Under the pieces are notes generated by a model. That model saw only the letters and a program-made list of their open reading frames with translations. It had not been told where the DNA came from and did not search any database. Below, in pieces: positions 1 through 47,202 of a stretch of 47,202 nt of DNA. The stretch comes from a virus (Duplodnaviria > Heunggongvirae > Uroviricota > Caudoviricetes). Where the stretch lies: IMG/VR virus record IMGVR_UViG_2861038214_000003, positions 1 through 47,202 of that record; one strand, written 5' to 3'. The translations under genes were made by a program, and so were the position numbers. Positions within the stretch are counted from its first letter, which is position 1, and each line of letters opens with the position of its first letter.

Positions 1-79
1 GTCATAGAACTTCCATTATTCTCCTGAAGATAATAATCGCCAAATAAACCAATACTCAGCTTTACAATATACTAACTAA

Positions 80-113
80 CCGCAGAACGTTATTTCATAC
101 AACGTTTCTGCGG
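80..113 (-). other. Inverted-repeat hairpin (about 12-bp stem) just downstream of the tfa fragment stop; no T-tract
   Basis: ccgcagaacgtt ... aacgtttctgcgg read directly from the sequence; no flanking U-run on either strand. Confidence 0.3.
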
Positions 114-128
114 CATATCACAAAACGA

Positions 129-311
129 TTACTCCATAACAGGGACAGCAGGCCACTCAATATCAGGTGCAGTTGATGTATCAACACGGTTCAGCAACAC
201 CCGATACTTCTTCCAGGCTTCCAGCAACGAGTTTTCTTCCTCCGTTGCGATCTCCAGCTCAACAACAGTCTGAACGTACCAGGAACAGCCTCCTTCAGGG
301 CTTGAAGGATA
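129..311 (-). pseudogene. tfa: Tail fibre assembly protein (Tfa) C-terminal fragment, no start codon, in frame immediately after the stf TGA stop
   Basis: Hand translation of the minus strand after the stf stop gives [60 protein letters not shown], which resembles the conserved Tfa C-terminus. The N-terminal ~130 aa of a normal Tfa are absent. Confidence 0.6.
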
Positions 312-3300
312 TCAATGTTCGCTTCCTGTTAACTGCCCGACAAGTGCAACCAGTTCGCTTACCTGATTTTCCAGAGTGCTGATCCGGGTGCCTGCTGTTG
401 CCATATTTTTACGTAGCGTTATGTTTTCCTCTTCCAGCGCGGTAACGCGACCATCTGTTTCACGGGCGACCTGAACAAGTAACCCCGTCACGGCGGAGTA
501 GTCAACATTAAGATAGCGAGTTTCTTCGCGTAGCTCGTTGCCGTCAACGGTCGGACCTTGCAACTCTTCACCATAATGAGTAAACGATCCCACAGCTTCA
601 GGTATCGCCTCCATTACTTCCTGTGCAATAACGCCAGCATAAGGCATTCCGTTTTCCTTGAGCGTGTAGGTGTACCCGTTCATTTTACGGATTGCTTTCG
701 TCGCGTCGCTGATAACGCGAATATCGTCTTTAAGGTCGCGGTCTGATGACTGATTCAGCGTTGTGCAATTAATAGCGCCATTTACATCAAACAACTGGCC
801 TGCTGATGTTTTTTGCGCATAAAACAGATACGCAGCAGACGTTCCAACCTCAAAAACGTTTTGTCGATCACTTGATCCCCATACTTTTGCGGCAAATGAT
901 AGTTCTGTATTACCTAAGTTCTGTAAAACAAAACGATTGCCAGTCCCTGATTGCTTTGTAAGGGTTAAATCAACAGTTGAGTTAACCTCATCCTTGTTGA
1001 TAGTGAGCGCCTGCGCTTTAGCCCCGTTAACAGCACCTGTTTTGAGTTGAACCGCGCCGTCATTACCATTTAGCAGTATCTCAGCTCCGCTAAAGAAATT
1101 TTTTAGCGACAGCATCTTACTTACGCCGACTGATGAACCCAACGCCCACGCGAGAGAATTACCGGTGCTATCAAACCCACGTACAAAGCAATCCATTTTG
1201 CTATAGTCTGACGTGCTTCCAAGGACATCAATCCGCCCTCCGCCAGATTTTAACGGGTTAGATGTGGTTAATGACCTGACAGCAAGATCGGTGGATGAAT
1301 TTAGATCGTCTACTGTTAGTAATTTCTTCCATTCCTGCATCGTTCCGTTTTCAACTGTTCTTCCCCAAAAACCGGAATTGCGGCCTCCGAACTGCACAGC
1401 ATAATTTTTACTAAATTGAACATGAATGCCGCCAAGAACCATAGAACCTGCCGGGCCGTTTGTACTGCCTGCGATTGGTCTAAATTTGTCGACGTTATCA
1501 GTATGCTGAGAGTTCCAGTCATGACCTGTTAATGTTGCGATTCCTGAGTTAGCTGTAATTAACCCAGACGCTTTAAGATTTTGCACATCAATTCTGTCGT
1601 TTGCGAAATTATATGCAATTGCGTTACTAACGCTTCCGGCATCATCATAATCGCGTTTCTGAATAAACCAGTCGCCAGCATTAGCAATGAGAGTATAAGT
1701 AGGCGTGTTAGCCGGGCGATCTGTTTCATTAAATCTTATTGCTGGGTTAGCGCTCCTTATTTGTAAAGGTTTTTCAACCGTTGATTTCAGTATCGCACTA
1801 TCTACAATTAAATTACCTTCTGAGTTAAGGTTTAGATATTTTGAAGCACCAGTTGAACCATCGTATGTAAACCTTATTGTTAATTGACCTGGCTCATTTG
1901 ATAAAGTCTCAACATACATATCAGCACCAAGACGCACAGTGCTGTCAGTTGCTAACAGTCTTGTATGGAGAATACCACTAGATGTGTATGTATTGGTCGA
2001 ATCACTATATCTATCAAGAAATAGACTGTTAAGTTGAGGGCTATTACTCCTGCCTAATCCAAGATTCGTTCTGGCACCATCAATAGTTGCCGCACCAGTA
2101 CCACCATGAGAAACATCAAGCGGTATCCATTTTTTTTGTGTGTCGCTGTAACACCCCCATGTTGATCCGGTTAAACCCAGGCGCATGGATTTATCATGGT
2201 TATATAACCATGTTTCGCTATTCCATTGGTCAAGACGGTCCACTTCATTTTTGCGAGCGTGGCGTGTCCATTGCGGGCCTGTTGTCGGATTCCAGCGATA
2301 AGTATAAAGCGAGCGCGTAGCCCATCCCTGAAATACACCTGTATACGCTGGTGTTCCATCTACCTGACTAATAAACCCCGTAAGACTGCTTTCACCGGAT
2401 GCAATCGATGGAAAGCCTTTTGCATTACTCATAATGCGCATAAATCCGATATACCCTGATGGGTTGCCGGAAATATCAGGACAATCACGCGGGGCTGAGC
2501 CAAGACCGATATTATCGCCAACAATTACTTGCGCCTGGTTGCGATAATTAAGTGCGTCCGCCGCAGATTTCGCCGCGTTTGTTTCACTGGATTTAGCATT
2601 AGTTTCGCTGGCTTTAGCGTTTGTTTCGCTGCTCTTTGCTGCTGCCTCGCTATTTTTCGCGTTGGTTTCTGATTTTTTGGCTGCTGTCGCGGAGTTTGCC
2701 GATGCAGTTTGTGAGGCCGCTGCCGCCTGTGCGCTGTTATCCGCATTCGTCTCAGACGTTTTTGCGGCCTTCGCGGAATTTCCTGCCGCCGTTGCCGAGG
2801 AAGCTGCACTACTGGCACTTGATGATGCGTTCGTTTCTGATGATTTCGCTGCCTCTTTTGAGGCCGCCGCATCCCGGGCTGAGGTGGCAGCTTCTGACGC
2901 TTTCGTGGTCGCGGTGGATGCAGAAGTGGCGGCTGATTGTTGTGACGCTGCCGCATTCGTTTCTGACGTTTTCGCCGCACCGGCACTGGTGGCCGCCGCG
3001 CTTTTTGAGGACTCTGCAGCGGCAGCACTTTTTGATGCTTCAGTAGCCTTTGTTGATGCCGTTCCTGCGCTGGAAGACGCTGACTGAGCCGACGACGCGG
3101 CCTGTCCGGCTGACGTGCTGGCTGCGCGTGCTGAGTCTGCAGCATCAGTCGCATGGGTTGCCGCCTCACGGGCTGATGTGCCGGCATCGCCGGCTGACTT
3201 CTTCGCGGCTGCCGTGTTCTGTGCCACCGCGGACGCGTTACGCGCCACCTCTTCCACCATCAGCTCAAAACGGCGCAGTGCCTCCGGACGGACATCATCC

Positions 3301-3584
3301 TCCGTCATGGCACCAAGAAAATCATTCAGCGTACCGGGTTGAGAATCTTCATACACGGTGATGGTCCCGGCATGTGACGGCGGGAACCCTTCCACCAACA
3401 GAATAACGCTGTACTGACCGTACTCAACGTCCATGCTGTAACGCCCGGCTTCATCCGGATTTTCAGATGCCAGCGTGTTCACCACCACCGTGGTGCTGTT
3501 ACGTTTTGCTTTCAGCTGGATTGTGCAGTTCTGTACCGGTTTTCCTGTGCCGTCTTTCAGTACACCTGAAATCTTTACTGCCAT
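312..3584 (-). CDS. stf: Side tail fibre protein (Stf-like) with Ala/Ser/Thr-rich repeat region and a C-terminal intramolecular chaperone (peptidase S74-like) domain
   Basis: 1090-aa ORF, GGGGGG RBS before the ATG at 3584. The C-terminus (..GVIAQEVMEAIPEAV..LNVDYSAVTGLLVQVARE..ALEEENITLRKN..) matches my recollection of the autoproteolytic chaperone domain of endosialidase-type fibres. Position downstream of J and lom. Confidence 0.85.
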   Translation of the reverse strand: MAVKISGVLKDGTGKPVQNCTIQLKAKRNSTTVVVNTLASENPDEAGRYSMDVEYGQYSVILLVEGFPPSHAGTITVYEDSQPGTLNDFLGAMTEDDVRPEALRRFELMVEEVARNASAVAQNTAAAKKSAGDAGTSAREAATHATDAADSARAASTSAGQAASSAQSASSSAGTASTKATEASKSAAAAESSKSAAATSAGAAKTSETNAAASQQSAATSASTATTKASEAATSARDAAASKEAAKSSETNASSSASSAASSATAAGNSAKAAKTSETNADNSAQAAAASQTASANSATAAKKSETNAKNSEAAAKSSETNAKASETNAKSSETNAAKSAADALNYRNQAQVIVGDNIGLGSAPRDCPDISGNPSGYIGFMRIMSNAKGFPSIASGESSLTGFISQVDGTPAYTGVFQGWATRSLYTYRWNPTTGPQWTRHARKNEVDRLDQWNSETWLYNHDKSMRLGLTGSTWGCYSDTQKKWIPLDVSHGGTGAATIDGARTNLGLGRSNSPQLNSLFLDRYSDSTNTYTSSGILHTRLLATDSTVRLGADMYVETLSNEPGQLTIRFTYDGSTGASKYLNLNSEGNLIVDSAILKSTVEKPLQIRSANPAIRFNETDRPANTPTYTLIANAGDWFIQKRDYDDAGSVSNAIAYNFANDRIDVQNLKASGLITANSGIATLTGHDWNSQHTDNVDKFRPIAGSTNGPAGSMVLGGIHVQFSKNYAVQFGGRNSGFWGRTVENGTMQEWKKLLTVDDLNSSTDLAVRSLTTSNPLKSGGGRIDVLGSTSDYSKMDCFVRGFDSTGNSLAWALGSSVGVSKMLSLKNFFSGAEILLNGNDGAVQLKTGAVNGAKAQALTINKDEVNSTVDLTLTKQSGTGNRFVLQNLGNTELSFAAKVWGSSDRQNVFEVGTSAAYLFYAQKTSAGQLFDVNGAINCTTLNQSSDRDLKDDIRVISDATKAIRKMNGYTYTLKENGMPYAGVIAQEVMEAIPEAVGSFTHYGEELQGPTVDGNELREETRYLNVDYSAVTGLLVQVARETDGRVTALEEENITLRKNMATAGTRISTLENQVSELVALVGQLTGSEH
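2520..3190 (-). repeat. Degenerate in-frame tandem repeats (about 21 nt) encoding repeated (K/A)SSETNA-like heptads within stf
   Basis: Repeated units such as tttagcattagtttcgctgg / tttagcgtttgtttcgctgc on the plus strand; the protein shows KSETNAKNSEAAAKSSETNAKASETNAKSSETNAAKS. Confidence 0.7.
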
Positions 3585-3595
3585 ATTCCCCCCAC

Positions 3596-3622
3596 AAAAA
3601 AGCCCACCTGAACCGGCGGGCT
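3596..3622 (-). terminator. Candidate intrinsic terminator between lom and stf
   Basis: GC-rich hairpin (agccc...gggct) followed by a T-run on the minus strand. Confidence 0.4.
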
Positions 3623-3648
3623 GTCATAACACTGTGTTACCTGGCTAA

Positions 3649-4248
3649 TCAGAATTTATAACCGACACCCACGATGAAACCGTCAGTGCGCCAGTCACCA
3701 CTGCCAGAACCTTCATAAGCAATATCAATGGCCACGGATTCGGTCGGGTTAAACTGCACGCCAGCCCCCCACGCCAGAGACGTGTTGCTGTGGCGACCGT
3801 CATCACTTCCGGTCAGCACATCGTGCTTTTTCCCCTTGTTGTCAGTTACGCGGATATAATCTCCGGAGAAAGTCGAAACACGGCTGTAAGCCATACCCGC
3901 CATCGCATACGCGCTGAACCATTCATTCACGCGCACAGACGGCCCCGCCATCACGCTGAACCAGCGGTTACGCACTGAATCTTCATGCCAGCGGGTATCG
4001 CTGTAACGGGTCAGCTGGCGATTCTTGTCTCCTGCATAGCTGAATGACGTCACCAGCCCCAGCGTATCCGTAAACTCATAACGGTATTTCACGTTAATCC
4101 CGTTAAGATCATCGCTGCCGGGAACGTTCGTCGAGGCATGAAGATACCCCGCGCTCAGCGTGGACTGATGTTCAGACGCCCATGCAGGCGCACCGGATAC
4201 GACCAGACAGATGGCTGCGGACAAAATGGCTGCACAAACTTTACGCAT
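3649..4248 (-). CDS. lom: Lom/Ail-family outer membrane beta-barrel protein
   Basis: 199-aa ORF with a signal peptide; resembles lambda Lom from memory; ends ..GVGYKF. Sits in the canonical J-lom-stf position. Confidence 0.9.
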   Translation of the reverse strand: MRKVCAAILSAAICLVVSGAPAWASEHQSTLSAGYLHASTNVPGSDDLNGINVKYRYEFTDTLGLVTSFSYAGDKNRQLTRYSDTRWHEDSVRNRWFSVMAGPSVRVNEWFSAYAMAGMAYSRVSTFSGDYIRVTDNKGKKHDVLTGSDDGRHSNTSLAWGAGVQFNPTESVAIDIAYEGSGSGDWRTDGFIVGVGYKF

Positions 4249-4270
4249 AATTACCTCTCGCTTTTCTGCA

Positions 4271-4297
4271 ATAAAAAAGGCGTCATTTCTGACGCCC
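4271..4297 (-). terminator. Intrinsic terminator after J
   Basis: Minus strand reads gggcgtcagaaatgacgcc followed by ttttttatt: 7-bp stem, 4-nt loop, U-tract. Confidence 0.6.
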
Positions 4298-4314
4298 GTT
4301 CTGGGTTATAAAAT

Positions 4315-7716
<3,402 letters not shown>

Positions 7717-7773
7717 TCACGCTCCATAAACGACAAAACCGCCCGCAGGCGGTTTCACACAAAACATTCTGCA

Positions 7774-8421
7774 TCAGCGACCAATCACCACAACCTGACC
7801 ACCATCTCCTTCATCTGCCGTGCTGATCTCCTGAGAAATCACCCGTGACCCCACGCGCATTTCACCGTACAGAACCGGCAGAACATTGCCCTGGGCAACC
7901 ATGTTATCCAGTGAGGAGAAATAGGTGTTCTGCTTACCGTTATCCGTTGTCTGTGTGCGGGGAGTTCTGGCTTTCGGTGCCAGCATCTGAGCCACACCGC
8001 CCAGGATCATACTGGCCCCTGCCGCATACATGCCCGATACAGCCGCGGTACCCAGCCAGCCCACAGGGTTCCACCATGCCACCGCAATCAGCGCCGCACC
8101 CAGCACTGCCTGAAAAACACCGCCACTTTTAGCTCCCGCCAGACGCGGCACAATGTGGATCACGGCACCATTTGCCAGCGGCTCATTAAGACGGGCAGAT
8201 AATTCATTTTCTCCTGCATCACGCCCGACAATGCGCACCTGATACCAGCCGTCGCTCAGTTTCTGACGAAACGCCGGGAGCTGTGTGGCCAGTGCGCGGA
8301 TGGCTTCAGCCCCCGTTTTCACACGAAGGTCGATGCGGCGGCCAAATCGTTGTAAATCCCCGTAAAGGCAGATGCGTGCCATTCCCGGTGACGCCAGAGG
8401 GAGTGTGTGCGTCGCTGCCAT
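7774..8421 (-). CDS. I: Tail assembly protein I
   Basis: 215-aa ORF starting MAATHTLPLASPGMARICLYGDLQRFGRR.., lambda I-like; overlaps the end of K. Confidence 0.85.
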   Translation of the reverse strand: MAATHTLPLASPGMARICLYGDLQRFGRRIDLRVKTGAEAIRALATQLPAFRQKLSDGWYQVRIVGRDAGENELSARLNEPLANGAVIHIVPRLAGAKSGGVFQAVLGAALIAVAWWNPVGWLGTAAVSGMYAAGASMILGGVAQMLAPKARTPRTQTTDNGKQNTYFSSLDNMVAQGNVLPVLYGEMRVGSRVISQEISTADEGDGGQVVVIGR

Positions 8422-9062
8422 TTGTCGGTGTACCTCTCTCGTTTACTCAGTTGTTCAGGAATATGGTGCAGCAGCTCACCGTCACCACAGTAAATGGCGG
8501 CATGATTCGGCACCGATGAACCAAAACAGCACAGCAGCACGTCGCCAGGCTGCGCCTCTGTCAGTGGGACACGGTAAAAACCCGTTGCCTCCATATTGTC
8601 AAGATAGAGATTCTGGCCGTGACGCCACCAGTCATCCCCGCGATGAAAATCCGGCATCTCAATTCCCGCCAGATGGTAAGCGTCCCGGAACAGCGTGTAA
8701 CAGTCCGTCACCCCGTGCTCAAAGCGCCGCCCGGTGAGATGCGGCACACAGAGGAATTTATGAATCGCCCCCCGGCAGACCAGCCACCACGGCAAATCAC
8801 TCTGCACCTGCAGCCGCCGGTCGGCCTCACTCAGCCAGGGCAGACCACCGGGGTGGCTGTGGACCAGCGCCACAATCTCTCCCTGCATTTCTGCACTCAG
8901 CCAGTCCTCCGGCGACATCCGGAAATACTCCTCCGGCTCACCGGAGATATTCACGCAGGGAAAATATCTTTCTCCCTCCGGCGTTCTCACCACGAAGCCG
9001 CACGACTCTGCTGGCGCACATCGCCGGGCGTGCGCCAGAATCGCTGATTCTGTCTCTGTCAT
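8319..9062 (-). CDS. K: Tail assembly protein K (JAMM/MPN plus NlpC/P60-like); true start may be internal
   Basis: Protein carries HSHP (JAMM-like) and Cys/His motifs typical of lambda K; position between L and I. Confidence 0.8.
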   Translation of the reverse strand: MTETESAILAHARRCAPAESCGFVVRTPEGERYFPCVNISGEPEEYFRMSPEDWLSAEMQGEIVALVHSHPGGLPWLSEADRRLQVQSDLPWWLVCRGAIHKFLCVPHLTGRRFEHGVTDCYTLFRDAYHLAGIEMPDFHRGDDWWRHGQNLYLDNMEATGFYRVPLTEAQPGDVLLCCFGSSVPNHAAIYCGDGELLHHIPEQLSKRERYTDKWQRRTHSLWRHREWHASAFTGIYNDLAAASTFV

Positions 9063-9067
9063 GGGAT

Positions 9068-9766
9068 TTACTGCGAAAGTTTGTTAATGGAAAGGAAGCC
9101 GCCAAAGTTGCCGACGTTATTGCGAAACTTACAGCCGCTCAGGCATTTGCTGCATTTATCCTTCGTGATATCGGACGTCGGCTGGTCATATTCATCCGCG
9201 ACAGCCGGACCGTGATAACCGCACTCATCACCGCGATAGGTCCAGGTGCAGGTATTAGCCAGCATGATGCGCCCCGGAAAAACGGCACCATCCGTTTCCG
9301 TCGGTGTGGAGAGCACAAAGGAGGCACTGACCGCGCTCAGTTCGCTGCACTGCTCGATGCGCCAGCGGCTGATCACCTCCTGCTCCGGATCGGCGTCACT
9401 GTTTCCGTTGACGAAGTTCACCGCATCCAGAAAACGGGCGTAAACCTTACGCCGGACCACCGTTCCGCCGACCAGACTCTGCAGATCTTCCGCCATCCCG
9501 GTGATCATGCCGTGCAGGTTAGAGACCGTCAGTGTCGGACGGGCAGCACTGCCCTTGCCGTTCATCTCAAATCCACTCCCCTGAATGGGATAGGCCTGAT
9601 ACTGCCGACTCTGCCAGGTGACAGACTCACCTTTTTCGTTCTGCTCATTACAGAAAAAGTAGCGATCCCCGCCTACCTCGGTCAGGTCGATTTCCCAGAG
9701 CACCACGCTGGCCGACTGCTCCGCACGAATGCATTCATTCAGCGTTTCCTGTTGTATGTCCTGCAT
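9068..9766 (-). CDS. L: Minor tail protein L
   Basis: 232-aa ORF, lambda L-like length and position. Confidence 0.85.
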   Translation of the reverse strand: MQDIQQETLNECIRAEQSASVVLWEIDLTEVGGDRYFFCNEQNEKGESVTWQSRQYQAYPIQGSGFEMNGKGSAARPTLTVSNLHGMITGMAEDLQSLVGGTVVRRKVYARFLDAVNFVNGNSDADPEQEVISRWRIEQCSELSAVSASFVLSTPTETDGAVFPGRIMLANTCTWTYRGDECGYHGPAVADEYDQPTSDITKDKCSKCLSGCKFRNNVGNFGGFLSINKLSQ

Positions 9767-10104
9767 CAGATTACCACTTCGTCAAACTGACACGAAAAAT
9801 CGGTATAGGTGATATGTTCTGTCGCTGACCACGTTCGACACACCACTCTGATTTTTCTGTTAATACCCGGCGGGCGCCAAAAAAAAGATTTATAGCCTTC
9901 ATGCCGGGCTAAAAATTTTTCAAATGAATCACGTTCATTCGCCTCAACTTTGAAATCACAGGTGAAAACGCGCAGAGAATGATTAAGTCCATTTGGACTT
10001 CGTTGCTCATAACCATCGCCAAATCTTACAGTTTTTATCGATGGTTTATTTTCTGTTTTCATTCCATCCTCTGGTAACCAGTGAAATTCTTCCGTATTAG
10101 CCAC
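9766..10104 (-). CDS. M: Minor tail protein M
   Basis: 112-aa ORF between the tape measure and L. Confidence 0.8.
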
Positions 10105-13100
10105 TTAACATTCCCCCATCACGTCGCATATTTAACAGATTGCCCTGCACCCGCTGATCAACCATCCCCATAAGTGCTTTTATTGCCTGAGGGCCAATCT
10201 CTCCATTCTGGCCGTCATTTTGAATAGTGATTTGGTATACAGGGGCATAGGTAATATCTCCGCCTCCATTACCACTTTTACTATTAATAGCTCTGACACC
10301 AAGAGAACCATCGGAAGTTCGTGTTAATGGCATAATGGCTTCCGGACCAGCCTCACCAAAAACACCAGCCCCTCTTGCAAAAGCAAAAAATTGCGGGGAG
10401 TCATAAATACCGTTCGAATACGTGTTCAATGACGGAGACTCATAAACACCGCCCTTTGCATTCGGAATAAATTTACTAATAGCACTCCCGATAGTTCCTA
10501 AAACCCCCCCAGAAGAACTGTTACTAATGCTGTCGAAAATCCCAGTAATTGAAGCCTTTAATGCTATTCGACTAAGATCCGAAATCACGGAAGTAGCGAA
10601 AGAACGAAAATTTGCCTTGCCTGTCGTGACAAAATCACCCAGCGCATCGGTCATTCCATCAAACATCTGAGTCGTGGTTGATTTTATCTGCTCACTGATA
10701 TCCTTAGTGTCATCCAGCCAGTTATTGAATCCCTGGGAGGCACCACTAACCCAGTCTCCTGCCTGAATATCGAGCTGCTCGTTTTTCTGTCTGACAATTT
10801 CTTTTTCTCGTTCCAGAGCATCATTCAGAGCCTGCATTTTCTCCTGAAAAACATGATTTGACATCCCACGGGATTTATCTGCATAGTCACGTTCAAGTTG
10901 CAGACGCTGATTGTTATATTCACGTTCAATCCGCAGTAATTCCTGCTGGCGTTGCTGATTTTTATCGCCAACCCCATAACCAGCAATCTGAATATCATAC
11001 CCCTGTTGACGATTATCAATCGAAGCCTGCAATGAATCACGCCATGCAGCTATTTCGGCGGATTCCTTGATTAGCCTGTTATTTTTTTCAATCGCAACAT
11101 TTTTCTCCATCAACGCGGTTATTTCTTCCCGGTGTAAGAGAAGCGATTTCTGATCCTGGGTTAATTTCGATGACGGTCGTGACTCCAGGTCGGCAATCTG
11201 CTGACGCCACTTAACCAGTTCCTGTTCAGAGGAACTTAATTTAACGGTTAATTCAGTTTGTGAACTTAGTAACGCATTCTGTTGATTCAGATGATCAATC
11301 ATTCGTTGGGCAGCATCATCCGAATAACCTTTCGCCTTTGGTTGCTTTGGATCTTTATAACGCTCATTTATTTGAGCGATAAGATTATTATATTCTTCCT
11401 TTGAATACTGACTCTTTAGTTTTTCCAGTTTTGCAAGTTCACTAGCTCTCTGCTGCTCCCGGGTCTGATATTGTTTTGAAAAGGCATCTGCTCTCTGTCT
11501 GAGTTCAATTCCTTCCTGTTGTCGCTTGTTGTAATCGTTTATTGATGAATTTAGTACGTCCTGAGCAATTTTTTCTGCTTGAAGTACGCCCAATTGCTGC
11601 TTTAATCGTGCCAGCCTTTTATTTTGAGCTCCGCCATCTCCAATGCCACCTAACCCGAAAACTCCGGGTCGGGTATTTTTTTCTATTTCATCAATTTGAC
11701 GGAGAACATCTGAGATTTTTTGATCAAGGGAGGCCTCACGGCCAATATCCAGCATGGAATCCCATGCCCATTTTGCGGAGTCTGCGACAGCTTTCCATGC
11801 AGTCTCAAGATAACCAAGATTTTCTTTAATCTGGTTGGTGCGCTGGATCATTGAGGATGAGTATGCTTCTGTCGCAATGCGGGCGGCCTCCTGCTGGTTC
11901 CCTTCATCCTGTAGCGCCTTAATCTGGTTATAAGTCGCAATTGTCAGAAAATGGTACTGATCATTAAGTTTTGATATGGCACTGACAGGATCCTTTGCAA
12001 TTTCATTGAAGTCATTAACCAGTTGTTCGGTTGATATTCCTGTTACTTCGCTCATTTTTACTATCGCTGTCGTCACTTGCTCCAGCGAACTGCTCGCTAC
12101 CTTTCCCGAACGCACAAGCTGGTTTAATACTGCCGCCGCAGCGCCAGTTGTCGAATCAGCCGCATTCCCGGCACGTTGAGCTATATCGGCCAATTGCCCG
12201 CTGGTTGTCCCCAACTGATTTCCGGTAAGAATAAGAGATTTATTAAATTCGTCCTGCTCCTGAGAGCCTTTATAGTAAGCCAGCCCTAAGACGCCAACGG
12301 CTGCTGCGGCCAGGGTAAAAGGATTAATTAATCCCAGCACATAAGAACCAACACCTTTGATCGCCGGGCCAATCCCACCGAACATATCTTTTAGCTGGCC
12401 GCCCTGCTGCATTAACACCATAAAAGGCGACTGACCAGTGGACAACCCAACAACAATATCCGTCATTTGTGCAGGCAACATGCGCATAGCAAAAGCCGTT
12501 TGTTTTGCCGACATTCCGGTTTTGCTTAATTGAGATTGAGTAACCTCAAGCTCACTCCGCATAGCACGAAGTTTTCCAGAAAGTTCCTCATACATTTCAG
12601 GAGAGAGCATCCCCTTAGCTTTTGCTTCATTGAGCTGTTTCTGTTGTTCTACCAGACGATTAAAAGCAGTTCCGACAGGGTCAAGTTGAGCAATCAGACG
12701 TTGCAAAGCAGCAACCTGTTCATCATGCGCTTTTGCTGCTTCTCGCTCTGCCTGAGCCTCTCCGGTAAGCTCTCGCCGTGTTTCCTGTATTTTTCGGCTA
12801 TAATTCTCAAACTGAGAACCATTTATTTTCCCGGATGCAAACGCAGCATTAAGTTCATCCTGCTGTTGTTCAAGATTTCTTAGCGCCGCAACCAGAGGGT
12901 CGATCTTGTCCAGCATTCTTTGAAAGGCCTGAGCCTGCGATTCCTGCTGGGCGGCAGCAAGTTTTCCGGCCTTCTCGGCTTCTCTCTGCGCTTGCGCAAC
13001 CCCGCTCAATTCCTCTGTGGTTTCATTAAGTTTACGGACAAGAAATTCATATTCTTCTTTATCAATAAGCCCTTTATCGAAAAATTTCTTTAATTCAGAA

Positions 13101-13330
13101 TAGCGTCGACCGACAGTATCAATTGCGGCACCAACTGGATCAATAGCTGCTTTTAATTTTGCGAGCGCGTTCTTCTCATCTTCTGTTGCCTTAGTCACTT
13201 TCCCTGCGCTATTTGCAGCAGTTTCCCCGGCCTGCGTCATTTTGACTAATGAGGAGGTCAGATTGTCAGCATTATTTTTTGCTCCAGTGCTATCAATAAT
13301 TATTGCGAGACGCGAGGTTTGCTCTGCCAT
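10097..13330 (-). CDS. H: Tail tape measure protein
   Basis: 1077-aa ORF, strongly coiled-coil and low-complexity N-terminal two-thirds, Gly-rich C-terminal region; position after G/G-T. Confidence 0.9.
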
Positions 13331-13351
13331 TTATTAAAACTCCAGACAACA

Positions 13352-13373
13352 AAAAGCCCACCGAAGTGGGTTT
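13352..13373 (-). other. Hairpin (GCCCAC-CGAA-GTGGGT) with flanking T-run, about 20 bp upstream of the tape measure start
   Basis: Read directly; a terminator-like or translational-control structure inside the tail operon. Confidence 0.3.
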
Positions 13374-13493
13374 CAGGCGACATAATAGTAGATATAGCGA
13401 TTACGAGGCCACGCAATGCTTTTCTCCAGGAGCATCATCGATTTAATTAAAGACACCATCACATCTCTGTAACAGAGTGTACGTAATTAACAA

Positions 13494-13814
13494 CTACACA
13501 CACTGCTCCTGAAAATACTGGTCATCCAGTGCAAAGATCACTGCTTCAAATTCATCGCGCTCAATCAATACCGGATGAGTGGCTAAATATTCATTTATCT
13601 CTGTCAGAGATAAAGGCAAAGGCACCCCAGCCATTCCAGCATAACGTCGGGCACGGGATATTACCGAATAGGCGTACAACAACTCCTTAAGCACCGGGTC
13701 TATTTCTGGTTCCGGTATCGGTGGCAACCTGAGTTTTTCTCGCTTCCATCTTGCCTTTTCCCCCCTTTCTCCCCCGAACTCCGATAACCACCGCTGGGCA
13801 GCTATGGCTTTTTT
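13494..13814 (-). CDS. T-frame extension of the tail assembly chaperone (G-T fusion made by a -1 frameshift)
   Basis: The frame is open from the slippery site to the stop at 13494 (..KKAIAAQRWLSEFGGERGEKARWKREKLRLPPIPEPEIDPV..) and has no plausible independent start context. Confidence 0.7.
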   Translation of the reverse strand, partial: KKAIAAQRWLSEFGGERGEKARWKREKLRLPPIPEPEIDPVLKELLYAYSVISRARRYAGMAGVPLPLSLTEINEYLATHPVLIERDEFEAVIFALDDQYFQEQCV

Positions 13815-14263
13815 ATCGTATCCTGCTTCTGCTGCTCTTTACCCTGGGCGATGCTGGCTGCTTCTGCAAGGATCTGCCAGTACAACTCTGGATTCTGCTT
13901 GAGCAGCGCGATCCCTCGTTCTGCCGTATATTCCAGTGCAACCTCAACACCATTAACCAGTTCACCAACCCCTTTCCAGTCTTTCAGCAGATAACGAGCG
14001 GCATTATCAATGAGTAAATCATCAACAGAATCCACCTCGGAAACCTTTGAAATATCAAACTCCTTCGTTCCGACGTGCAAACTGGCATCCATTTTCTCAA
14101 TGTGGCGACGGATTAATGCATTACGGGAGCGATACTGATCGTTATCGCTGCTTGCCACCAACAGTTTTAACCCGTCTACAGGTTTTAAGTCCTTCATTGG
14201 CGTAAACCAGCGTTCTCCACCAATGATAATTTTCTGATTAAGAATAAACATCCATAACCTCAT
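13802..14263 (-). CDS. Tail assembly chaperone G
   Basis: 153-aa ORF immediately upstream of the tape measure, ending ..QQKQDTIKKP* at the slippery heptamer. Confidence 0.8.
   Translation of the reverse strand: MRLWMFILNQKIIIGGERWFTPMKDLKPVDGLKLLVASSDNDQYRSRNALIRRHIEKMDASLHVGTKEFDISKVSEVDSVDDLLIDNAARYLLKDWKGVGELVNGVEVALEYTAERGIALLKQNPELYWQILAEAASIAQGKEQQKQDTIKKP
13808..13814 (-). promoter_or_regulatory. Programmed -1 ribosomal frameshift site A_AAA_AAG (G/G-T)
   Basis: Minus strand reads GAT ACG AT(A AAA AAG) CCA TAG; the heptamer is the last 7 nt before the G stop and the -1 frame continues open for about 105 codons. Confidence 0.75.
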
Positions 14264-14343
14264 TCAATGCGTCCCCCTGTAGGGCAGTACCACAGGAGGA
14301 ATAACGGAAAATCAACTAATCGCCTCAGCACTGGCTTTTGCGA

Positions 14344-15273
14344 TCACGGCAGCCGGGGAATTTTTTTTCTGGTTATCGTAGGTGCTTCATCTGCTGCGGT
14401 AATGCTCAATTGAACCTGGATAATGTCGCTATTACCCCCATCAGGCCATTCACCTGACACCTGAACCTTCGGGAAACTGAAAGTGTATGCCCCCTCTCCA
14501 TTCGAAAGCGTGAAGCTGAACGGAACTGTTTCTCCAGTCAGTGTTTTACTCCAGATTTCCCACGCGGCTTTAGACCATGAAAGCGTCACCGTACCGGACG
14601 GTGTAAAAGTAGTCGGAATATTTGCTCCTGCATAAGGCGAGCCAGTCCCGATACAACGCTGTGTCTGGAGTTTGTTATCGAACTGAATATCAAAACTGTC
14701 GATACAAAAACCGTTACCTCCGGCAACACCATTCAGGCTTACTGCTGAAACCTCCTTAAACGAATAACGTAGCTTTCCTGCACTATCCACAGGTTCGCCT
14801 TTGATAAAATTCGTATCATCGGCCTTTGATTCCCAGTCCAGTCCGGCAAAGGTTACGGTCGCTGTAATATCGCCGTCGTTAGGGATCTGCATTTTCCATG
14901 AGCCAACCTGCGCTCCTCTGACGACAGAGGCAATTCCGACATCGGACGCATAGGTCGCCAGAGAAAATGTTATTCGCTCATTCCCCATTGTCAGAGAATC
15001 GCCTGACCATTCCGCGCCGAAACAGGATGCAAGAAAATCATCATGTTGACCCCAGCGAAATTTGGTACCAACATCACCGCCGACATCCACAGTGCCAGGC
15101 GTCGCCCCCTGAGCCATCCGGGAGCCACCAATCTCATTATTTTCGCCTTTATTCTGGGTGGGTTTTACTCCCCAGCTTGTGCGTTTTAATAAACTCCAGT
15201 CACCACTTGCTGGCGTAGTGCCTGCAACCGTCTCCCGGATAAATGCCGAGATAACCTTTGCACCTGAACTCAC
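14344..15273 (-). CDS. Major tail (tube) protein, not lambda V-like in sequence
   Basis: 309-aa ORF in the slot between the tail terminator and G; assigned by position and size only. Confidence 0.6.
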   Translation of the reverse strand: MSSGAKVISAFIRETVAGTTPASGDWSLLKRTSWGVKPTQNKGENNEIGGSRMAQGATPGTVDVGGDVGTKFRWGQHDDFLASCFGAEWSGDSLTMGNERITFSLATYASDVGIASVVRGAQVGSWKMQIPNDGDITATVTFAGLDWESKADDTNFIKGEPVDSAGKLRYSFKEVSAVSLNGVAGGNGFCIDSFDIQFDNKLQTQRCIGTGSPYAGANIPTTFTPSGTVTLSWSKAAWEIWSKTLTGETVPFSFTLSNGEGAYTFSFPKVQVSGEWPDGGNSDIIQVQLSITAADEAPTITRKKIPRLP

Positions 15274-15299
15274 AGGAGCCTCCTATGTCATTAATTGCG

Positions 15300-15692
15300 C
15301 TAGAGCGCACGATATGGAATTTGAAGATTAAGCTGGAACCAGCCATTCTTTTCGCCAACGGCTATTGAGGAAACAGCCTGGTAACTGAGACGATCGTCAT
15401 CCTGAAACTCAAACAGTTCCCGCAATTTATCGGCTGTCTCAGTAATGAGTTTTGAACCAGAACCTGCGGGGACAAATAACTGAATAATGATTATCCCCGT
15501 GCGATAAACAATCGGCCCCGCGCCAATTTCATTAACTCCAGCCTGCCCGGGAATATTACTTAACCGCGCCCAGATTAACTTACCGGAAGGATCGAACGTT
15601 GGCGCGTTCGGATACAATACGTCTTTTCCATCAATAATCGTCTGTGCCGTCATTCTGGAAATAACCGTATTTCTGATTTCAGTAAACGTCAT
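15300..15692 (-). CDS. Tail terminator-like protein (gpU position)
   Basis: 130-aa ORF directly upstream of the tail tube gene. Confidence 0.5.
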   Translation of the reverse strand: MTFTEIRNTVISRMTAQTIIDGKDVLYPNAPTFDPSGKLIWARLSNIPGQAGVNEIGAGPIVYRTGIIIIQLFVPAGSGSKLITETADKLRELFEFQDDDRLSYQAVSSIAVGEKNGWFQLNLQIPYRAL

Positions 15693-16069
15693 TTGTAAGC
15701 CTGTAAAACACCATGAAAAGCGTTGGCATACACGCCAGTTGGCGCTTGTTGTGAATGACCGTTTTCAAGAGCCTCTGCATAAGGAAGGTTATTCTGGATA
15801 TAAATAACTCCGTAATTTGCAGCTTTCGAAATAACCCCGATCCCACGCTGAACCGCAATCGTACCGTTCGGATCCACGTTATCAGATATACCAAAATCGG
15901 GATGCTGTAACGACACCAGGTTGTTATTTCTGAAACGTCCGGTATCAACCGGAGCAGCAATATCAATAGCAGTAAGAATCTGCATAGCGATGTAGCGAAT
16001 TTTCAGCCCCACATCTTCCTCAATCATCCCGGCAAATATTGACGGTTCTATATCCCATGCCTTTGCCAT
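15689..16069 (-). CDS. HK97 gp10-family head-tail/tail completion protein
   Basis: 126-aa ORF containing a VDTGRFRNN motif resembling the DTGxLRxS signature of that family, as I recall it. Confidence 0.55.
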   Translation of the reverse strand: MAKAWDIEPSIFAGMIEEDVGLKIRYIAMQILTAIDIAAPVDTGRFRNNNLVSLQHPDFGISDNVDPNGTIAVQRGIGVISKAANYGVIYIQNNLPYAEALENGHSQQAPTGVYANAFHGVLQAYK

Positions 16070-16453
16070 TTACGCTCTCCTTAACTGGATAGAGTAAACT
16101 GATGCGGAAGGATCTACACTCGCTGTAATTACCTCGTATCGTTGTAACTGCCTTAATACAGGATCATAAATCTCAATAATATGGTCGACAGCGGGTTTAT
16201 CCGTAACCTCGCATACTAGAGCGGTTAATTTAAGGTCACCATGCAAAATATTAATCCCATCAATTCTGCCCAGCTTATAACGTGTCAACACGCCTCGCCC
16301 GGTATAGATTGCGGTGGATTCGCCACCAGTTTCCGTCACAGGATCCCAGTGCCGGTGCGTAACGTAAGAACCAGAAAAATCACTCACGGCGTCCGCTAAA
16401 TCCTCATCAAAAGCAGCGGCAACCTCTGACTGAATCTCTTCACGAAGCCCCAT
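16070..16453 (-). CDS. Head-tail joining/head completion protein (putative)
   Basis: 127-aa ORF in the head-tail connector gene block; abutting neighbours. Confidence 0.45.
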   Translation of the reverse strand: MGLREEIQSEVAAAFDEDLADAVSDFSGSYVTHRHWDPVTETGGESTAIYTGRGVLTRYKLGRIDGINILHGDLKLTALVCEVTDKPAVDHIIEIYDPVLRQLQRYEVITASVDPSASVYSIQLRRA

Positions 16454-16848
16454 TATCCCCCCCTCACAACCCTGACTTGTGAGCGACTAAGTCCGTACGG
16501 TTTCAGCAGTGCTATCGCAAGCTGTAAATCGGGTTCAAGCAATACAGTGCTGTTTGCTGGCAACTCAGCAAATGATTTCGATACACTGACCCCGTCAGCC
16601 GACACGGCTTTACTGATAACAACGCCAGAATCATTTTTCTGCTGAAACAACTTACCGAATGAGGCAATTCTGGCTGCATATGCTCCCGCAAGTTTTACCT
16701 CTTCCGGAATACGGGGTGGGTTAATTTTCAGGTTGAAACCATTAAGCCAGGCATTAGCCATTAAAACAGCTTTATTTTTAGCGTTCTCACTCGTCCAGGC
16801 GTTCCCAAACGCATTATCAACGTCATCACAGGTCACGTAAGTGATCAT
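16453..16848 (-). CDS. Head-tail connector/adaptor protein (putative)
   Basis: 131-aa ORF in the connector gene block. Confidence 0.45.
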   Translation of the reverse strand: MITYVTCDDVDNAFGNAWTSENAKNKAVLMANAWLNGFNLKINPPRIPEEVKLAGAYAARIASFGKLFQQKNDSGVVISKAVSADGVSVSKSFAELPANSTVLLEPDLQLAIALLKPYGLSRSQVRVVRGG

Positions 16849-16851
16849 GTG

Positions 16852-17028
16852 TTACTCCTGAGTTTTCCAGCCCATAGCCTTCCAGTTGTCAACTTCATCA
16901 GGATGAACATTAGCGATAGTTGGTGCGCCGGGAAACATCTGATAATCGGTCACCATAACCACTAACTCAATTTGCGTTTTTTGTGCGGCTTCACGCTGTG
17001 CTCTTTGCTCTTTAGTTAATCCGGCCAT
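16852..17028 (-). CDS. Small head-module protein (58 aa), not in the ORF track
   Basis: Found by hand: GGAGGG RBS 5 nt before the ATG; MAGLTKEQRAQREAAQKTQIELVVMVTDYQMFPGAPTIANVHPDEVDNWKAMGWKTQE*; fills the capsid-to-connector gap. Confidence 0.4.
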   Translation of the reverse strand: MAGLTKEQRAQREAAQKTQIELVVMVTDYQMFPGAPTIANVHPDEVDNWKAMGWKTQE

Positions 17029-17070
17029 ATGCCCTCCATTAAAAATGGGGCCGAAGCCCCGTTTGAATGT

Positions 17071-18210
17071 TTAACCAAGAATCAGACAACCATGTGCCGG
17101 CTTCACTGATGAAACACCCCATGCCAGTCCAACTTCATAGCGCACCTGGCGATACTGACGATACAGTGCAATCTGGAACGTAATCCCTGAAATCGGGTCC
17201 GTAACATTCATTACATCATCAGCATTATCGCCACCTTCCGGCATTGCCGGAGTACGGGATGCCAGCAGAAACGCGTTGCGATCAAACGCCATATTTGTAG
17301 TAAAGGAGCCAACAACTGTGATTGCAGTATCATCGGCCAGATCCTGACGCAGTCCGGGCGCTGCAAGAGTAATCAGATTGCTGGTCGCTGCTGCCACAAC
17401 ATACTGATTCGGATCGCCAGCGAACGTAACAATCTGACCTGCAGAAATACTCCCCGAACCAGTATCAATGGAAATAAGAACATCGCCTTCTTTTTTCTCG
17501 CCATTCACGAGATAACCAGTTGCAGCAACCTTTGGCGCTCGTTTTACACCTGCCGAACTGTGAATATTGAATCCCTCCAGACGCCCCAACACGCCCTCAC
17601 GCAGTAGCTGTTCAGTGCCGGATTCATTCACTTTAAACAGTACAGACTGTTTTCCGCGCAAATTAGCAATGGCAGTGGAGCCAAGCACCATCTGCAGATC
17701 GGTTGTCGGTGCGCCGTTATCCTCCAGAACCTGACGAGCCAGAGCAGCATCAGAAAGATCATCTTTAACACCAAACGGCGTTGTCCCTGCGGTTCCCACG
17801 GCGCGGGAAGCACCGAAATACAACGCACCAAGATCAGCCTCAACCTCGTTTGCAAGGGCGCGAAAAGCCTGCTTGAACTGATCAGCCAGAATGGTGTTGT
17901 AAGTCCCTGAAGGGCCAAGAGCCAGTTGTTCTTCACCATTCCATTTAACCGGTGCCATTTTGGATTTAGTAATTTTCACATCAACAGTGCCAATATTTTG
18001 ATCACCGGTATTCGGAGCTGACGGCCCCGGTACGATATCTTCGGTTTTCGCCTCAGGCGCAACTGGCGCGGTTACCGTCTGATCTTTTGCTGCGGCGTCA
18101 GCTTTTGCGTTTTTTGCTACCGCAGGGATAAAACCTACCTGCTCACGGGATACAATATCCAGGGCGGTATAAATAGTCGGGATCAACCCGGTCAGGGTAT
18201 TTCCAGCCAT
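17071..18210 (-). CDS. Major capsid protein (putative; start refined to the ATG at 18210)
   Basis: AAGGA RBS before MAGNTLTGLIPTIYTALDIV..; about 379 aa; sits between scaffold-like and connector genes. Confidence 0.65.
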   Translation of the reverse strand: MAGNTLTGLIPTIYTALDIVSREQVGFIPAVAKNAKADAAAKDQTVTAPVAPEAKTEDIVPGPSAPNTGDQNIGTVDVKITKSKMAPVKWNGEEQLALGPSGTYNTILADQFKQAFRALANEVEADLGALYFGASRAVGTAGTTPFGVKDDLSDAALARQVLEDNGAPTTDLQMVLGSTAIANLRGKQSVLFKVNESGTEQLLREGVLGRLEGFNIHSSAGVKRAPKVAATGYLVNGEKKEGDVLISIDTGSGSISAGQIVTFAGDPNQYVVAAATSNLITLAAPGLRQDLADDTAITVVGSFTTNMAFDRNAFLLASRTPAMPEGGDNADDVMNVTDPISGITFQIALYRQYRQVRYEVGLAWGVSSVKPAHGCLILG

Positions 18211-18308
18211 AATTAAATATTCCTTAAAAATTTGCGTAATTGTGAATAGATGGAGTAATGAGCTATCCAGCCCTGACACCAGCTCCCATCCGGAAGCTGA
18301 CAAATGTG

Positions 18309-19073
18309 TTAATCAACAATTGTGATACCGTCTTTCAATGCGTTTTGCTTACCTGCAACATCCAGTGCATCAAAAGCAAAGCGTTTCATCGTTTTCTGAC
18401 CAATATCATGCTGTGTCGGACGGGAGCCGCCGCCATTGTTGCCACTGGCTTTCAGGATGTAGTCTTTCTGAGGGTAATTTTCGACGAGGAACTCCAGCGC
18501 CTCATCAAACTGCGCCAGTTCGCCAGGCTTCGCGCGGGAATAAATTTTGTTGCCGGAAGCGTCATAAGCAACGATCTTCCCTTCTTCCACTTTGAATGCC
18601 TGCCCGAAGCGGGCTTGTAATAAATCTGCCGGGATCGCAATTTTATCGGCAATATATTTTGAACCCGCAAAACTACCGCCAATCATAGAATCGTAAAGCT
18701 GCGTCTCCAGCATCTGAGAGCGTTGCTTTTCTTCATCTAATTGCTGCTGAAAATTTTTCGTAATTTCTGCCTTAACCTGGTCAACCTGTCCCGCATCGAT
18801 CAGCTTTTTCTGGTCGATTTTTGACAGCATTTCCAGTGCCTCGATCGCCTTCTTCGGGTCTTCGATAGCGGCAAACTTAGCCAGTTTTTCCTCTGCAGCT
18901 TCTTTAGCCAGGCGATGATTTTTTGCCTCGCCATTAAGCTCTGTAATTTTTTTTATCGCCAGCGGTGCATCGAAGCCGATTTCTTTACCATCGTCGTGCA
19001 CATAAACTGGCAGGCCAGCAGTATCAATTTCTGCGTATTGTTTTCCGTTAATCTCGACCGTTTTCAGTTTCAT
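18309..19073 (-). CDS. Scaffold-like protein (coiled-coil, charged); start uncertain (19073 ATG versus upstream GTG at 19145)
   Basis: MKLKTVEINGKQYAEID.. with a long charged helical region; located between the head morphogenesis and capsid genes. Confidence 0.55.
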   Translation of the reverse strand: MKLKTVEINGKQYAEIDTAGLPVYVHDDGKEIGFDAPLAIKKITELNGEAKNHRLAKEAAEEKLAKFAAIEDPKKAIEALEMLSKIDQKKLIDAGQVDQVKAEITKNFQQQLDEEKQRSQMLETQLYDSMIGGSFAGSKYIADKIAIPADLLQARFGQAFKVEEGKIVAYDASGNKIYSRAKPGELAQFDEALEFLVENYPQKDYILKASGNNGGGSRPTQHDIGQKTMKRFAFDALDVAGKQNALKDGITIVD

Positions 19074-19177
19074 ATTAGTACCTGGTTTAAGTCTTCCGAC
19101 AGTTACGCTGCTCACCATCCGGATCGCAGCAATAAAAAAGGCCACCCGAAGGTAGCCTGTTGTAATAAATGATTTAT

Positions 19178-20293
19178 TTAAATCCCTGCTTTTCTGAATA
19201 CCTGTGCATCACGCTCACGGAGTTGCTTCAGCGTCAGCCATTCGCCTTTATCGGTGTAAAATTCATCTGGCGACATACCGCCATCCCGAATCAGCTTTGC
19301 CCGGGTTTCCCCCACAATCTGTTTTTGTCTGGTGTAAGGCTGACGCAAAAACCATTCCCTGTAGGTTGTATCTCCGGCCACCACGCCATCCATGCTGGCC
19401 CGCTCAACCGGGGAAATATCACGAACATCAATACCCAGTTCCTTCGCTGATTTCAGAATGAACGTTTCCGTTGAGCGGCAGCAGAAATGAATTTTTCCCG
19501 GCCCATGCAAATAAGGCACACTGTGACCTACAGGTTTATTATCCAGCGTATATTTGAGGCGATCCCTGATTCGACATTGTGGCGTAGTACGATTATCAAG
19601 CGTTGATAACCATTGCTTACCCTTAATCAAATCATTATTCGCGCTGGCAAAACTCTCACGGGCAGTAGCAGCAAGATGTCCAACCGCTGTTTTTGCAATG
19701 CTGGCCGCATTAGCCCGGCTCATCTGCAATGCACCATCCTGAAATCCCTTGCTGACATGTCCCCGAATTTTTCTTGCGATCTGCTCATTGGTATCCCCCA
19801 GCAAAAAACCCTGACGCACCGTATTTGTTATTCGTCTGAGCCGATCCGCCTCAAGATCCGAGGCCCACTCACTGAGCAGTCGTCCCTGGAATGGTCGCGC
19901 CATTGCAGCGGCGTAAAGTGCATCAGAAGATATACCAACCAGAGGGTGAACATCAGCAACAAAATCAGGTAGCAGAGAATCAAACAGACTTAACTGATAA
20001 CCAGCCTCATAAATTGCCAGCTCGTTCAGCTCTCCGGAGAGACTGGTAAACATGCTGTTAATAGCAGCGCGGTTAACCTCTCTGACACTCGCCAGAAGTG
20101 ACTCCAGGCGCGTAACGGTAAAACTACCAGGATCGAGGCTGTCCAGTGCTACCAGCAGGCGAGCTGTAAGCTCCGCATCGCTGTCATTCAGTATTTTCAC
20201 CATTCTGGCAGCCACACCAGTGCTATAGCGGGATATCCAGACTGCATGAGCAATTGATTCATCATGCAGCCGTTCATTCACGGTTTGCATCAT
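19178..20293 (-). CDS. Head morphogenesis/minor head protein (SPP1 gp7 or Mu F-like)
   Basis: 371-aa ORF immediately downstream of the portal, overlapping it. Confidence 0.6.
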   Translation of the reverse strand: MMQTVNERLHDESIAHAVWISRYSTGVAARMVKILNDSDAELTARLLVALDSLDPGSFTVTRLESLLASVREVNRAAINSMFTSLSGELNELAIYEAGYQLSLFDSLLPDFVADVHPLVGISSDALYAAAMARPFQGRLLSEWASDLEADRLRRITNTVRQGFLLGDTNEQIARKIRGHVSKGFQDGALQMSRANAASIAKTAVGHLAATARESFASANNDLIKGKQWLSTLDNRTTPQCRIRDRLKYTLDNKPVGHSVPYLHGPGKIHFCCRSTETFILKSAKELGIDVRDISPVERASMDGVVAGDTTYREWFLRQPYTRQKQIVGETRAKLIRDGGMSPDEFYTDKGEWLTLKQLRERDAQVFRKAGI

Positions 20294-21680
20294 TGATTTC
20301 CATCAGCATTACACTCTGATTTTTTAATTCATCGATCACTTCCTCTGGACGGGAATCCTGATCGATAAATTTCAACGCCTGCAACACCCGAACCGCATCA
20401 ATCTGACGTATATCACCGCCCTGACGCAATGACTGAACAGCCAGCGCGGAGGATGAGTCAAACACCTGGGCAGATACATCCAGTTCAGTGCGCACATCCA
20501 CATTGCCACCGCAACTCTCTCCGATCCATTCCGCCATTATCTGGAGAATATTATCGAGGGCATCTTCGAGGGAGTTCGCCATTGTATAAAGCGGCGAGTT
20601 TTCCTGCATTCGCTCTTCATTAGTCTGATCAACAGATTTGGTGGATGTATTTTCAGCACGCAGAAGTTTAGCGCCGGCATGACGCATCTGATTTTCCAGC
20701 TTCTCAAGTGATGTTTCGCCAGATTCTATCGCTGCGCCACTATGTTCAACATATTCGAGGCCATTTTTTGTTCTGTCCTCAAAAATCGTAGCGGTGGATG
20801 CACCAACCGTCAGTTCTTCATTCCTGTCCAGCCCGTAGGCCACCAGCAATGGAACGCGGGCAACATGAAGAATATTGTCCTGCTCGCTCTGGCTTTGCCA
20901 GTGCTTGATATTCAGCAAGCCAAGATTAAGCAATGGCGGTGTACCACGCATAAACCCTGTTTTCTTCGTATACAGTGTTACCAGAGGAATATCATCACGG
21001 CTGGTATTCCATGACTCATGAAGCGTCCAGACAGATTCGCCATTAGTACCTTCGCTGCGTCGATAAATTTCAACTCGACGGGGCATAATATGGCGGATCT
21101 GCTCCACCTTCTTCTGCCCGAAATCATCACCATCAATAATGATGACCTCTTTTATACGCAAATCAGTGAGAACAACTTTCCCTTTTTCAACTTTCGATTT
21201 CCATCCAATAACCTGGCGTGGATTCAGCATCGTAACGTACGGGCGACCACCGGCCGCGTTTTCATCGGCTTTTGTCCGAATCTCTTTCATATCCGTTCGT
21301 GGATAGTCCACCAGCGCATGTGCCACACCATACTGAAATGCGAGACTGAAAAATTGCTGCGCCCACACATCCAGTCGGCTCCCCTCCATGTCGATATTTT
21401 CTGCATATTCCCTGATTTTTTCCGGCGTTTCCTCACTCAATACTGTCGGCTCTGCAAATATGCGCCCAATATTTTGTTTGATGCTTTCTTCATACACAGG
21501 AAGTAGCGTAGCCACAGACAGGCGTTTTTTATAAGCGTCTTCATCTTCATTAGGCCATTTGGGGAGATAATTTTCCCCCTGCCTGCGCATTTCAAGCGTA
21601 CCGCCCATCAATGCGTCGTTAATATCCCACGCCTCCAGCATATCGTTATAGTCGAGGTTGGGTGTTGATATATCAGCCAT
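20274..21680 (-). CDS. Portal protein
   Basis: 468-aa ORF directly after the terminase large subunit. Confidence 0.7.
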   Translation of the reverse strand: MADISTPNLDYNDMLEAWDINDALMGGTLEMRRQGENYLPKWPNEDEDAYKKRLSVATLLPVYEESIKQNIGRIFAEPTVLSEETPEKIREYAENIDMEGSRLDVWAQQFFSLAFQYGVAHALVDYPRTDMKEIRTKADENAAGGRPYVTMLNPRQVIGWKSKVEKGKVVLTDLRIKEVIIIDGDDFGQKKVEQIRHIMPRRVEIYRRSEGTNGESVWTLHESWNTSRDDIPLVTLYTKKTGFMRGTPPLLNLGLLNIKHWQSQSEQDNILHVARVPLLVAYGLDRNEELTVGASTATIFEDRTKNGLEYVEHSGAAIESGETSLEKLENQMRHAGAKLLRAENTSTKSVDQTNEERMQENSPLYTMANSLEDALDNILQIMAEWIGESCGGNVDVRTELDVSAQVFDSSSALAVQSLRQGGDIRQIDAVRVLQALKFIDQDSRPEEVIDELKNQSVMLMEINDANRE

Positions 21681-21682
21681 AA

Positions 21683-22993
21683 TTAAATCCGAAGTGATGT
21701 GACTCTTCCGGTCGGTTTGACAATAGGGAATTGCTTAACGATGAAATAACCTCCGGCATCATTCGGGTGATCATTGCCAGATTTTTTATCAGGCTCCCCC
21801 TTATCATCCCAGACCTGTTGCTCCAGAGATTCGGCATATACCGGACAACGCTTCACATTAACTTTATAGCGACGCTCACCATTGGCATTGCAGAACATTG
21901 CATTCATTGAGTTAACGCGATCTTTTACTGGCGGGTTCGAGCTGTTCACCACAACGTTAAAACCAGCCTGCTTAAGCTGGGCTATATCCGTCGTACTTGC
22001 GTTACTTGATTTTCTGGAATCTCCGGAAGCATCTGGATAAATATAAATCTCCCTCACTTTCCGGTAATCATTCCCGTCATACAGCCAGAAGCGTTCTTTA
22101 ATGATGCGGATCATATCCGGCGTATCGTAGGCATTGATGATTTCAGTTACCGCACATGGAAGCCCCAAACGCAGCACATGGACGATCCCCGCCATCTTTC
22201 CAACGTTAAAATCCATCCCAATATAAATCGGCTCCCCTGGCTGCTCCACTTCTTCGCAATTATTCAGTTTCCGGTCAAACTGATGGTAAACAGTACCACT
22301 TGTCAGGTTAGTAAACTGTCCTCGAAGATAGGCTTTAATCAGCTCTGGAGGGTATGATTCAAGAAGCGAAGGAATGTAATCTGCTGGCAGGTTCTTTTCA
22401 TTATCGAAAGTAGATGCCTGCACCAGACCATACAGTGAGGCCAGCTCTGTTTTTTCACGCACGGCTTTAACAAACTGCTCGTAGACAAATTTGAATCCTT
22501 CCGGCGTGGTTGTAACGTCAATACCGTTGCGAAGTCCATCAATCTTATAACGCATACGCGCAATTATCTTGCGCCACGCCGTTCTGGCTTTTTCCTTCGG
22601 CAAAATGTCCAGTTCATCCACCAGCGCATTACCAATTTTGAAACCGACGATCGTTTGTGGCTTCTCCATCGATCTGCAGATAGTGGTTCCCCGATACTGG
22701 CGTCCGTAATAAAAGTGAACCTCTTTATTTCCCTCATTAATTTTTACGTTCAATCCCCAGTCAGCAGCAACTTCTTCCACTGTAGGGTAAAAAATATCGC
22801 GAATTTGGGGATACGTTGGCGCAAAATATCCCTGATTTATACCTGGATGCTCCCAAATCCCCTTGCATATGCCGCCACACCCAACCCATGTTTTGCCCGA
22901 GCCAAAACCAGCAATATAGGCTTTAAATTTATGGGGCATTGAAAGAAATCGCGCCTGAGGCACATTAAGCGTCGGAGAGATCATCTTCATCAC
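21683..22993 (-). CDS. Terminase large subunit
   Basis: Walker A motif AGFGSGKT near the N-terminus and acidic nuclease-like residues in the C-terminal half; 436 aa. Confidence 0.8.
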   Translation of the reverse strand: MMKMISPTLNVPQARFLSMPHKFKAYIAGFGSGKTWVGCGGICKGIWEHPGINQGYFAPTYPQIRDIFYPTVEEVAADWGLNVKINEGNKEVHFYYGRQYRGTTICRSMEKPQTIVGFKIGNALVDELDILPKEKARTAWRKIIARMRYKIDGLRNGIDVTTTPEGFKFVYEQFVKAVREKTELASLYGLVQASTFDNEKNLPADYIPSLLESYPPELIKAYLRGQFTNLTSGTVYHQFDRKLNNCEEVEQPGEPIYIGMDFNVGKMAGIVHVLRLGLPCAVTEIINAYDTPDMIRIIKERFWLYDGNDYRKVREIYIYPDASGDSRKSSNASTTDIAQLKQAGFNVVVNSSNPPVKDRVNSMNAMFCNANGERRYKVNVKRCPVYAESLEQQVWDDKGEPDKKSGNDHPNDAGGYFIVKQFPIVKPTGRVTSLRI

Positions 22994-24059
22994 TCCTTAC
23001 TCTGGCATCAACCACATTAATATTGATCGCCACAGGCTGGGGATGTTCATTATCTTCCACCGTTTCGATCTCTTTGCGCAGCTTCTGGTTTTCCATTCTG
23101 CGTCGTTCAATTTCCAGTTCCTGTAGCCGCTTATCTGCACATAAAGCCCCGCCAGCAGAAAGCAAACGCAACAATTCACGCCGGGCGGCAGCCTTATCCT
23201 CCAGCAGGATCTCAACGCCGAATTTTCCGAGTTTTGCCCCTGCATATAATTGCCGCGCATCCCCATCAAGCAGAGTGGTATCAGCCATATAAAGCTGTCC
23301 CGTTCCCTCACCGCAGCACTTCGGGCAGTCCGGATTGGGTATGACGTTATCAACAAAGCCGAGGCCTCCATATTCCGGTTCGGGTTTGCCATCTCTGGAA
23401 GCCTGCGCCGCTGCCTTGTCGAATTCTGCTATATCGCGCCACTGGTAGAGATGATTCTCGCCCCAGCAATAACGGCAGTTAACACGGCGAAATTGTGCAA
23501 GCTGATTGGGGTCGGCCAGGACAATGGCCATCAACTGACTCACCAGTAAATCCAGGTCTGCGGTATAGCGTTTCTGGTACTGATTGCGGAAGTAGCTGAT
23601 AGCGCGAAAAACCCTGGCATTTCTAAGCATACGACTGGCGTTGCTGTTAGCTGTCGCACCTTGCCCCTCATAACCGGCTAGTCGGTACGCCTCTGTCGGC
23701 TTTTTCCCCTGAGCAACAAGCATCGCAAACTTAGCCTGCTGGTCAGAAATGCCGAATTCATCGGGACAGAACGAAAATTCCTCCGCGTCGCCCTCATTCA
23801 GGCCCGCATCGAATACTGGCTTTTTTTCCTGAGATTTTTCGTTCCGCTTTTGTGCAGTCTGCGCAGATTTTTTCTGCGCACTTTTTTGCGCAGTTTTGCG
23901 CATTTCTGTCTGCGCATTTTTCGGAGGTTTTTTGATGTAACGACGGGCTGTTGCGTAATTCAGTCCCCTTGCTTCACACCATGCCACCGGAGATATACCG
24001 GAGCGGGTGTATTCAGCAATATACTCCTGCTGCAACGCCCCCCAGTCCGGTCTGCTCAT
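22965..24059 (-). CDS. Terminase small subunit-like DNA-binding protein with a long C-terminal extension
   Basis: N-terminal HTH region (MSRPDWGALQQEYIAEYTRSGISPVAWCEARGLNYATARRYIKK) typical of small terminases; overlaps the TerL start. Confidence 0.55.
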   Translation of the reverse strand: MSRPDWGALQQEYIAEYTRSGISPVAWCEARGLNYATARRYIKKPPKNAQTEMRKTAQKSAQKKSAQTAQKRNEKSQEKKPVFDAGLNEGDAEEFSFCPDEFGISDQQAKFAMLVAQGKKPTEAYRLAGYEGQGATANSNASRMLRNARVFRAISYFRNQYQKRYTADLDLLVSQLMAIVLADPNQLAQFRRVNCRYCWGENHLYQWRDIAEFDKAAAQASRDGKPEPEYGGLGFVDNVIPNPDCPKCCGEGTGQLYMADTTLLDGDARQLYAGAKLGKFGVEILLEDKAAARRELLRLLSAGGALCADKRLQELEIERRRMENQKLRKEIETVEDNEHPQPVAININVVDARVRSDEDDLSDA

Positions 24060-24062
24060 CAG

Positions 24063-24314
24063 TTAGTCCTGATTTTTATCCACCCTGAGTAGTTCGCGCA
24101 GAGCAAAGGCATCCCCTTTTCTGGCAAGCTTAAACAATGCCGCTCGTAACTCGGCTTCACCTTTCGCTCTGCCCTTACGGATGGCCGCATAAAAATCTGT
24201 CATTGCTTCCCGATTTTCTTTCAGTCGGTTCAGATCAACATCCAGAACGTCAGCGATTTGTTGTGCAGTCATCCGGCACGCTGCCAGAGACTCGACTTTC
24301 GAATACGGAATCAT
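24063..24314 (-). CDS. Small hypothetical protein (possible HTH)
   Basis: 83-aa ORF upstream of the packaging genes. Confidence 0.4.
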   Translation of the reverse strand: MIPYSKVESLAACRMTAQQIADVLDVDLNRLKENREAMTDFYAAIRKGRAKGEAELRAALFKLARKGDAFALRELLRVDKNQD

Positions 24315-25203
24315 TTGTCACCCCTATTGATATGCAGGGTGTCTTCTTCCTGTATTTTTCGTGAAGGATTTTTACTGCAGCGTTGTTCCAGGTGACCTGA
24401 TGGTGAATGCGTTTATGGCTGGCACCCATCAGTGAGATTTTTACGCACGACGGCGCATACATGACGGAGTAAAAACTTTTAACGTAGGTTCCGGAATCCA
24501 GATACAGCTCGGTCATTCCGCCGCTGTTTTTCTGCGTCTGTTTCTGCCCTAACTGGACAGCACCGATCGTCATGAACAATTCACCACAGCGACCGAGATT
24601 CGTGTACGTATTCACATCCTCGTTAATGCGCCCCATGAATGAGAACGGTCGATCAACCGAACAGATAAAGCTGTTCATTGCCTTGCGTTTCACCCACGAA
24701 GCATGGCCGCCATTGTCACCAAGAAAATCCCCGCCCTGCGACATAGCGATGGAAAGAGCAGGTATTGATTCGTAGTACGCCAGCATTTCAGAAAGGATCG
24801 CATCCAGTTTCCTTATCGGAAAATAGGCCTGGTCATAGTTGCGATCCACCCGAAACTGGAACTCGTGATAATCATCATCGAGCTGAATGAAGTATTTACA
24901 CCCGACCAGTTTTGCCAGGTCGAAACAGGCATTGCGGGCGTAAAAAATTGAGCGGCGGTCACAGAAATTATCGGCTTCGTCAAAACGACTGGCGATATCG
25001 GCTTTGGAAAACACCAGCACCTGTTCACCAAATTCAGCCATGTACTGATTCCGTGTCTTATCTTCATCATCAACAACGATAAAAATTTTCCCGGTATAGC
25101 CAGCACGACGCAACGTCCGGTAAGTCAGAACTTTGTCCGGTCGCCCGTGAGTCAGAATAAAGGCGCAAAAATCATCACGCATATTCCTCCTCCTCACCAC
25201 CAT
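24250..25203 (-). CDS. Hypothetical protein with GT-A glycosyltransferase-like motifs (tentative)
   Basis: FILTHGRPD, IVVDDED and QLDDDY resemble the N-terminal strand, DD and DxD motifs of GT-A enzymes; judged by eye only. Confidence 0.45.
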   Translation of the reverse strand: MVVRRRNMRDDFCAFILTHGRPDKVLTYRTLRRAGYTGKIFIVVDDEDKTRNQYMAEFGEQVLVFSKADIASRFDEADNFCDRRSIFYARNACFDLAKLVGCKYFIQLDDDYHEFQFRVDRNYDQAYFPIRKLDAILSEMLAYYESIPALSIAMSQGGDFLGDNGGHASWVKRKAMNSFICSVDRPFSFMGRINEDVNTYTNLGRCGELFMTIGAVQLGQKQTQKNSGGMTELYLDSGTYVKSFYSVMYAPSCVKISLMGASHKRIHHQVTWNNAAVKILHEKYRKKTPCISIGVTNDSVFESRVSGSVPDDCTTNR

Positions 25204-25966
25204 GCATGATCTCCACCATGCGCTGCGTCATCCGGACAAATCCATTTTCAATAGCCTGCTGATAATCAATGATCACCAGCGCCGACTCCTCGAAAAAACA
25301 CTGAATTTCAGAGGGGGCGTGAGCGTAATAGTCCGCAATTCTGCTGAAATTAAACACCGTGTGACGTTCTGCCGCACACAGGAGGAATTTCTCAATATCA
25401 GGCTCAAGGGACGCCGAACGTATCCGGCTGATCAGCTCCTGAGTTTTCGTATCGTCGTACAGTTCACTGATATCCGGTTTACCGCCCGACGGCTCATAAA
25501 CAGGCGTATCAATTTTCGTCGTATACGGCTCCTCCTCATTTCCTGTACCGGGCAAAACATCCGTCAACAGTTCATCAATTTCTGTCGGGATGAAGCCTGT
25601 CAGGGAGACATCAAAATCAGCATTGATTAGGTCCGACAGCTCCATCCGCAACAGATCTTCATCCCAGCCAGCATTCATCGGCAGGCGATTATCTGCCAGG
25701 CGGTACGCCTTTTTCTGCTCATCCGTCAGGCCAGACAGAACAATGACCGGAACAGAATCCATTTTGAGCATTTCAGCCGCCATAACACGACCGTGACCCG
25801 CAATAATTTCGCCCTTTTCGTCAATCAGCACCGGATTAGTCCAGCCGAATTGCTTAATACTTTCTACCAGTTGTGCCACCTGCTCAGTACTGTGCGTCCT
25901 GGCGTTGTGCGCATACGGTGACAATTCTTGTAATGGGCGATAGACTATCTTTAATTTCTCGCTCAT
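25175..25966 (-). CDS. ParB-like nuclease domain protein (ParB/Srx N-terminal fold), acidic C-terminus
   Basis: ..NPVLIDEKGEIIAGHGRVMAA.. is the ParB-Nterm GxxR-type motif. Confidence 0.7.
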   Translation of the reverse strand: MSEKLKIVYRPLQELSPYAHNARTHSTEQVAQLVESIKQFGWTNPVLIDEKGEIIAGHGRVMAAEMLKMDSVPVIVLSGLTDEQKKAYRLADNRLPMNAGWDEDLLRMELSDLINADFDVSLTGFIPTEIDELLTDVLPGTGNEEEPYTTKIDTPVYEPSGGKPDISELYDDTKTQELISRIRSASLEPDIEKFLLCAAERHTVFNFSRIADYYAHAPSEIQCFFEESALVIIDYQQAIENGFVRMTQRMVEIMHGGEEEEYA

Positions 25967-26103
25967 ACAGCCTTGCTTTATGAATAAAACGCACCCCAGC
26001 AGCCAGTGCTACTGGGGACGGAGGTGTTGCTGGTAAAGTTAGGTATTGGATCAATGAGTGAGTCAACATAATATTAAACTCACAATTATAAATCAGCCAT
26101 ATA

Positions 26104-27561
26104 TTAGGAGCGCCAAAAAAAACCTGAAAACAATATAATAACAGGATAAATTTCAAGGCGACCAAGAATCATAGCTATGCACATTAAACATTTTGCAATG
26201 TCATTAAGCACTCCGAATGACGATGCAGTAGCCCCAAAACCTAATCCCATATTATTAATACATGCAGCCACTGTTGCAAATGATGTAAGAAAATCATATC
26301 CCATACCATTTAACACCAGTATAAAAAACACCGTGAAGAGAGTATAAAGAAAAAAGAAACTCCATACAGACCTCATTACACGATCTGTAACTATCTTCCC
26401 TCCTACATTTACACTCAACAACGCTCTGGGATGAGAAAGCTGATTTATCTCGTGTTTGCTTTGTTTGAAAAGTATAAGAAATCGAAGTGACTTAATTCCA
26501 CCACAAGTTGAACCTATACATCCCCCAAAGAAACTTGACAACAGCAAAAACACTATCGTGTGCGTGGGCCAACTTGCATAATCCTGCGTAGCTAAACCAT
26601 TATCAGTGAGCATGGAGCTGGCAAGAAAAAACGAATGAATAAAACTTCCATGCAAGTCATACATACCTATATGCCAGACCTGGAAAGAGGTAACAATGAT
26701 CACCCCTAAGGCTATTAACAGAAAGAAACGAAGTTCAATATCTCTGATTAAAGGTTTTATCGTTTTCCTGCTAATAACAATATACCAAAGAGTGAAGTTG
26801 AAAGCCGATAGCAGGGAAAAAGAACCAGCCACCAGCTCAACCAAATAGTTATTAAAATATCCGATACTCTCGCTATGAGTTGAGAAACCACCAAGCGAAA
26901 CTGTGGAAATCCCGTGACAAATAGCATCAAACAAAGGCATTCCTGCAAGTCTATAACAGACAATACAAGCAATACCTAATAAAGAATAAGTTATCCACAG
27001 TGTCCGTGACGTATCGGCCAGGCGGGGAGTGAGTTTGTCATCCTTAAATGGCCCCGGCATTTCTGACTGATAAAGCTTTGCACCACCAATACCCAATAAT
27101 GGCAATACAGCAACCGCCAGAACAATAACTCCTAAACCACCTATAAAATTTAACTGTGACCGATAGTACAAATATGCCCGAGGTAATGAACTAACATCAT
27201 CAATTACAGTTGCTCCTGTTGTTGTTATTCCAGAAACCCCTTCAAACAGAGCATCAATGAACGTTAAATTAAGTTCTGAGTCAATCCATAAAGGGAATGC
27301 ACTAATAACAGAAAACAAAATCCAAAACATTACAATTATAATAAACCCATCACGGGTACGTAATTGAATGCCAGATTTCTTAGTTGTATACCACGCTCCG
27401 CCACCAATGCAAAAAAATATAACGAAAGTTATAAAGAAAACGAACAGGCTTTTTTCTTTATAAAACAATGCTACAACCATTGGTGGCAACATTGAAAGAC
27501 TATAGAGCCAAACCAGGAACCCACACATATGAGTAACAACTCTTACATGAGATGTATTCAT
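26104..27561 (-). CDS. trkG: Trk-system potassium uptake membrane protein TrkG
   Basis: From MNTSHVRVVTHMCGFLVWLY.. the protein matches my recollection of K-12 TrkG (Rac prophage); the ORF also extends 6 codons upstream to 27579. The region is visibly AT-rich. Confidence 0.9.
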   Translation of the reverse strand: MNTSHVRVVTHMCGFLVWLYSLSMLPPMVVALFYKEKSLFVFFITFVIFFCIGGGAWYTTKKSGIQLRTRDGFIIIVMFWILFSVISAFPLWIDSELNLTFIDALFEGVSGITTTGATVIDDVSSLPRAYLYYRSQLNFIGGLGVIVLAVAVLPLLGIGGAKLYQSEMPGPFKDDKLTPRLADTSRTLWITYSLLGIACIVCYRLAGMPLFDAICHGISTVSLGGFSTHSESIGYFNNYLVELVAGSFSLLSAFNFTLWYIVISRKTIKPLIRDIELRFFLLIALGVIIVTSFQVWHIGMYDLHGSFIHSFFLASSMLTDNGLATQDYASWPTHTIVFLLLSSFFGGCIGSTCGGIKSLRFLILFKQSKHEINQLSHPRALLSVNVGGKIVTDRVMRSVWSFFFLYTLFTVFFILVLNGMGYDFLTSFATVAACINNMGLGFGATASSFGVLNDIAKCLMCIAMILGRLEIYPVIILFSGFFWRS

Positions 27562-27698
27562 ATCTAAATATTCTTTCAATTATAACCACCTTGCTGCAAT
27601 ATTATGATTATACTGTATAAAATTTAACTCCTCTTAGATCTTACTTCACTGTTCCTTATGAAACAATCATCAAAATGAATCATATTGTAGTTAAGATT

Positions 27699-28163
27699 TT
27701 ACTTTAAACACTGCTCGGTTATGTATTGCTGAGCACCTTCAAGTTGGGCCTGCATCATTACCAGTCGTTCCCGGAGGGTGAAATAATCCCGTTCAGCGGT
27801 GTCTGCCAGTCGGGGGGAGGCTGCATTATCCACGCCGGAGGCGGTGGTGGCTTCACGCACTGACTGACAGACTGCTTTGATGTGCAACCGACGACGACCA
27901 GCGGCAACATCATCACGCAGAGCATCATTTTCAGCTTTCGCATCAGCTAACTCCTTCGTGTATTTTGCATCGAGCGCAGCAACATCACGCTGACGCATCT
28001 GCATGTCAGTAATTGCCGCGTTCGCCAGCTTCAGTTCTCTGGCATTTTTGTCGCGCTGTTCTTTGTAGGCGATGGCGTTATCACGGTAATGATTAACACC
28101 CCATGACAGGCAGACGACGATGCAGATAACCAGAGCGGAGATAATCGCGGTTACTCTGCTCAT
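27699..28163 (-). CDS. Rz: Spanin, inner-membrane subunit Rz
   Basis: Closely matches lambda Rz from memory ([15 protein letters not shown]..). Confidence 0.95.
27758..27943 (-). CDS. Rz1: Spanin, outer-membrane lipoprotein Rz1, embedded in the +1 frame of Rz
   Basis: [24 protein letters not shown].., lipobox VVGC, Pro-rich, lambda Rz1-like. Confidence 0.9.
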
Positions 28164-28636
28164 ACCTCAATCTCTCTGACCGTTCCGCCAGCTTCTTTGA
28201 ATTTTGCAATCAGACTGTCAGCCTTATGCTCGAACTGACCATAACCAGCGCCCGGCAGTGAAGCCCATATATTGCTGCAACGGTCGATAGCCTGACGGAT
28301 ATCACCGCGATCAATCATCGGCAAAGCGCCACGCTCTTTAATCTGCTGCAGCGCTACAGCATCCTGACTTTCTGGAGAAAAATCTTTCAGGCCAAGTTGC
28401 TTGCGGTAGGCATCCCACCAGCGTGAAAGAAGCTGGTAACGTCCAGCGGCTGTTGATTTGAGTTTCGGATTTAGCGTGACAAGTTTGCGGGGGTGATCGG
28501 AGTAATCAGTGAACAGTTCGCCACCGACAATAACATCATAACCGTGATTTCTGGTTTTCTGCCGTCCGTTATCTGTTCCTTCTGACCATGCCACCATATC
28601 AAGGAAAGCTTTACGCTGGGAATTAAGTGTCTGCAT
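28160..28636 (-). CDS. R: Endolysin (lambda R-like lytic transglycosylase)
   Basis: 158 aa, closely matching lambda R from memory (..[32 protein letters not shown]..). Confidence 0.95.
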
Positions 28637-28639
28637 TAA

Positions 28640-28990
28640 TTACTCCTTATGGGCACCGAACTTGTTACCGATGACCCTCATTGCCGCACCACGAATAGCA
28701 TCAACACCAATCAGCCCCACCCCACCACCAATGGCAACAGAAAGTGATTTAGGCCATCCGACATACTCAAGCGCGGATGCAAAGGTCAGCGTCAGAGCAC
28801 CACAAAGCAGAATCTCAAGCGTTTTTCGTTTCCAGCCGCCGCCACCGCCAAAATAGGCAATGCGCAAACCAGCCATAATAATTGACATAACCACTGCACC
28901 CAGCGGCGTATCTCCACGCCACCAACTTTGTAAGAGTTCCAGTAAGTCAGGCCAGGAATGAGGGGCATTGTGCATTTTCATAAGCCTCAC
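28640..28990 (-). CDS. Holin (not lambda S-like), three predicted TM segments, MRLMKMH N-terminus with alternative Met starts
   Basis: Position immediately upstream of the endolysin; hydrophobic segments; several Met codons in the first six residues. Confidence 0.75.
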   Translation of the reverse strand: MRLMKMHNAPHSWPDLLELLQSWWRGDTPLGAVVMSIIMAGLRIAYFGGGGGWKRKTLEILLCGALTLTFASALEYVGWPKSLSVAIGGGVGLIGVDAIRGAAMRVIGNKFGAHKE

Positions 28991-29079
28991 CTCCGAGAGT
29001 TCGGATGGTGCTAAGTGTAAGATTCAGGCTCTCAGGCTTGCTAACAAGAAGTCGAGGATGTTTCCGGAGCCTAACAACG

Positions 29080-29104
29080 AAAAAGCCCCGGGACATGCCG
29101 GGGC
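29080..29104 (-). terminator. Candidate intrinsic terminator just upstream of the holin (tR'-like position)
   Basis: Minus strand GCCCCGG-catgtc-CCGGGGC followed by TTTTT. Confidence 0.5.
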
Positions 29105-29198
29105 CAGATGGAGTGCCAGATTAAGCTTCTGGCGGTATATACTCGTGTTTGATATCGTTAAATCGCCAAAAGTAACAATTCAAACAAAGAGGATTTTT

Positions 29199-29360
29199 AT
29201 GTCTGAAAAAAACAAACCACAAGGTGAAAATAAACCTCAGCACCCCGTGGCACCAAAACCAACTCCAACACAAAGTACTACAGACTTTGCTACACGTCGT
29301 GTTTTTGTTGGAGATTCTGCCGACTCAGTCATTGAACATATAAAAAAACAGCCGAGATAA
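29199..29360 (+). CDS. Small basic/Pro-rich ORF (53 aa), opposite strand, overlapping the end of the membrane-protein ORF
   Basis: AAGAGG RBS 7 nt before the ATG; MSEKNKPQGENKPQHPVAPKPTPTQSTTDFATRRVFVGDSADSVIEHIKKQPR. Confidence 0.3.
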   Translation: MSEKNKPQGENKPQHPVAPKPTPTQSTTDFATRRVFVGDSADSVIEHIKKQPR

Positions 29361-29898
29361 ACATCGCCGCTACCGGAGCAAGGATGGTATACATCCTTGC
29401 TTTATCGAGACTCGTGCGGATTTTCTCATTTTCCAACAGTAACTCTCTTGCTGTATCACTCAAGTCAACAAGGCGATACCTTCGTATAAGCGGCAATAAC
29501 TTATCAGGTCCTAAATATCCTGCATCAGCGAATATTTTAAAGCTCGAGGGCTCCATATCCTTATATTTTTCATGATATAGATGATCAGGAGGGGCATTGA
29601 TCAGGCCCCTAACCTTCACAGATAAACCAGTACATACCAAGTAAATGGCGCACCATGTCCATAGTAATGTAAATGTGGTAATTCCGGCGGTGAGAAAATC
29701 GAAATTAGTTTTCTGTGTCAGCAATAAAAAAGATGAACCAATTCCAACAATCTGAATGTTCAGAAGTTTGTATCCATTCTCAACATTGGTTTTGTTAGAA
29801 AGATGAATCTCTCGTATCGTCTCTTCCCCTTGTTTTTCAAGATAATCGACGAGCTCATCATCTACTCCTAAAAAATAATCTTTAGGTAGTTCTCTCAT
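29329..29898 (-). CDS. Hypothetical membrane protein (cargo between Q-like gene and holin)
   Basis: 189-aa ORF with about three hydrophobic helices; AT-rich; occupies the Q-to-S slot where lambdoid phages carry late-expressed morons. Confidence 0.5.
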   Translation of the reverse strand: MRELPKDYFLGVDDELVDYLEKQGEETIREIHLSNKTNVENGYKLLNIQIVGIGSSFLLLTQKTNFDFLTAGITTFTLLWTWCAIYLVCTGLSVKVRGLINAPPDHLYHEKYKDMEPSSFKIFADAGYLGPDKLLPLIRRYRLVDLSDTARELLLENEKIRTSLDKARMYTILAPVAAMFISAVFLYVQ

Positions 29899-30119
29899 CT
29901 CACCTCCACATCCTGTACTGAAAACAATTTTACCAGAATGTCTCGATTCTAGGTATTCCGCCAGGAATCGCGCTCCAGAAATGAAACATCAGGTTCGCCA
30001 GTACCAGAAACAACAAAACCCGCTCAATGGCGGGTTCTGGTAAAGTTCATGCGCTTGGTTCGCCTCGCGATACAGCTTTGCGAAGCATACCGGAATTGAA
30101 GCAGTTTATGCGTAAAAAA

Positions 30120-30662
30120 TCAAGCTATTTTTTGAGCAAATGATTCTCGCATGGGAATATATAGGGCATACTCAGCAACAGCCAACCAATTAGCAATTCG
30201 CTTTTCGCATGTGCTAAAACACCACTCAGGATGTGCATCATTTAGCAATTCAGCCATTTTGCGCTTAGTCATCCCCCGTCCTTCATACCGTTGCCGGAGG
30301 ACACTAATCAATCCAGGATGCTCTGCCAGCACCTCACTTATGACTCTATCAATACATAACGCCTCTGCATCAGTACAATGCGCCAGCCAGATCTTTTGCT
30401 TGCCATTGATCATCTCTCGCAAAAACGCTTCCAGCTCAGGTTTCTCTATTCCCGCTTTTTTCATCCTGCGCAGGGCTTCATTGACGGCTGTTTTCGTCAA
30501 TTTTTTGGATGCCAGCAACTGGTTAAACATATTTCCCGTCTTACCGCCGCCAATATACGACCAGCGCCCCCACATGCGCAGTTTTCCCTGAATCCAGACA
30601 CTTTCCAGCGTGGTGAGACGAAGGTGTTCCCCGCTTTTGCCTGTATTTGTTGGGTAAATCAT
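30120..30662 (-). CDS. Putative late-gene antiterminator (Q-like), assigned by position; start refined to the ATG overlapping the ybcO-like stop
   Basis: ATGA start/stop overlap with the upstream gene; last gene before the lysis cassette; sequence not confidently matched to a Q family. Confidence 0.4.
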   Translation of the reverse strand: MIYPTNTGKSGEHLRLTTLESVWIQGKLRMWGRWSYIGGGKTGNMFNQLLASKKLTKTAVNEALRRMKKAGIEKPELEAFLREMINGKQKIWLAHCTDAEALCIDRVISEVLAEHPGLISVLRQRYEGRGMTKRKMAELLNDAHPEWCFSTCEKRIANWLAVAEYALYIPMRESFAQKIA

Positions 30663-30949
30663 AAATAACCTTCCTTTCTCCAGATTTCTTGTGTGCGAAA
30701 AACACCTTCTGCATGCATCAGGCGTAATTCTTCTTTGGTGTAATCGCTGGTTTTTACCCGCCCGTCGATTAAATCGTGGCATGAGCTACAGGCAATCGCT
30801 GCCTGCATATCGTGTGGTTTTGTCGCTGTTCCGCACGTCCCCGCCAGCCTGTAATGCGCCAGCACAGATGTTTCGGGATTGTGATTGCAGTAGCCAGGAA
30901 TTCTGACGGTGCACATCTGCCCCCGCGCCGCTTTACGTAAATCCACCAT
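30659..30949 (-). CDS. YbcO-like (DUF1364) putative zinc-binding nuclease
   Basis: MVDLRKAARGQMCTVRIPGYCNHNPETSVLAHYRLAG.. resembles DLP12 YbcO as I recall it; Cys-rich. Confidence 0.7.
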   Translation of the reverse strand: MVDLRKAARGQMCTVRIPGYCNHNPETSVLAHYRLAGTCGTATKPHDMQAAIACSSCHDLIDGRVKTSDYTKEELRLMHAEGVFRTQEIWRKEGYL

Positions 30950-31548
30950 TACGCAAACTCCAGCAGCTGCGCGGCCACATTTTCGACTTGTTCCGGAGAG
31001 GAAAATTTACGGAACAGAATCCAGTTCCACAGCACATTCAGAACAGATTTATAAACCTGCTGAAACTCGGTTTCGTCCATATTCGCAAAAGCGATAGATT
31101 TTGCCCGACGCCCGCGGCTACCGTCCGGATAAAAATGTTCGGTGTAAAATCCAGCCTGAATGGTTACCCACTCGCGAAAAGCCTCAAACGACTTTAGCAA
31201 TGCCGTATCCCGGGTTCTGCGTGTCGCAACTGTATTCAGATATTGCTCTGCGGCATCACTCAGGGCTGGCGTGTGTTCCCGACCAACTGATTCGCACAGG
31301 TAATCAACGAAACCAGACAGCAGTTCTCGTTCGCGAGGCGTGATCGCCCCACCGACCGGAGTCCAGTAATCGAATCCCAGTTGCAGGAGTTTGAAAAAAC
31401 GCTTGTGGAATGCGTAGTTACGCACACGCTTAAAGTCTGCGTGTATCCACTCGCCTATTTTGATTTGATGCAGAAAATCACAACTCTCCGGCGTCGCCGG
31501 GAGAAGTAATCCGGAAGAGGTTTGTTTGACCAGTTGTATATGCGCCAT
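30949..31548 (-). CDS. Conserved nin-region phage protein (possibly YbcN/DUF1367-like)
   Basis: 199-aa ORF; TAATG stop/start overlap with the ybcO-like gene. Confidence 0.5.
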   Translation of the reverse strand: MAHIQLVKQTSSGLLLPATPESCDFLHQIKIGEWIHADFKRVRNYAFHKRFFKLLQLGFDYWTPVGGAITPRERELLSGFVDYLCESVGREHTPALSDAAEQYLNTVATRRTRDTALLKSFEAFREWVTIQAGFYTEHFYPDGSRGRRAKSIAFANMDETEFQQVYKSVLNVLWNWILFRKFSSPEQVENVAAQLLEFA

Positions 31549-31820
31549 TTCTTAATCTCTCGATGGCGCAGCGCAGCAGATGCCAGTTGTTCAGGCTGAC
31601 GTATGAAGTATAAATAAACTGGCTCCAGTGTAAAGCCCCACCTTAATGGAATAAAAACCAAACAACAGATTGCTGGGATACAAACAACGCTTATTATTAA
31701 AAGCGGTTAAACAAATTAAATTTTAATGTTATGCAAATCTGCCAGATCACCATAATATCTCATTTGAAAACCGCTGAAATAACAACCCTATTAGGGTTAA
31801 TCATATTAAGGTGAGTAAAT

Positions 31821-31907
31821 ATGGAAAACAACAAATCTGCACATTACGTTCCTTTTTTATCTGTAATACTTTTTGTTTTATGCTGTGCGTGGGCATTATT
31901 TTTATAA
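31821..31907 (+). CDS. 28-aa hydrophobic peptide (candidate small membrane or toxin-like peptide)
   Basis: Strong RBS TAAGGTGAG 7 nt before the ATG; MENNKSAHYVPFLSVILFVLCCAWALFL*; found by hand. Confidence 0.35.
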   Translation: MENNKSAHYVPFLSVILFVLCCAWALFL

Positions 31908-32013
31908 AAATATTCACAGATAAAATATACCCGCCAAAGTTGGTTAAGTGCGGGTGCGTTGAGGATGCCTGACTCATCAGAGGTGGCGAGGGATTTCTCC
32001 CTCGCCTGGTCTC

Positions 32014-32166
32014 TCACTCCTCAGGTTCGTAAGCTGTGAAGACAGCGACCTCCGTCTGACCGGTTCGGATTTGTACCTCGCAGAAGTCTTTCCTTGTTAC
32101 CAGTGCCATCACAACGACGGTAATACAGATGACAATCAGGGCGATTAACATCGTCTTTTGCTGCAT
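32014..32166 (-). CDS. hokD: Hok/Gef-family type I toxin (HokD/RelF-like)
   Basis: Hand translation MQQKTMLIALIVICITVVVMALVTRKDLCEVQIRTGQTEVAVFTAYEPEE* closely matches HokD/RelF from memory; a 9-bp-stem hairpin lies just 3' (31986-32007). Confidence 0.85.
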   Translation of the reverse strand: MQQKTMLIALIVICITVVVMALVTRKDFCEVQIRTGQTEVAVFTAYEPEE

Positions 32167-32314
32167 CACAGCCTACTTACCCTTACCTTTCGTTCAAGCG
32201 GTAAGGTCACTTTTTCTGTTGTGTGCTAACCAACAAACCTCTTTTATCTGCATTAAAAATCGTTATCATGTCATCCTCAACCTGTTAATAGCCTATTATG
32301 GACTTTAGTAAACA

Positions 32315-34144
32315 ATGAGCACTTCCGCATACAAGAGCAAAATTCGAACACTCCAGTGCGCGTTAAAAAACGGTGAATTTGAACCATTCATACAACATAT
32401 CCGTTTTCCATACTTTAAAAATATAGAGCAGAATGCAAGGATCGATTTTCAGTTCCCTATAACGGCTTTAGTAGGAAAAAATGGAACTAATAAAAGTTCT
32501 GTTATCAAAGCGCTATTTGGTTGCCCACATGGTAAAAATATAACTCGTTATTGGTTCACAACTGAAACAGATGAGTTTCCTGACCTAAAACTTGCTGATG
32601 GCAGTTCTCTTAAACCTAGATATATATATGGATATAAAAATGCTGATGGCCGTTTAGTTGAAATACTCCAAGCACGTATCAATGCTACCAAGAAAACAAT
32701 CGATTATTGGGAAACAAGTCGACCATCTGTTGGTGATAACATGGAGAGTATTTCGGATGATCTGGGTGCTAATAGTAATGCAACCAGATGGAAAAAAATC
32801 AAGAAGGGATTGGTTTTCCTAGATTTCAGATCGGAAATAAGTGCATTTGATAGATGTATGTATCACTCTGATTTTAAATTAAGAAAGAAGAAGAGTGGTG
32901 TATTAATTACAAAGCAAGACTATATCAGAAGCAAATCTAAATATATAAAGAAAGCTTTTGATGAAAAGCTAAGTAATTTAAGACTCTGGGGGGCGGAAAC
33001 CATTGTTAAAAATATAACCTTGGCGCCAGAACTAGTTGAGCACGTCTCATTTATATTAGGGAAAAAATATAAAGTCATTAAATTTCTTGAGCATCGGTTA
33101 TTTGGAACCAGAGGAGGAACCGCTTTACTTTCAACTGATAAGTTGAACTATACAGAAGCGTTTGCTGGAAGTGGTGAATTTGCAATAGTTTCACTAATAC
33201 TCAATATTTATTCGGCCAAACCTAATTCATTAATTCTTCTTGACGAACCAGAAGTTTCACTTCACCCTGGTGCACAAAAAAGGATGATGGATGTTCTGTA
33301 CTCTATTGTTGAGCAGAAAAAACATCAAGTGGTAATATCAACCCATTCTCCTGTTATTGTGAACACTCTTCCCAAAGATGCCATTAAATTATTTGTTTTT
33401 GATGAAGAGAGTGAAACAGCTAAAATAGTTCAAAATATAGCACCGGATGAAGCTTTTATAGAGCTAGGGCATGATATTAACAAGAAAACAATAATTGTAG
33501 AAGATAAATTAGCTAAAGCAATTATAGATAAAGCGATTAAAAATGATGAAAGATTAAGCTTATCATTTAGTGTAAGTTATATACCAGGTGGTTCGGAGAC
33601 CATTTTAAGCAAGCATCTTCCCAGTTACGCTGTGGTAGAACGCAATGATATTTTGTTTTTACTTGATGGTGATAAAAACAAAAAAATAAAACCAGTAAGA
33701 ATTAGTGAAATTGCTGATGCTGATTTAGTTAATACAATGTGCAAATATTATGGTTGCGAGTTAATTATCAATGCCAGTGGTAGTAATGGCAAAAAAAATG
33801 AACAAGAATCTAATAGACTCAAAAGGCAAGTGCTTGAGTATGCATTCAATAAAGTGCAGTATTTACCATTTGATACTCCCGAACAATTACTCATTGAAAA
33901 GGCAATTACGCCAAGTGAAAAAGAAATAATTGATTCACAGACCTGGAGTTCTAATGATCCAGAACTGTATAAGAATCAAATAAGATTATTAGCGCAACAC
34001 CTGTATGATAAAGAAGAAGTAAATGCAGAGGAAATTTTTTGCCTCCAACAAATGATGACCGCAAGACTTAAAAATGAATTGCCTGAATTTATAAAAATAA
34101 GAAAAATAATTACTCAGGCTCTTGACCGTGGTATCATTAGGTAG
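32315..34144 (+). CDS. OLD-family ABC-ATPase/TOPRIM nuclease (class 1 OLD-like, or a fused PARIS-like AriA-AriB)
   Basis: Deviant Walker A LVGKNGTNKSS, Walker B with LHP (LILLDEPEVSLHPGA), H-loop VISTHSP, then TOPRIM-like Glu (TIIVEDKLAKA) and DxD (LFLLDGDKNKK); 609 aa, AT-rich. Confidence 0.75.
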   Translation: MSTSAYKSKIRTLQCALKNGEFEPFIQHIRFPYFKNIEQNARIDFQFPITALVGKNGTNKSSVIKALFGCPHGKNITRYWFTTETDEFPDLKLADGSSLKPRYIYGYKNADGRLVEILQARINATKKTIDYWETSRPSVGDNMESISDDLGANSNATRWKKIKKGLVFLDFRSEISAFDRCMYHSDFKLRKKKSGVLITKQDYIRSKSKYIKKAFDEKLSNLRLWGAETIVKNITLAPELVEHVSFILGKKYKVIKFLEHRLFGTRGGTALLSTDKLNYTEAFAGSGEFAIVSLILNIYSAKPNSLILLDEPEVSLHPGAQKRMMDVLYSIVEQKKHQVVISTHSPVIVNTLPKDAIKLFVFDEESETAKIVQNIAPDEAFIELGHDINKKTIIVEDKLAKAIIDKAIKNDERLSLSFSVSYIPGGSETILSKHLPSYAVVERNDILFLLDGDKNKKIKPVRISEIADADLVNTMCKYYGCELIINASGSNGKKNEQESNRLKRQVLEYAFNKVQYLPFDTPEQLLIEKAITPSEKEIIDSQTWSSNDPELYKNQIRLLAQHLYDKEEVNAEEIFCLQQMMTARLKNELPEFIKIRKIITQALDRGIIR

Positions 34145-34167
34145 TGATTCTGGATGCAGAGGGAAAA

Positions 34168-35208
34168 ATGAAAAAAATCAAAGTGTTTGACTTCTTTTCC
34201 GGTTGTGGTGGAACCAGCCAAGGTTTCCATCAAGCTGGAATGGATATTGTTTTTGGCCTCGATTTCGACGTTGATGCAGCCAGTTCATTTCGTGCAAATT
34301 TCCCGCAGGCTGCTTTTATTAACTCGGACATTAGGTTAATCGACAACAATGCCATAAACAAGTTAGTAAAAAAACATCGTAATGATTACATTCTTTTTTC
34401 AGGATGTGCGCCTTGTCAACCGTACTCTAAGCAAAACTCAAATAAGAAAAATGATGATCCACGATTAGATCTATTAAAGGAATTCAGTCGCTTTGTAGAG
34501 CATTATATGCCTGATTTTATTTTTGTTGAAAACGTGCCAGGAATGCAAAAGTTTAACAAAAATGAAGGAACATTCATGATGTTTTTAGAAATGCTTTCAT
34601 CAAAGGGATATAGTGTAGATTATAAAGTAATGCCAGCTGCGTGGTACGGTGTACCACAGACGCGAGAAAGATTAGTGCTCATTGCATCCAAGGATTTTTA
34701 TGTCGCATTGCCTTCTCCTACACATGGGGTTGGAAATACTCCCTATTCAACAGTAAAGGACTGGATCGCTAATTTACCGAAGATAGAAGCAGGAGAAAAG
34801 CATAATAGTATTCCTGATCATGAAGCTGCACGCTTATCAGAGCTTAATTTACGTAGAATAAAATGCACTCCTGAAGGTGGAAGTCGAGAATTTTGGCCAG
34901 ATGAATTGATTTTAGAATGCCATCGTAACCATAAAGGGCATACAGACGTATATGGACGTTTGAGTTGGGACAAACCAGCCAGCGGACTAACAACTCGTTG
35001 TATTAGCTATTCAAATGGACGTTTTGGACATCCAACACAAAATCGAGCAATATCGGTTCGTGAAGCAGCGTGTCTACAAACATTTCCTTTGGATTATAAA
35101 TTTATTGGTTCTTTGCAATCTCGGGCTCGTCAAATAGGAAATGCGGTCCCTCCGAAGATGTCTGAAACGATTGGAAAACATTTGCTTAATATAATCAAAG
35201 CCTCCTAG
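34168..35208 (+). CDS. DNA (cytosine-5)-methyltransferase (Dcm-type)
   Basis: Motif I FDFFSGCGG, motif IV GCAPCQPYS, motif VI FVENVPG, motif VIII QTRERL, motif X GNAVPP; GAGGG RBS before the ATG at 34168 (the ORF track start at 34144 is GTG). Confidence 0.95.
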   Translation: MKKIKVFDFFSGCGGTSQGFHQAGMDIVFGLDFDVDAASSFRANFPQAAFINSDIRLIDNNAINKLVKKHRNDYILFSGCAPCQPYSKQNSNKKNDDPRLDLLKEFSRFVEHYMPDFIFVENVPGMQKFNKNEGTFMMFLEMLSSKGYSVDYKVMPAAWYGVPQTRERLVLIASKDFYVALPSPTHGVGNTPYSTVKDWIANLPKIEAGEKHNSIPDHEAARLSELNLRRIKCTPEGGSREFWPDELILECHRNHKGHTDVYGRLSWDKPASGLTTRCISYSNGRFGHPTQNRAISVREAACLQTFPLDYKFIGSLQSRARQIGNAVPPKMSETIGKHLLNIIKAS

Positions 35209-35228
35209 GAGGCTTTATTTTATTGTTA
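35197..35228. terminator. Bidirectional intrinsic terminator at the convergent junction
   Basis: Perfect palindrome gcctcctaggaggc flanked by A-run on the 5' side and TTTATTTTATT on the 3' side; overlaps the methyltransferase stop codon. Confidence 0.65.
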
Positions 35229-35241
35229 TCCCCCCTAGTAG

Positions 35242-35688
35242 TTAATCGTGCTCACCAGACAACCTCCTGAAATTACTCTGGTAAAATGCCAGTACACGCT
35301 GCATAACTTCGCTTTTCCGGCACTCGCGACAGATTATATTCAGGCGCCTGTCGTAGCGGCGTATTTCTCCGTCTGGTAATGACCAGATAAGGTCAGGATC
35401 AACCACAACCGTTTTTTTCACCTTTGCCCTGGATAGTTTTTTGCGGGCGTTTTGCCAGTCCTTACGAGCCTGCTCAGACGGGAATAATCCGTAGCCTGAA
35501 TTGTAAACATCACCACTGGCGACCAGTTCTCTGGCGAGAGTGCTTATGTAATACCTTGATGCACCGGTTTTAGCCTCCAGAGCCCGTAACGTCTCGCGAC
35601 CGCTCAGACGTACAAGTTCAACAACCTGCCCTTTAATTTTTTCCCGCTCTTCTGGTGTAAATACTTTTGCCATAGGTGCCTCCGGCAA
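35242..35688 (-). CDS. Hypothetical phage protein, last gene of the rightward early operon
   Basis: 148-aa ORF abutting the upstream gene. Confidence 0.5.
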   Translation of the reverse strand: MPEAPMAKVFTPEEREKIKGQVVELVRLSGRETLRALEAKTGASRYYISTLARELVASGDVYNSGYGLFPSEQARKDWQNARKKLSRAKVKKTVVVDPDLIWSLPDGEIRRYDRRLNIICRECRKSEVMQRVLAFYQSNFRRLSGEHD

Positions 35689-36501
35689 TCACTTTTCCGA
35701 CACAATACGACTGGAGGAATCGAAAATCTGTCGAACAATATCCCGGTGCTTGTTCAGCTCCCGCAGCGCGGCGCAGACTCGCTCCCACTTCTGGACATGA
35801 TTTTTCGCCCGACGCAGTTCACGGTTTGCCATATGCAGCGATGGTAAAATCAGGTTATCCGCTTGCGTTTCAGTAAACGATGGCAACGACTGCACAATGT
35901 CCGCCACAGTTTCTGTTTTAATATCTTCCTGTGTTGCAGCTTCCTGTACTGGTAACGCAACACCGGCTAGCTGAGGAAAGGCTTTACCATCTGTTTCCGC
36001 TACCGATGCAGCTTTCGGCTCTGCTGGTAAATTACCGCCCGGCATGCAGTAACGAAATTTACCGTTCTGATTAACGCGAATCAGACGAGCTTTGCTGATT
36101 GCCATTGCCAGCGTTGAAGCCACTTTGCGGGATGTGGTACCGAACAACGTAGCCAGTTCATCCGCAGTTAGTGGACCACGTTGTTCAATCGTCGCAGTTA
36201 AATCGCTCTCTGAAATTTTCGCGACTGTTGCCGTGGTAGTTTCTTCCGGCAGTTCTGCCGGCGCTGGCTGTTCCTGCTGAACGTTGTTATCAGCCACACG
36301 CCAGGTGTACGCGCTTTTATCAACGAAACCAGCCTTTTTCAGTTCCCATAGTTCGTTCAGCACTTCTTCACGGCTGATATCAAGTCGCGCAGCAAGTTCT
36401 ATGGATGTGGCTTTTCCCATTGCTTTCAGTGCGTCAAAAACAGTCTCCATTAAATTTTTCTCCCGGTAAAAATTACTTCGCAATTCCTGGCTGGACGACA
36501 T
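35689..36501 (-). CDS. Hypothetical protein with two winged-helix-like segments
   Basis: 270-aa ORF; may start at the internal Met near 36450. Confidence 0.5.
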
Positions 36502-37219
36502 TCGGACGCCAGCTCTCCCAGTTAAAATTCACCCATCGCCCGCCGTTCATGGTCATGCGATCCATAATCCTCTCGCCGAGCAATGTTTTCATGGCCTCAT
36601 AATTCAGGTTTGTCAGCATCCCCACGCTGCGCATCGACGCTGTCCGGCGATCAACAATCTGGTGCAGCACCACCTGCTCGTTTTTTGTCTCGCGCTGAAT
36701 GCCAATTTCATCAAGAACCAGCAGATCCACTTGGCACAGTTCCCGCAAAAATTTTTCGCCTGATTGCCCGTCGTCATAGCTGGCGTGTAGGGCACTCATG
36801 ACATCAGCCACGGTAACCACAATCACTGTCTGGCCATCTTTCAGCAGGCGATTCCCGATAGCCGCCGCCAGATGGTTTTTTCCGGTACCAGGTTTTCCGC
36901 TGAACGCAAAATTTGTACACCCGGTCATCAGTTCATCAGCGATGGATTTCGCCTGACTCAACGCGTATCGCTGCCCTTCGTTCTGCACCTGGTAATTCGA
37001 AAACGAGCATTTGCGGTGCAATGGCTGGATGCCAGAGCGATTAAGAATTTTTTCCACCCGCAACTGACGATTCTGACGGTTGATCTCCTCACAACGTTTC
37101 TGGCCTTCGGAAAGTTGCCACTCGCGCCACTCCGCTACCGTCTTGAATGGCGCGGTTACATGTGACGGGGCCAGTCTGCGGATACGTTCAAGAACATCGC
37201 CTGTCGCAATATTTTTCAT
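36473..37219 (-). CDS. ydaV: DnaC/IstB-like AAA+ helicase loader (YdaV-like)
   Basis: Walker [16 protein letters not shown], Walker [11 protein letters not shown]. Confidence 0.85.
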
Positions 37220-37225
37220 GGTCAG

Positions 37226-38083
37226 TTACCCCCTGAAGCCTGGCGGGATCGCACTATCCGGTAACGAGACGGTGTTAACCTGTCGGAGTAACGTCTCAGG
37301 TCGAACACCTTTCGGCGCGAACAAGCCCTGGTATTCATTGGCGATGCTGTGTCGAATCACCTGCTCAGGTGAAAAACCCTGCTGGCGGAATTTTTCCAGC
37401 TCCCGTATCGCCCCGTTAGCGCCCTGCTCCGTTCGAATCGGTTTTCGCAATGCCTGGCGAAATTCAACCCACTCACGCCAAAGCGAGACAGAAATCCAGT
37501 TCGGCAAAGCAATATCCAGAGGGTCAAACTTTTTGACACCTCGATTCCCCCGGGGGGGATTTAGGGGGGGATCTGTTTTTAGATCTTTATCTGTATCTTT
37601 ATTAGTTGCCTTTGTGTTGACATCATGTTCAAACACCACTTCAACATCTGTTTGAACACCTGTTAAATTTCTCTCTTGTTTTGTTTGAACATCTGCTTCC
37701 TTTCTGCTTCTTCTGGCCTGAACAGATGCTTTTCCTGCGGCTGATTTTTTGGTTAATTTTTCCCTGACTGATGCCAGATCTTCCTCAATCCGAAGATGCA
37801 CCCATTCCTCGCCGTTATCGCAAAAAAACTCCTGCAAGGATGGTTCAACATCAGCCCATCGCTCGTTAGTCAGACGGGCAATTTTTGCCAGCCTGTTTTT
37901 AGGTATTGGCTTTCCTGTTTGCCAGTAATTGAACATCAGCAACAAATACGCACCATGCTCCTCTGCTGACAAATGCATGGTGTCAGCCAGGTAATCAGCT
38001 ATGTACAGTTGCATGTATGGTAATGCGGCCATAATTGCCCCGTATGATGCTGCCCGGTGGCTTAGAATAAGCACAAACAGCAT
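37226..38083 (-). CDS. ydaU: Replication initiation protein (YdaU-like, lambda O-analogous position)
   Basis: 285 aa, the same length as K-12 YdaU as I recall it; low-complexity linker encoded over the repeat-rich DNA segment. Confidence 0.75.
   Translation of the reverse strand: MLFVLILSHRAASYGAIMAALPYMQLYIADYLADTMHLSAEEHGAYLLLMFNYWQTGKPIPKNRLAKIARLTNERWADVEPSLQEFFCDNGEEWVHLRIEEDLASVREKLTKKSAAGKASVQARRSRKEADVQTKQERNLTGVQTDVEVVFEHDVNTKATNKDTDKDLKTDPPLNPPRGNRGVKKFDPLDIALPNWISVSLWREWVEFRQALRKPIRTEQGANGAIRELEKFRQQGFSPEQVIRHSIANEYQGLFAPKGVRPETLLRQVNTVSLPDSAIPPGFRG
37523..37694. promoter_or_regulatory. Candidate origin of replication inside the ydaU-like ORF
   Basis: Palindrome GTCAAActtttTTTGAC, C5G7 and G7 tracts, two GATC sites, AT-rich TATCTG/TATCTT repeats and three iteron-like TGTTCAAACACC / TGTTTGAACACC / TGTTTGAACATC copies. 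Confidence 0.4.
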
Positions 38084-38095
38084 GGAAACTTTTGC

Positions 38096-38518
38096 TTAAT
38101 GAACAATGACAGAATCGTCGGAAGAACCGCCGCCGCTGAAATGCGCTTTCCGGTAAACGGCTTGGACTGCATCATCATGCGCATCAATTGCCGTACTTAA
38201 CGCTTCCTGCGCCGCCAGTAATGCACGGCGTTCCAGGGTATCGAAGATGCAGAGTCGGTGACGCAGCTCGCGCGGAAGGATTGCCAGAATTGCTGGGATC
38301 AGCTTCTGAATTTTTTCTCTTTGCGTTTTCGTTTCACCTTTCAACCAACGGTGATAGATATTCTTCTGATTGTTCCAGTCCTTGCCTGGAACCAGGGGCA
38401 ATTCGCCGCCCCCCTGGCGCAGATATTCTTCAGTAATTGCATTGGCTACCCATGCCTGCCCTTTTTCGGCTGCTAGGGCAAACAACACTGATTCGATGTG
38501 CTCATGCTTGATTTTCAT
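38096..38518 (-). CDS. ydaT: YdaT-like early protein
   Basis: 140 aa, the same length as K-12 YdaT as I recall it; follows the cro-like gene. Confidence 0.7.
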   Translation of the reverse strand: MKIKHEHIESVLFALAAEKGQAWVANAITEEYLRQGGGELPLVPGKDWNNQKNIYHRWLKGETKTQREKIQKLIPAILAILPRELRHRLCIFDTLERRALLAAQEALSTAIDAHDDAVQAVYRKAHFSGGGSSDDSVIVH

Positions 38519-38540
38519 GAATCATTTGCCTCTTGATGTT

Positions 38541-38837
38541 TCAGGTATGATCAAATGAGGATTTGTTACTGTCATTTAGTTGCTTCACTGACATATTCTG
38601 CGAACAACATGCCGAACGTCGTAAATATGACCAGTCAATATCAGGACGAAGTTCTTCGCACAGAACCTCACCTCTTGTTGCACGTTCAATTGCTGGACAT
38701 CTCTCGGCAGGCAATTGACGTACCCCTTTGATCCATTGATTTACGCTTGGAGGTGATACACCTAAAAGCCTAGCCATTGCTGATTGCCCACCGACAACAG
38801 CACAAGCTTGCTTGAATGAATAGTTCTCTTTTTTCAT
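38541..38837 (-). CDS. ydaS: Cro-like HTH regulator (YdaS-like)
   Basis: 98 aa, HTH ..FKQACAVVGGQSAMARLLGVSPPSVNQW..; divergent from the repressor gene. Confidence 0.8.
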   Translation of the reverse strand: MKKENYSFKQACAVVGGQSAMARLLGVSPPSVNQWIKGVRQLPAERCPAIERATRGEVLCEELRPDIDWSYLRRSACCSQNMSVKQLNDSNKSSFDHT

Positions 38838-38863
38838 CGAATGAACTCCAAAAACACACAGAA

Positions 38864-38893
38864 ATATTAGGCGACGCCTAACGCAATTGTCAA
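38864..38893 (-). promoter_or_regulatory. pR-like sigma70 promoter (TTGACA, 18-nt spacer, TAATAT) with operator palindrome TTAGGCGACGCCTAA (38867-38881) in the spacer/-10
   Basis: Read on the minus strand about 25 nt upstream of the GGAG RBS of the cro-like gene. Confidence 0.55.
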
Positions 38894-38960
38894 TAGGCTG
38901 TGCCTAATGCGGTAAGGGTAGGGATTGCCTAATGTAATGCGCATAGGAGAATATTAAGCA

Positions 38961-39437
38961 ATGCTTAGTGGTAAAGACTTAGGCCGAGCGATAGAGCAGG
39001 CCATTAACAAAAAAATCGCATCGGGATCCGTCAAATCAAAGGCGGAGGTCGCACGCCACTTCAAAGTCCAACCACCATCAATTTATGACTGGATTAAGAA
39101 AGGCTCTATAAGTAAAGATAAACTTCCAGAATTATGGCGTTTCTTTTCTGATGTTGTTGGTCCAGAGCATTGGGGGCTTAACGAATACCCCATACCAACC
39201 CCCACCAATTCAGATACAAAAAGTGAACTTTTAGATATAAACAACCTTTATCAAGCAGCCTCTGATGAAATAAGAGCGATTGTAGCTTTCCTGTTATCTG
39301 GAAATGCTACAGAACCAGATTGGGTTGACCACGATGTTCGCGCCTATATAGCAGCGATGGAAATGAAAGTGGGTAAGTATCTGAAAGCTCTAGAATCTGA
39401 ACGGAAAAGCCAGAACATCACAAAAACTGGAACTTAA
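38961..39437 (+). CDS. racR: Prophage repressor (RacR-like)
   Basis: 158 aa with HTH and AGGAGA RBS; lies between the divergent promoters. Confidence 0.8.
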   Translation: MLSGKDLGRAIEQAINKKIASGSVKSKAEVARHFKVQPPSIYDWIKKGSISKDKLPELWRFFSDVVGPEHWGLNEYPIPTPTNSDTKSELLDINNLYQAASDEIRAIVAFLLSGNATEPDWVDHDVRAYIAAMEMKVGKYLKALESERKSQNITKTGT

Positions 39438-39547
39438 ACTTATATGGTCTGACGGAAAACTCCTGGATTCCGTTATTTAACCCCCCCATCACTTTCTGCT
39501 GTCGCCATCACCTATTAGGTTACGCTCAAAACATTAGGCATAGCCTA

Positions 39548-39576
39548 TTGACAATCAATTAGGCATTACCTATAGT
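39548..39576 (+). promoter_or_regulatory. pL-like sigma70 promoter (TTGACA, 17-nt spacer, TATAGT) flanked by ATTAGGCAT operator-like motifs
   Basis: Near-consensus hexamers read directly; points into the ydaG/ydaF-kilR-recET operon. Confidence 0.55.
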
Positions 39577-39745
39577 TCCAGCATACCACCCACCCCGCCC
39601 CACAGAACGCCGGGCAATACTTCGAGTTACCAGGCAGTGGTAAGGGGTTAAGTAGCCAGCCCGAGGCGTATGAACATGACGGCGGGATTCAAATTTTGCA
39701 GTGCAGCAGTTAGTTCCGCCACCCGGCGTTAAGGGGAGAGATAAG

Positions 39746-39880
39746 ATGGTGCATTACGAAGTAGTTCAGTATTTGATGGATTGTTGCGGTATCACTTACA
39801 ACCAGGCTGTGCAGGCTTTACGCAGCAACGACTGGGATCTCTGGCAGGCAGAAGTCGCTATACGTAGCAACAAGATGTGA
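39746..39880 (+). CDS. Small early protein (YdaG-like, 44 aa)
   Basis: AAGGGGAGAG RBS; MVHYEVVQYLMDCCGITYNQAVQALRSNDWDLWQAEVAIRSNKM*. Confidence 0.6.
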   Translation: MVHYEVVQYLMDCCGITYNQAVQALRSNDWDLWQAEVAIRSNKM

Positions 39881-39890
39881 GATTCGCAAA

Positions 39891-40046
39891 ATGCAAAAAA
39901 TCGACCTCGGCAACAACGAATCCCTGGTGTGCGGCGTGTTCCCCAACCAGGATGGAACGTTCACTGCCATGACGTATACCAAAAGCAAAACATTTAAAAC
40001 CGAAACTGGTGCGCGCCGATGGTTGGAGAAGCACACAGTAAGCTAA
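39891..40046 (+). CDS. Small early protein (YdaF-like, 51 aa)
   Basis: MQKIDLGNNESLVCGVFPNQDGTFTAMTYTKSKTFKTETGARRWLEKHTVS*. Confidence 0.6.
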   Translation: MQKIDLGNNESLVCGVFPNQDGTFTAMTYTKSKTFKTETGARRWLEKHTVS

Positions 40047-40531
40047 CGATTAAAACGTCTACTCCTGCTGTTCCAGAATAACTTCATAAAATGGGAGTAT
40101 TTTTCGGTGACGAGATAATAAGAACAGTTTGCGCTATCACTCTGATGTTGAATGATGCCCTTCCGTTCTAATTTTTTCATAACCGGGTTACGGCAAGGAG
40201 AAGTGATAATAAGATTTCCTGTTTTAAGGAAATCTTTAAATACAGCGATTTCTTTCTCAGATAAACGAAGCAATACTCGTTGCTCTGGTAGTAATGAATA
40301 ATGCTTTTGAATATGTGCTCGCAATCTTGAGAAGGAAATGGCGACCACGAAAGAAAAGGCAAAAACGATAATCTGAAAGAGCCAAGGTATTTCAGTATAA
40401 GCATTGAATGCGGCAGTAAACTCTTTCGGTATCAGCCAGAGAGTGAGACCAAAAATGATAATCGTATACATAAGTCTTTCGAGTGGCTCGTTAGCAAAAA
40501 GTTTCAACAATGGAGTAAATACATCCAACAT
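40043..40531 (-). CDS. sieB: Superinfection exclusion protein B
   Basis: From MLDVFTPLLKLFANEPLERLMYTIIIFGLTLWL.. (162 aa) it matches K-12 SieB as I recall it; the ORF track extends 41 codons further upstream. Confidence 0.85.
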   Translation of the reverse strand: MLDVFTPLLKLFANEPLERLMYTIIIFGLTLWLIPKEFTAAFNAYTEIPWLFQIIVFAFSFVVAISFSRLRAHIQKHYSLLPEQRVLLRLSEKEIAVFKDFLKTGNLIITSPCRNPVMKKLERKGIIQHQSDSANCSYYLVTEKYSHFMKLFWNSRSRRFNR

Positions 40532-40972
40532 ATCAATAACTCTCAACTGTAAGGGTATTGAAATGTTAACACAAGCTCTCGCTGTAGGGGTATAGCCGAG
40601 ACCACCGAAGCCCGGAGGTGGTGAAATAAAACCGGGCACAACACGAAGGCGCATTTCCGATATCCATAAAGAGTCGGTCTTGTCTGTTAAATTTAAATGG
40701 TGGGAGTGCGCCTCCGGTTGTAAATAACGACATTGCTGTGTGTAGTCCTGGCGGCATCAGTTTTTTTCTTGAAGTTCGGCTGATGTCCGCCCTTTTTAAA
40801 GTGAATTTTGTGATGCGGTGAATGCGGCTAAGCGCACGTGGCACAGTTAAAAGTCATGTTAGTCCTTATTGGTTTGGGTGGGAAAGCCGACTGTAATTGT
40901 TAACTGGTTGCAGTCACCTGGAGGCACCAGGCACCGCATCAACAAAGTTCATTTGTAAAAATGGAGATAATT

Positions 40973-41194
40973 ATGATTGCACATCACTTCGGAACTGATG
41001 AAATACCACGTCAGTGTGTGACTCCTGGCGATTATGTTCTTCATGAAGGCCGGACATATATTGCCTCGGCAAACAATATTAAAAAGCGAAAACTATATAT
41101 TCGTAACCTGACCACAAAAACATGCATTACTGACCGCATGATTAAAGTCTTCCTCGGTCGTGATGGTTTACCTGTAAAGGCGGAGTCATGGTGA
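40973..41194 (+). CDS. kilR: KilR, FtsZ-targeting cell division inhibitor
   Basis: GGAGA RBS; [40 protein letters not shown].. (73 aa) matches K-12 KilR as I recall it. Confidence 0.85.
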
Positions 41195-41364
41195 TGACTA
41201 AGAAAATAAAATGTGCTTACCACCTTTGCAAAAAAGACGTTGAAGAAAGCAAAGCTATTGAAAGAATGCTTCACTTCATGCACGGGATTTTATCAAAAGA
41301 CGAACCGAGAAAATATTGCAGTGAAGCTTGTGCCGAAAAAGACCAGATGGCACATGAACTTTAA
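41194..41364 (+). CDS. ydaE: YdaE-like Cys-rich small metal-binding protein (56 aa)
   Basis: TGATG overlap with the kilR stop; [56 protein letters not shown]. Confidence 0.7.
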   Translation: MTKKIKCAYHLCKKDVEESKAIERMLHFMHGILSKDEPRKYCSEACAEKDQMAHEL

Positions 41365-41438
41365 TTAATTGACTATTCGAAACTGAATTTATGCCAGAAA
41401 TGGCAGGTATTCGCTCAACCTTAATTAAGGAGAAAAAC

Positions 41439-41714
41439 ATGATTACCAATTATGAAGCCACTGTTGTAACTACCGATGACATTGTTCACGAGGTGAATCT
41501 GGAAGGAAAGCGCATTGGCTACGTAATTAAAACAGAAAATAAAGAAACCCCATTCACTGTGGTTGATATCGATGGTCCATCAGGCAACGTAAAAACACTT
41601 GATGAAGGTGTCAAAAAAATGTGCCTGGTGCATATCGGAAAGAATCTGCCCGCAGAAAAAAAAGCCGAATTTCTGGCAACTCTAATTGCAATGAAATTAA
41701 AAGGTAAAATCTGA
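41439..41714 (+). CDS. racC: RacC
   Basis: AGGAG RBS; MITNYEATVVTTDDIVHEVNLEGKRIGYVIK.. (91 aa). Confidence 0.8.
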   Translation: MITNYEATVVTTDDIVHEVNLEGKRIGYVIKTENKETPFTVVDIDGPSGNVKTLDEGVKKMCLVHIGKNLPAEKKAEFLATLIAMKLKGKI

Positions 41715-41815
41715 AAGAAATAGCCTGCGTATGGCGCAGGCTATGAACAGTGTGTATCCGGCAAGATCATTCACTGAACAAAACGAATTTTAATCTGAGT
41801 TGAGGTTAAAAAACA

Positions 41816-44416
41816 ATGAGCACAAAACCACTCTTCCTGTTACGGAAAGCGAAAAAATCATCCGGTGAACCTGACGTCGTCCTGTGGGCAAGCAACGATT
41901 TTGAATCGACCTGTGCCACTCTGGACTACCTGATCGTTAAGTCAGGTAAAAAACTGAGCAGCTATTTTAAAGCTGTTGCCACGAATTTTCCTGTCGTTAA
42001 TGACCTGCCCGCTGAAGGTGAGATCGATTTTACCTGGAGTGAACGCTATCAACTCAGCAAAGACTCCATGACATGGGAACTAAAACCGGGAGCAGCACCA
42101 GACAACGCTCATTATCAAGGCAATACCAACGTCAACGGCGAAGACATGACTGAGATTGAGGAGAATATGCTACTCCCAATTTCTGGCCAGGAACTGCCCA
42201 TTCGTTGGCTTGCTCAACACGGCAGCGAAAAACCGGTAACGCACGTTTCACGCGACGGACTCCAGGCATTACACATTGCTCGGGCTGAAGAACTACCGGC
42301 TGTTACTGCCCTGGCTGTTTCCCACAAAACCAGCCTGCTCGACCCGCTGGAAATTCGCGAACTCCACAAACTGGTTCGTGACACTGACAAAGTTTTCCCT
42401 AATCCTGGTAATTCAAACCTGGGACTGATAACTGCTTTTTTCGAAGCATACCTGAACGCTGACTACACCGATCGAGGACTGCTGACAAAAGAGTGGATGA
42501 AGGGTAATCGTGTTTCACACATCACTCGCACGGCTTCCGGTGCTAATGCTGGCGGCGGAAACCTCACCGATCGCGGCGAAGGTTTCGTACACGATCTGAC
42601 GTCACTGGCGCGCGACGTAGCCACTGGCGTACTGGCCCGTTCAATGGATCTGGACATCTATAACCTTCATCCGGCACACGCTAAACGCATTGAGGAAATT
42701 ATCGCTGAAAATAAACCGCCCTTTTCTGTTTTCCGCGACAAATTCATCACCATGCCTGGCGGGCTGGATTATTCCCGCGCCATCGTGGTTGCGTCCGTAA
42801 AAGAAGCACCAATTGGGATCGAGGTCATCCCCGCGCACGTCACTGAATATCTGAACAAAGTACTGACTGAAACCGATCATGCCAACCCTGATCCGGAAAT
42901 CGTGGATATTGCCTGCGGTCGCTCCTCTGCCCCGATGCCGCAGCGAGTAACAGAAGAAGGAAAACAGGATGATGAAGAAAAACCGCAACCATCTGGAACA
43001 ACGGCAGTTGAACAGGGAGAGGCTGAAACAATGGAACCGGACGCAACTGAACATCATCAGGACACGCAGCCGCTGGATGCTCAGTCACAGGTAAATTCTG
43101 TTGATGCGAAATATCAGGAACTGCGGGCAGAACTCCATGAAGCCCGGAAAAACATTCCATCAAAAAATCCTGTCGATGCCGATAAATTGCTTGCTGCATC
43201 ACGTGGTGAATTTGTTGACGGAATTAGCGACCCGAACGATCCGAAATGGGTAAAGGGGATCCAGACTCGCGATTGTGTGTACCAGAACCAGCCAGAAACG
43301 GAAAAAACCAGCCCAGATATGAATCAACCTGAGCCAGTAGTGCAACAGGAACCGGAAATAGCCTGCAATGCCTGCGGCCAGACTGGCGGGGATAACTGCC
43401 CTGACTGTGGTGCGGTGATGGGCGACGCAACATACCAGGAAACATTCGATGAAGAGAGTCAGGTTGAAGCTAAGGAAAATGATCTGGAGGAAATGGAAGG
43501 CGCTGAACATCCGCACAATGAGAATGCTGGCAGCGATCCGCATCACGATTGCAGTGATGAAACTGGCGAAGTCGCAGATCCCGTAATCGTAGAAGACATA
43601 GAGCCAAGTATTTATTACGGAATTTCGAATGAGAATTACCACGCGGGTCCCGGTATCAGTAAGTCTCAGCTCGATGACATTGCTGATACTCCGGCACTAT
43701 ATTTGTGGCGTAAAAATGCCCCCGTGGACACCACAAAGACAAAAACGCTCGATTTAGGAACTGCTTTCCACTGCCGGGTACTTGAACCGGAAGAATTCAG
43801 TAACCGCTTTATCGTAGCACCTGAATTTAACCGCCGTACAAACGCCGGAAAAGAAGAAGAGAAAGCGTTTCTGATGGAATGCGCAAGCACAGGAAAAACG
43901 GTTATCACTGCGGAAGAAGGCCGGAAAATTGAACTCATGTATCAAAGCGTTATGGCTTTGCCGCTGGGGCAATGGCTTGTTGAAAGCGCCGGACACGCTG
44001 AATCATCAATTTACTGGGAAGATCCTGAAACAGGAATTTTGTGTCGGTGCCGTCCGGACAAAATTATCCCTGAATTTCACTGGATCATGGACGTGAAAAC
44101 TACGGCGGATATTCAACGATTCAAAACCGCTTATTACGACTACCGCTATCACGTTCAGGATGCATTCTACAGTGACGGTTATGAAGCACAGTTTGGAGTG
44201 CAGCCAACTTTCGTTTTTCTGGTTGCCAGCACAACTATTGAATGCGGACGTTATCCGGTTGAAATTTTCATGATGGGCGAAGAAGCAAAACTGGCAGGTC
44301 AACAGGAATATCACCGCAATCTGCGAACCCTGTCTGACTGCCTGAATACCGATGAATGGCCAGCTATTAAGATATTATCACTGCCCCGCTGGGCTAAGGA
44401 ATATGCAAATGACTAA
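41816..44416 (+). CDS. recE: Exodeoxyribonuclease VIII (RecE)
   Basis: 866 aa, the same length as K-12 RecE as I recall it; C-terminal nuclease domain ..[35 protein letters not shown]... Confidence 0.9.
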
Positions 44417-45218
44417 GCAACCACCAATCGCAAAAGCCGATCTGCAAAAAACTCAGGGAAACCGTGCACCAGCAGCAGTTAAAAATAGCGACGTGATTAG
44501 TTTTATTAACCAGCCATCAATGAAAGAGCAACTGGCAGCAGCTCTTCCACGCCATATGACGGCTGAACGTATGATCCGTATCGCCACTACAGAAATTCGT
44601 AAAGTTCCGGCGTTAGGAAACTGTGACACTATGAGTTTTGTCAGTGCGATCGTACAGTGTTCACAGCTCGGACTTGAGCCAGGTAGCGCCCTCGGTCATG
44701 CATATTTACTGCCTTTTGGTAATAAAAACGAAAAGAGCGGTAAAAAGAACGTTCAGCTAATCATTGGCTATCGCGGCATGATTGATCTGGCTCGCCGTTC
44801 TGGTCAAATCGCCAGCCTGTCAGCCCGTGTTGTCCGTGAAGGTGACGAGTTTAGCTTCGAATTTGGCCTTGATGAAAAGTTAATACACCGCCCGGGAGAA
44901 AACGAAGATGCCCCGGTTACCCACGTCTATGCTGTCGCAAGACTGAAAGACGGAGGTACTCAGTTTGAAGTTATGACGCGCAAACAGATTGAGCTGGTGC
45001 GCAGCCTGAGTAAAGCTGGTAATAACGGGCCGTGGGTAACTCACTGGGAAGAAATGGCAAAGAAAACGGCTATTCGTCGCCTGTTCAAATATCTGCCCGT
45101 ATCAATTGAGATCCAGCGTGCAGTATCAATGGATGAAAAGGAACCACTGACAATCGATCCTGCAGATTCCTCTGTATTAACCGGGGAATACAGTGTAATC
45201 GATAATTCAGAGGAATAA
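44409..45218 (+). CDS. recT: Recombinase RecT (single-strand annealing protein)
   Basis: [26 protein letters not shown].., 269 aa; start overlaps the recE stop. Confidence 0.9.
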
Positions 45219-45274
45219 TTCAGCCTGGCGGTGTAATGCACCGCCAACTTGAAATATTTTTTATGAGAAAAATT

Positions 45275-45469
45275 ATGAGATATGACAATGTTAAACCATG
45301 TCCATTTTGTGGTTGTCCATCAGTAACGGTGAAAGCCATTTCAGGATATTACCGAGCGAAGTGTAACGGATGCGAATCCCGAACCGGTTATGGTGGAAGT
45401 GAAAAAGAAGCACTCGAAAGATGGAATAAACGAACCACTGGAAATAATAATGGAGGTGTTCATGTATAA
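45275..45469 (+). CDS. ralR: RalR, type I toxin (DNase)/restriction alleviation protein
   Basis: MRYDNVKPCPFCGCPSVTVKAISGYYRAKCNGCESRTGYGGSEKEALERWNKRTTGNNNGGVHV (64 aa). Confidence 0.85.
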   Translation: MRYDNVKPCPFCGCPSVTVKAISGYYRAKCNGCESRTGYGGSEKEALERWNKRTTGNNNGGVHV

Positions 45470-45671
45470 AATTACCGCCACTATTGAAAAGGAAGGTGGC
45501 ACTCCTACTAACTGGACAAGATATTCAAAATCTAAACTAACGAAATCAGAATGCGAAAAAATGCTCTCAGGTAAAAAAGAAGCAGGCGTTTCCAGAGAGC
45601 AGAAAGTAAAACTGATAAATTTTAATTGCGAGAAACTTCAGTCCTCGAGAATTGCATTGTATTCAAATTAA
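45462..45671 (+). CDS. ydaC: YdaC-like small protein
   Basis: GGAGG RBS; MYKITATIEKEGGTPTNWTRYSK.. (69 aa); start overlaps the ralR end. Confidence 0.7.
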   Translation: MYKITATIEKEGGTPTNWTRYSKSKLTKSECEKMLSGKKEAGVSREQKVKLINFNCEKLQSSRIALYSN

Positions 45672-45682
45672 AACTTCATAGC

Positions 45683-45698
45683 TGATTATTAATAATCA
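45683..45698. promoter_or_regulatory. Perfect 16-bp palindrome TGATTATTAATAATCA upstream of xis-int
   Basis: Read directly; sits in the intergenic gap between ydaC-like and the excisionase-like gene. Confidence 0.3.
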
Positions 45699-45725
45699 AC
45701 ATCGGGCGTCAATTTCAGTCTAACA

Positions 45726-45965
45726 TTGGCGCCTGCCAGAGGTGATGCGTTGGCACAAGTAATCTTTAATGAAGAGTGGATGGTTGAATACGGCCTGATG
45801 CTTCGCACTGGTCTGGGGGCCAGACAAATTGAAGCATACCGCCAGAACTGTTGGGTGGAGGGCTTCCACTTCAAACGAGTATCTCCTTTAGGTAAGCCAG
45901 ACAGCAAACGAGGGATTATCTGGTACAACTATCCAAAGATAAATCAGTTTATCAAAGACTCATGA
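45726..45965 (+). CDS. Excisionase-like protein (start uncertain)
   Basis: Small ORF immediately upstream of and abutting the integrase. Confidence 0.55.
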
Positions 45966-45966
45966 T

Positions 45967-47202
45967 ATGTCTAAATTACCAACAGGTGTCGAGATTAGAG
46001 GTAGATACATTCGCATCTGGTTCATGTTTCGAGGAAAACGATGTCGGGAAACATTAAAAGGCTGGGAGATTACAAACAGTAATATTAAAAAGGCCGGAAA
46101 TTTAAGAGCGCTGATAGTTCATGAAATAAACTCCGGTGAATTTGAGTATTTAAGACGTTTTCCCCAGTCCAGCACTGGGGCAAAAATGGTGACAACGAGA
46201 GTCATAAAAACGTTCGGAGAGCTTTGTGATATCTGGACAAAAATTAAAGAGACAGAGTTAACAACAAACACAATGAAGAAAACGAAATCACAATTAAAAA
46301 CACTCAGAATAATAATTTGTGAAAGTACCCCGATATCACATATTCGTTATAGCGATATCTTAAACTACCGGAATGAACTGCTGCATGGAGAAACGCTTTA
46401 CCTGGATAATCCAAGATCCAACAAAAAAGGAAGAACCGTGCGCACAGTTGATAACTATATCGCCCTGCTCTGTTCGCTGTTGCGTTTTGCGTATCAGTCG
46501 GGATTTATATCAACCAAACCATTTGAAGGAGTAAAAAAATTACAGCGAAACAGAATAAAGCCTGATCCGTTATCTAAAACAGAATTCAATGCATTAATGG
46601 AAAGTGAAAAAGGACAGAGCCAGAACTTGTGGAAATTTGCCGTTTACTCAGGACTTCGTCACGGGGAACTGGCAGCTCTGGCGTGGGAGGATGTGGATCT
46701 CGAAAAGGGAATAGTGAATGTCAGAAGAAACCTGACGATACTTGATATGTTCGGTCCCCCAAAAACAAATGCCGGGATCCGAACAGTAACACTACTGCAG
46801 CCTGCTCTTGAAGCACTGAAGGAGCAATACAAACTGACCGGGCATCATCGCAAAAGCGAAATCACCTTTTATCATCGGGAGTACGGCAGAACCGAAAAGC
46901 AAAAACTGCATTTTGTTTTCATGCCCAGGGTGTGTAACGGAAAACAAAAACCTTATTACTCGGTAAGCAGTTTGGGGGCAAGGTGGAATGCAGCAGTAAA
47001 ACGTGCTGGTATTCGCCGCCGTAATCCGTACCATACGCGGCATACTTTTGCCTGCTGGCTGTTGACGGCAGGAGCGAACCCGGCATTTATAGCCAGCCAA
47101 ATGGGGCATGAAACTGCGCAGATGGTGTATGAAATTTACGGTATGTGGATTGATGACATGAACGACGAACAGATAGCCATGTTGAATGCGCGGTTATCGT
47201 AG
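45967..47202 (+). CDS. intR: Tyrosine-type site-specific integrase
   Basis: 411 aa; C-terminal catalytic region ..HTRHTFACWLLTAGANPAFIASQMGHETAQMVYEIYGMW..; stop codon is the last triplet of the window. Confidence 0.9.
   Translation: MSKLPTGVEIRGRYIRIWFMFRGKRCRETLKGWEITNSNIKKAGNLRALIVHEINSGEFEYLRRFPQSSTGAKMVTTRVIKTFGELCDIWTKIKETELTTNTMKKTKSQLKTLRIIICESTPISHIRYSDILNYRNELLHGETLYLDNPRSNKKGRTVRTVDNYIALLCSLLRFAYQSGFISTKPFEGVKKLQRNRIKPDPLSKTEFNALMESEKGQSQNLWKFAVYSGLRHGELAALAWEDVDLEKGIVNVRRNLTILDMFGPPKTNAGIRTVTLLQPALEALKEQYKLTGHHRKSEITFYHREYGRTEKQKLHFVFMPRVCNGKQKPYYSVSSLGARWNAAVKRAGIRRRNPYHTRHTFACWLLTAGANPAFIASQMGHETAQMVYEIYGMWIDDMNDEQIAMLNARLS

Follow-up and report, generated by a model that had tools for sequence, protein, structure and literature searches.

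A 5'-truncated hok gene beside a nuclease/methyltransferase cassette in a Rac-type lambdoid prophage

In the hok/sok (parB) locus of plasmid R1, Hok is made solely when ribosomes translate mok up to the hok Shine-Dalgarno sequence (SD), the Sok RNA acts at the mok translation start, and Hok production is abolished by mutations of the mok start codon or by mok stops placed before the hok start (PMC9841398). According to work cited in PMC8621323, R1 hok/sok stabilises plasmids and partly excludes T4. In the Stx prophage Sp5/933W, hokW-sokW has been shown to act as a toxin-antitoxin system and to aid lysis (PMC8621323). K-12 hokD (relF), in the Qin prophage, is a 5'-truncated orphan in which foreign genes occupy the place of promoter, mok start and sok (PMC6379469, PMC12214031); its inactivation is attributed to a rearrangement that followed the integration of relBE (PMC12214031, PMC6379469, PMC7232551). 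The K-12 genes hokA, hokC and hokE are chromosomal copies that were inactivated by IS elements and keep an intact open reading frame (ORF) (PMC12214031, PMC7232551).

Here, we describe a hok gene in a 47,202-nt stretch of viral DNA (the window), which is a Rac-type lambdoid prophage. Across the 551 bases surrounding hok, identity to E. coli ATCC 8739, FORC 064 and other strains is 100%. On one side hok is flanked by DUF977/LygF, the end of the replication module, and on the other by DUF1367-DUF1364-DUF1133(Q); it shares its strand with the replication genes and the Q-like gene and is positioned between them. In the RefSeq annotation of the identical locus, a divergent ‘ATP-dependent nuclease’ lies 145 bp from hok and is followed by a ‘DNA cytosine methyltransferase’, while relBE is found nowhere within 9 kb on either side. 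The first-pass annotation, made from the letters alone, was therefore right to place hok at the edge of a nuclease/methyltransferase cassette and to describe it as standing without relBE. Whereas relBEF is defined by a hok gene directly downstream of relBE and co-transcribed with it, the window hok has the cassette upstream.

The hok coding sequence can be read from a GTG at 32169, the start used by PGAP, to give 51 residues, or from an ATG at 32166 to give the 50-residue product (M)MQQKTMLIALIVICITVVVMALVTRKDFCEVQIRTGQTEVAVFTAYEPEE. The product scores 76.7 bits against Pfam HOK_GEF (PF01848; cutoff 22, E 1e-21, residues 7-47) and 102.8 bits against the PHROG family phrog_251, ‘MokW-like host killing’. 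It is a HokD-clade sequence, identical to K-12 HokD at 44 of 51 positions; the changes are K2M, A6T, L16I, I19V, T21M, L29F and R33Q, and among the set compared it is the most divergent allele. In RefSeq, PGAP names the product of the identical locus ‘Hok/Gef family protein’ (WP_032158962). Positions 32014-32169 can be assigned to the Hok/Gef family at a level far above chance, and the resemblance to HokD/RelF that the first-pass annotation had recognised is borne out by the profile scores and the identity. In K-12, A-to-I editing of the hokD mRNA, which changes Tyr to Cys, has been reported at a TACG Tyr codon (PMC12214031); the window hok keeps both the Cys and the TACG Tyr codon of this editing site. 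The pN/pS ratio between the window hok and other alleles is approximately 0.5-0.7, from 50 codons and tiny counts. On the minus strand, the start-codon region (32161-32176) pairs with the 3' end of the coding sequence (32030-32045), the equivalent in R1 being the pairing of GCCAUGAAA with UUUCAUGGC; the change from ATG to GTG at the hok start turns the A-C mismatch of ordinary hokD alleles into a G-C pair.

Table 1. Features at and around the hok locus, in coordinates of the window.
Feature	Position	Strand	Basis or remark
Degraded intrinsic terminator	31919..31943	minus	alignment, folds
fbi-type sequence CCTCAACGCACC	31953..31964	minus	alignment
9-bp stem-loop just past the hok stop codon	31985..32006	minus	fold and covariation
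hok coding sequence, HokD/HokW-type toxin	32014..32169	minus	Pfam, PHROG, identity to K-12 HokD
TACG at the Tyr codon of ...FTAYEPEE	32028..32031	minus	motif location
hok 5' leader remnant, ~36 nt	32170..32206	minus	alignments, folds, frame translation
Upstream ORF of 20 aa, MITIFNADKRGLLVSTQQKK	32269..32207	minus	GAGG SD, frame of the lost mok
Intergenic DNA, cassette-derived, unlike any hok leader	32207..32314		alignments; identical in all cassette-linked loci
Cassette replacing the hok/sok regulatory half	32315..35208	plus	Pfam, PADLOC, block boundaries
ATPase-nuclease, 609 aa	32315-34144	plus	Pfam AAA_21/AAA_15; best PADLOC HEC-04, ATPase-Toprim, AriA/PtuA-like
C5 cytosine methyltransferase	34144-35208	plus	Pfam DNA_methylase; PADLOC MTase_II
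Terminator-like hairpin, bidirectional, at the far cassette end	35196..35217	both	separates prophage replication genes from hok (minus strand)

We aligned the locus with full-length hok loci from phage Rac 442/2 (MN652886), phage Evi and E. coli ABWA45, and with an R1-type plasmid locus and K-12 hokD. Judged by these alignments, the window keeps just the 3' two-thirds of a hok/mok/sok locus (Table 1). Homology to full-length loci runs from position -36 relative to the start codon (~32205) to 31929; in local alignments two full-length leaders match each other over 188 nt, whereas the window stops at -36, and the BLAST block common to thousands of hokD-type loci covers 31929-32190/32195 only. 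Absent from the window locus are the hok promoter, tac (GGTGCTTGAGG), ucb, the mok SD and ATG, the Sok target, the sok gene and the -10 box of the sok promoter; unrelated cassette DNA stands in their stead, with the breakpoint between hok remnant and cassette DNA at ~32205-32210. Relative to Rac 442/2, positions 32191-35238 of the window (~3.0 kb) replace 1.6 kb that hold the hok leader and five small ORFs. The leader remnant contains the SD hairpin (arms 32206-32200 / 32187-32181), with an SD of AAGGGT in place of AAGGAG, and the start region has changed from ATG AAG to GTG ATG. Three stops interrupt the old mok frame between the junction and the hok start, two of them within the remnant. The SD and start-codon changes were seen exclusively together with the cassette junction: an exact-pattern search found the altered translation-start pattern in 11 viral contigs, all of which carry identical cassette-side upstream sequence.

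Profile and promoter searches gave a concordant picture. The Rfam sok model (RF01794) returned nothing for 31700-32500 even at E<=10, and at the gathering threshold the whole window held no sok/hok element, its sole family match being RalA (45468-45646); the full-length Rac 442/2 locus, used as positive control, scored 111 bits (E 2.6e-26). With position weight matrices (PWM), the control promoters scored 11.1 for Sok (TTGACC-18-TAATCT) and 11.2 for hok (TAGAAT -10 box), and nothing in the window hok region exceeded 8.2, a score that arises by chance ~1.8 times per kb per strand. A consensus promoter scan likewise gave none that could serve hok, an antisense RNA or the nuclease gene. Two candidate promoters, TTGAGG-17-TTTAAT on the minus strand 75 nt upstream of hok (score 8.2) and TTTTAT-16-TATCAT on the plus strand, were discarded because they score at chance level. 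We also considered the 5' UTR of the cassette mRNA as a hok antisense RNA and rejected it, the predicted divergent start sites overlapping by just ~8 nt. A Sok-like antisense RNA had been predicted at 32160-32260; with no Rfam match, no promoter and the sok-bearing DNA missing, that prediction is not supported. The same first reading had named a hok locus lacking its regulatory RNA elements as evidence against its proposal, and here sok, tac and the mok start are indeed gone while the hok ORF itself is intact.

In canonical hok loci, sok is encoded farther upstream, where it overlaps the start of mok. The hairpin with a T-run that had been put forward as the Sok site (arms 32181-32187 / 32200-32206, 7 bp, 12-nt loop) does exist, as do five T at 32211-32215, but in the alignment its counterpart in full-length hok loci is the hairpin that bears the SD. 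The fold of the window hairpin on the plus strand (-9.4 kcal/mol, z = -1.07) is equalled by 34 of 200 shuffles, the z score on the hok strand is -2.4, and a terminator scan did not call it. The alignment further places the -35 box of the Sok promoter, and no Sok terminator, in the hok SD hairpin of canonical loci. By its alignment, this ‘T-run hairpin’ is identifiable as the conserved hok SD hairpin.

The 9-bp-stem hairpin reported at the 3' end of hok proved to be real, with coordinates (31985-32006) shifted by one base from those first given. It folds at -19.7 kcal/mol with z = -5.6, none of 200 shuffles is its equal, and one pair covaries over 11 homologues (AU in six, GC in four, GU in one). 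It corresponds to the stem-loop that both ends and protects the processed hok mRNA in plasmid R1, and we infer its role from that analogy (PMC9841398). Further along, the fbi sequence is kept and its 5' partner tac is absent from the window, the fbi/tac complementarity having been read directly from the Rac 442/2 sequence; alignment to other hok loci, which had been suggested for the mok, fbi and tac elements, thus recovers fbi but neither the mok start nor tac. The intrinsic terminator is degraded, with a 5' arm of CCAAC vs CCCGC that breaks two of five pairs and an interrupted U-run, and it was not called in the terminator scan; homology to other hok loci reaches its 3' limit at 31929, in the stem of this terminator. 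Convergent with hok lies an unannotated plus-strand ORF (31821-31907) with a hydrophobic 28-residue product, MENNKSAHYVPFLSVILFVLCCAWALFL, preceded by a strong SD, AAGGTGAG. This ORF is conserved beside the full-length hok/sok of E. coli ABWA45, with 2 aa changes and ~90% nucleotide identity; it had no match in Pfam, PHROG or NCBIfam, and it may be a small membrane protein.

On the other side of the junction, the nuclease and methyltransferase pair (32207-35238) resembles a restriction-modification-like or methylation-associated defence pair; the cassette genes reached the cutoff of no named system's model. The TGA stop of the 20-aa upstream ORF falls 1 nt from the 5' arm of the hok SD hairpin. 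This ORF lies in AT-rich DNA, differs solely by nonsynonymous changes among three sequences, and could be either a chance product of such DNA or a substitute coupling ORF. In E. coli EC11 (locus L005, 4117-5947), the cassette nuclease gene reads as two ORFs, probably because of a frameshift, and the methyltransferase and hok are intact.

Set against its described relatives, the window hok is nearest to K-12 hokD. The two belong to the same Hok clade, share 91% nucleotide identity over 250 nt, occupy the same position class in a lambdoid prophage, and both keep the 3' stem-loop, the fbi sequence and the terminator region. They differ in the junction, which is at ~-14 in K-12 hokD and at ~-36 in the window, and in the foreign DNA, which in K-12 is a co-oriented relBE, with hokD as the third gene of the operon, and in the window a divergent cassette; the SD and start-codon changes and the broken terminator stem are found in the window allele and not in K-12 hokD. 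A single ancestral truncation was rejected for these loci since both the junction positions and the upstream DNA differ; the truncations were independent, and the window locus is an independent counterpart of the relBE-truncated hokD. The hokW-sokW locus of Sp5/933W and Rac-type hok/sok loci such as that of MN652886 belong to the same family (PHROG ‘MokW-like’) and share with the window the neighbourhood DUF977/LygF ... hok ... DUF1367-DUF1364-Q; these loci, however, are complete, with promoter, tac, mok and sok, whereas the window has no regulatory half. With R1 hok/sok the window has in common the HOK_GEF toxin, the SD hairpin, the 3' stem-loop and the pairing of the start region with the 3' end of the coding sequence, but R1 possesses the full mok/Sok/tac/fbi circuitry with post-segregational killing, and the window holds the fbi sequence alone, its partner gone. 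Where hokA, hokC and hokE were disrupted by an inserted IS, the window leader was replaced by a two-gene defence-type cassette.

Taken together, these comparisons favour one reading, which we regard as likely: the locus is an authentic hok gene of the HokD/HokW clade, the 5'-truncated remnant of a hok/mok/sok locus, now an orphan, not an autonomous toxin-antitoxin module, and most likely silent. It builds on the observed anatomy, the missing elements, the constant junction and the mosaic alleles described below. In this model, the divergent 3-kb ATPase-nuclease and C5-methyltransferase cassette replaced everything upstream of -36, removing the hok promoter, tac/ucb, the mok SD and start, the Sok target, sok and the -10 box of the sok promoter. 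Under the R1 paradigm, mok-coupled translation of Hok would then be closed at this locus. The gene would be silent in the lysogen, or expressed at most weakly by early-prophage read-through across the cassette; silence in the lysogen is what the sequence makes probable. Because the DNA beyond -36 has been replaced, the locus offers neither an antitoxin of its own nor a site for Sok from other loci, and with no antitoxin, no Sok target and no mok route we conclude that it is neither an autonomous toxin-antitoxin pair nor an addiction module; stabilisation of the element that carries it would not be expected when Sok is lacking.

To act by addiction or abortive infection, a module requires an antitoxin and a regulated toxin mRNA. 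Both are absent here, so that the proposal of the first-pass annotation, in which hok stabilises the island as such a module, finds no footing. Several observations nevertheless run counter to the remnant reading. None of the cassette-linked copies examined has a broken ORF, the locus still has a weak SD (AAGGG or AGG) ahead of a GTG or ATG start, the chance-level promoter-like site TTGAGG-17-TTTAAT is found 75 nt upstream, a change from AUG to GUG does not suppress toxicity (PMC9841398), and the pN/pS ratio of ~0.5-0.7, on its tiny counts, does not show free decay. Moreover, early transcription must cross hok to reach the Q-like gene, and hok RNA is therefore probably made upon induction.

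The cassette is present in 31 of 5426 complete E. coli genomes; a junction-spanning query matched over at least 80% of its length in 27 genomes, and a Hok/Gef protein is annotated beside the nuclease in 25 of the 31 listed rows. In the three loci that were opened (ATCC 8739, O103 RM8385 and EC11), the nuclease start lies 145, 145 and 142 bp from hok, respectively. No full-length locus with the window allele was seen, every E. coli match of at least 95% identity being cassette-linked, and no contig in a one-genome-per-species set matched the altered translation-start pattern exactly, so the junction seems restricted to prophages of E. coli and to viral contigs. Among themselves, the cassette-linked copies share at least 99% identity. 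Fifteen cassette-linked sequences encode six different Hok proteins, all intact. These alleles are mosaic, passing from the window type to the ordinary HokD type at varying points inside the coding sequence, and recombinant ones are named HokD by PGAP. Mosaic alleles at a constant junction are the signature of homologous recombination in which hok serves as the left arm of the cassette, and we infer that hok persists as a conserved homology arm for movement of the cassette among lambdoid prophages.

Other truncations of the leader were also encountered. Among the best 80 hokD-type viral loci, 76 allowed an assessment: the leader is complete in 70, two carry the cassette, two have relE upstream, neither of them with the window junction, and two are truncated in other ways. 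At L029 (1341-2429) a hokD-type leader is cut short by a 362-aa transposase gene, an IS insertion, and at L021 (1961-2395) by a rearrangement beside integrase and excisionase genes. Both junctions, as in K-12 hokD, fall just upstream of ACAGGAG, at ~-15, and the two truncations are further independent events.

The alternative that survives best, although we consider it unlikely, is a working toxin that has been rewired: hok would ride on the early transcript after induction and aid lysis or phage release in the manner of HokW, free of Sok control. Its translation would begin from its own weak SD with the GTG or ATG, or would depend on the stop of the 20-aa upstream ORF, where a terminating ribosome opens the SD hairpin. 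As a precedent, hokW-sokW doubles Sp5 release under mitomycin C induction (PMC8621323), and the position of hok between the replication genes and the Q-like gene, on their strand, would suit it; a terminator-like hairpin and 3 kb of antisense cassette, however, separate the early genes from hok (Table 1). The GAGG SD of the upstream ORF, its place in the former mok frame and its stop 1 nt ahead of the hairpin arm favour this reading, but the ORF is short, its DNA is AT-rich and the only differences among three sequences are nonsynonymous; in R1, besides, mok stops before the hok start abolish Hok synthesis (PMC9841398). Retention of the Cys and of the TACG Tyr codon at the editing site speaks for the rewired toxin. 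So does the intact ORF in six alleles, though with little weight, since cassette-linked copies that share at least 99% identity must be recent. The translation-start changes could, on this reading, be an attenuation that makes a Sok-less copy tolerable.

A more ambitious form of the same idea treats the rewiring as adaptive. The start changes and the 20-aa leader ORF would together constitute a Sok-independent, attenuated hok that is expressed solely on early read-through and moves together with the cassette in a three-part unit, acting as an induction-coupled lysis helper or as a last-resort abortive-infection effector. We judge this improbable.

Still less probable is a strict pseudogene, in which the window Hok peptide has lost its toxicity and the sequence drifts neutrally. 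The divergence of the allele (7/51 residues changed, the most in the set), the visible decay of the regulatory parts and a pN/pS of 0.5-0.7, above what a strongly constrained toxin should show though drawn from 50 codons and tiny counts, are in line with it. Yet no copy carries a frameshift or stop, the changes are conservative and affect variable positions or the hydrophobic helix, the match to Pfam scores high, and most Hok peptides are toxic when overexpressed, whatever their origin (bioRxiv 10.1101/2025.08.07.668861).

An autonomous type I pair, in which the leader (32160-32260) encodes a Sok-like antisense RNA and the island is stabilised through addiction or abortive infection, has in its favour a plus-strand hairpin followed by five T and the plasmid stabilisation and partial T4 exclusion by R1 hok/sok (cited in PMC8621323), but the sequence makes it scarcely credible and essentially rules it out: the Rfam sok model finds no match where the control locus gives 111 bits, 32160-32260 holds no plus-strand promoter, the plus-strand hairpin folds no more stably than shuffled sequence (z = -1.07) and aligns with the hok SD hairpin, the region that encodes Sok and pairs with it in the mRNA has been replaced by cassette DNA, and Hok homologues are not enriched near defence systems (12% observed vs 9.4% random; bioRxiv 10.1101/2025.08.07.668861).

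For the truncated-remnant reading that we prefer, the practical consequence is that a hok ORF found beside a defence cassette should count as a type I toxin-antitoxin or addiction module only if its leader and sok accompany it. More than once in lambdoid prophages, the regulatory half of hok/sok has given way to foreign cassettes: relBE in Qin, a nuclease/methyltransferase pair in Rac-like phages, and IS elements at other loci. The surviving hok coding region would then be a conserved recombination arm for cassette movement. This recurring anatomy likely reflects that only events removing the hok promoter and mok along with sok are viable. The gene is annotated in RefSeq and the class of 5'-truncated orphan hok genes is already known; our literature searches found no description of the cassette-hok junction, and the new details, namely the nuclease/methyltransferase junction and hok as a recombination arm, are small.

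Elsewhere in the window, the RalA antitoxin RNA matches Rfam with 225 bits at 45468-45646 on the minus strand and overlaps a 93-aa ORF (ralR) on the plus strand; RalA/ralR (window 45390-45671) is a second type I toxin-antitoxin pair and is typical of Rac. ARAGORN found no tRNA genes in the whole window. In the otherwise similar prophage of ATCC 8739, tRNA-Gly and tRNA-Thr lie between Q and the lysis genes (L001, 6853-7006), and their presence or absence is a mosaic difference between the two prophages in the late-regulation region.

Follow-up and report, generated by a model that had tools for sequence, protein, structure and literature searches.

Few defence proteins are as widespread as the OLD-family nucleases, and the main open question about them is how they discriminate self from non-self; Gabija, P2 Old, and PARIS each required a separate answer. 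A review of the family and a 2025 paper recognize classes 1 to 4 only (P2 Old, Ts OLD, and Vc OLD; GajA; retron-Eco8; and AriA-AriB), none of which pairs an OLD nuclease with a C5-cytosine methyltransferase (MTase). Here, we describe a two-gene cassette of less than 3 kb in which a predicted nuclease of this family is followed by such an MTase. The cassette is carried by a Rac-like E. coli prophage and lies within a stretch of 47,202 nucleotides of viral DNA that was analyzed as a whole (the window).

Like OLD-family nucleases, the window protein combines in one chain an N-terminal ABC ATPase and C-terminal TOPRIM Glu and DxD residues, is carried by prophages and mobile elements, and can be matched in structure over its full length (to Ts OLD, GajA, and retron Eco8). 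The partner genes are different. Class 1 has none, whereas the window nuclease has the C5-MTase. In Gabija (class 2), the UvrD/PcrA-like helicase gene gajB is located downstream, at the place taken by the C5-MTase gene in the window, and no helicase clusters were found among the neighbours of 80 nuclease loci. Class 3 (retron type I-B) requires a reverse transcriptase and an msr/msd noncoding RNA, while the neighbours in the window are hok/gef and DUF977 genes, and an Rfam scan of positions 31500-35800 gave no match (Sok/Hok or other RNAs). PARIS (class 4) consists of split AriA and AriB (DUF4435/TOPRIM) proteins or their fusion; the window protein is fused, AriA profiles match its ATPase part only (3e-22 and 1.5e-20), and no AriB is present among the best 25 PADLOC matches. 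Similarity to the Old and GajA profiles is confined to the Walker B/signature stretch.

The best PADLOC matches of the 609-aa protein are HEC-04 (1.7e-34) and the retron type I-B effector (2.8e-26, residues 41-464). HEC-04 is a single-gene defence that depends on its Walker A and TOPRIM acidic residues and has also been found inside a methylase-containing system, Hma (Payne et al., 2024 preprint). The two proteins have the same fused architecture and a similar Glu-to-DxD spacing (56 in HEC-04, E319 and D375/D377, compared to 55 in the window protein), but the HEC-04 profile is ~115 residues shorter, and the match is confined to residues 232-459 of the 609 in the window protein, corresponding to positions 160-383 of the 494 in the profile. 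HEC-04 and IbfA also act alone, without a dedicated adjacent C5-MTase, whereas the window nuclease gene is almost always paired with one.

Type II and Type III restriction-modification (R-M) systems likewise consist of a tightly linked, mobile MTase and nuclease in tandem or convergent order; their MTase is the more conserved partner, Vsr accompanies C5-MTases, and decay tends to spare the MTase. The window system differs in that its nuclease is a predicted ATP-dependent enzyme of the ABC/TOPRIM type, without a specificity module co-varying with the MTase. Methylase-dependent recognition would be alike in Type III Res-Mod systems, but the cassette has a C5-MTase and no helicase. Related C5-MTases (43-54% identity) head operons, often with Vsr, in the C5-MTase + paraMORC-HEF_HK + Response_reg_2 (+Vsr) systems (PMC8011034) and in MORC R-M systems (PMC2292703); the effector module there is a different one, and an ABC, OLD, or TOPRIM partner is mentioned in neither paper. 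The window MTase reaches 306 bits on DruM of Druantia type II, close to the 322 bits of its top match among Type II MTase profiles. MAD3 of MADS, a system associated with methylation, is a related ABC-type ATPase, with a window score of 37 against a 420-bit cutoff. Druantia II, MADS, and Hma are all multi-gene systems, and none of their other components occur in the window. Two candidate relatives were discarded: WonAB, an OLD-like ABC ATPase with a PD-(D/E)xK nuclease and no methylase, is unrelated, and an OLD-like gene beside the PluTI R-M system turned out to be a Gabija pair.

The statement in the preliminary description of this DNA that no OLD-methyltransferase partnership is known holds for the literature searched, where classes 1 to 4 are the only ones described and no account of an OLD nuclease paired with a C5-MTase was found; cataloguing by Krishnan et al. 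is possible. Searches by WP_000107696 and WP_000721512 found no paper, and PADLOC has no model for the pair.

Positions of the cassette features are given in Table 1.

Table 1. Features of the nuclease-MTase cassette and their positions in the window.
Feature	Coordinates	Strand	Evidence and details
Noncoding upstream stretch that separates the nuclease start from the divergent hok/gef gene; presumed location of the cassette promoter	32170..32314	+	Sequence read
Predicted nuclease gene, 609 aa, WP_000107696, "ATP-dependent nuclease"	32315-34144	+	ORF, PGAP CDS, Pfam, PADLOC, alignment, AF2/Foldseek
ABC-ATPase head with inserts, ~aa 23-375	32381..33439	+	AAA_21, motif conservation
Predicted TOPRIM nuclease domain, ~aa 389-525 (E396-D397, D451-G-D453, E523)	33479..33889	+	Conservation, PADLOC models
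C-terminal helical region, aa 526-609	33890..34141	+	Helices 533-604 at pLDDT 87-95
Intergenic spacer, 23 bp, with Shine-Dalgarno GAGGG for the MTase	34145..34167	+	
C5-cytosine MTase gene, 346 aa, WP_000721512, "DNA cytosine methyltransferase"	34168..35208	+	PF00145, TIGR00675, RefSeq/PGAP; ATG start at 34168 with GAGGG before it; last stop-codon base at 35208
MTase target-recognition region, ~aa 175-295	34690..35052	+	Conservation in 40 partner MTases
Perfect 20-nt palindrome AAAGCCTCCTAGGAGGCTTT, overlapping the MTase stop	35197-35216	.	Intrinsic-terminator-like hairpin

The RefSeq/PGAP annotation contains the identical two CDS. Since a consensus scan upstream of position 32315 revealed no convincing sigma-70 promoter on the + strand, we infer co-transcription of the two genes from their spacing only. 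The cassette is closed by the palindrome, with the convergent DUF977 gene on the opposite side. Described at first as a shared bidirectional terminator, this palindrome does have a terminator-like score on both strands, but the T-run that follows is good on the + strand (ATTTTATT) and poor on the − strand. GC content is 0.33-0.38 over 32-35 kb compared to 0.44-0.51 in the flanks, and all genes in those flanks (hok/gef, DUF977, ydaV/ydaU, DUF1367, and others) run on the − strand, antisense to the cassette, in agreement with the initial view of an AT-rich, acquired moron facing the prophage operon. In E. coli lambdoid prophages, two diverged alleles of the cassette occupy two different moron sites. 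A locus initially considered as the second allele (L179) had no E. coli match and was rejected; the second allele was reached via P0112. Neither E. coli allele had a match among 50,697 phage records, searched at both the DNA and the protein level, and a plasmid search returned distant homologues only.

Judging from its profiles and modeled fold, the 609-aa protein is an OLD-family ABC-ATPase/TOPRIM protein and a predicted nuclease. Pfam models AAA_21 (1.8e-20, residues 49-350), AAA_15 (3.6e-20), and SMC_N all score above cutoff. The ATPase motifs comprise Walker A (G54-S62, with K60), the signature S286-G-E288, Walker B D310-E311, and the H-loop H344; an insert at aa 80-172 contains many invariant aromatic/basic residues (W80, F81, R121, E133, P137, R158, F171, and R172). 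Across a family alignment of 25 sequences (identity range of 37-83%), no substitution occurs at K60, S286-G-E288, D310-E311, H344, or the TOPRIM residues E396-D397, D451-G-D453, and E523, and E396 and D451-G-D453 are at least 90% conserved in 67 sequences. The C-terminal region is weakly conserved apart from K553 and Q578. PADLOC ATPase-Toprim models reach residues 459-464. In Foldseek searches of the PDB with the AF2 model (pLDDT 83.8), the top matches were Ts OLD (6p74; 3.3e-12, probability 1.00, 628 columns), GajA (8sm3/8u7i), PtuA, and retron Eco8 (9lpa), with the alignments to Ts OLD and GajA covering the full length of the protein; TM scores against solved OLD proteins are just 0.3-0.4 because of domain orientation. 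The ABC-ATPase head and the TOPRIM-like Glu/DxD pair read at first from the letters are thus supported by invariant motifs and an OLD-type fold match. The profile and structure searches proposed at that time recovered AAA_21, AAA_15, PADLOC ATPase-Toprim models, and the OLD fold, but Pfam TOPRIM models gave no score, and neither Pfam nor NCBIfam holds a dedicated model for the protein. No restriction-endonuclease model was found among the best 25 of 141 matching PADLOC families, and no restriction-endonuclease Pfam family scored. The nuclease clade comprises ~370 clusters at 50% identity from at least 12 phyla.

The partner is a canonical C5-MTase, co-oriented and 23 bp downstream exactly as first reported, that scores 207 bits on PF00145 (4.9e-61; cutoff 22) and 166 bits on TIGR00675 (cutoff 100.65). 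Its motifs I (DFFSGCGG), IV (PCQ with the catalytic C83), VI (E121-N-V), VIII (Q164xR166xR168), and X (GNAVPP) are intact, with no change at the motif residues among 18 partner MTases. By these sequence criteria, the MTase is catalytically complete and under selection for catalysis. When 40 partner MTases were compared, the target-recognition region was as conserved as the catalytic core or more so (top-residue fraction of 0.58-0.88), implying one shared specificity within the core clade. The closest solved sequence relative of the clade is eukaryotic DNMT1.

To what extent the two genes belong together was assessed from both sides. A co-oriented C5-MTase gene is directly adjacent to the nuclease gene in 58 of 80 genome loci from ~12 phyla, and in ~15 more of these 80 a C5-MTase gene is present on the same strand within 5 kb. 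Six of the 80 have no MTase match, four of them ending at contig boundaries. In viral and prophage contigs, a C5-MTase gene adjoins the nuclease gene in 58 of 60 informative loci (52 co-oriented, 5 or 6 convergent). Starting from the MTase, the nuclease gene was found adjacent in 11 of ~13 closest metagenomic relatives (at least 55% identity), while in relatives with 43-54% identity the same position is occupied by paraMORC-histidine-kinase and receiver genes (+Vsr) or by GmrSD_N+HEPN, which suggests that the nuclease fills the effector slot of this MTase clade. The neighbour survey was systematic for C5-MTases only; all MTases identified beside the nuclease are C5-MTases, and a scan around the exceptional loci revealed no MTases of another type. 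The pair is kept through changes of gene order (nuclease-MTase, MTase-nuclease, and convergent). In 88 co-oriented nuclease-then-MTase loci, the spacer has a median of 2.5 bp and is 30 bp or shorter in 94%; many pairs overlap by 1 or 4 nt. Across 40 pairs, the identity matrices of the two proteins are correlated (r = 0.83; Mantel 0/2000), with a mean identity in the same loci of 56% for the MTase and 41% for the nuclease, an R-M-like rate asymmetry. The co-occurrence check suggested in the preliminary description thus came out strongly in favor of a pair.

A stand-alone OLD/HEC-04-like defence gene could in principle travel together with a solitary phage methylase that serves anti-restriction or epigenetic functions, the two acting independently. 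Phages often carry solitary C5-methylases, HEC-04 and IbfA each function as a single gene, and the nuclease gene itself is, on rare occasions, found alone. However, adjacency is observed in ~90% or more of informative loci, as against an estimated ~0.1% per gene expected by chance with one to few C5-MTase genes per genome. The survival of the pair through inversions and order changes, the stop-start overlaps, and the mirror-tree correlation also disagree with independence, and we consider this explanation improbable. As far as comparative sequence data can tell, the pairing is not due to chance and the two genes are inherited as a unit.

Several loci depart from the two-gene form. The nuclease gene is disrupted and the MTase gene intact in three loci (L008, L204, and L221), and the reverse is seen in one (L029). 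Solitary nuclease genes, with ~6 kb of flank on each side, occur in at least two genomes (L042 and L064); in L064, the nuclease gene adjoins a gene for an AspBHI-like 5mC-dependent enzyme. A homologue on a Clostridium plasmid, 30% identical, has no MTase nearby. In other loci, the nuclease gene is located behind complete Type II R-M systems (M.HpaII-R.HpaII in L066 and L068; SmaI-like in L010, L037, and L019). In L077 and L078, the ATPase-TOPRIM gene shares an operon with a C5-MTase gene and paraMORC-kinase/receiver genes. Vsr, which repairs 5mC deamination, is present in 17 of the 80 nuclease loci, mostly in the same operon, implying genuine 5mC in vivo.

In another reading, the nuclease would serve 5-methylcytosine maintenance and not defence, with the ABC ATPase and TOPRIM domains processing C5-methylation lesions or mismatches together with Vsr and MutL-like GHKL proteins. 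The ABC ATPase superfamily also contains MutS, and the MTases identified beside the nuclease are C5-MTases throughout. Bacteroidota and other phyla have MTase-GHKL-nuclease-Vsr operons, and MORC proteins have been likened to MutL in the literature on this context. Yet the GHKL partners end in HEPN-type (Hypoth_Ymh) domains, which are typical of effectors, the characterized OLD-family members are all defence proteins, and the distribution is patchy and centered on prophage morons. Most two-gene loci have no Vsr, and other loci have it together with the nuclease, so the nuclease is neither a replacement for Vsr nor dependent on it; the idea of the nuclease as a Vsr substitute, prompted by its association with C5-MTases alone, was rejected as the main reading, Vsr sharing operons with it in 17 loci. 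A maintenance role therefore seems very improbable.

Our preferred reading, to which we give about even chances, is that the nuclease and the MTase form one methylation-coupled, R-M-like anti-phage module. Domain identity, intact catalytic motifs, near-obligate linkage, co-evolution, operon spacing, and location on mobile elements count in its favor, as do the decay pattern, the rate asymmetry, the company of Vsr, and the moron-like setting. In such a module, the C5-MTase would methylate a fixed short motif on host and prophage DNA as a mark of self, and the ATPase-TOPRIM protein would be an ATP-dependent effector, silent on methylated DNA and acting upon entry of unmethylated foreign DNA. When nuclease positions that track the MTase clade (core-clade versus other MTases) were sought, 3 were group-specific compared to 70 conserved in both groups, which leaves no obvious specificity module. 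Since no region of the nuclease varies with the partner methylase, the nuclease probably does not read the motif itself, and recognition may be taken from the methylase, either in a Type III-like complex or through engagement of the methylase with unmodified sites. The protective role of methylation, the target of the nuclease, and a nuclease-MTase complex are elements that we infer.

A simple Type II reading is complicated by the lack of co-varying nuclease positions, the complete R-M neighbours, and the rare solitary copies, all of which count against the R-M-like module as well. In the window, moreover, the nuclease gene precedes the MTase gene, with no sign of a controller protein; this order would be risky for a constitutively active restriction enzyme entering an unmethylated host. 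Also against the module, the best PADLOC match, HEC-04, defends alone, and P2 Old and PARIS AriB cut tRNA, not DNA. The original suggestion that the methyltransferase marks self DNA against the OLD-like nuclease is thus favored by linkage and co-evolution, but a plain R-M system in which the nuclease reads the site is not established. Alternatively, as the same description proposed, the ATPase-TOPRIM protein may be a sensor of methylation status.

Some of the same observations would suit an abortive-infection effector coupled to the methylase. The nuclease would then be an OLD-type sentinel under auto-inhibition, perhaps with a tRNase activity such as that of P2 Old or AriB. It would be triggered by failure of the methylase or R-M layer, by a phage factor that inhibits this layer, or by a signal from the methylase that replicating DNA is unmodified, and the outcome would be growth arrest and not phage DNA cutting. 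OLD-ABC/TOPRIM modules recur in BREX and R-M-like loci as proposed "backup suicidal effectors," and both P2 Old and AriB couple tRNA cleavage to the sensing of DNA structures or anti-restriction proteins. The positions of some nuclease loci behind complete R-M systems and beside MORC/HEPN effectors point the same way, as does the near absence of specificity-determining positions; such an effector tolerates the nuclease-first gene order, and HEC-04 is toxic solely on overexpression. On the other hand, the dominant two-gene form lacks a primary restriction enzyme for which the effector could be a backup, and inhibition of the methylase would thus bring a phage no benefit there. The tight co-evolution with one MTase clade and the conserved target-recognition region also fit marking better than bait. 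On balance, we regard the abortive-infection reading as unlikely.

Returning to the methylation-coupled module, we tentatively propose, as a possibility that is itself rather doubtful, that the clade represents a fifth OLD context or "class." Self/non-self discrimination would be achieved via a dedicated C5-MTase, the methylase would be the subunit through which a sequence-blind ABC-TOPRIM effector obtains recognition or a report, and the output would be DNA or tRNA cleavage. The DNMT1-like clade would then be an interchangeable self-marker for OLD, paraMORC-kinase/receiver, GmrSD_N+HEPN, and Druantia II effectors.

If the linkage is an ordinary one between two autonomous genes, the finding shrinks to a prophage moron with two known domain families. 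With a DNA methyltransferase as its sole constant partner, this OLD clade makes the self/non-self question accessible to simple genetics. A methylation-coupled module, if true, would extend the R-M concept to an ABC/TOPRIM effector; a methylation-gated OLD system would join R-M logic to the abortive-infection OLD machinery, and one C5-methylase clade would be a portable self-marking module for several different effectors.

According to RefSeq annotation, the window is a segment of an Escherichia coli chromosome with a Rac-like prophage; the interval 32100–35300, which contains the nuclease-methyltransferase cassette, is found at ≥99% identity in 32 complete genomes of the species, out of 5,426 compared; NCTC9087 and FORC 064 are examples of natural carriers. 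Both cassette genes are on the + strand of a region that is otherwise on the − strand, and their GC content is 0.33–0.38, compared to 0.44–0.51 around them. The genes are separated by 23 bp, with GAGGG preceding the methyltransferase start. The preliminary description of the cassette was accurate. The open reading frames coincide with RefSeq coding sequences, and the shared bidirectional terminator it had proposed corresponds to a palindrome that scores as terminator-like on both strands. Since a promoter scan of the window revealed no convincing promoter upstream of the nuclease gene, we infer co-transcription from the spacing of the two genes.

Features of the window and of compared loci
Sequence	Feature	Position	Strand	Remarks
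Window	Nuclease gene	32315–34144	+	609-aa ORF; RefSeq CDS "ATP-dependent nuclease", same coordinates
Window	Methyltransferase gene	34168–35208	+	346-aa ORF; RefSeq CDS "DNA cytosine methyltransferase", same coordinates
Window	Perfect 20-nt palindrome	35197–35216		Overlaps methyltransferase stop; terminator-like score, both strands
Window	Presumed cassette promoter region	32170–32314		
Window	Hok/Gef-family toxin gene	32014–32169	−	Divergent from nuclease gene
Window	trkG	26104–27561	−	Rac prophage cargo gene
Window	GC-rich block	3001–9000		GC 0.50–0.60
Window	Prophage genes			racR, ydaS/T/U/V, DUF1627, DUF977, hok/gef, DUF1367/1364/1133, lysis genes, trkG
L225–L228	Second allele of the pair (E. 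coli)	5001–7835		
L008	Disrupted nuclease, intact methyltransferase	5950–7815		
L029	Split methyltransferase, intact nuclease	7289–8292		Metagenome-assembled genome
L066, L068	M.HpaII-R.HpaII and nuclease	about 3650–7760		Bacteroidota
L064	Gene with AspBHI N-terminal domain	4759–5475	−	
L064	Solitary nuclease	5941–7752		

The hok/gef gene is situated 145 bp before the nuclease start. If the cassette promoter lies in this gap, as presumed, the leader and antisense-RNA region of hok/gef would overlap it; no Rfam match to the Hok/Sok RNA family was obtained at the cassette region. Since no hok adjoins the second allele found in E. coli, hok/gef and the cassette are probably independent morons. 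Elsewhere in the window, a second patch of low GC (0.38), with a strongly positive AT skew (+0.25), coincides with trkG, and the GC-rich block stands out from the remaining sequence.

The nuclease matches AAA_21, AAA_15, and SMC_N in Pfam; no NCBIfam model was matched at its cutoff, and the PHROGs category is "unknown function." Its best PADLOC match is the ATPase-TOPRIM model HEC-04 (1.7e-34, residues 232–459), followed among ATPase-TOPRIM models by that of the effector of type I-B retrons (2.8e-26, residues 41–464); the Old and GajA profiles align with it around Walker B only. In an alignment of 25 family members (37–83% identity), K60, S286-G-E288, D310-E311, H344, E396-D397, D451-G-D453, and E523 are invariant. 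The Glu-to-DxD spacing is 55 residues, compared to 56 in HEC-04, whose defence activity requires the Walker A and TOPRIM Glu/DxD residues. The protein also has a conserved insert (residues 80–172) and C-terminal helices. The best PDB matches of an AlphaFold2 model (pLDDT of 83.8) are Thermus OLD, GajA, PtuA, and retron Eco8; those to Ts OLD, GajA, and Eco8 span the full length. Because of these profile matches, invariant motifs, and structural matches, the protein is an OLD-family ABC/TOPRIM protein, as previously suggested. It nevertheless appears to fall outside all four recognised OLD classes, since the cassette has neither the gajB helicase of Gabija nor the reverse transcriptase and noncoding RNA of retron type I-B, and the protein is not split as in PARIS. 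The family is compact, comprising 374 clusters (50% identity, E ≤ 1e-30) among 1.84 billion representatives.

The partner is the canonical C5-methyltransferase it had been taken for, carrying every motif of the family, including the catalytic C83 in PCQ. Its closest sequence relatives of solved structure are eukaryotic DNMT1 catalytic domains (1e-38), the match including the GRLxWD...HPxQxRxxSVRE block before motif X; M.HaeIII (1e-20) and M.HhaI (1e-14) are weaker. In PADLOC, it scores 306 bits on the Druantia type II DruM profile, almost equal to the best Type II profile. Among 40 partner methyltransferases, the target-recognition region is as conserved as the catalytic core.

The preliminary description counted a lack of co-occurrence of the two genes elsewhere among the findings that would refute it; they decisively do co-occur. 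Species-representative genomes spanning about a dozen phyla provided 80 nuclease loci. Of these, 58 have a directly adjacent co-oriented C5-methyltransferase; in about 15 others, a C5-methyltransferase is encoded on the same strand no more than 5 kb away. No methyltransferase match was found in six of the 80, four of which stop at a contig edge, so that L042 and L064 are the two clearly solitary copies. In a survey of 63 viral or prophage contigs, about a dozen of which represent the same E. coli cassette, a C5-methyltransferase is adjacent in 58 of 60 informative loci (52 co-oriented, 5 or 6 convergent). Where the order is nuclease then methyltransferase and both are co-oriented, the median spacer is 2.5 bp and 94% of spacers are ≤30 bp. 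Searching metagenomes with the methyltransferase placed the nuclease beside 11 of its ~13 closest relatives (≥55% identity); relatives at 43–54% identity have no adjacent nuclease. Across 40 pairs, pairwise identities among the nucleases track those among the methyltransferases (matrix correlation r = 0.83; Mantel 0/2000), the methyltransferase being the more conserved partner (mean identity of 56% versus 41%).

The second allele encodes a 596-aa nuclease, 39% identical, and a 346-aa methyltransferase. It lies antisense between the Q antiterminator and holin genes of other E. coli lambdoid prophages, the moron site that Shiga toxin genes occupy in Stx phages. Of the 5,426 complete genomes, 8 carry it at ≥99% identity and another 10 at 60–80%. 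A frameshifted or truncated nuclease accompanies an intact methyltransferase at three loci (L008, L204, and L221), and the converse is seen at one (L029); these numbers are small and the assemblies uncertain, so they carry little weight. A 30%-identical plasmid homologue of the nuclease has no methyltransferase. With the solitary copies on one side and this pervasive linkage on the other, it is improbable that the cassette consists of two independent genes.

Where the methyltransferase is not adjacent, a MORC-like GHKL ATPase with a Hypoth_Ymh (HEPN) end intervenes in 10 loci, and a paraMORC-HEF_HK kinase with a Response_reg_2 protein in two (L077 and L078). Vsr is encoded in 17 of the 80 nuclease loci, typically last in methyltransferase-(GHKL)-nuclease-(GHKL)-Vsr operons. 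A DNA-maintenance role of the cassette at 5mC lesions is, in our estimate, highly improbable. The nuclease-less methyltransferase relatives at 43–54% identity (L094, L124, L147, L154, and many of L091–L160) head several kinds of operons: one with a paraMORC-HEF_HK kinase, a Response_reg_2 protein, and Vsr, an arrangement already described with a C5-methyltransferase (PMC8011034); one with a shorter double-GHKL protein and a 370-aa protein that has no Pfam match; and one with a GmrSD_N and HEPN_MAE_28990 pair. Because relatives without the nuclease carry these other effectors, the methyltransferase clade may supply self-marking as the fixed part of systems whose effector modules are interchangeable, the ATPase-TOPRIM protein being one such effector. 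Of the comparative evidence, this exchange argues most strongly for a restriction-modification (R-M)–like role.

We give about an even chance to the cassette being a methylation-coupled, R-M–like module. The methyltransferase would methylate a single motif in the DNA of host and prophage. Silent on modified DNA, the OLD-type effector would use ATP to act against unmodified incoming DNA. A first complication for a simple R-M scheme comes from the nuclease sequences. We compared 40 nucleases accompanying methyltransferases of the core clade with 27 accompanying other C5-methyltransferases (25–44% identical, including M.HpaII-like enzymes): the groups share 70 conserved positions and are consistently distinguished at only three, so the nuclease has no visible specificity module. 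Site recognition would then be supplied by the methyltransferase rather than by a domain of the effector.

Several further observations complicate a simple R-M scheme. The nuclease also occurs beside R-M systems equipped with an endonuclease of their own. In L066 and L068, it is co-oriented with a complete M.HpaII-R.HpaII system and lies directly 3′ of it, R.HpaII separating it from the methyltransferase. In three actinobacterial genomes, a SmaI-like endonuclease adjoins the methyltransferase near the nuclease; it separates the two genes in L010 and L037 and lies downstream of the nuclease in L019. One of the rare solitary copies (L064) adjoins an enzyme resembling AspBHI, a 5mC-dependent restriction enzyme, which would be incompatible with a resident C5-methyltransferase. 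The window has no evident controller protein, and its nuclease gene precedes that of the methyltransferase. HEC-04, the nearest characterised relative, works alone; P2 Old and PARIS AriB are tRNases that respond to DNA structures or anti-restriction proteins; and the Aravind group regards OLD-ABC/TOPRIM modules in BREX and R-M–like loci as backup suicidal effectors. A possible, though rather unlikely, alternative to the R-M–like module is a sentinel for abortive infection, perhaps a tRNase, with the methyltransferase or an R-M layer as its sensor.

No OLD-family nuclease with a dedicated C5-methyltransferase was found in the literature searched, which excluded Krishnan et al. 2020, in agreement with the earlier impression that the pairing is undescribed; none of the four classes in the 2023 OLD review and the 2025 class-1 paper includes a methylase. 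In PADLOC, no single model covers the pair, and separate generic models match each protein. Judged by sequence, an OLD-family defence nuclease would here operate in a new, methylation-linked context, and the cassette makes this unusually easy to test.

Follow-up and report, generated by a model that had tools for sequence, protein, structure and literature searches.

Where does replication of the Rac prophage begin, and does the gene for its lambda-O-like initiator carry the starting site within its own codons? Rac is among the most studied cryptic prophages, and its origin, oriJ, has been defined genetically for decades; work by Potrykus et al. in 2000 is reportedly what the literature cites for oriJ-based plasmids. 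Rac has been reported to have an active origin of this name (PMC3945230), and a 2026 preprint describes the K-12 Rac as replication-defective after excision. In lambdoid phages, the middle of gene O contains the origin, made up of iterons and an AT-rich tract (PMC7466680). An earlier reading of the letters by themselves (the sequence-only reading) proposed that the stretch of DNA analysed here (47,202 bp, referred to as the window) holds an origin of this kind at positions 37523–37694, within the gene ydaU. We estimate, with a probability of roughly three in four, that positions 37547–37690 are a cis-acting origin of the Rac-type prophage, most likely oriJ, written into the linker codons of ydaU. 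The proposal of an origin embedded in the linker of an O-analogous initiator gene is supported indirectly, by DNA-level repeats that recur across the family and change with the N-domain.

The ydaU gene and its surroundings

The window corresponds to an E. coli prophage of the Rac type. Positions 37511–37740 are identical to K-12 MG1655, ydaU is 99.9% identical to K-12 ydaU, and the deposited phage vB_EcoS-683R6 is identical across the flagged region. The genes follow a lambda-like order of racR, ydaS (Cro-like), ydaT (CII-like), ydaU, and ydaV (DnaC-like), and the surroundings of the candidate origin comprise the following features:

38864–38893, minus strand: candidate pR-like promoter upstream of ydaS (TTGACA-18-TAATAT, 10/12, a consensus match only)
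37226–38083, minus strand: ydaU, the initiator gene (open reading frame; annotated length 285 aa, probable length 268 aa with the ATG at 38032 as start)
37772–38020, minus strand: region coding for the DUF1376 N-domain, presumed origin-binding winged helix
36473–37219, minus strand: ydaV, DnaC-like helicase loader, presumed partner of the YdaU C-domain

The start at ATG 38032 is probable because the beginning MAALPYMQLY is kept in Pseudomonas phages and nearly all family representatives match from residue 1. In Pfam, YdaU matched DUF1376 alone (aa 22–104), while its C-terminal part matched ‘primosomal protein’ and ‘replication initiation O-like’ in PHROG; a search for homologous proteins gave near-identical E. 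coli proteins only. YdaV matched IstB_IS21 and Bac_DnaA in Pfam, PRK12377 in NCBIfam, with similarity to DnaC, and ‘DnaC-like helicase loader’ in PHROG. The MG1655 reference record describes ydaU only as a ‘DUF1376 domain-containing protein’ and carries no origin annotation in the region.

The flagged DNA corresponds to nt 342–510 of the 807-nt gene and maps to a linker (aa 124–170) that was predicted by AlphaFold to be disordered (pLDDT ~50), with both the N- and C-domains above 90. This model was run on a 79-sequence alignment; the single-sequence model was poor (pLDDT 49). The N-domain was modelled as a winged-helix (WH) fold resembling the WH domains of ORC/Cdc6 and of a plasmid initiator. 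The likeness to plasmid WH initiators (RepA_N-type ‘MDR initiator’, PDB 4pta) and to ORC/Cdc6 is modest and structural, with no sequence similarity, and a PDB sequence search with the DUF1376 profile gave no match.

An array of phased sites in the linker codons

Three copies of TGTTYRAACA had been described in the flagged segment, and all were found in place (TGTTCAAACA at 37626 and TGTTTGAACA at 37649 and 37682), but they are part of an array that actually has five to six related, phased sites at 37616–37690, with spacings of 11–13 or 33 bp:

37616–37657, minus strand: core iteron array with the repeating unit AACANNTGTT, spaced by 12, 11, and 13 bp
37657–37650, 37645–37639, 37634–37627, and 37621–37616, minus strand: core sites in gene direction, GTTCAAAC, GTTGAAG, GTTTGAAC, and GTCAAC, respectively
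37683–37690, minus strand: outlying upstream iteron GTTCAAAC, 33 bp ahead of the core array

The outlying copy sits in a 12-nt segment that, in the alignment, is peculiar to the Rac lineage. Short motifs of this kind might meet by chance in AT-rich coding sequence, and TGTTYRAACA with one mismatch allowed is indeed at background in the 47-kb window (8 matches versus 8.2 expected). Nor do the number of GATC sites and the 6-bp palindrome, in their original description, go beyond chance. The exact motif behaves differently: its three copies in 47 kb all lie within 66 bp, against 0.29 expected by shuffling, and only 1 of 100 shuffles gets three. The surrounding segment (~37611–37720) is the second densest 100-bp cluster of repeated 7-mers in the window (score 13; mean 0.82, s.d. 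1.35; top 0.06%). With the 58-fold positional enrichment across the family (below), coincidence is effectively refuted and retains next to no probability.

We compared a set of 76 non-redundant DUF1376 initiator genes or loci. GTTCAAC/GTTGAAC emerged de novo as the top 7-mer at +310 to +470 (91 occurrences versus 1.56 expected), so that GTTSAAC is ~58-fold enriched directly after the DUF1376 N-domain in these genes. At this place 51 of the 76 loci carry GTTSAAC. Elsewhere between −1000 and +1500 the motif is near zero; 28 family matches occur at +175 to +200. An exact GTTGAAC is also found inside the domain-coding part of ydaU, at window positions 37843–37849. In an alignment with related genes, the Rac core sites fall on the GTTSAAC arrays, but the exact family consensus is absent from the Rac array, in which the site centres are 1 bp longer and the spacing is less regular (12/11/13 bp). 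These departures could be a co-evolved specificity or decay.

Because the array lies in codons, its repeats could be a by-product of protein selection on a low-complexity linker peptide (DVQT/GVQT/DVEV; DTDKD; PPLNPP), in which case the DNA would have no cis function. The region does encode a hydrophilic, disordered linker, and in Rac taken alone three sites share one reading frame; across the family, however, the site-to-site distances fall on 11, 22, 33, 44, and 55 bp, a period out of step with the codons, and the three codon phases are used equally (28/36/27, chi-square p = 0.45). Identical tandem 11-mers fall in different reading frames and encode different amino acids; an example is AACGACCGTTC, present in two copies in phages of Moraxella and Pseudomonas. 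On the evidence of this equal phase usage and of the tandem 11-mers, the repeat resides in the DNA and not in the peptide. In addition, third codon positions in the array are conserved like the first and second, with invariant positions amounting to 9/18, 8/18, and 7/18 at codon positions 1, 2, and 3, respectively, versus 67/100, 79/100, and 17/100 in the DUF1376 domain (Fisher p = 0.001). The codon-position signature of protein selection vanishes in the array.

An easily melted tract and a C/G element beyond the array

In the gene direction, the Rac array is followed by GATACAGATAAAGAT and then by C7-TAAAT-C7G5, which correspond to two features:

37571–37612, minus strand: A-rich, strand-asymmetric tract AAGGCAACTAATAAAGATACAGATAAAGATCTAAAAACAGAT (42 bp), presumed DNA-unwinding element
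37547–37570, minus strand: GC element, C7-TAAAT-C7G5 on the coding strand and C5G7-ATTTA-G7 on the plus strand

The AT-rich short repeats noticed earlier are present, and the first of these features contains a degenerate (GATACA)n hexamer microsatellite. The tract is 74% A+T (31/42) and has 30/42 purines on the coding strand, and it includes the 40-bp duplex with the lowest stability in the early operon (35242–38837). Its least stable 30-mer ranks 68th of 47,172 in the window, although the tract is short and more AT-rich DNA exists elsewhere in the window. Over 14 lineages the block AACTAATAAAGAT does not vary, even at third codon positions; the repeat number n ranges from 1 to 7. A period-6 tract follows the array, at a fixed position, in 33 of the 76 representatives, versus 0 in three control segments.

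The C5G7 tract (37547–37558) and the second G7 tract (37564–37570) are both present as the sequence-only reading had it. Only five G/C runs of at least 7 occur in the window, and these two are 5 nt apart. The motif C(5+) N2-6 C(5+) N0-8 G(5+) was detected in 8 of the 76 representatives, invariably between +400 and +500 of the gene. Its copies cover the three codon phases, and 205 kb scanned on both strands gave no copy outside that interval. Hairpin folding of the Rac element was no better than that of shuffles (z = −0.5).

These two features also bear on the peptide by-product explanation. The hexamer microsatellites keep the reading frame, giving peptide repeats of the NQ/DT/PT/EEKR type, and the C/G runs specify the loosely conserved peptide [PT]PxxPxxG; the C-run motif is nevertheless kept while the residues shift with the phase (PP, TP, SP), and it uses the rarest Pro codon, which the Rac element takes four times (chance of such a codon choice, ~2e-6). 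Overall, we consider selection on the peptide a decidedly improbable source of the repeats.

The homopolymers had also been regarded as slippage hotspots that could inactivate the initiator, and a stronger form of this idea is a contingency switch toggling the initiator through slipped-strand mispairing. Frame-breaking alleles do exist in complete genomes (G7 to G6 in Nord58, both runs G6 in 2015C-3107, and a duplication with a 1-base loss in RM12275), alongside in-frame 12-bp duplications of CCCCCCCTAAAT in RM9872 and L013, but the frame-breaking alleles are a handful among ~740 genomes. When run length was checked across isolates, nearly all matches among 741 E. coli genomes kept the exact length; three frameshifted or interrupted alleles were found, and rare run-length variants of this kind are indistinguishable from homopolymer sequencing errors. 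The element is invariant in ~45 Rac-type genes from IMG/VR, with zero frameshifts. The position of the motif is kept across distant lineages with runs of 5–7, which points to a fixed rather than a variable element. A switch is therefore very improbable, and a phase-variable locus was rejected on these population data (741 genomes and ~45 IMG/VR genes), in which frequent run-length polymorphism was not found. The tracts are better read as a conserved element flanking the origin than as a mutational liability.

Repeat type and the mosaic structure of ydaU

Matches in E. coli genomes span either nt 364–858 or nt 1–362 of the ydaU query, evidence of a mosaic structure with one junction:

37576–37589, no strand assigned: mosaic junction between the N-domain with iterons and AT tract, on one side, and the C-domain with helicase loader, on the other

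Variants from IMG/VR and Rac-SA53 diverge directly after GATCTAAAA into at least four C-terminal modules, and DUF1376 N-domains joined to at least four different C-modules retain GTTSAAC-type sites. Conversely, where the same C-domain is joined to a Phage_rep_O N-domain (Gifsy-1), lambda-type ATCCCCGAAAACGGGGAT iterons stand at the equivalent place, and its fusion to an N-domain of yet another kind (673R7) shows GTTAC/GTAAC repeats. As judged from these combinations, the repeat type follows the N-domain and not the C-domain. Junctions right after the AT tract are as expected if an N-domain and its origin must stay together.

Comparison with the lambda origin

Gene order, position within the gene, and linker location all agree with the earlier claim that the segment mirrors lambda ori inside gene O. 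Counted from ATG 38032, the iterons occupy nt 342–418 and the AT tract nt 421–462, nearly the same offsets as in lambda O (nt 349–433 and ~434–482, respectively). Read along the transcript, the order of initiator sites, A-rich strand-asymmetric tract, and GC-richer or palindromic flank is common to Rac and lambda/Stx. Lambdoid origins, like the Rac candidate, lie downstream of a pR-like promoter, and transcription from the candidate ydaS promoter would traverse the origin. The modular arrangement is also lambdoid, with N-domain plus origin as one exchangeable module and C-domain plus loader as another. The candidate thus combines a location in the initiator-gene linker, at least three repeated sites (whose binding is putative), and an adjacent, easily melted AT-rich tract.

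The components themselves differ. Unlike lambda O, YdaU has a DUF1376 N-domain with no detectable relation to Phage_rep_O: hhalign of DUF1376 against the N-domains of lambda and Gifsy-1 O gave a probability of 0.14, and BLASTP gave no significant match between YdaU and lambda O. The Rac sites are 7–8-bp cores at a spacing of 11–13 bp, whereas those of lambda are 18-bp inverted repeats ~20–24 bp apart; in Rac, unlike in lambda, the presumed unwinding tract consists of a hexamer microsatellite; the C-run/C-run/G-run element stands where lambda has a palindrome; and the loader is DnaC-like rather than lambda P. The ori-lambda homologous family is characterised by PF04492 and TCCCTCAAAACGAGGGA-type iterons, to which the Rac iteron sequences are unrelated. 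Since only DUF1376 was found on YdaU, the hhalign probability was 0.14, and the iterons are unrelated, the Rac candidate is, on sequence grounds, one that would work like ori-lambda from outside the ori-lambda family. A close comparison is provided by O proteins of the Gifsy-1/SPN3UB/mEpX1 type, which have a C-domain homologous to that of YdaU (46% identity, E = 1e-30), a DnaC-like partner, and an origin in the linker, but differ in their Phage_rep_O N-domain and lambda-type iterons. The candidate origin is a new version of the lambda design of an origin inside gene O.

Relation to oriJ

The literature searched contained no sequence-level definition of oriJ, the sole sequence pointer being a qPCR primer pair described as framing oriJ, which amplifies 36808–36962 in ydaV, 560–880 bp from the flagged region. 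Because such a definition was not found and the MG1655 record lacks an origin, the identity of the flagged segment with oriJ is one that we infer. The array might instead be a real YdaU-binding site with another cis role, such as ydaU-ydaV autoregulation or a recombination linker for module exchange, with oriJ elsewhere, for example in or beyond ydaV. The primer location would fit this alternative, but the amplicon served only as a copy-number probe, and ydaV has neither a repeat cluster nor a low-stability tract. The coincidence of the mosaic junction with a conserved block would fit as well, yet the same linkage of N-domain and origin in lambda explains the junction. The extra GTTGAAC in the domain-coding part, with the 28 family matches at +175 to +200, hints at something beyond a compact origin; phased sites followed by a melting, strand-asymmetric tract at the lambda-equivalent position are, on the other hand, canonical origin grammar. 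We regard this alternative as unlikely. Plasmids gave no independent proof of replicon function, because DUF1376 is rare on them (14 of 72,556 records, mostly megaplasmids) and the one small DUF1376 plasmid examined has its own RepM.

A proposed mechanism and its possible extension to the DUF1376 family

With the ydaU linker as the origin, the winged-helix DUF1376 N-domain of YdaU would bind the row of short near-palindromic sites, the recognition unit being AACANNTGTT/GTTCAAAC in Rac and AACGNNCGTT/GTTSAAC as the family consensus. The sites are about one helical turn apart, so that bound proteins would align on one face of the DNA. The resulting nucleoprotein array may destabilise the adjoining 42-bp A-rich tract, whose far side would be bounded by C7/C7G5, possibly as a GC clamp or boundary. 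The YdaU C-domain, as its homology suggests, would then recruit the DnaC-like YdaV and host DnaB onto the opened DNA.

More tentatively, and with less than even confidence, we suggest that DUF1376 (YdaU) proteins may be a large class of phage initiators, each with its cognate origin inside the gene and laid out in a fixed grammar of three parts. In this grammar, 7-bp GTTSAAC palindromes would be locked to one helical turn whatever the reading frame; a strand-asymmetric, in-frame hexanucleotide microsatellite would be where unwinding or loading takes place, with a copy number (1–7 or more) that might tune origin strength or linker length via slippage; and C-run/C-run/G-run would form a structural boundary, whether as a GC clamp, a hairpin, or an i-motif/G4. 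Rac shows all parts of this proposed DUF1376/YdaU-associated class, namely variant sites aligned with the family array, the hexamer tract, and the C/G element. Hundreds of phage initiator genes related to ydaU share such an arrangement, the C/G element being confined to a subset.

If the origin reading is right, oriJ would gain a sequence-level address in a reference genome that annotates neither the origin nor a function of ydaU, and DUF1376, a domain of “unknown function”, would turn out to be a winged helix that binds origins and has a predicted recognition site. The DUF1376 N-domain comprises ~14,000 clusters at 50% identity, for which automatic origin annotation would become possible, in phages of Proteobacteria and beyond. 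On the more tentative reading, about 170 bp would encode a protein linker, an origin, and a module-exchange breakpoint at once. The arrangement would be a clean natural case of dual coding, with an 11-bp-periodic DNA signal running through the codons of a gene, and the DNA and protein roles would be separable by synonymous recoding.

Minor features of the flagged segment

Both GATC sites reported earlier (37570–37573 and 37582–37585) are held by the A-rich tract, but their count carries no signal beyond chance (~0.7 expected in 172 bp). DnaA boxes were not enriched in the scan (90 matches versus 103 expected). The GTCAAA-ctt-TTTGAC palindrome exists at 37523–37537 and proved longer than first described:

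37519–37541, no strand assigned: imperfect palindrome GAGGGTCAAA-ctt-TTTGAC(a)CCTC (hairpin z = −3.9)

It is not conserved, being broken by uncompensated substitutions in natural variants (L018, L026, and L036) and missing from the phage 673R7 gene with an 87%-identical C-domain, and so deserves little weight. Its part in the origin is doubtful, and the idea that it corresponds to the palindrome of lambda ori was dropped for this lack of conservation. The G-quadruplex pattern used was four G3+ runs with loops of 1–7 nt; parsed by eye, and in contrast to the runs of 5–6 in relatives, the plus-strand G7-ATTTA-G7 reads as GGG-G-GGG-ATTTA-GGG-G-GGG.

Location of the segment within a Rac-type prophage

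The 37523–37694 segment lies within an ORF of 285 aa (37226–38083, minus strand), identified as ydaU, whose residues 22–104 match DUF1376 (Pfam). The ydaU DNA was 99.9–100% identical to that of E. coli K-12 and many further strains, and 37511–37740 showed no difference from MG1655 or from the deposited phage vB_EcoS-683R6. The neighboring genes were as follows:

36473–37219, minus strand: ydaV, DnaC/IstB-like ATPase match
38096–38518, minus strand: ydaT, YdaT, CII-like match
38541–38837, minus strand: ydaS, Cro-like match
38961–39437, plus strand: racR, helix-turn-helix repressor match, divergent

The window is a Rac-type prophage, and these genes run in a lambda-like order: repressor, cro, cII, initiator, and helicase loader. 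The annotation probably begins ydaU 17 codons too early (ATG 38083); the conserved start, MAALPYMQLY, lies at 38032, with GGGG 5 nt ahead of this ATG, and the match starts at residue 1 in nearly all DUF1376 family representatives.

Iteron array

All features noted in the sequence-only reading (a palindrome, C5G7 and G7 tracts, two GATC sites, AT-rich repeats, and three TGTTYRAACA copies) were recovered in place. Exact TGTTYRAACA occurred at 37626, 37649, and 37682 and nowhere else in the 47 kb (0.29 expected); copies with one mismatch were only at background level in the window, so that the signal lies in how the exact copies cluster. In an unbiased count of repeated 7-mers, 37611–37720 ranked second in the window (top 0.06%). 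The sites were arranged as follows:

37690–37683, coding (minus) strand: outlying iteron GTTCAAAC, 33 bp from the core array
37657–37616, coding (minus) strand: core array GTTCAAAC, GTTGAAG, GTTTGAAC, GTCAAC, with spacings of 12, 11, and 13 bp

Along the gene, the outlier and core array are followed by the tract AAGGCAACTAATAAAGATACAGATAAAGATCTAAAAACAGAT, then CCCCCCCTAAATCCCCCCCGGGGG, and then the palindrome. A DnaA-box scan detected no prominent boxes.

Conservation among DUF1376 initiator genes

Three IMG/VR scans yielded 240 DUF1376 loci, from which 76 non-redundant representatives were derived. The family consensus site, GTTSAAC, formed a sharp peak at +325 to +450 (89 matches; 0.58 per locus in the top 25-nt bin) and two minor peaks within the domain-coding part, and was essentially nil outside these three places between −1000 and +1500. 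GTTCAAC was also the commonest 7-mer of the peak segment in a de novo count (51/76 loci; 91 occurrences versus 1.56 expected). The distances between sites fell on 11, 22, 33, 44, and 55 bp, and the codon phases were evenly used (28/36/27, p = 0.45); because a protein-level repeat cannot yield a strict 11-bp period in all frames, the repetition is in the DNA. Codon positions were compared among 14 enterobacterial representatives with N-domain identities of 77–100%.

Invariant codon positions in the 14 enterobacterial representatives
Position 1: domain 67/100; iteron core 9/18
Position 2: domain 79/100; iteron core 8/18
Position 3: domain 17/100; iteron core 7/18

Third positions in the AT block were invariant in 6/7 cases (Fisher's test on third positions, p = 0.001), and the 13-mer AACTAATAAAGAT was unchanged in every one of the 14 lineages.

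GTTSAAC-based arrays were present at the equivalent place in the DUF1376 initiators of distant phages. These included Pseudomonas phages PfDIW6 (AACGACCGTTCAACGACCGTTGAAATCCCGTTGAACGAAAACTCAACGA, then AATAAAGAAGAGAAGAGAAG) and AH02 ((GATACA)5 after the array), Bordetella phage IFTN6 (sites 22 bp apart, then (AACCAG)n and CACCCCCTAACCCCCGCAAGCGGGGG), and Moraxella phage Mcat18 (two copies of AACGACCGTTC, then AACCAATAACCA).

Subfamilies lacking GTTSAAC (IMG/VR loci L149–L165; L128, L152, L159, and L009) carried other repeats at the equivalent place, either GGCAATGCC-type followed by (CAACAC)n or AACCCA/TGGGTT inverted repeats followed by (CCCAAT)n, which is consistent with diverged DNA-binding specificity. 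The Rac-lineage sites (37616–37690, compared with L076 and L002) show two departures from the family consensus: a symmetrical half-site change, AACGNNCGTT to AACANNTGTT, and a centre 1 bp wider (GTTCAAC to GTTCAAAC) in 3/3 strong copies; these changes look more like co-evolved specificity than random decay. A further exact GTTGAAC is located at 37843–37849 within the DUF1376-coding part of ydaU. Family-wide, 28 such matches, in two codon phases, lay between +175 and +200; PfDIW6 has two in-domain sites 11 bp apart (L002, 2697–2727). Such sites may be auxiliary initiator sites, or merely VE/LN codons.

Initiator protein and module boundaries

YdaU consists of two parts, of which the N-terminal is DUF1376. 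The C-terminal part matched the PHROG 'replication initiation O-like' and the C-domain of Gifsy-1 'replication protein O' (46% identity, E = 1e-30), while BLASTP and hhalign detected no similarity of YdaU to lambda O or the Phage_rep_O N-domain. An AlphaFold model built with 79 diverse homologues in the alignment had a mean pLDDT of 82.5.

Regions of the YdaU model
Residues 10–123: N-domain, pLDDT above 90, helix-helix-helix-strand-strand, then a long helix
Residues 124–170: linker, pLDDT about 50, unstructured
Residues 171–240: C-domain, pLDDT above 93, folded

In the model, the unstructured stretch corresponds to 37523–37663, exactly the core array, AT tract, C/G runs, and palindrome. The DUF1376 N-domain family comprised 14,096 clusters (50% identity, E ≤ 1e-3) and was nearly absent from plasmids in a plasmid record search.

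The repeat type goes with the N-domain, as expected of initiator-binding sites. Gifsy-1 O, with a Phage_rep_O N-domain and a Rac-type C-domain, has six lambda-type ATCCCCGAAAACGGGGAT iterons at the equivalent place, and the 673R7 'O', which pairs a Rac-type C-domain with an N-domain that matches nothing in Pfam, has GTTAC/GTAAC repeats and, after them, a purine-rich tract and CTCCCCCTAAATCCCCCTCG. Where a DUF1376 N-domain is joined to another C-module, as in the DnaT-domain version of phage Rac-SA53, the GTTSAAC-type array and AT block are retained. E. coli genome matches to ydaU were split into query 364–858 (N-domain, iterons, AT tract) or 1–362 (C-domain), and IMG/VR variants diverge directly past GATCTAAAA, where several unrelated C-terminal modules take over. 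As in lambda, origin specificity and loader specificity reside in separable modules.

AT tract, C/G element, and palindrome

Within the early operon, duplex stability over 40 bp is lowest in the A-rich tract (37571–37612), whose weakest 30-mer is among the least stable 0.14% in the window. Period-6 tracts of at least 20 nt followed the array in 33/76 representatives and were absent from three control segments; on the coding strand they were 51% A and 29% C, taking the form (GATACA)n (n = 1 to 7) in Rac relatives. The Rac-type ydaU of L012 (IMG/VR 2537561944_000017) is broken at gene nt ~440, exactly inside the AT tract (…AATAAAGATAC, then unrelated TGAACCGCCCCGGGTTTCC), which may represent an insertion or rearrangement at the proposed unwinding element.

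Only five G or C runs of at least 7 occur in the window, two of them here with 5 nt between them. The motif C(5+) N2-6 C(5+) N0-8 G(5+) was found in 8/76 representatives, invariably between +400 and +500. It was read in each of the three codon phases, stood ahead of at least three kinds of downstream peptide, and was absent elsewhere in 205 kb on both strands. The Rac element (37547–37570) uses the rarest Pro codon four times plus CGG and GGG, a choice with a chance of ~2e-6; its hairpin folding was nothing exceptional. A protein-level reading of the hexamer tract and C/G element is possible (hydrophilic linker; [PT]PxxPxxG motif), which makes a DNA-level role less certain for them than for the iterons.

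Regarding the suggestion that the homopolymers are slipped-strand mutation hotspots, 741 complete E. coli genomes with the segment kept the exact length in nearly all matches, and no frameshift was present among ~45 Rac-type IMG/VR genes. Broken alleles were found in three genomes: Nord58, with G7 shortened to G6; 2015C-3107, with G6 in each run; and RM12275, with a duplication and a 1-base loss. These few cases indicate that slippage (or mis-sequencing) occurs but rarely. In-frame 12-bp duplications of CCCCCCCTAAAT were also found. Overall, the tract is better described as a conserved element than as a hotspot.

The palindrome is longer than initially noted and folds well (z = −3.9), but it is broken in natural variants without compensation; the phage 673R7 gene, closely related in its C-domain, also lacks it. 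The GATC count (two in 172 bp) is unremarkable.

Comparison with lambda and oriJ

The proposed likeness to the lambda origin within gene O holds in position. Numbered from the conserved ATG 38032, the ydaU iterons occupy nt 342–418 and the AT tract nt 421–462, while in lambda gene O the annotated iterons occupy nt 349–433, with an A-rich tract after them; iterons and an AT-rich region in mid gene O are the standard arrangement (PMC7466680). Given the anatomy, conservation, and co-variation observed here, we predict, with a probability of roughly three in four, that 37547–37690 is the Rac origin, and we infer binding, melting, and replication at this segment. Such an origin would follow the lambda plan with an unrelated winged-helix initiator domain and short, helically phased sites; the microsatellite would be the unwinding tract, and the C/G runs its flank.

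An active origin, oriJ, has been ascribed to Rac (PMC3945230), and oriJ-based plasmids are cited in the literature. The one published 'oriJ' primer pair that we traced lies in ydaV at 36808–36962, 560–880 bp off the array, and its amplicon served to measure copy number. In the MG1655 reference record, no origin is annotated and ydaU is listed as a DUF1376 protein. Excised K-12 Rac was treated as replication-defective in a 2026 preprint.

Other features of the prophage

The ydaW gene (DUF1627; 35689–36501, minus strand) is intact here (270 aa), in contrast to K-12/DH1, for which a truncated gene or pseudogene is annotated. A TET-associated glycosyltransferase (PF20691; 24250–25203, minus strand), a C-5 cytosine methyltransferase (34144–35208, plus strand), and an AAA_21/AbiEii-like ATPase (32315–34144, plus strand) suggest DNA hypermodification and defence cargo not in K-12 Rac. 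The densest repeat cluster of the whole window, six TGCGCA with T-runs between them (23831–23920), lies within the N-terminal part of the small-terminase gene (22965–24059, minus strand), which adjoins the large terminase (21683–22993, minus strand), and may be a pac or terminase-recognition site.

Follow-up and report, generated by a model that had tools for sequence, protein, structure and literature searches.

In phage lambda the repressor gene lies between two operator clusters set over outward-facing promoters and is transcribed in the left-promoter direction; neighbouring sites are spaced at about 24-26 bp, and the repressor is made from a leaderless transcript and can form octamers. [quoted passage not shown] The two differ in that lambda sites are 17 bp long and its clusters about 2.4 kb apart, whereas those of Rac are 15 bp long and about 0.65 kb apart; RacR is without an S24 peptidase (LexA-type) domain; and no N gene or nut site was recognised past the pL-like promoter of Rac in the Pfam domains of its open reading frames (ORFs) or in Rfam comparisons of its leader. 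The first ORFs past that promoter encode YdaG (UBA-like) and YdaF (DUF1391). The Rac racR-ydaS operators have been studied in E. coli K-12 (PMC5700373; PMC9638921 and PMC11014345 from the Mruk laboratory), at the same locus and with RacR, operators and promoters identical to those described here. Already known in K-12 are the ydaS promoter, the binding and footprints of RacR on the cluster beside it, the RacR octamer and the derepression of genes on both sides of racR when the repressor is depleted; RacR is essential in that strain.

Two further E. coli prophages offer close parallels. CP-933P of O157:H7 (Jurenas et al. 2021, PMC8630535) encodes PaaR2, YdaS and YdaT, with the promoters PR933P, PRM933P and PL933P. 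Like Rac, it has an octamer-forming repressor that is not of LexA type, divergent from ydaS-ydaT, with the same gene order and logic, and its left promoter has been cloned and is repressed about 100-fold (PMC8630535). It departs from Rac in its repressor family, in its operator consensus (GTTTAGTAA) and in a toxin-antitoxin pair placed between the repressor gene and the left promoter. For the dicA-dicC/dicBp region of Qin (Bejar, Cam, Bouche; bioRxiv 10.1101/2023.04.14.536235), the preprint describes a short repressor without a RecA cleavage site, three operators on each side and dicBp as the pL analogue, which reads into ydfA-ydfB-ydfC-dicF-dicB; repressor and operators differ from those of Rac and induction proceeds through an antirepressor. 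In an ST131 genome, a Qin-like ydfB-ydfC-dicB operon carries the Rac leader and a DUF1391 gene past its promoter.

The stretch of DNA analysed here (the window, 47,202 nt) is the E. coli Rac prophage. Over 1.7 kb centred on the control region, identity reaches 100% with E. coli FORC 064 and 99.8% with K-12-type genomes, in which ydaT, ydaS, racR, ydaF and sieB are annotated, and the order of ORFs matches the Rac prophage map:

36473-37219, minus strand: ydaV (from the ORF list)
37226-38083, minus strand: ydaU (from the ORF list)
38096-38518, minus strand: ydaT (from the ORF list)
38541-38837, minus strand: ydaS, Cro-like regulator and first gene of the pR-like operon ydaS-ydaT-ydaU-ydaV (ORF, RefSeq annotation)
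38961-39437, plus strand: racR, prophage repressor of 158 amino acids (ORF; protein equal to K-12-like RacR)
39746-39880, plus strand: ydaG (ORF, Pfam UBA_4, RefSeq name)
39891-40046, plus strand: ydaF (ORF, Pfam DUF1391, RefSeq name)
Downstream of ydaF, plus strand: kilR, ydaE, racC and recE
Minus strand: sieB (Rac map)

Four bases here distinguish the window from a K-12-like strain, one in a spacer between operators (38911) and three at synonymous positions in racR. The two thus share the same RacR protein and the same sequence in every operator and promoter, and the published K-12 experiments apply directly. The preliminary description had called the gene a racR-like repressor; the repressor role stands, and the wording was too cautious, since the gene is racR itself and its protein is identical to that of K-12. 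The plus-strand racR and minus-strand ydaS diverge from 123 bp, as repressor and Cro genes do in lambdoid phages, and YdaS matches both YdaS_toxin (E 2.6e-31) and P22_Cro (E 3.4e-9) in Pfam. We orient the locus as in the window, so that the pR-like promoter lies to the left of racR and the pL-like promoter to its right.

On the left, where the preliminary description had proposed an outward TTGACA with a good -10, the promoter scan finds TAATAT at 18-nt spacing, and four operator sites lie in the racR-ydaS control region, the promoter overlapping sites of this group:

38864-38893, minus strand: PydaS, with -35 TTGACA (38893..38888), an 18-nt spacer and -10 TAATAT (38869..38864), a 10/12 match
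38867-38881: O1, TTAGGCGACGCCTAA, a perfect palindrome (0 mismatches) whose last three bases are the first three of the -10
38893-38907: O2, ATAGGCTGTGCCTAA, the core of repeat arm A, 1 mismatch, abutting the -35 with one base in common
38918-38932: O3, GTAGGGATTGCCTAA, 2 mismatches, 25 bp from O2, conserved in E. coli variants
38954-38968: weak operator, TTAAGCAATGCTTAG, over the racR ATG and leaderless start, 3 mismatches

Primer extension gave a single ydaS start with the same -35 TTGACA and -10 TAATAT, and replacement of the -10 abolished activity (PMC9638921). In DNase I footprints the lowest RacR concentration already protected the ydaS promoter, and higher ones protected the racR promoters, and operators O1-O3 were named from the motif ATTAGGC and its repeats, (T/A)TAGGC-n3-GCCTA(T/A) (PMC9638921, NAR 2022). 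In mobility shifts the 123-bp region formed three complexes with RacR and a 49-bp single-repeat fragment one (PMC5700373, Krishnamurthi et al. 2017); ChIP-qPCR enrichment was reported for the same region (PMC5700373), and a later Rac paper counts four inverted repeats (PMC11014345, NAR 2023). With PydaS and its operators published, the left half of the finding is established and known, and the proposal that RacR controls the pR-like promoter is borne out by start mapping, -10 mutagenesis, footprint, EMSA and ChIP-qPCR alike.

The individual sites can be matched to this work. The footprint and assignment of O1 are published (PMC9638921), and the site is kept in all RacR-family loci examined. 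O2, whose centre is 26 bp from that of O1, is conserved among RacR-family loci. The 'O3' of the Rac literature is the site over the racR ATG, here 38954-38968 (PMC9638921), which is likely to be an autorepression site and fits the motif more closely (1-2 mismatches) in Mixta, Morganella, Proteus, the Klebsiella phage KpF5, Achromobacter and Pigmentiphaga. Three racR starts have been reported, the strongest leaderless with a -10 of GAGAAT (PMC9638921); taking the -35 position from that -10, our O3 at 38918-38932 would cover the presumed racR promoter -35. YdaS is reported not to repress racR.

A corresponding cassette lies about 100 bp past the racR stop, in the same orientation as racR, and here the promoter scan agrees with the preliminary description in finding TATAGT at 17-nt spacing from an outward TTGACA:

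39515-39529: weak OL3 candidate, TTAGGTTACGCTCAA, 3 mismatches, only the left half-site well kept
39534-39548: OL2, TTAGGCATAGCCTAT, the core of repeat arm B, 1 mismatch, its last T being the first base of the -35
39548-39576, plus strand: pL-like promoter, with -35 TTGACA (39548-39553), a 17-nt spacer and -10 TATAGT (39571-39576), an 11/12 match
39559-39573: OL1, TTAGGCATTACCTAT, in the promoter spacer, 2 mismatches, its last three bases being the first three of the -10

No other site in the 47 kb reaches an 11/12 sigma-70 match as the pL-like one does. A score of 10/12 is at chance level (11 in the window against 12 expected), so promoter scores alone are unpersuasive. A second operator cluster, with sites at 39534 and 39559 and the weak one at 39515, overlaps this promoter. 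The genes on this side are ydaG, ydaF, kilR, racC and recE, and from the sequence a transcription start is predicted near 39583. Neighbouring site centres are 26 and 25 bp apart in the left cluster, and 25 and 19 bp apart in the right. The exact 25-bp spacing of OL2 and its partner recurs in eight other RacR-family lineages; OL1 is conserved among RacR-family loci, with both of its mismatches in one half-site, and the OL3 candidate, centred 19 bp from OL2, improves to 2 mismatches in phage vB_EcoS-683R6 and E. ruysiae.

The motif is concentrated at these two places. Allowing up to 2 mismatches, TTAGGCNNNGCCTAA has seven matches in the window against 1.65 expected, a count reached by none of 100 shuffles, and five of the seven fall inside the two control regions. 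Exact TTAGGC/GCCTAA hexamers are likewise clustered, 7 of the 11 in the window lying within 212 bp (binomial P about 1e-14). The earlier observation of a palindrome and TTAGGC repeats over both promoters takes definite form as 15-bp TTAGGC-N3-GCCTAA sites that overlap each of them, and the locus combines a RacR orthologue with a motif matching the published (T/A)TAGGC-n3-GCCTA(T/A). A terminator scan also flagged 38882..38866 and 39547..39535 on the minus strand; these are the operators themselves, on the wrong strand for racR, and were rejected.

The cassettes face one another as an inverted repeat, whose 25-bp arms, read directly, are reverse complementary at 23 of 25 positions, just as first described:

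38885-38909: arm A, AATTGTCAATAGGCTGTGCCTAATG, consisting of O2 and the -35 hexamer; extended by the repeat finder to 38886-38920
39532-39556: arm B, reverse complement GATTGTCAATAGGCTATGCCTAATG; extended by the repeat finder to 39521-39555

The extension lengthens the arms to 35 nt at 83% identity. An exhaustive scan of the window for inverted 25-mer pairs with at least 23 matches within 1.5 kb returned this pair alone, in two registers, against a random expectation of about 0.003 for the whole window. The repeat is the upstream operator plus the -35 of each promoter cassette. Written in the direction of transcription, the left cassette reads TTAGGCACAGCCTAT-TGACAATTGCG-TTAGGCGTCGCCTAA-TAT and the right one TTAGGCATAGCCTAT-TGACAATCAA-TTAGGCATTACCTAT-AGT.

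The recent Rac papers (PMC5700373, PMC9638921, PMC11014345) cover the 123-bp intergenic region and the racR start only. The Rac literature that we searched, with Conter 1996 and Cardinale 2008 outside its coverage, contained no second operator cluster or promoter after racR, no RacR binding at 39515-39573 and no transcript start near 39583. What it does contain are large responses of the genes on this side. RNA-seq transcriptomes after RacR depletion report derepression of ydaG, ydaF, kilR, ydaE, racC, recE, recT, ralR, xisR and intR; when racR is silenced by the C protein of the Csp231I restriction-modification system, expressed in E. coli, ydaF, ydaG, ydaE, racC, kilR, ydaC and ralA rise 40-70-fold and xisR and intR about 100-fold. 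Jobling's letter dates the first account of zygotic induction for the rac recombination genes to 1973. Indirect effects of YdaS, YdaT, excision or transcription running on from racR could account for part of the derepression from ydaG to intR. Promoter repression is not the sole control on the right side, since kilR is also silenced by Rho and NusG, and a Rho terminator, 'trac', was described in Shashni 2014. A hairpin past the racR stop (39450-39475) was unconvincing as an intrinsic terminator (-11 kcal/mol, z -1.4, poor U-tract).

RacR relatives gathered from phage, virus and genome collections place the right cassette in a wider family. Eight other lineages have a site pair exactly 25 bp apart, 64-1908 bp past the repressor gene: two diverged E. 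coli prophage variants, Mixta, Morganella, Proteus, KpF5, Achromobacter and Pigmentiphaga. Their RacR proteins are 92% identical in the E. coli variants (in one of which the DNA is about 87% identical), 62% in Mixta, 57% in Morganella and 60% in Proteus; the Pigmentiphaga relative is alike in its N-terminal domain only, at about 75%. All eight have the form ..GCCTAT|TGACx, 5 nt, TTAGGC..CCTAA|TAT, firing away from the repressor, with an inverted copy on the Cro side, and the hexamers fused to the sites are TTGACx and TAATAT, TATAGT or TACTAT. Half-sites and hexamers are kept across the lineages, the central N3 and the spacers vary, and selection for protein binding would be expected to leave such a pattern. 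In KpF5 a DUF450 gene lies between the repressor gene and the downstream cluster, so the form of the cluster is kept without a fixed distance. Lambda has rexAB in the equivalent position. In Klebsiella sp. R390 no downstream pair was found within 4 kb, and the left promoter looks decayed too.

Comparison with prophages of other immunity types outlines the same module from outside. In many E. coli genomes the match to the window sets in only at about 39582, just past the -10, and similarity to other immunity types resumes at about 39582-39585, near the predicted +1. Two such loci have unrelated repressors with palindromes of their own on both sides, GAAC/GTAC-N5-GTAC in one and GTAAC-N4-GTTAC in the other. 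In 85 virus contigs with the shared leader, the 60 nt ahead of it fall into about 20 sequence types, of which nearly all carry a -35 of TTGAC/TTTAC type and most have an inverted promoter-operator copy 0.55-1.4 kb upstream. The presence of such repeats in other types indicates that an inverted promoter-operator repeat around the repressor is the general design of the group, and the comparison puts the module boundary at the start of the left (pL-like) promoter's transcript.

Taken together, these observations very probably identify the region as the immunity (lysogeny-control) region of Rac, in which RacR acts on two mirror-image operator-promoter cassettes. The interpretation as an ordinary lambdoid immunity region, largely known already, is supported, and the sequence likewise supports the right cluster as a putative RacR-controlled analogue of pL/OL. 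One could instead suppose that the right cluster is an auxiliary looping operator that tightens repression of ydaS and starts little or no transcription, the genes beyond it being reached by read-through from racR or by indirect activation. The reported octamer would suit looping, kilR expression depends on Rho/NusG termination of upstream transcription and the start at 39583 is a prediction that is not among the mapped starts. We nevertheless hold this to be very unlikely, given that the right site is the best sigma-70 match in 47 kb (11/12, 17-nt spacer), that both hexamers are kept in every lineage despite spacer change, that the equivalent CP-933P promoter is active when cloned and is repressed about 100-fold by its own repressor, and that nearly all the other immunity types have a TTGAC-type promoter at the same spot before the shared leader.

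The identity of the bound protein can also be questioned: the right sites might mainly be targets of the Cro-like YdaS, or of both proteins, with derepression driven by YdaS or YdaT and not by release of RacR. PaaR2 and YdaS of CP-933P both repress the left promoter with footprints in common, competition between RacR and YdaS for operators is stated in the Rac papers and YdaT is a transcription factor within Rac. That YdaS of CP-933P represses the equivalent left promoter, and does not activate it, argues against derepression driven by YdaS, and the right sites have the same sequence as the left sites footprinted with RacR; sharing of operators by repressor and Cro in any case belongs to the lambdoid scheme and leaves RacR control in place, which makes this account very unlikely. 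Nor is the 25-bp repeat credible as the ends of a small mobile element carrying racR. Inverted repeats around a gene are typical of insertion sequences and MITEs, but racR stands alone between the arms, with no transposase there and no target duplication, and the arms correspond exactly to one operator and one -35 hexamer each. Relatives have clusters about 0.6-2.5 kb apart with cargo inserted between them, and unrelated immunity types repeat the design in other sequences. We rejected the insertion sequence/MITE explanation on these grounds.

In the two-cassette reading, RacR binds 15-bp TTAGGC-N3-GCCTAA pseudo-palindromes, presumably in the form of dimers and by an N-terminal helix-turn-helix. 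Each cassette of about 46 bp consists of operator 2 (..GCCTAT) fused to TGACA, 5 or 6 nt, and operator 1 (..CCTAA or ..CCTAT) fused to TAT or AGT. As the -35 shares one base with operator 2 and the -10 three with operator 1, two dimers 25-26 bp apart would cover the hexamers and exclude RNA polymerase. Polymerase would in this way be blocked at both outward promoters, as published for the left and as we infer for the right. The left cassette serves ydaS (Cro-like) and ydaT (CII-like), together with ydaU and ydaV for replication; the right one would serve ydaG, ydaF, kilR, ydaE, racC, recE and recT, then ralR, xisR and intR. The weaker sites at 38918, 38954 and 39515 are likely to let RacR regulate its own leaderless promoter. 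They probably also permit higher-order complexes between the clusters, about 0.65 kb apart, which an octamer may bridge. Direct binding of RacR at the right cluster and looping are our reading of this arrangement.

RacR itself has a single weak Pfam match (HTH_17, residues 28-61). Peptidase_S24 was not found in it by Pfam, comparison with solved structures gave no sequence match, and the protein is CI-like in its working and outside the CI protein family. Gel filtration (size exclusion) is said to support an octamer (PMC11014345). RacR has been grouped with the SOS-insensitive Gifsy-type repressors (bioRxiv 10.1101/2023.04.14.536235), which together with the missing S24 domain suggests that its release is probably not by RecA-stimulated cleavage. 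When RacR is lost, the toxic YdaS/YdaT and KilR are released, as are the RecET genes for recombination and excision of the prophage.

The sequence architecture, its statistics and its conservation are what this analysis contributes. The addition is a precise map of a second operator-promoter cassette after racR, undiscussed in recent Rac papers, which should explain the activation of kilR, recET and int/xis upon RacR depletion and would supply the reported RacR octamer with a partner site. What is generally understood of lambdoid immunity regions stays as it was.

The transcript from the pL-like promoter would begin with a shared leader:

39583-39745, plus strand: leader of the pL-like operon, conserved, C-rich at its 5' end and reaching to the ydaG ATG at 39746

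At least 3,800 of 5,426 complete E. coli genomes contain this leader, whose first 40 nt hold 19 C and 6 G. Its single-sequence fold has a z of -1.6, and RNAalifold on 66 variants gave a covariation term of -0.74 with one truly covarying pair, the variants being too similar to decide. An 18-codon ORF within it (39676-39732) was dropped as a gene, as it is absent in some aligned variants. It is possible, though doubtful, that the 164-nt leader is a functional cis-acting RNA common to the left operons of many E. coli prophages without a recognisable N gene, its 5' edge serving as the junction at which immunity modules are exchanged. It might work through Rho entry, through processive antitermination or as a translational leader, and in that case would set how far transcription reaches from the derepressed promoter toward kilR, recET and int/xis. 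Rfam searches of 38000-41500 at E values up to 1 matched nothing in the control regions or the leader; further to the right, the matches were sub-threshold ones only, DicF-like and STnc100-like.

The right-hand operon has a leader (39583–39745, + strand) that runs from the predicted start of the pL-like promoter after racR to the ydaG start codon. At least 3,800 of the 5,426 complete E. coli genomes carry it, 85–100% conserved and without annotation, in a maximum of seven copies per genome. Upstream of these copies lie about 20 different promoter–operator types, and downstream are DUF1391 genes, in both Rac-like and Qin-like prophages. An Rfam search of the leader gave no match, and its covariation is weak only. 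The 5′ end is rich in C and poor in G, a composition resembling that of a Rho entry site. For the published ‘trac’ terminator, the Rho loading site is described as a G-poor untranslated region of 210 nt ‘preceding racR’ (PMC4150792), a description at odds with the mere 123 bp that separate racR from ydaS and with the leaderless start of racR; as described, the region seems closer to the C-rich leader of the right promoter.

Smaller features in and around this operon:

39450–39475, small hairpin just 3′ of the racR stop and 5′ of the right operators (8-bp stem, −11 kcal/mol)
39663–39732, span holding a candidate 18-codon ORF, MTAGFKFCSAAVSSATRR (ATG at 39676, preceded by GAGG in the arrangement GAGG-N9-ATG)
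40737–40792, + strand, sub-threshold match to DicF RNA (Rfam 39.1 bits versus a gathering score of 48, E = 3e-6)
40794–40980, + strand, sub-threshold match to STnc100 (Rfam 35.5 bits versus a gathering score of 47)

Across 66 aligned variants of the leader, the GAGG-N9-ATG start region of the small ORF shows no variation; the frame is shifted or broken in some of them, making protein coding from 39676 onward doubtful. A divergent leader copy (L167:8912–9096, a single copy) retains the loop CAATACCCCGAGTTA seen within 39609–39635 on a perfect stem, CACGAAG/CTTCGTG, wholly different from the Rac stem GCCGGG/CCAGGC; keeping the loop while the stem changes is a hint that the hairpin is real and its loop conserved. 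The hairpin beyond the racR stop is retained with a longer stem in the 87–92% variants, and is at best a weak terminator given its poor U-tract. Both sub-threshold RNA matches are on the strand read from the right-hand promoter, in the interval that separates sieB from kilR. YdaG itself (44 aa; 39746–39880) matches Pfam UBA_4, a UBA-like domain (24.1 bits, above the curated cut-off of 21.8; E = 3e-5).

Within either control region the sole difference from a K-12-like strain is at 38911, G here and A in that strain; with this base the published −10 of PracR2 begins (GGTAAG here, AGTAAG in K-12).

Among other loci encoding RacR-like repressors, Klebsiella phage KpF5 (L004, 3190–4344) carries a DUF450 gene between the repressor and the downstream operator pair. 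In lambda the same slot is occupied by rexAB, and by this positional analogy the DUF450 gene may be an accessory or defence gene expressed in the lysogen. A 5.2-kb contig labelled as a Candidatus Nanosynbacter MAG (L088) has a racR gene whose product shares 100% identity with RacR of E. coli, and most likely represents E. coli contamination of the Nanosynbacter bin.
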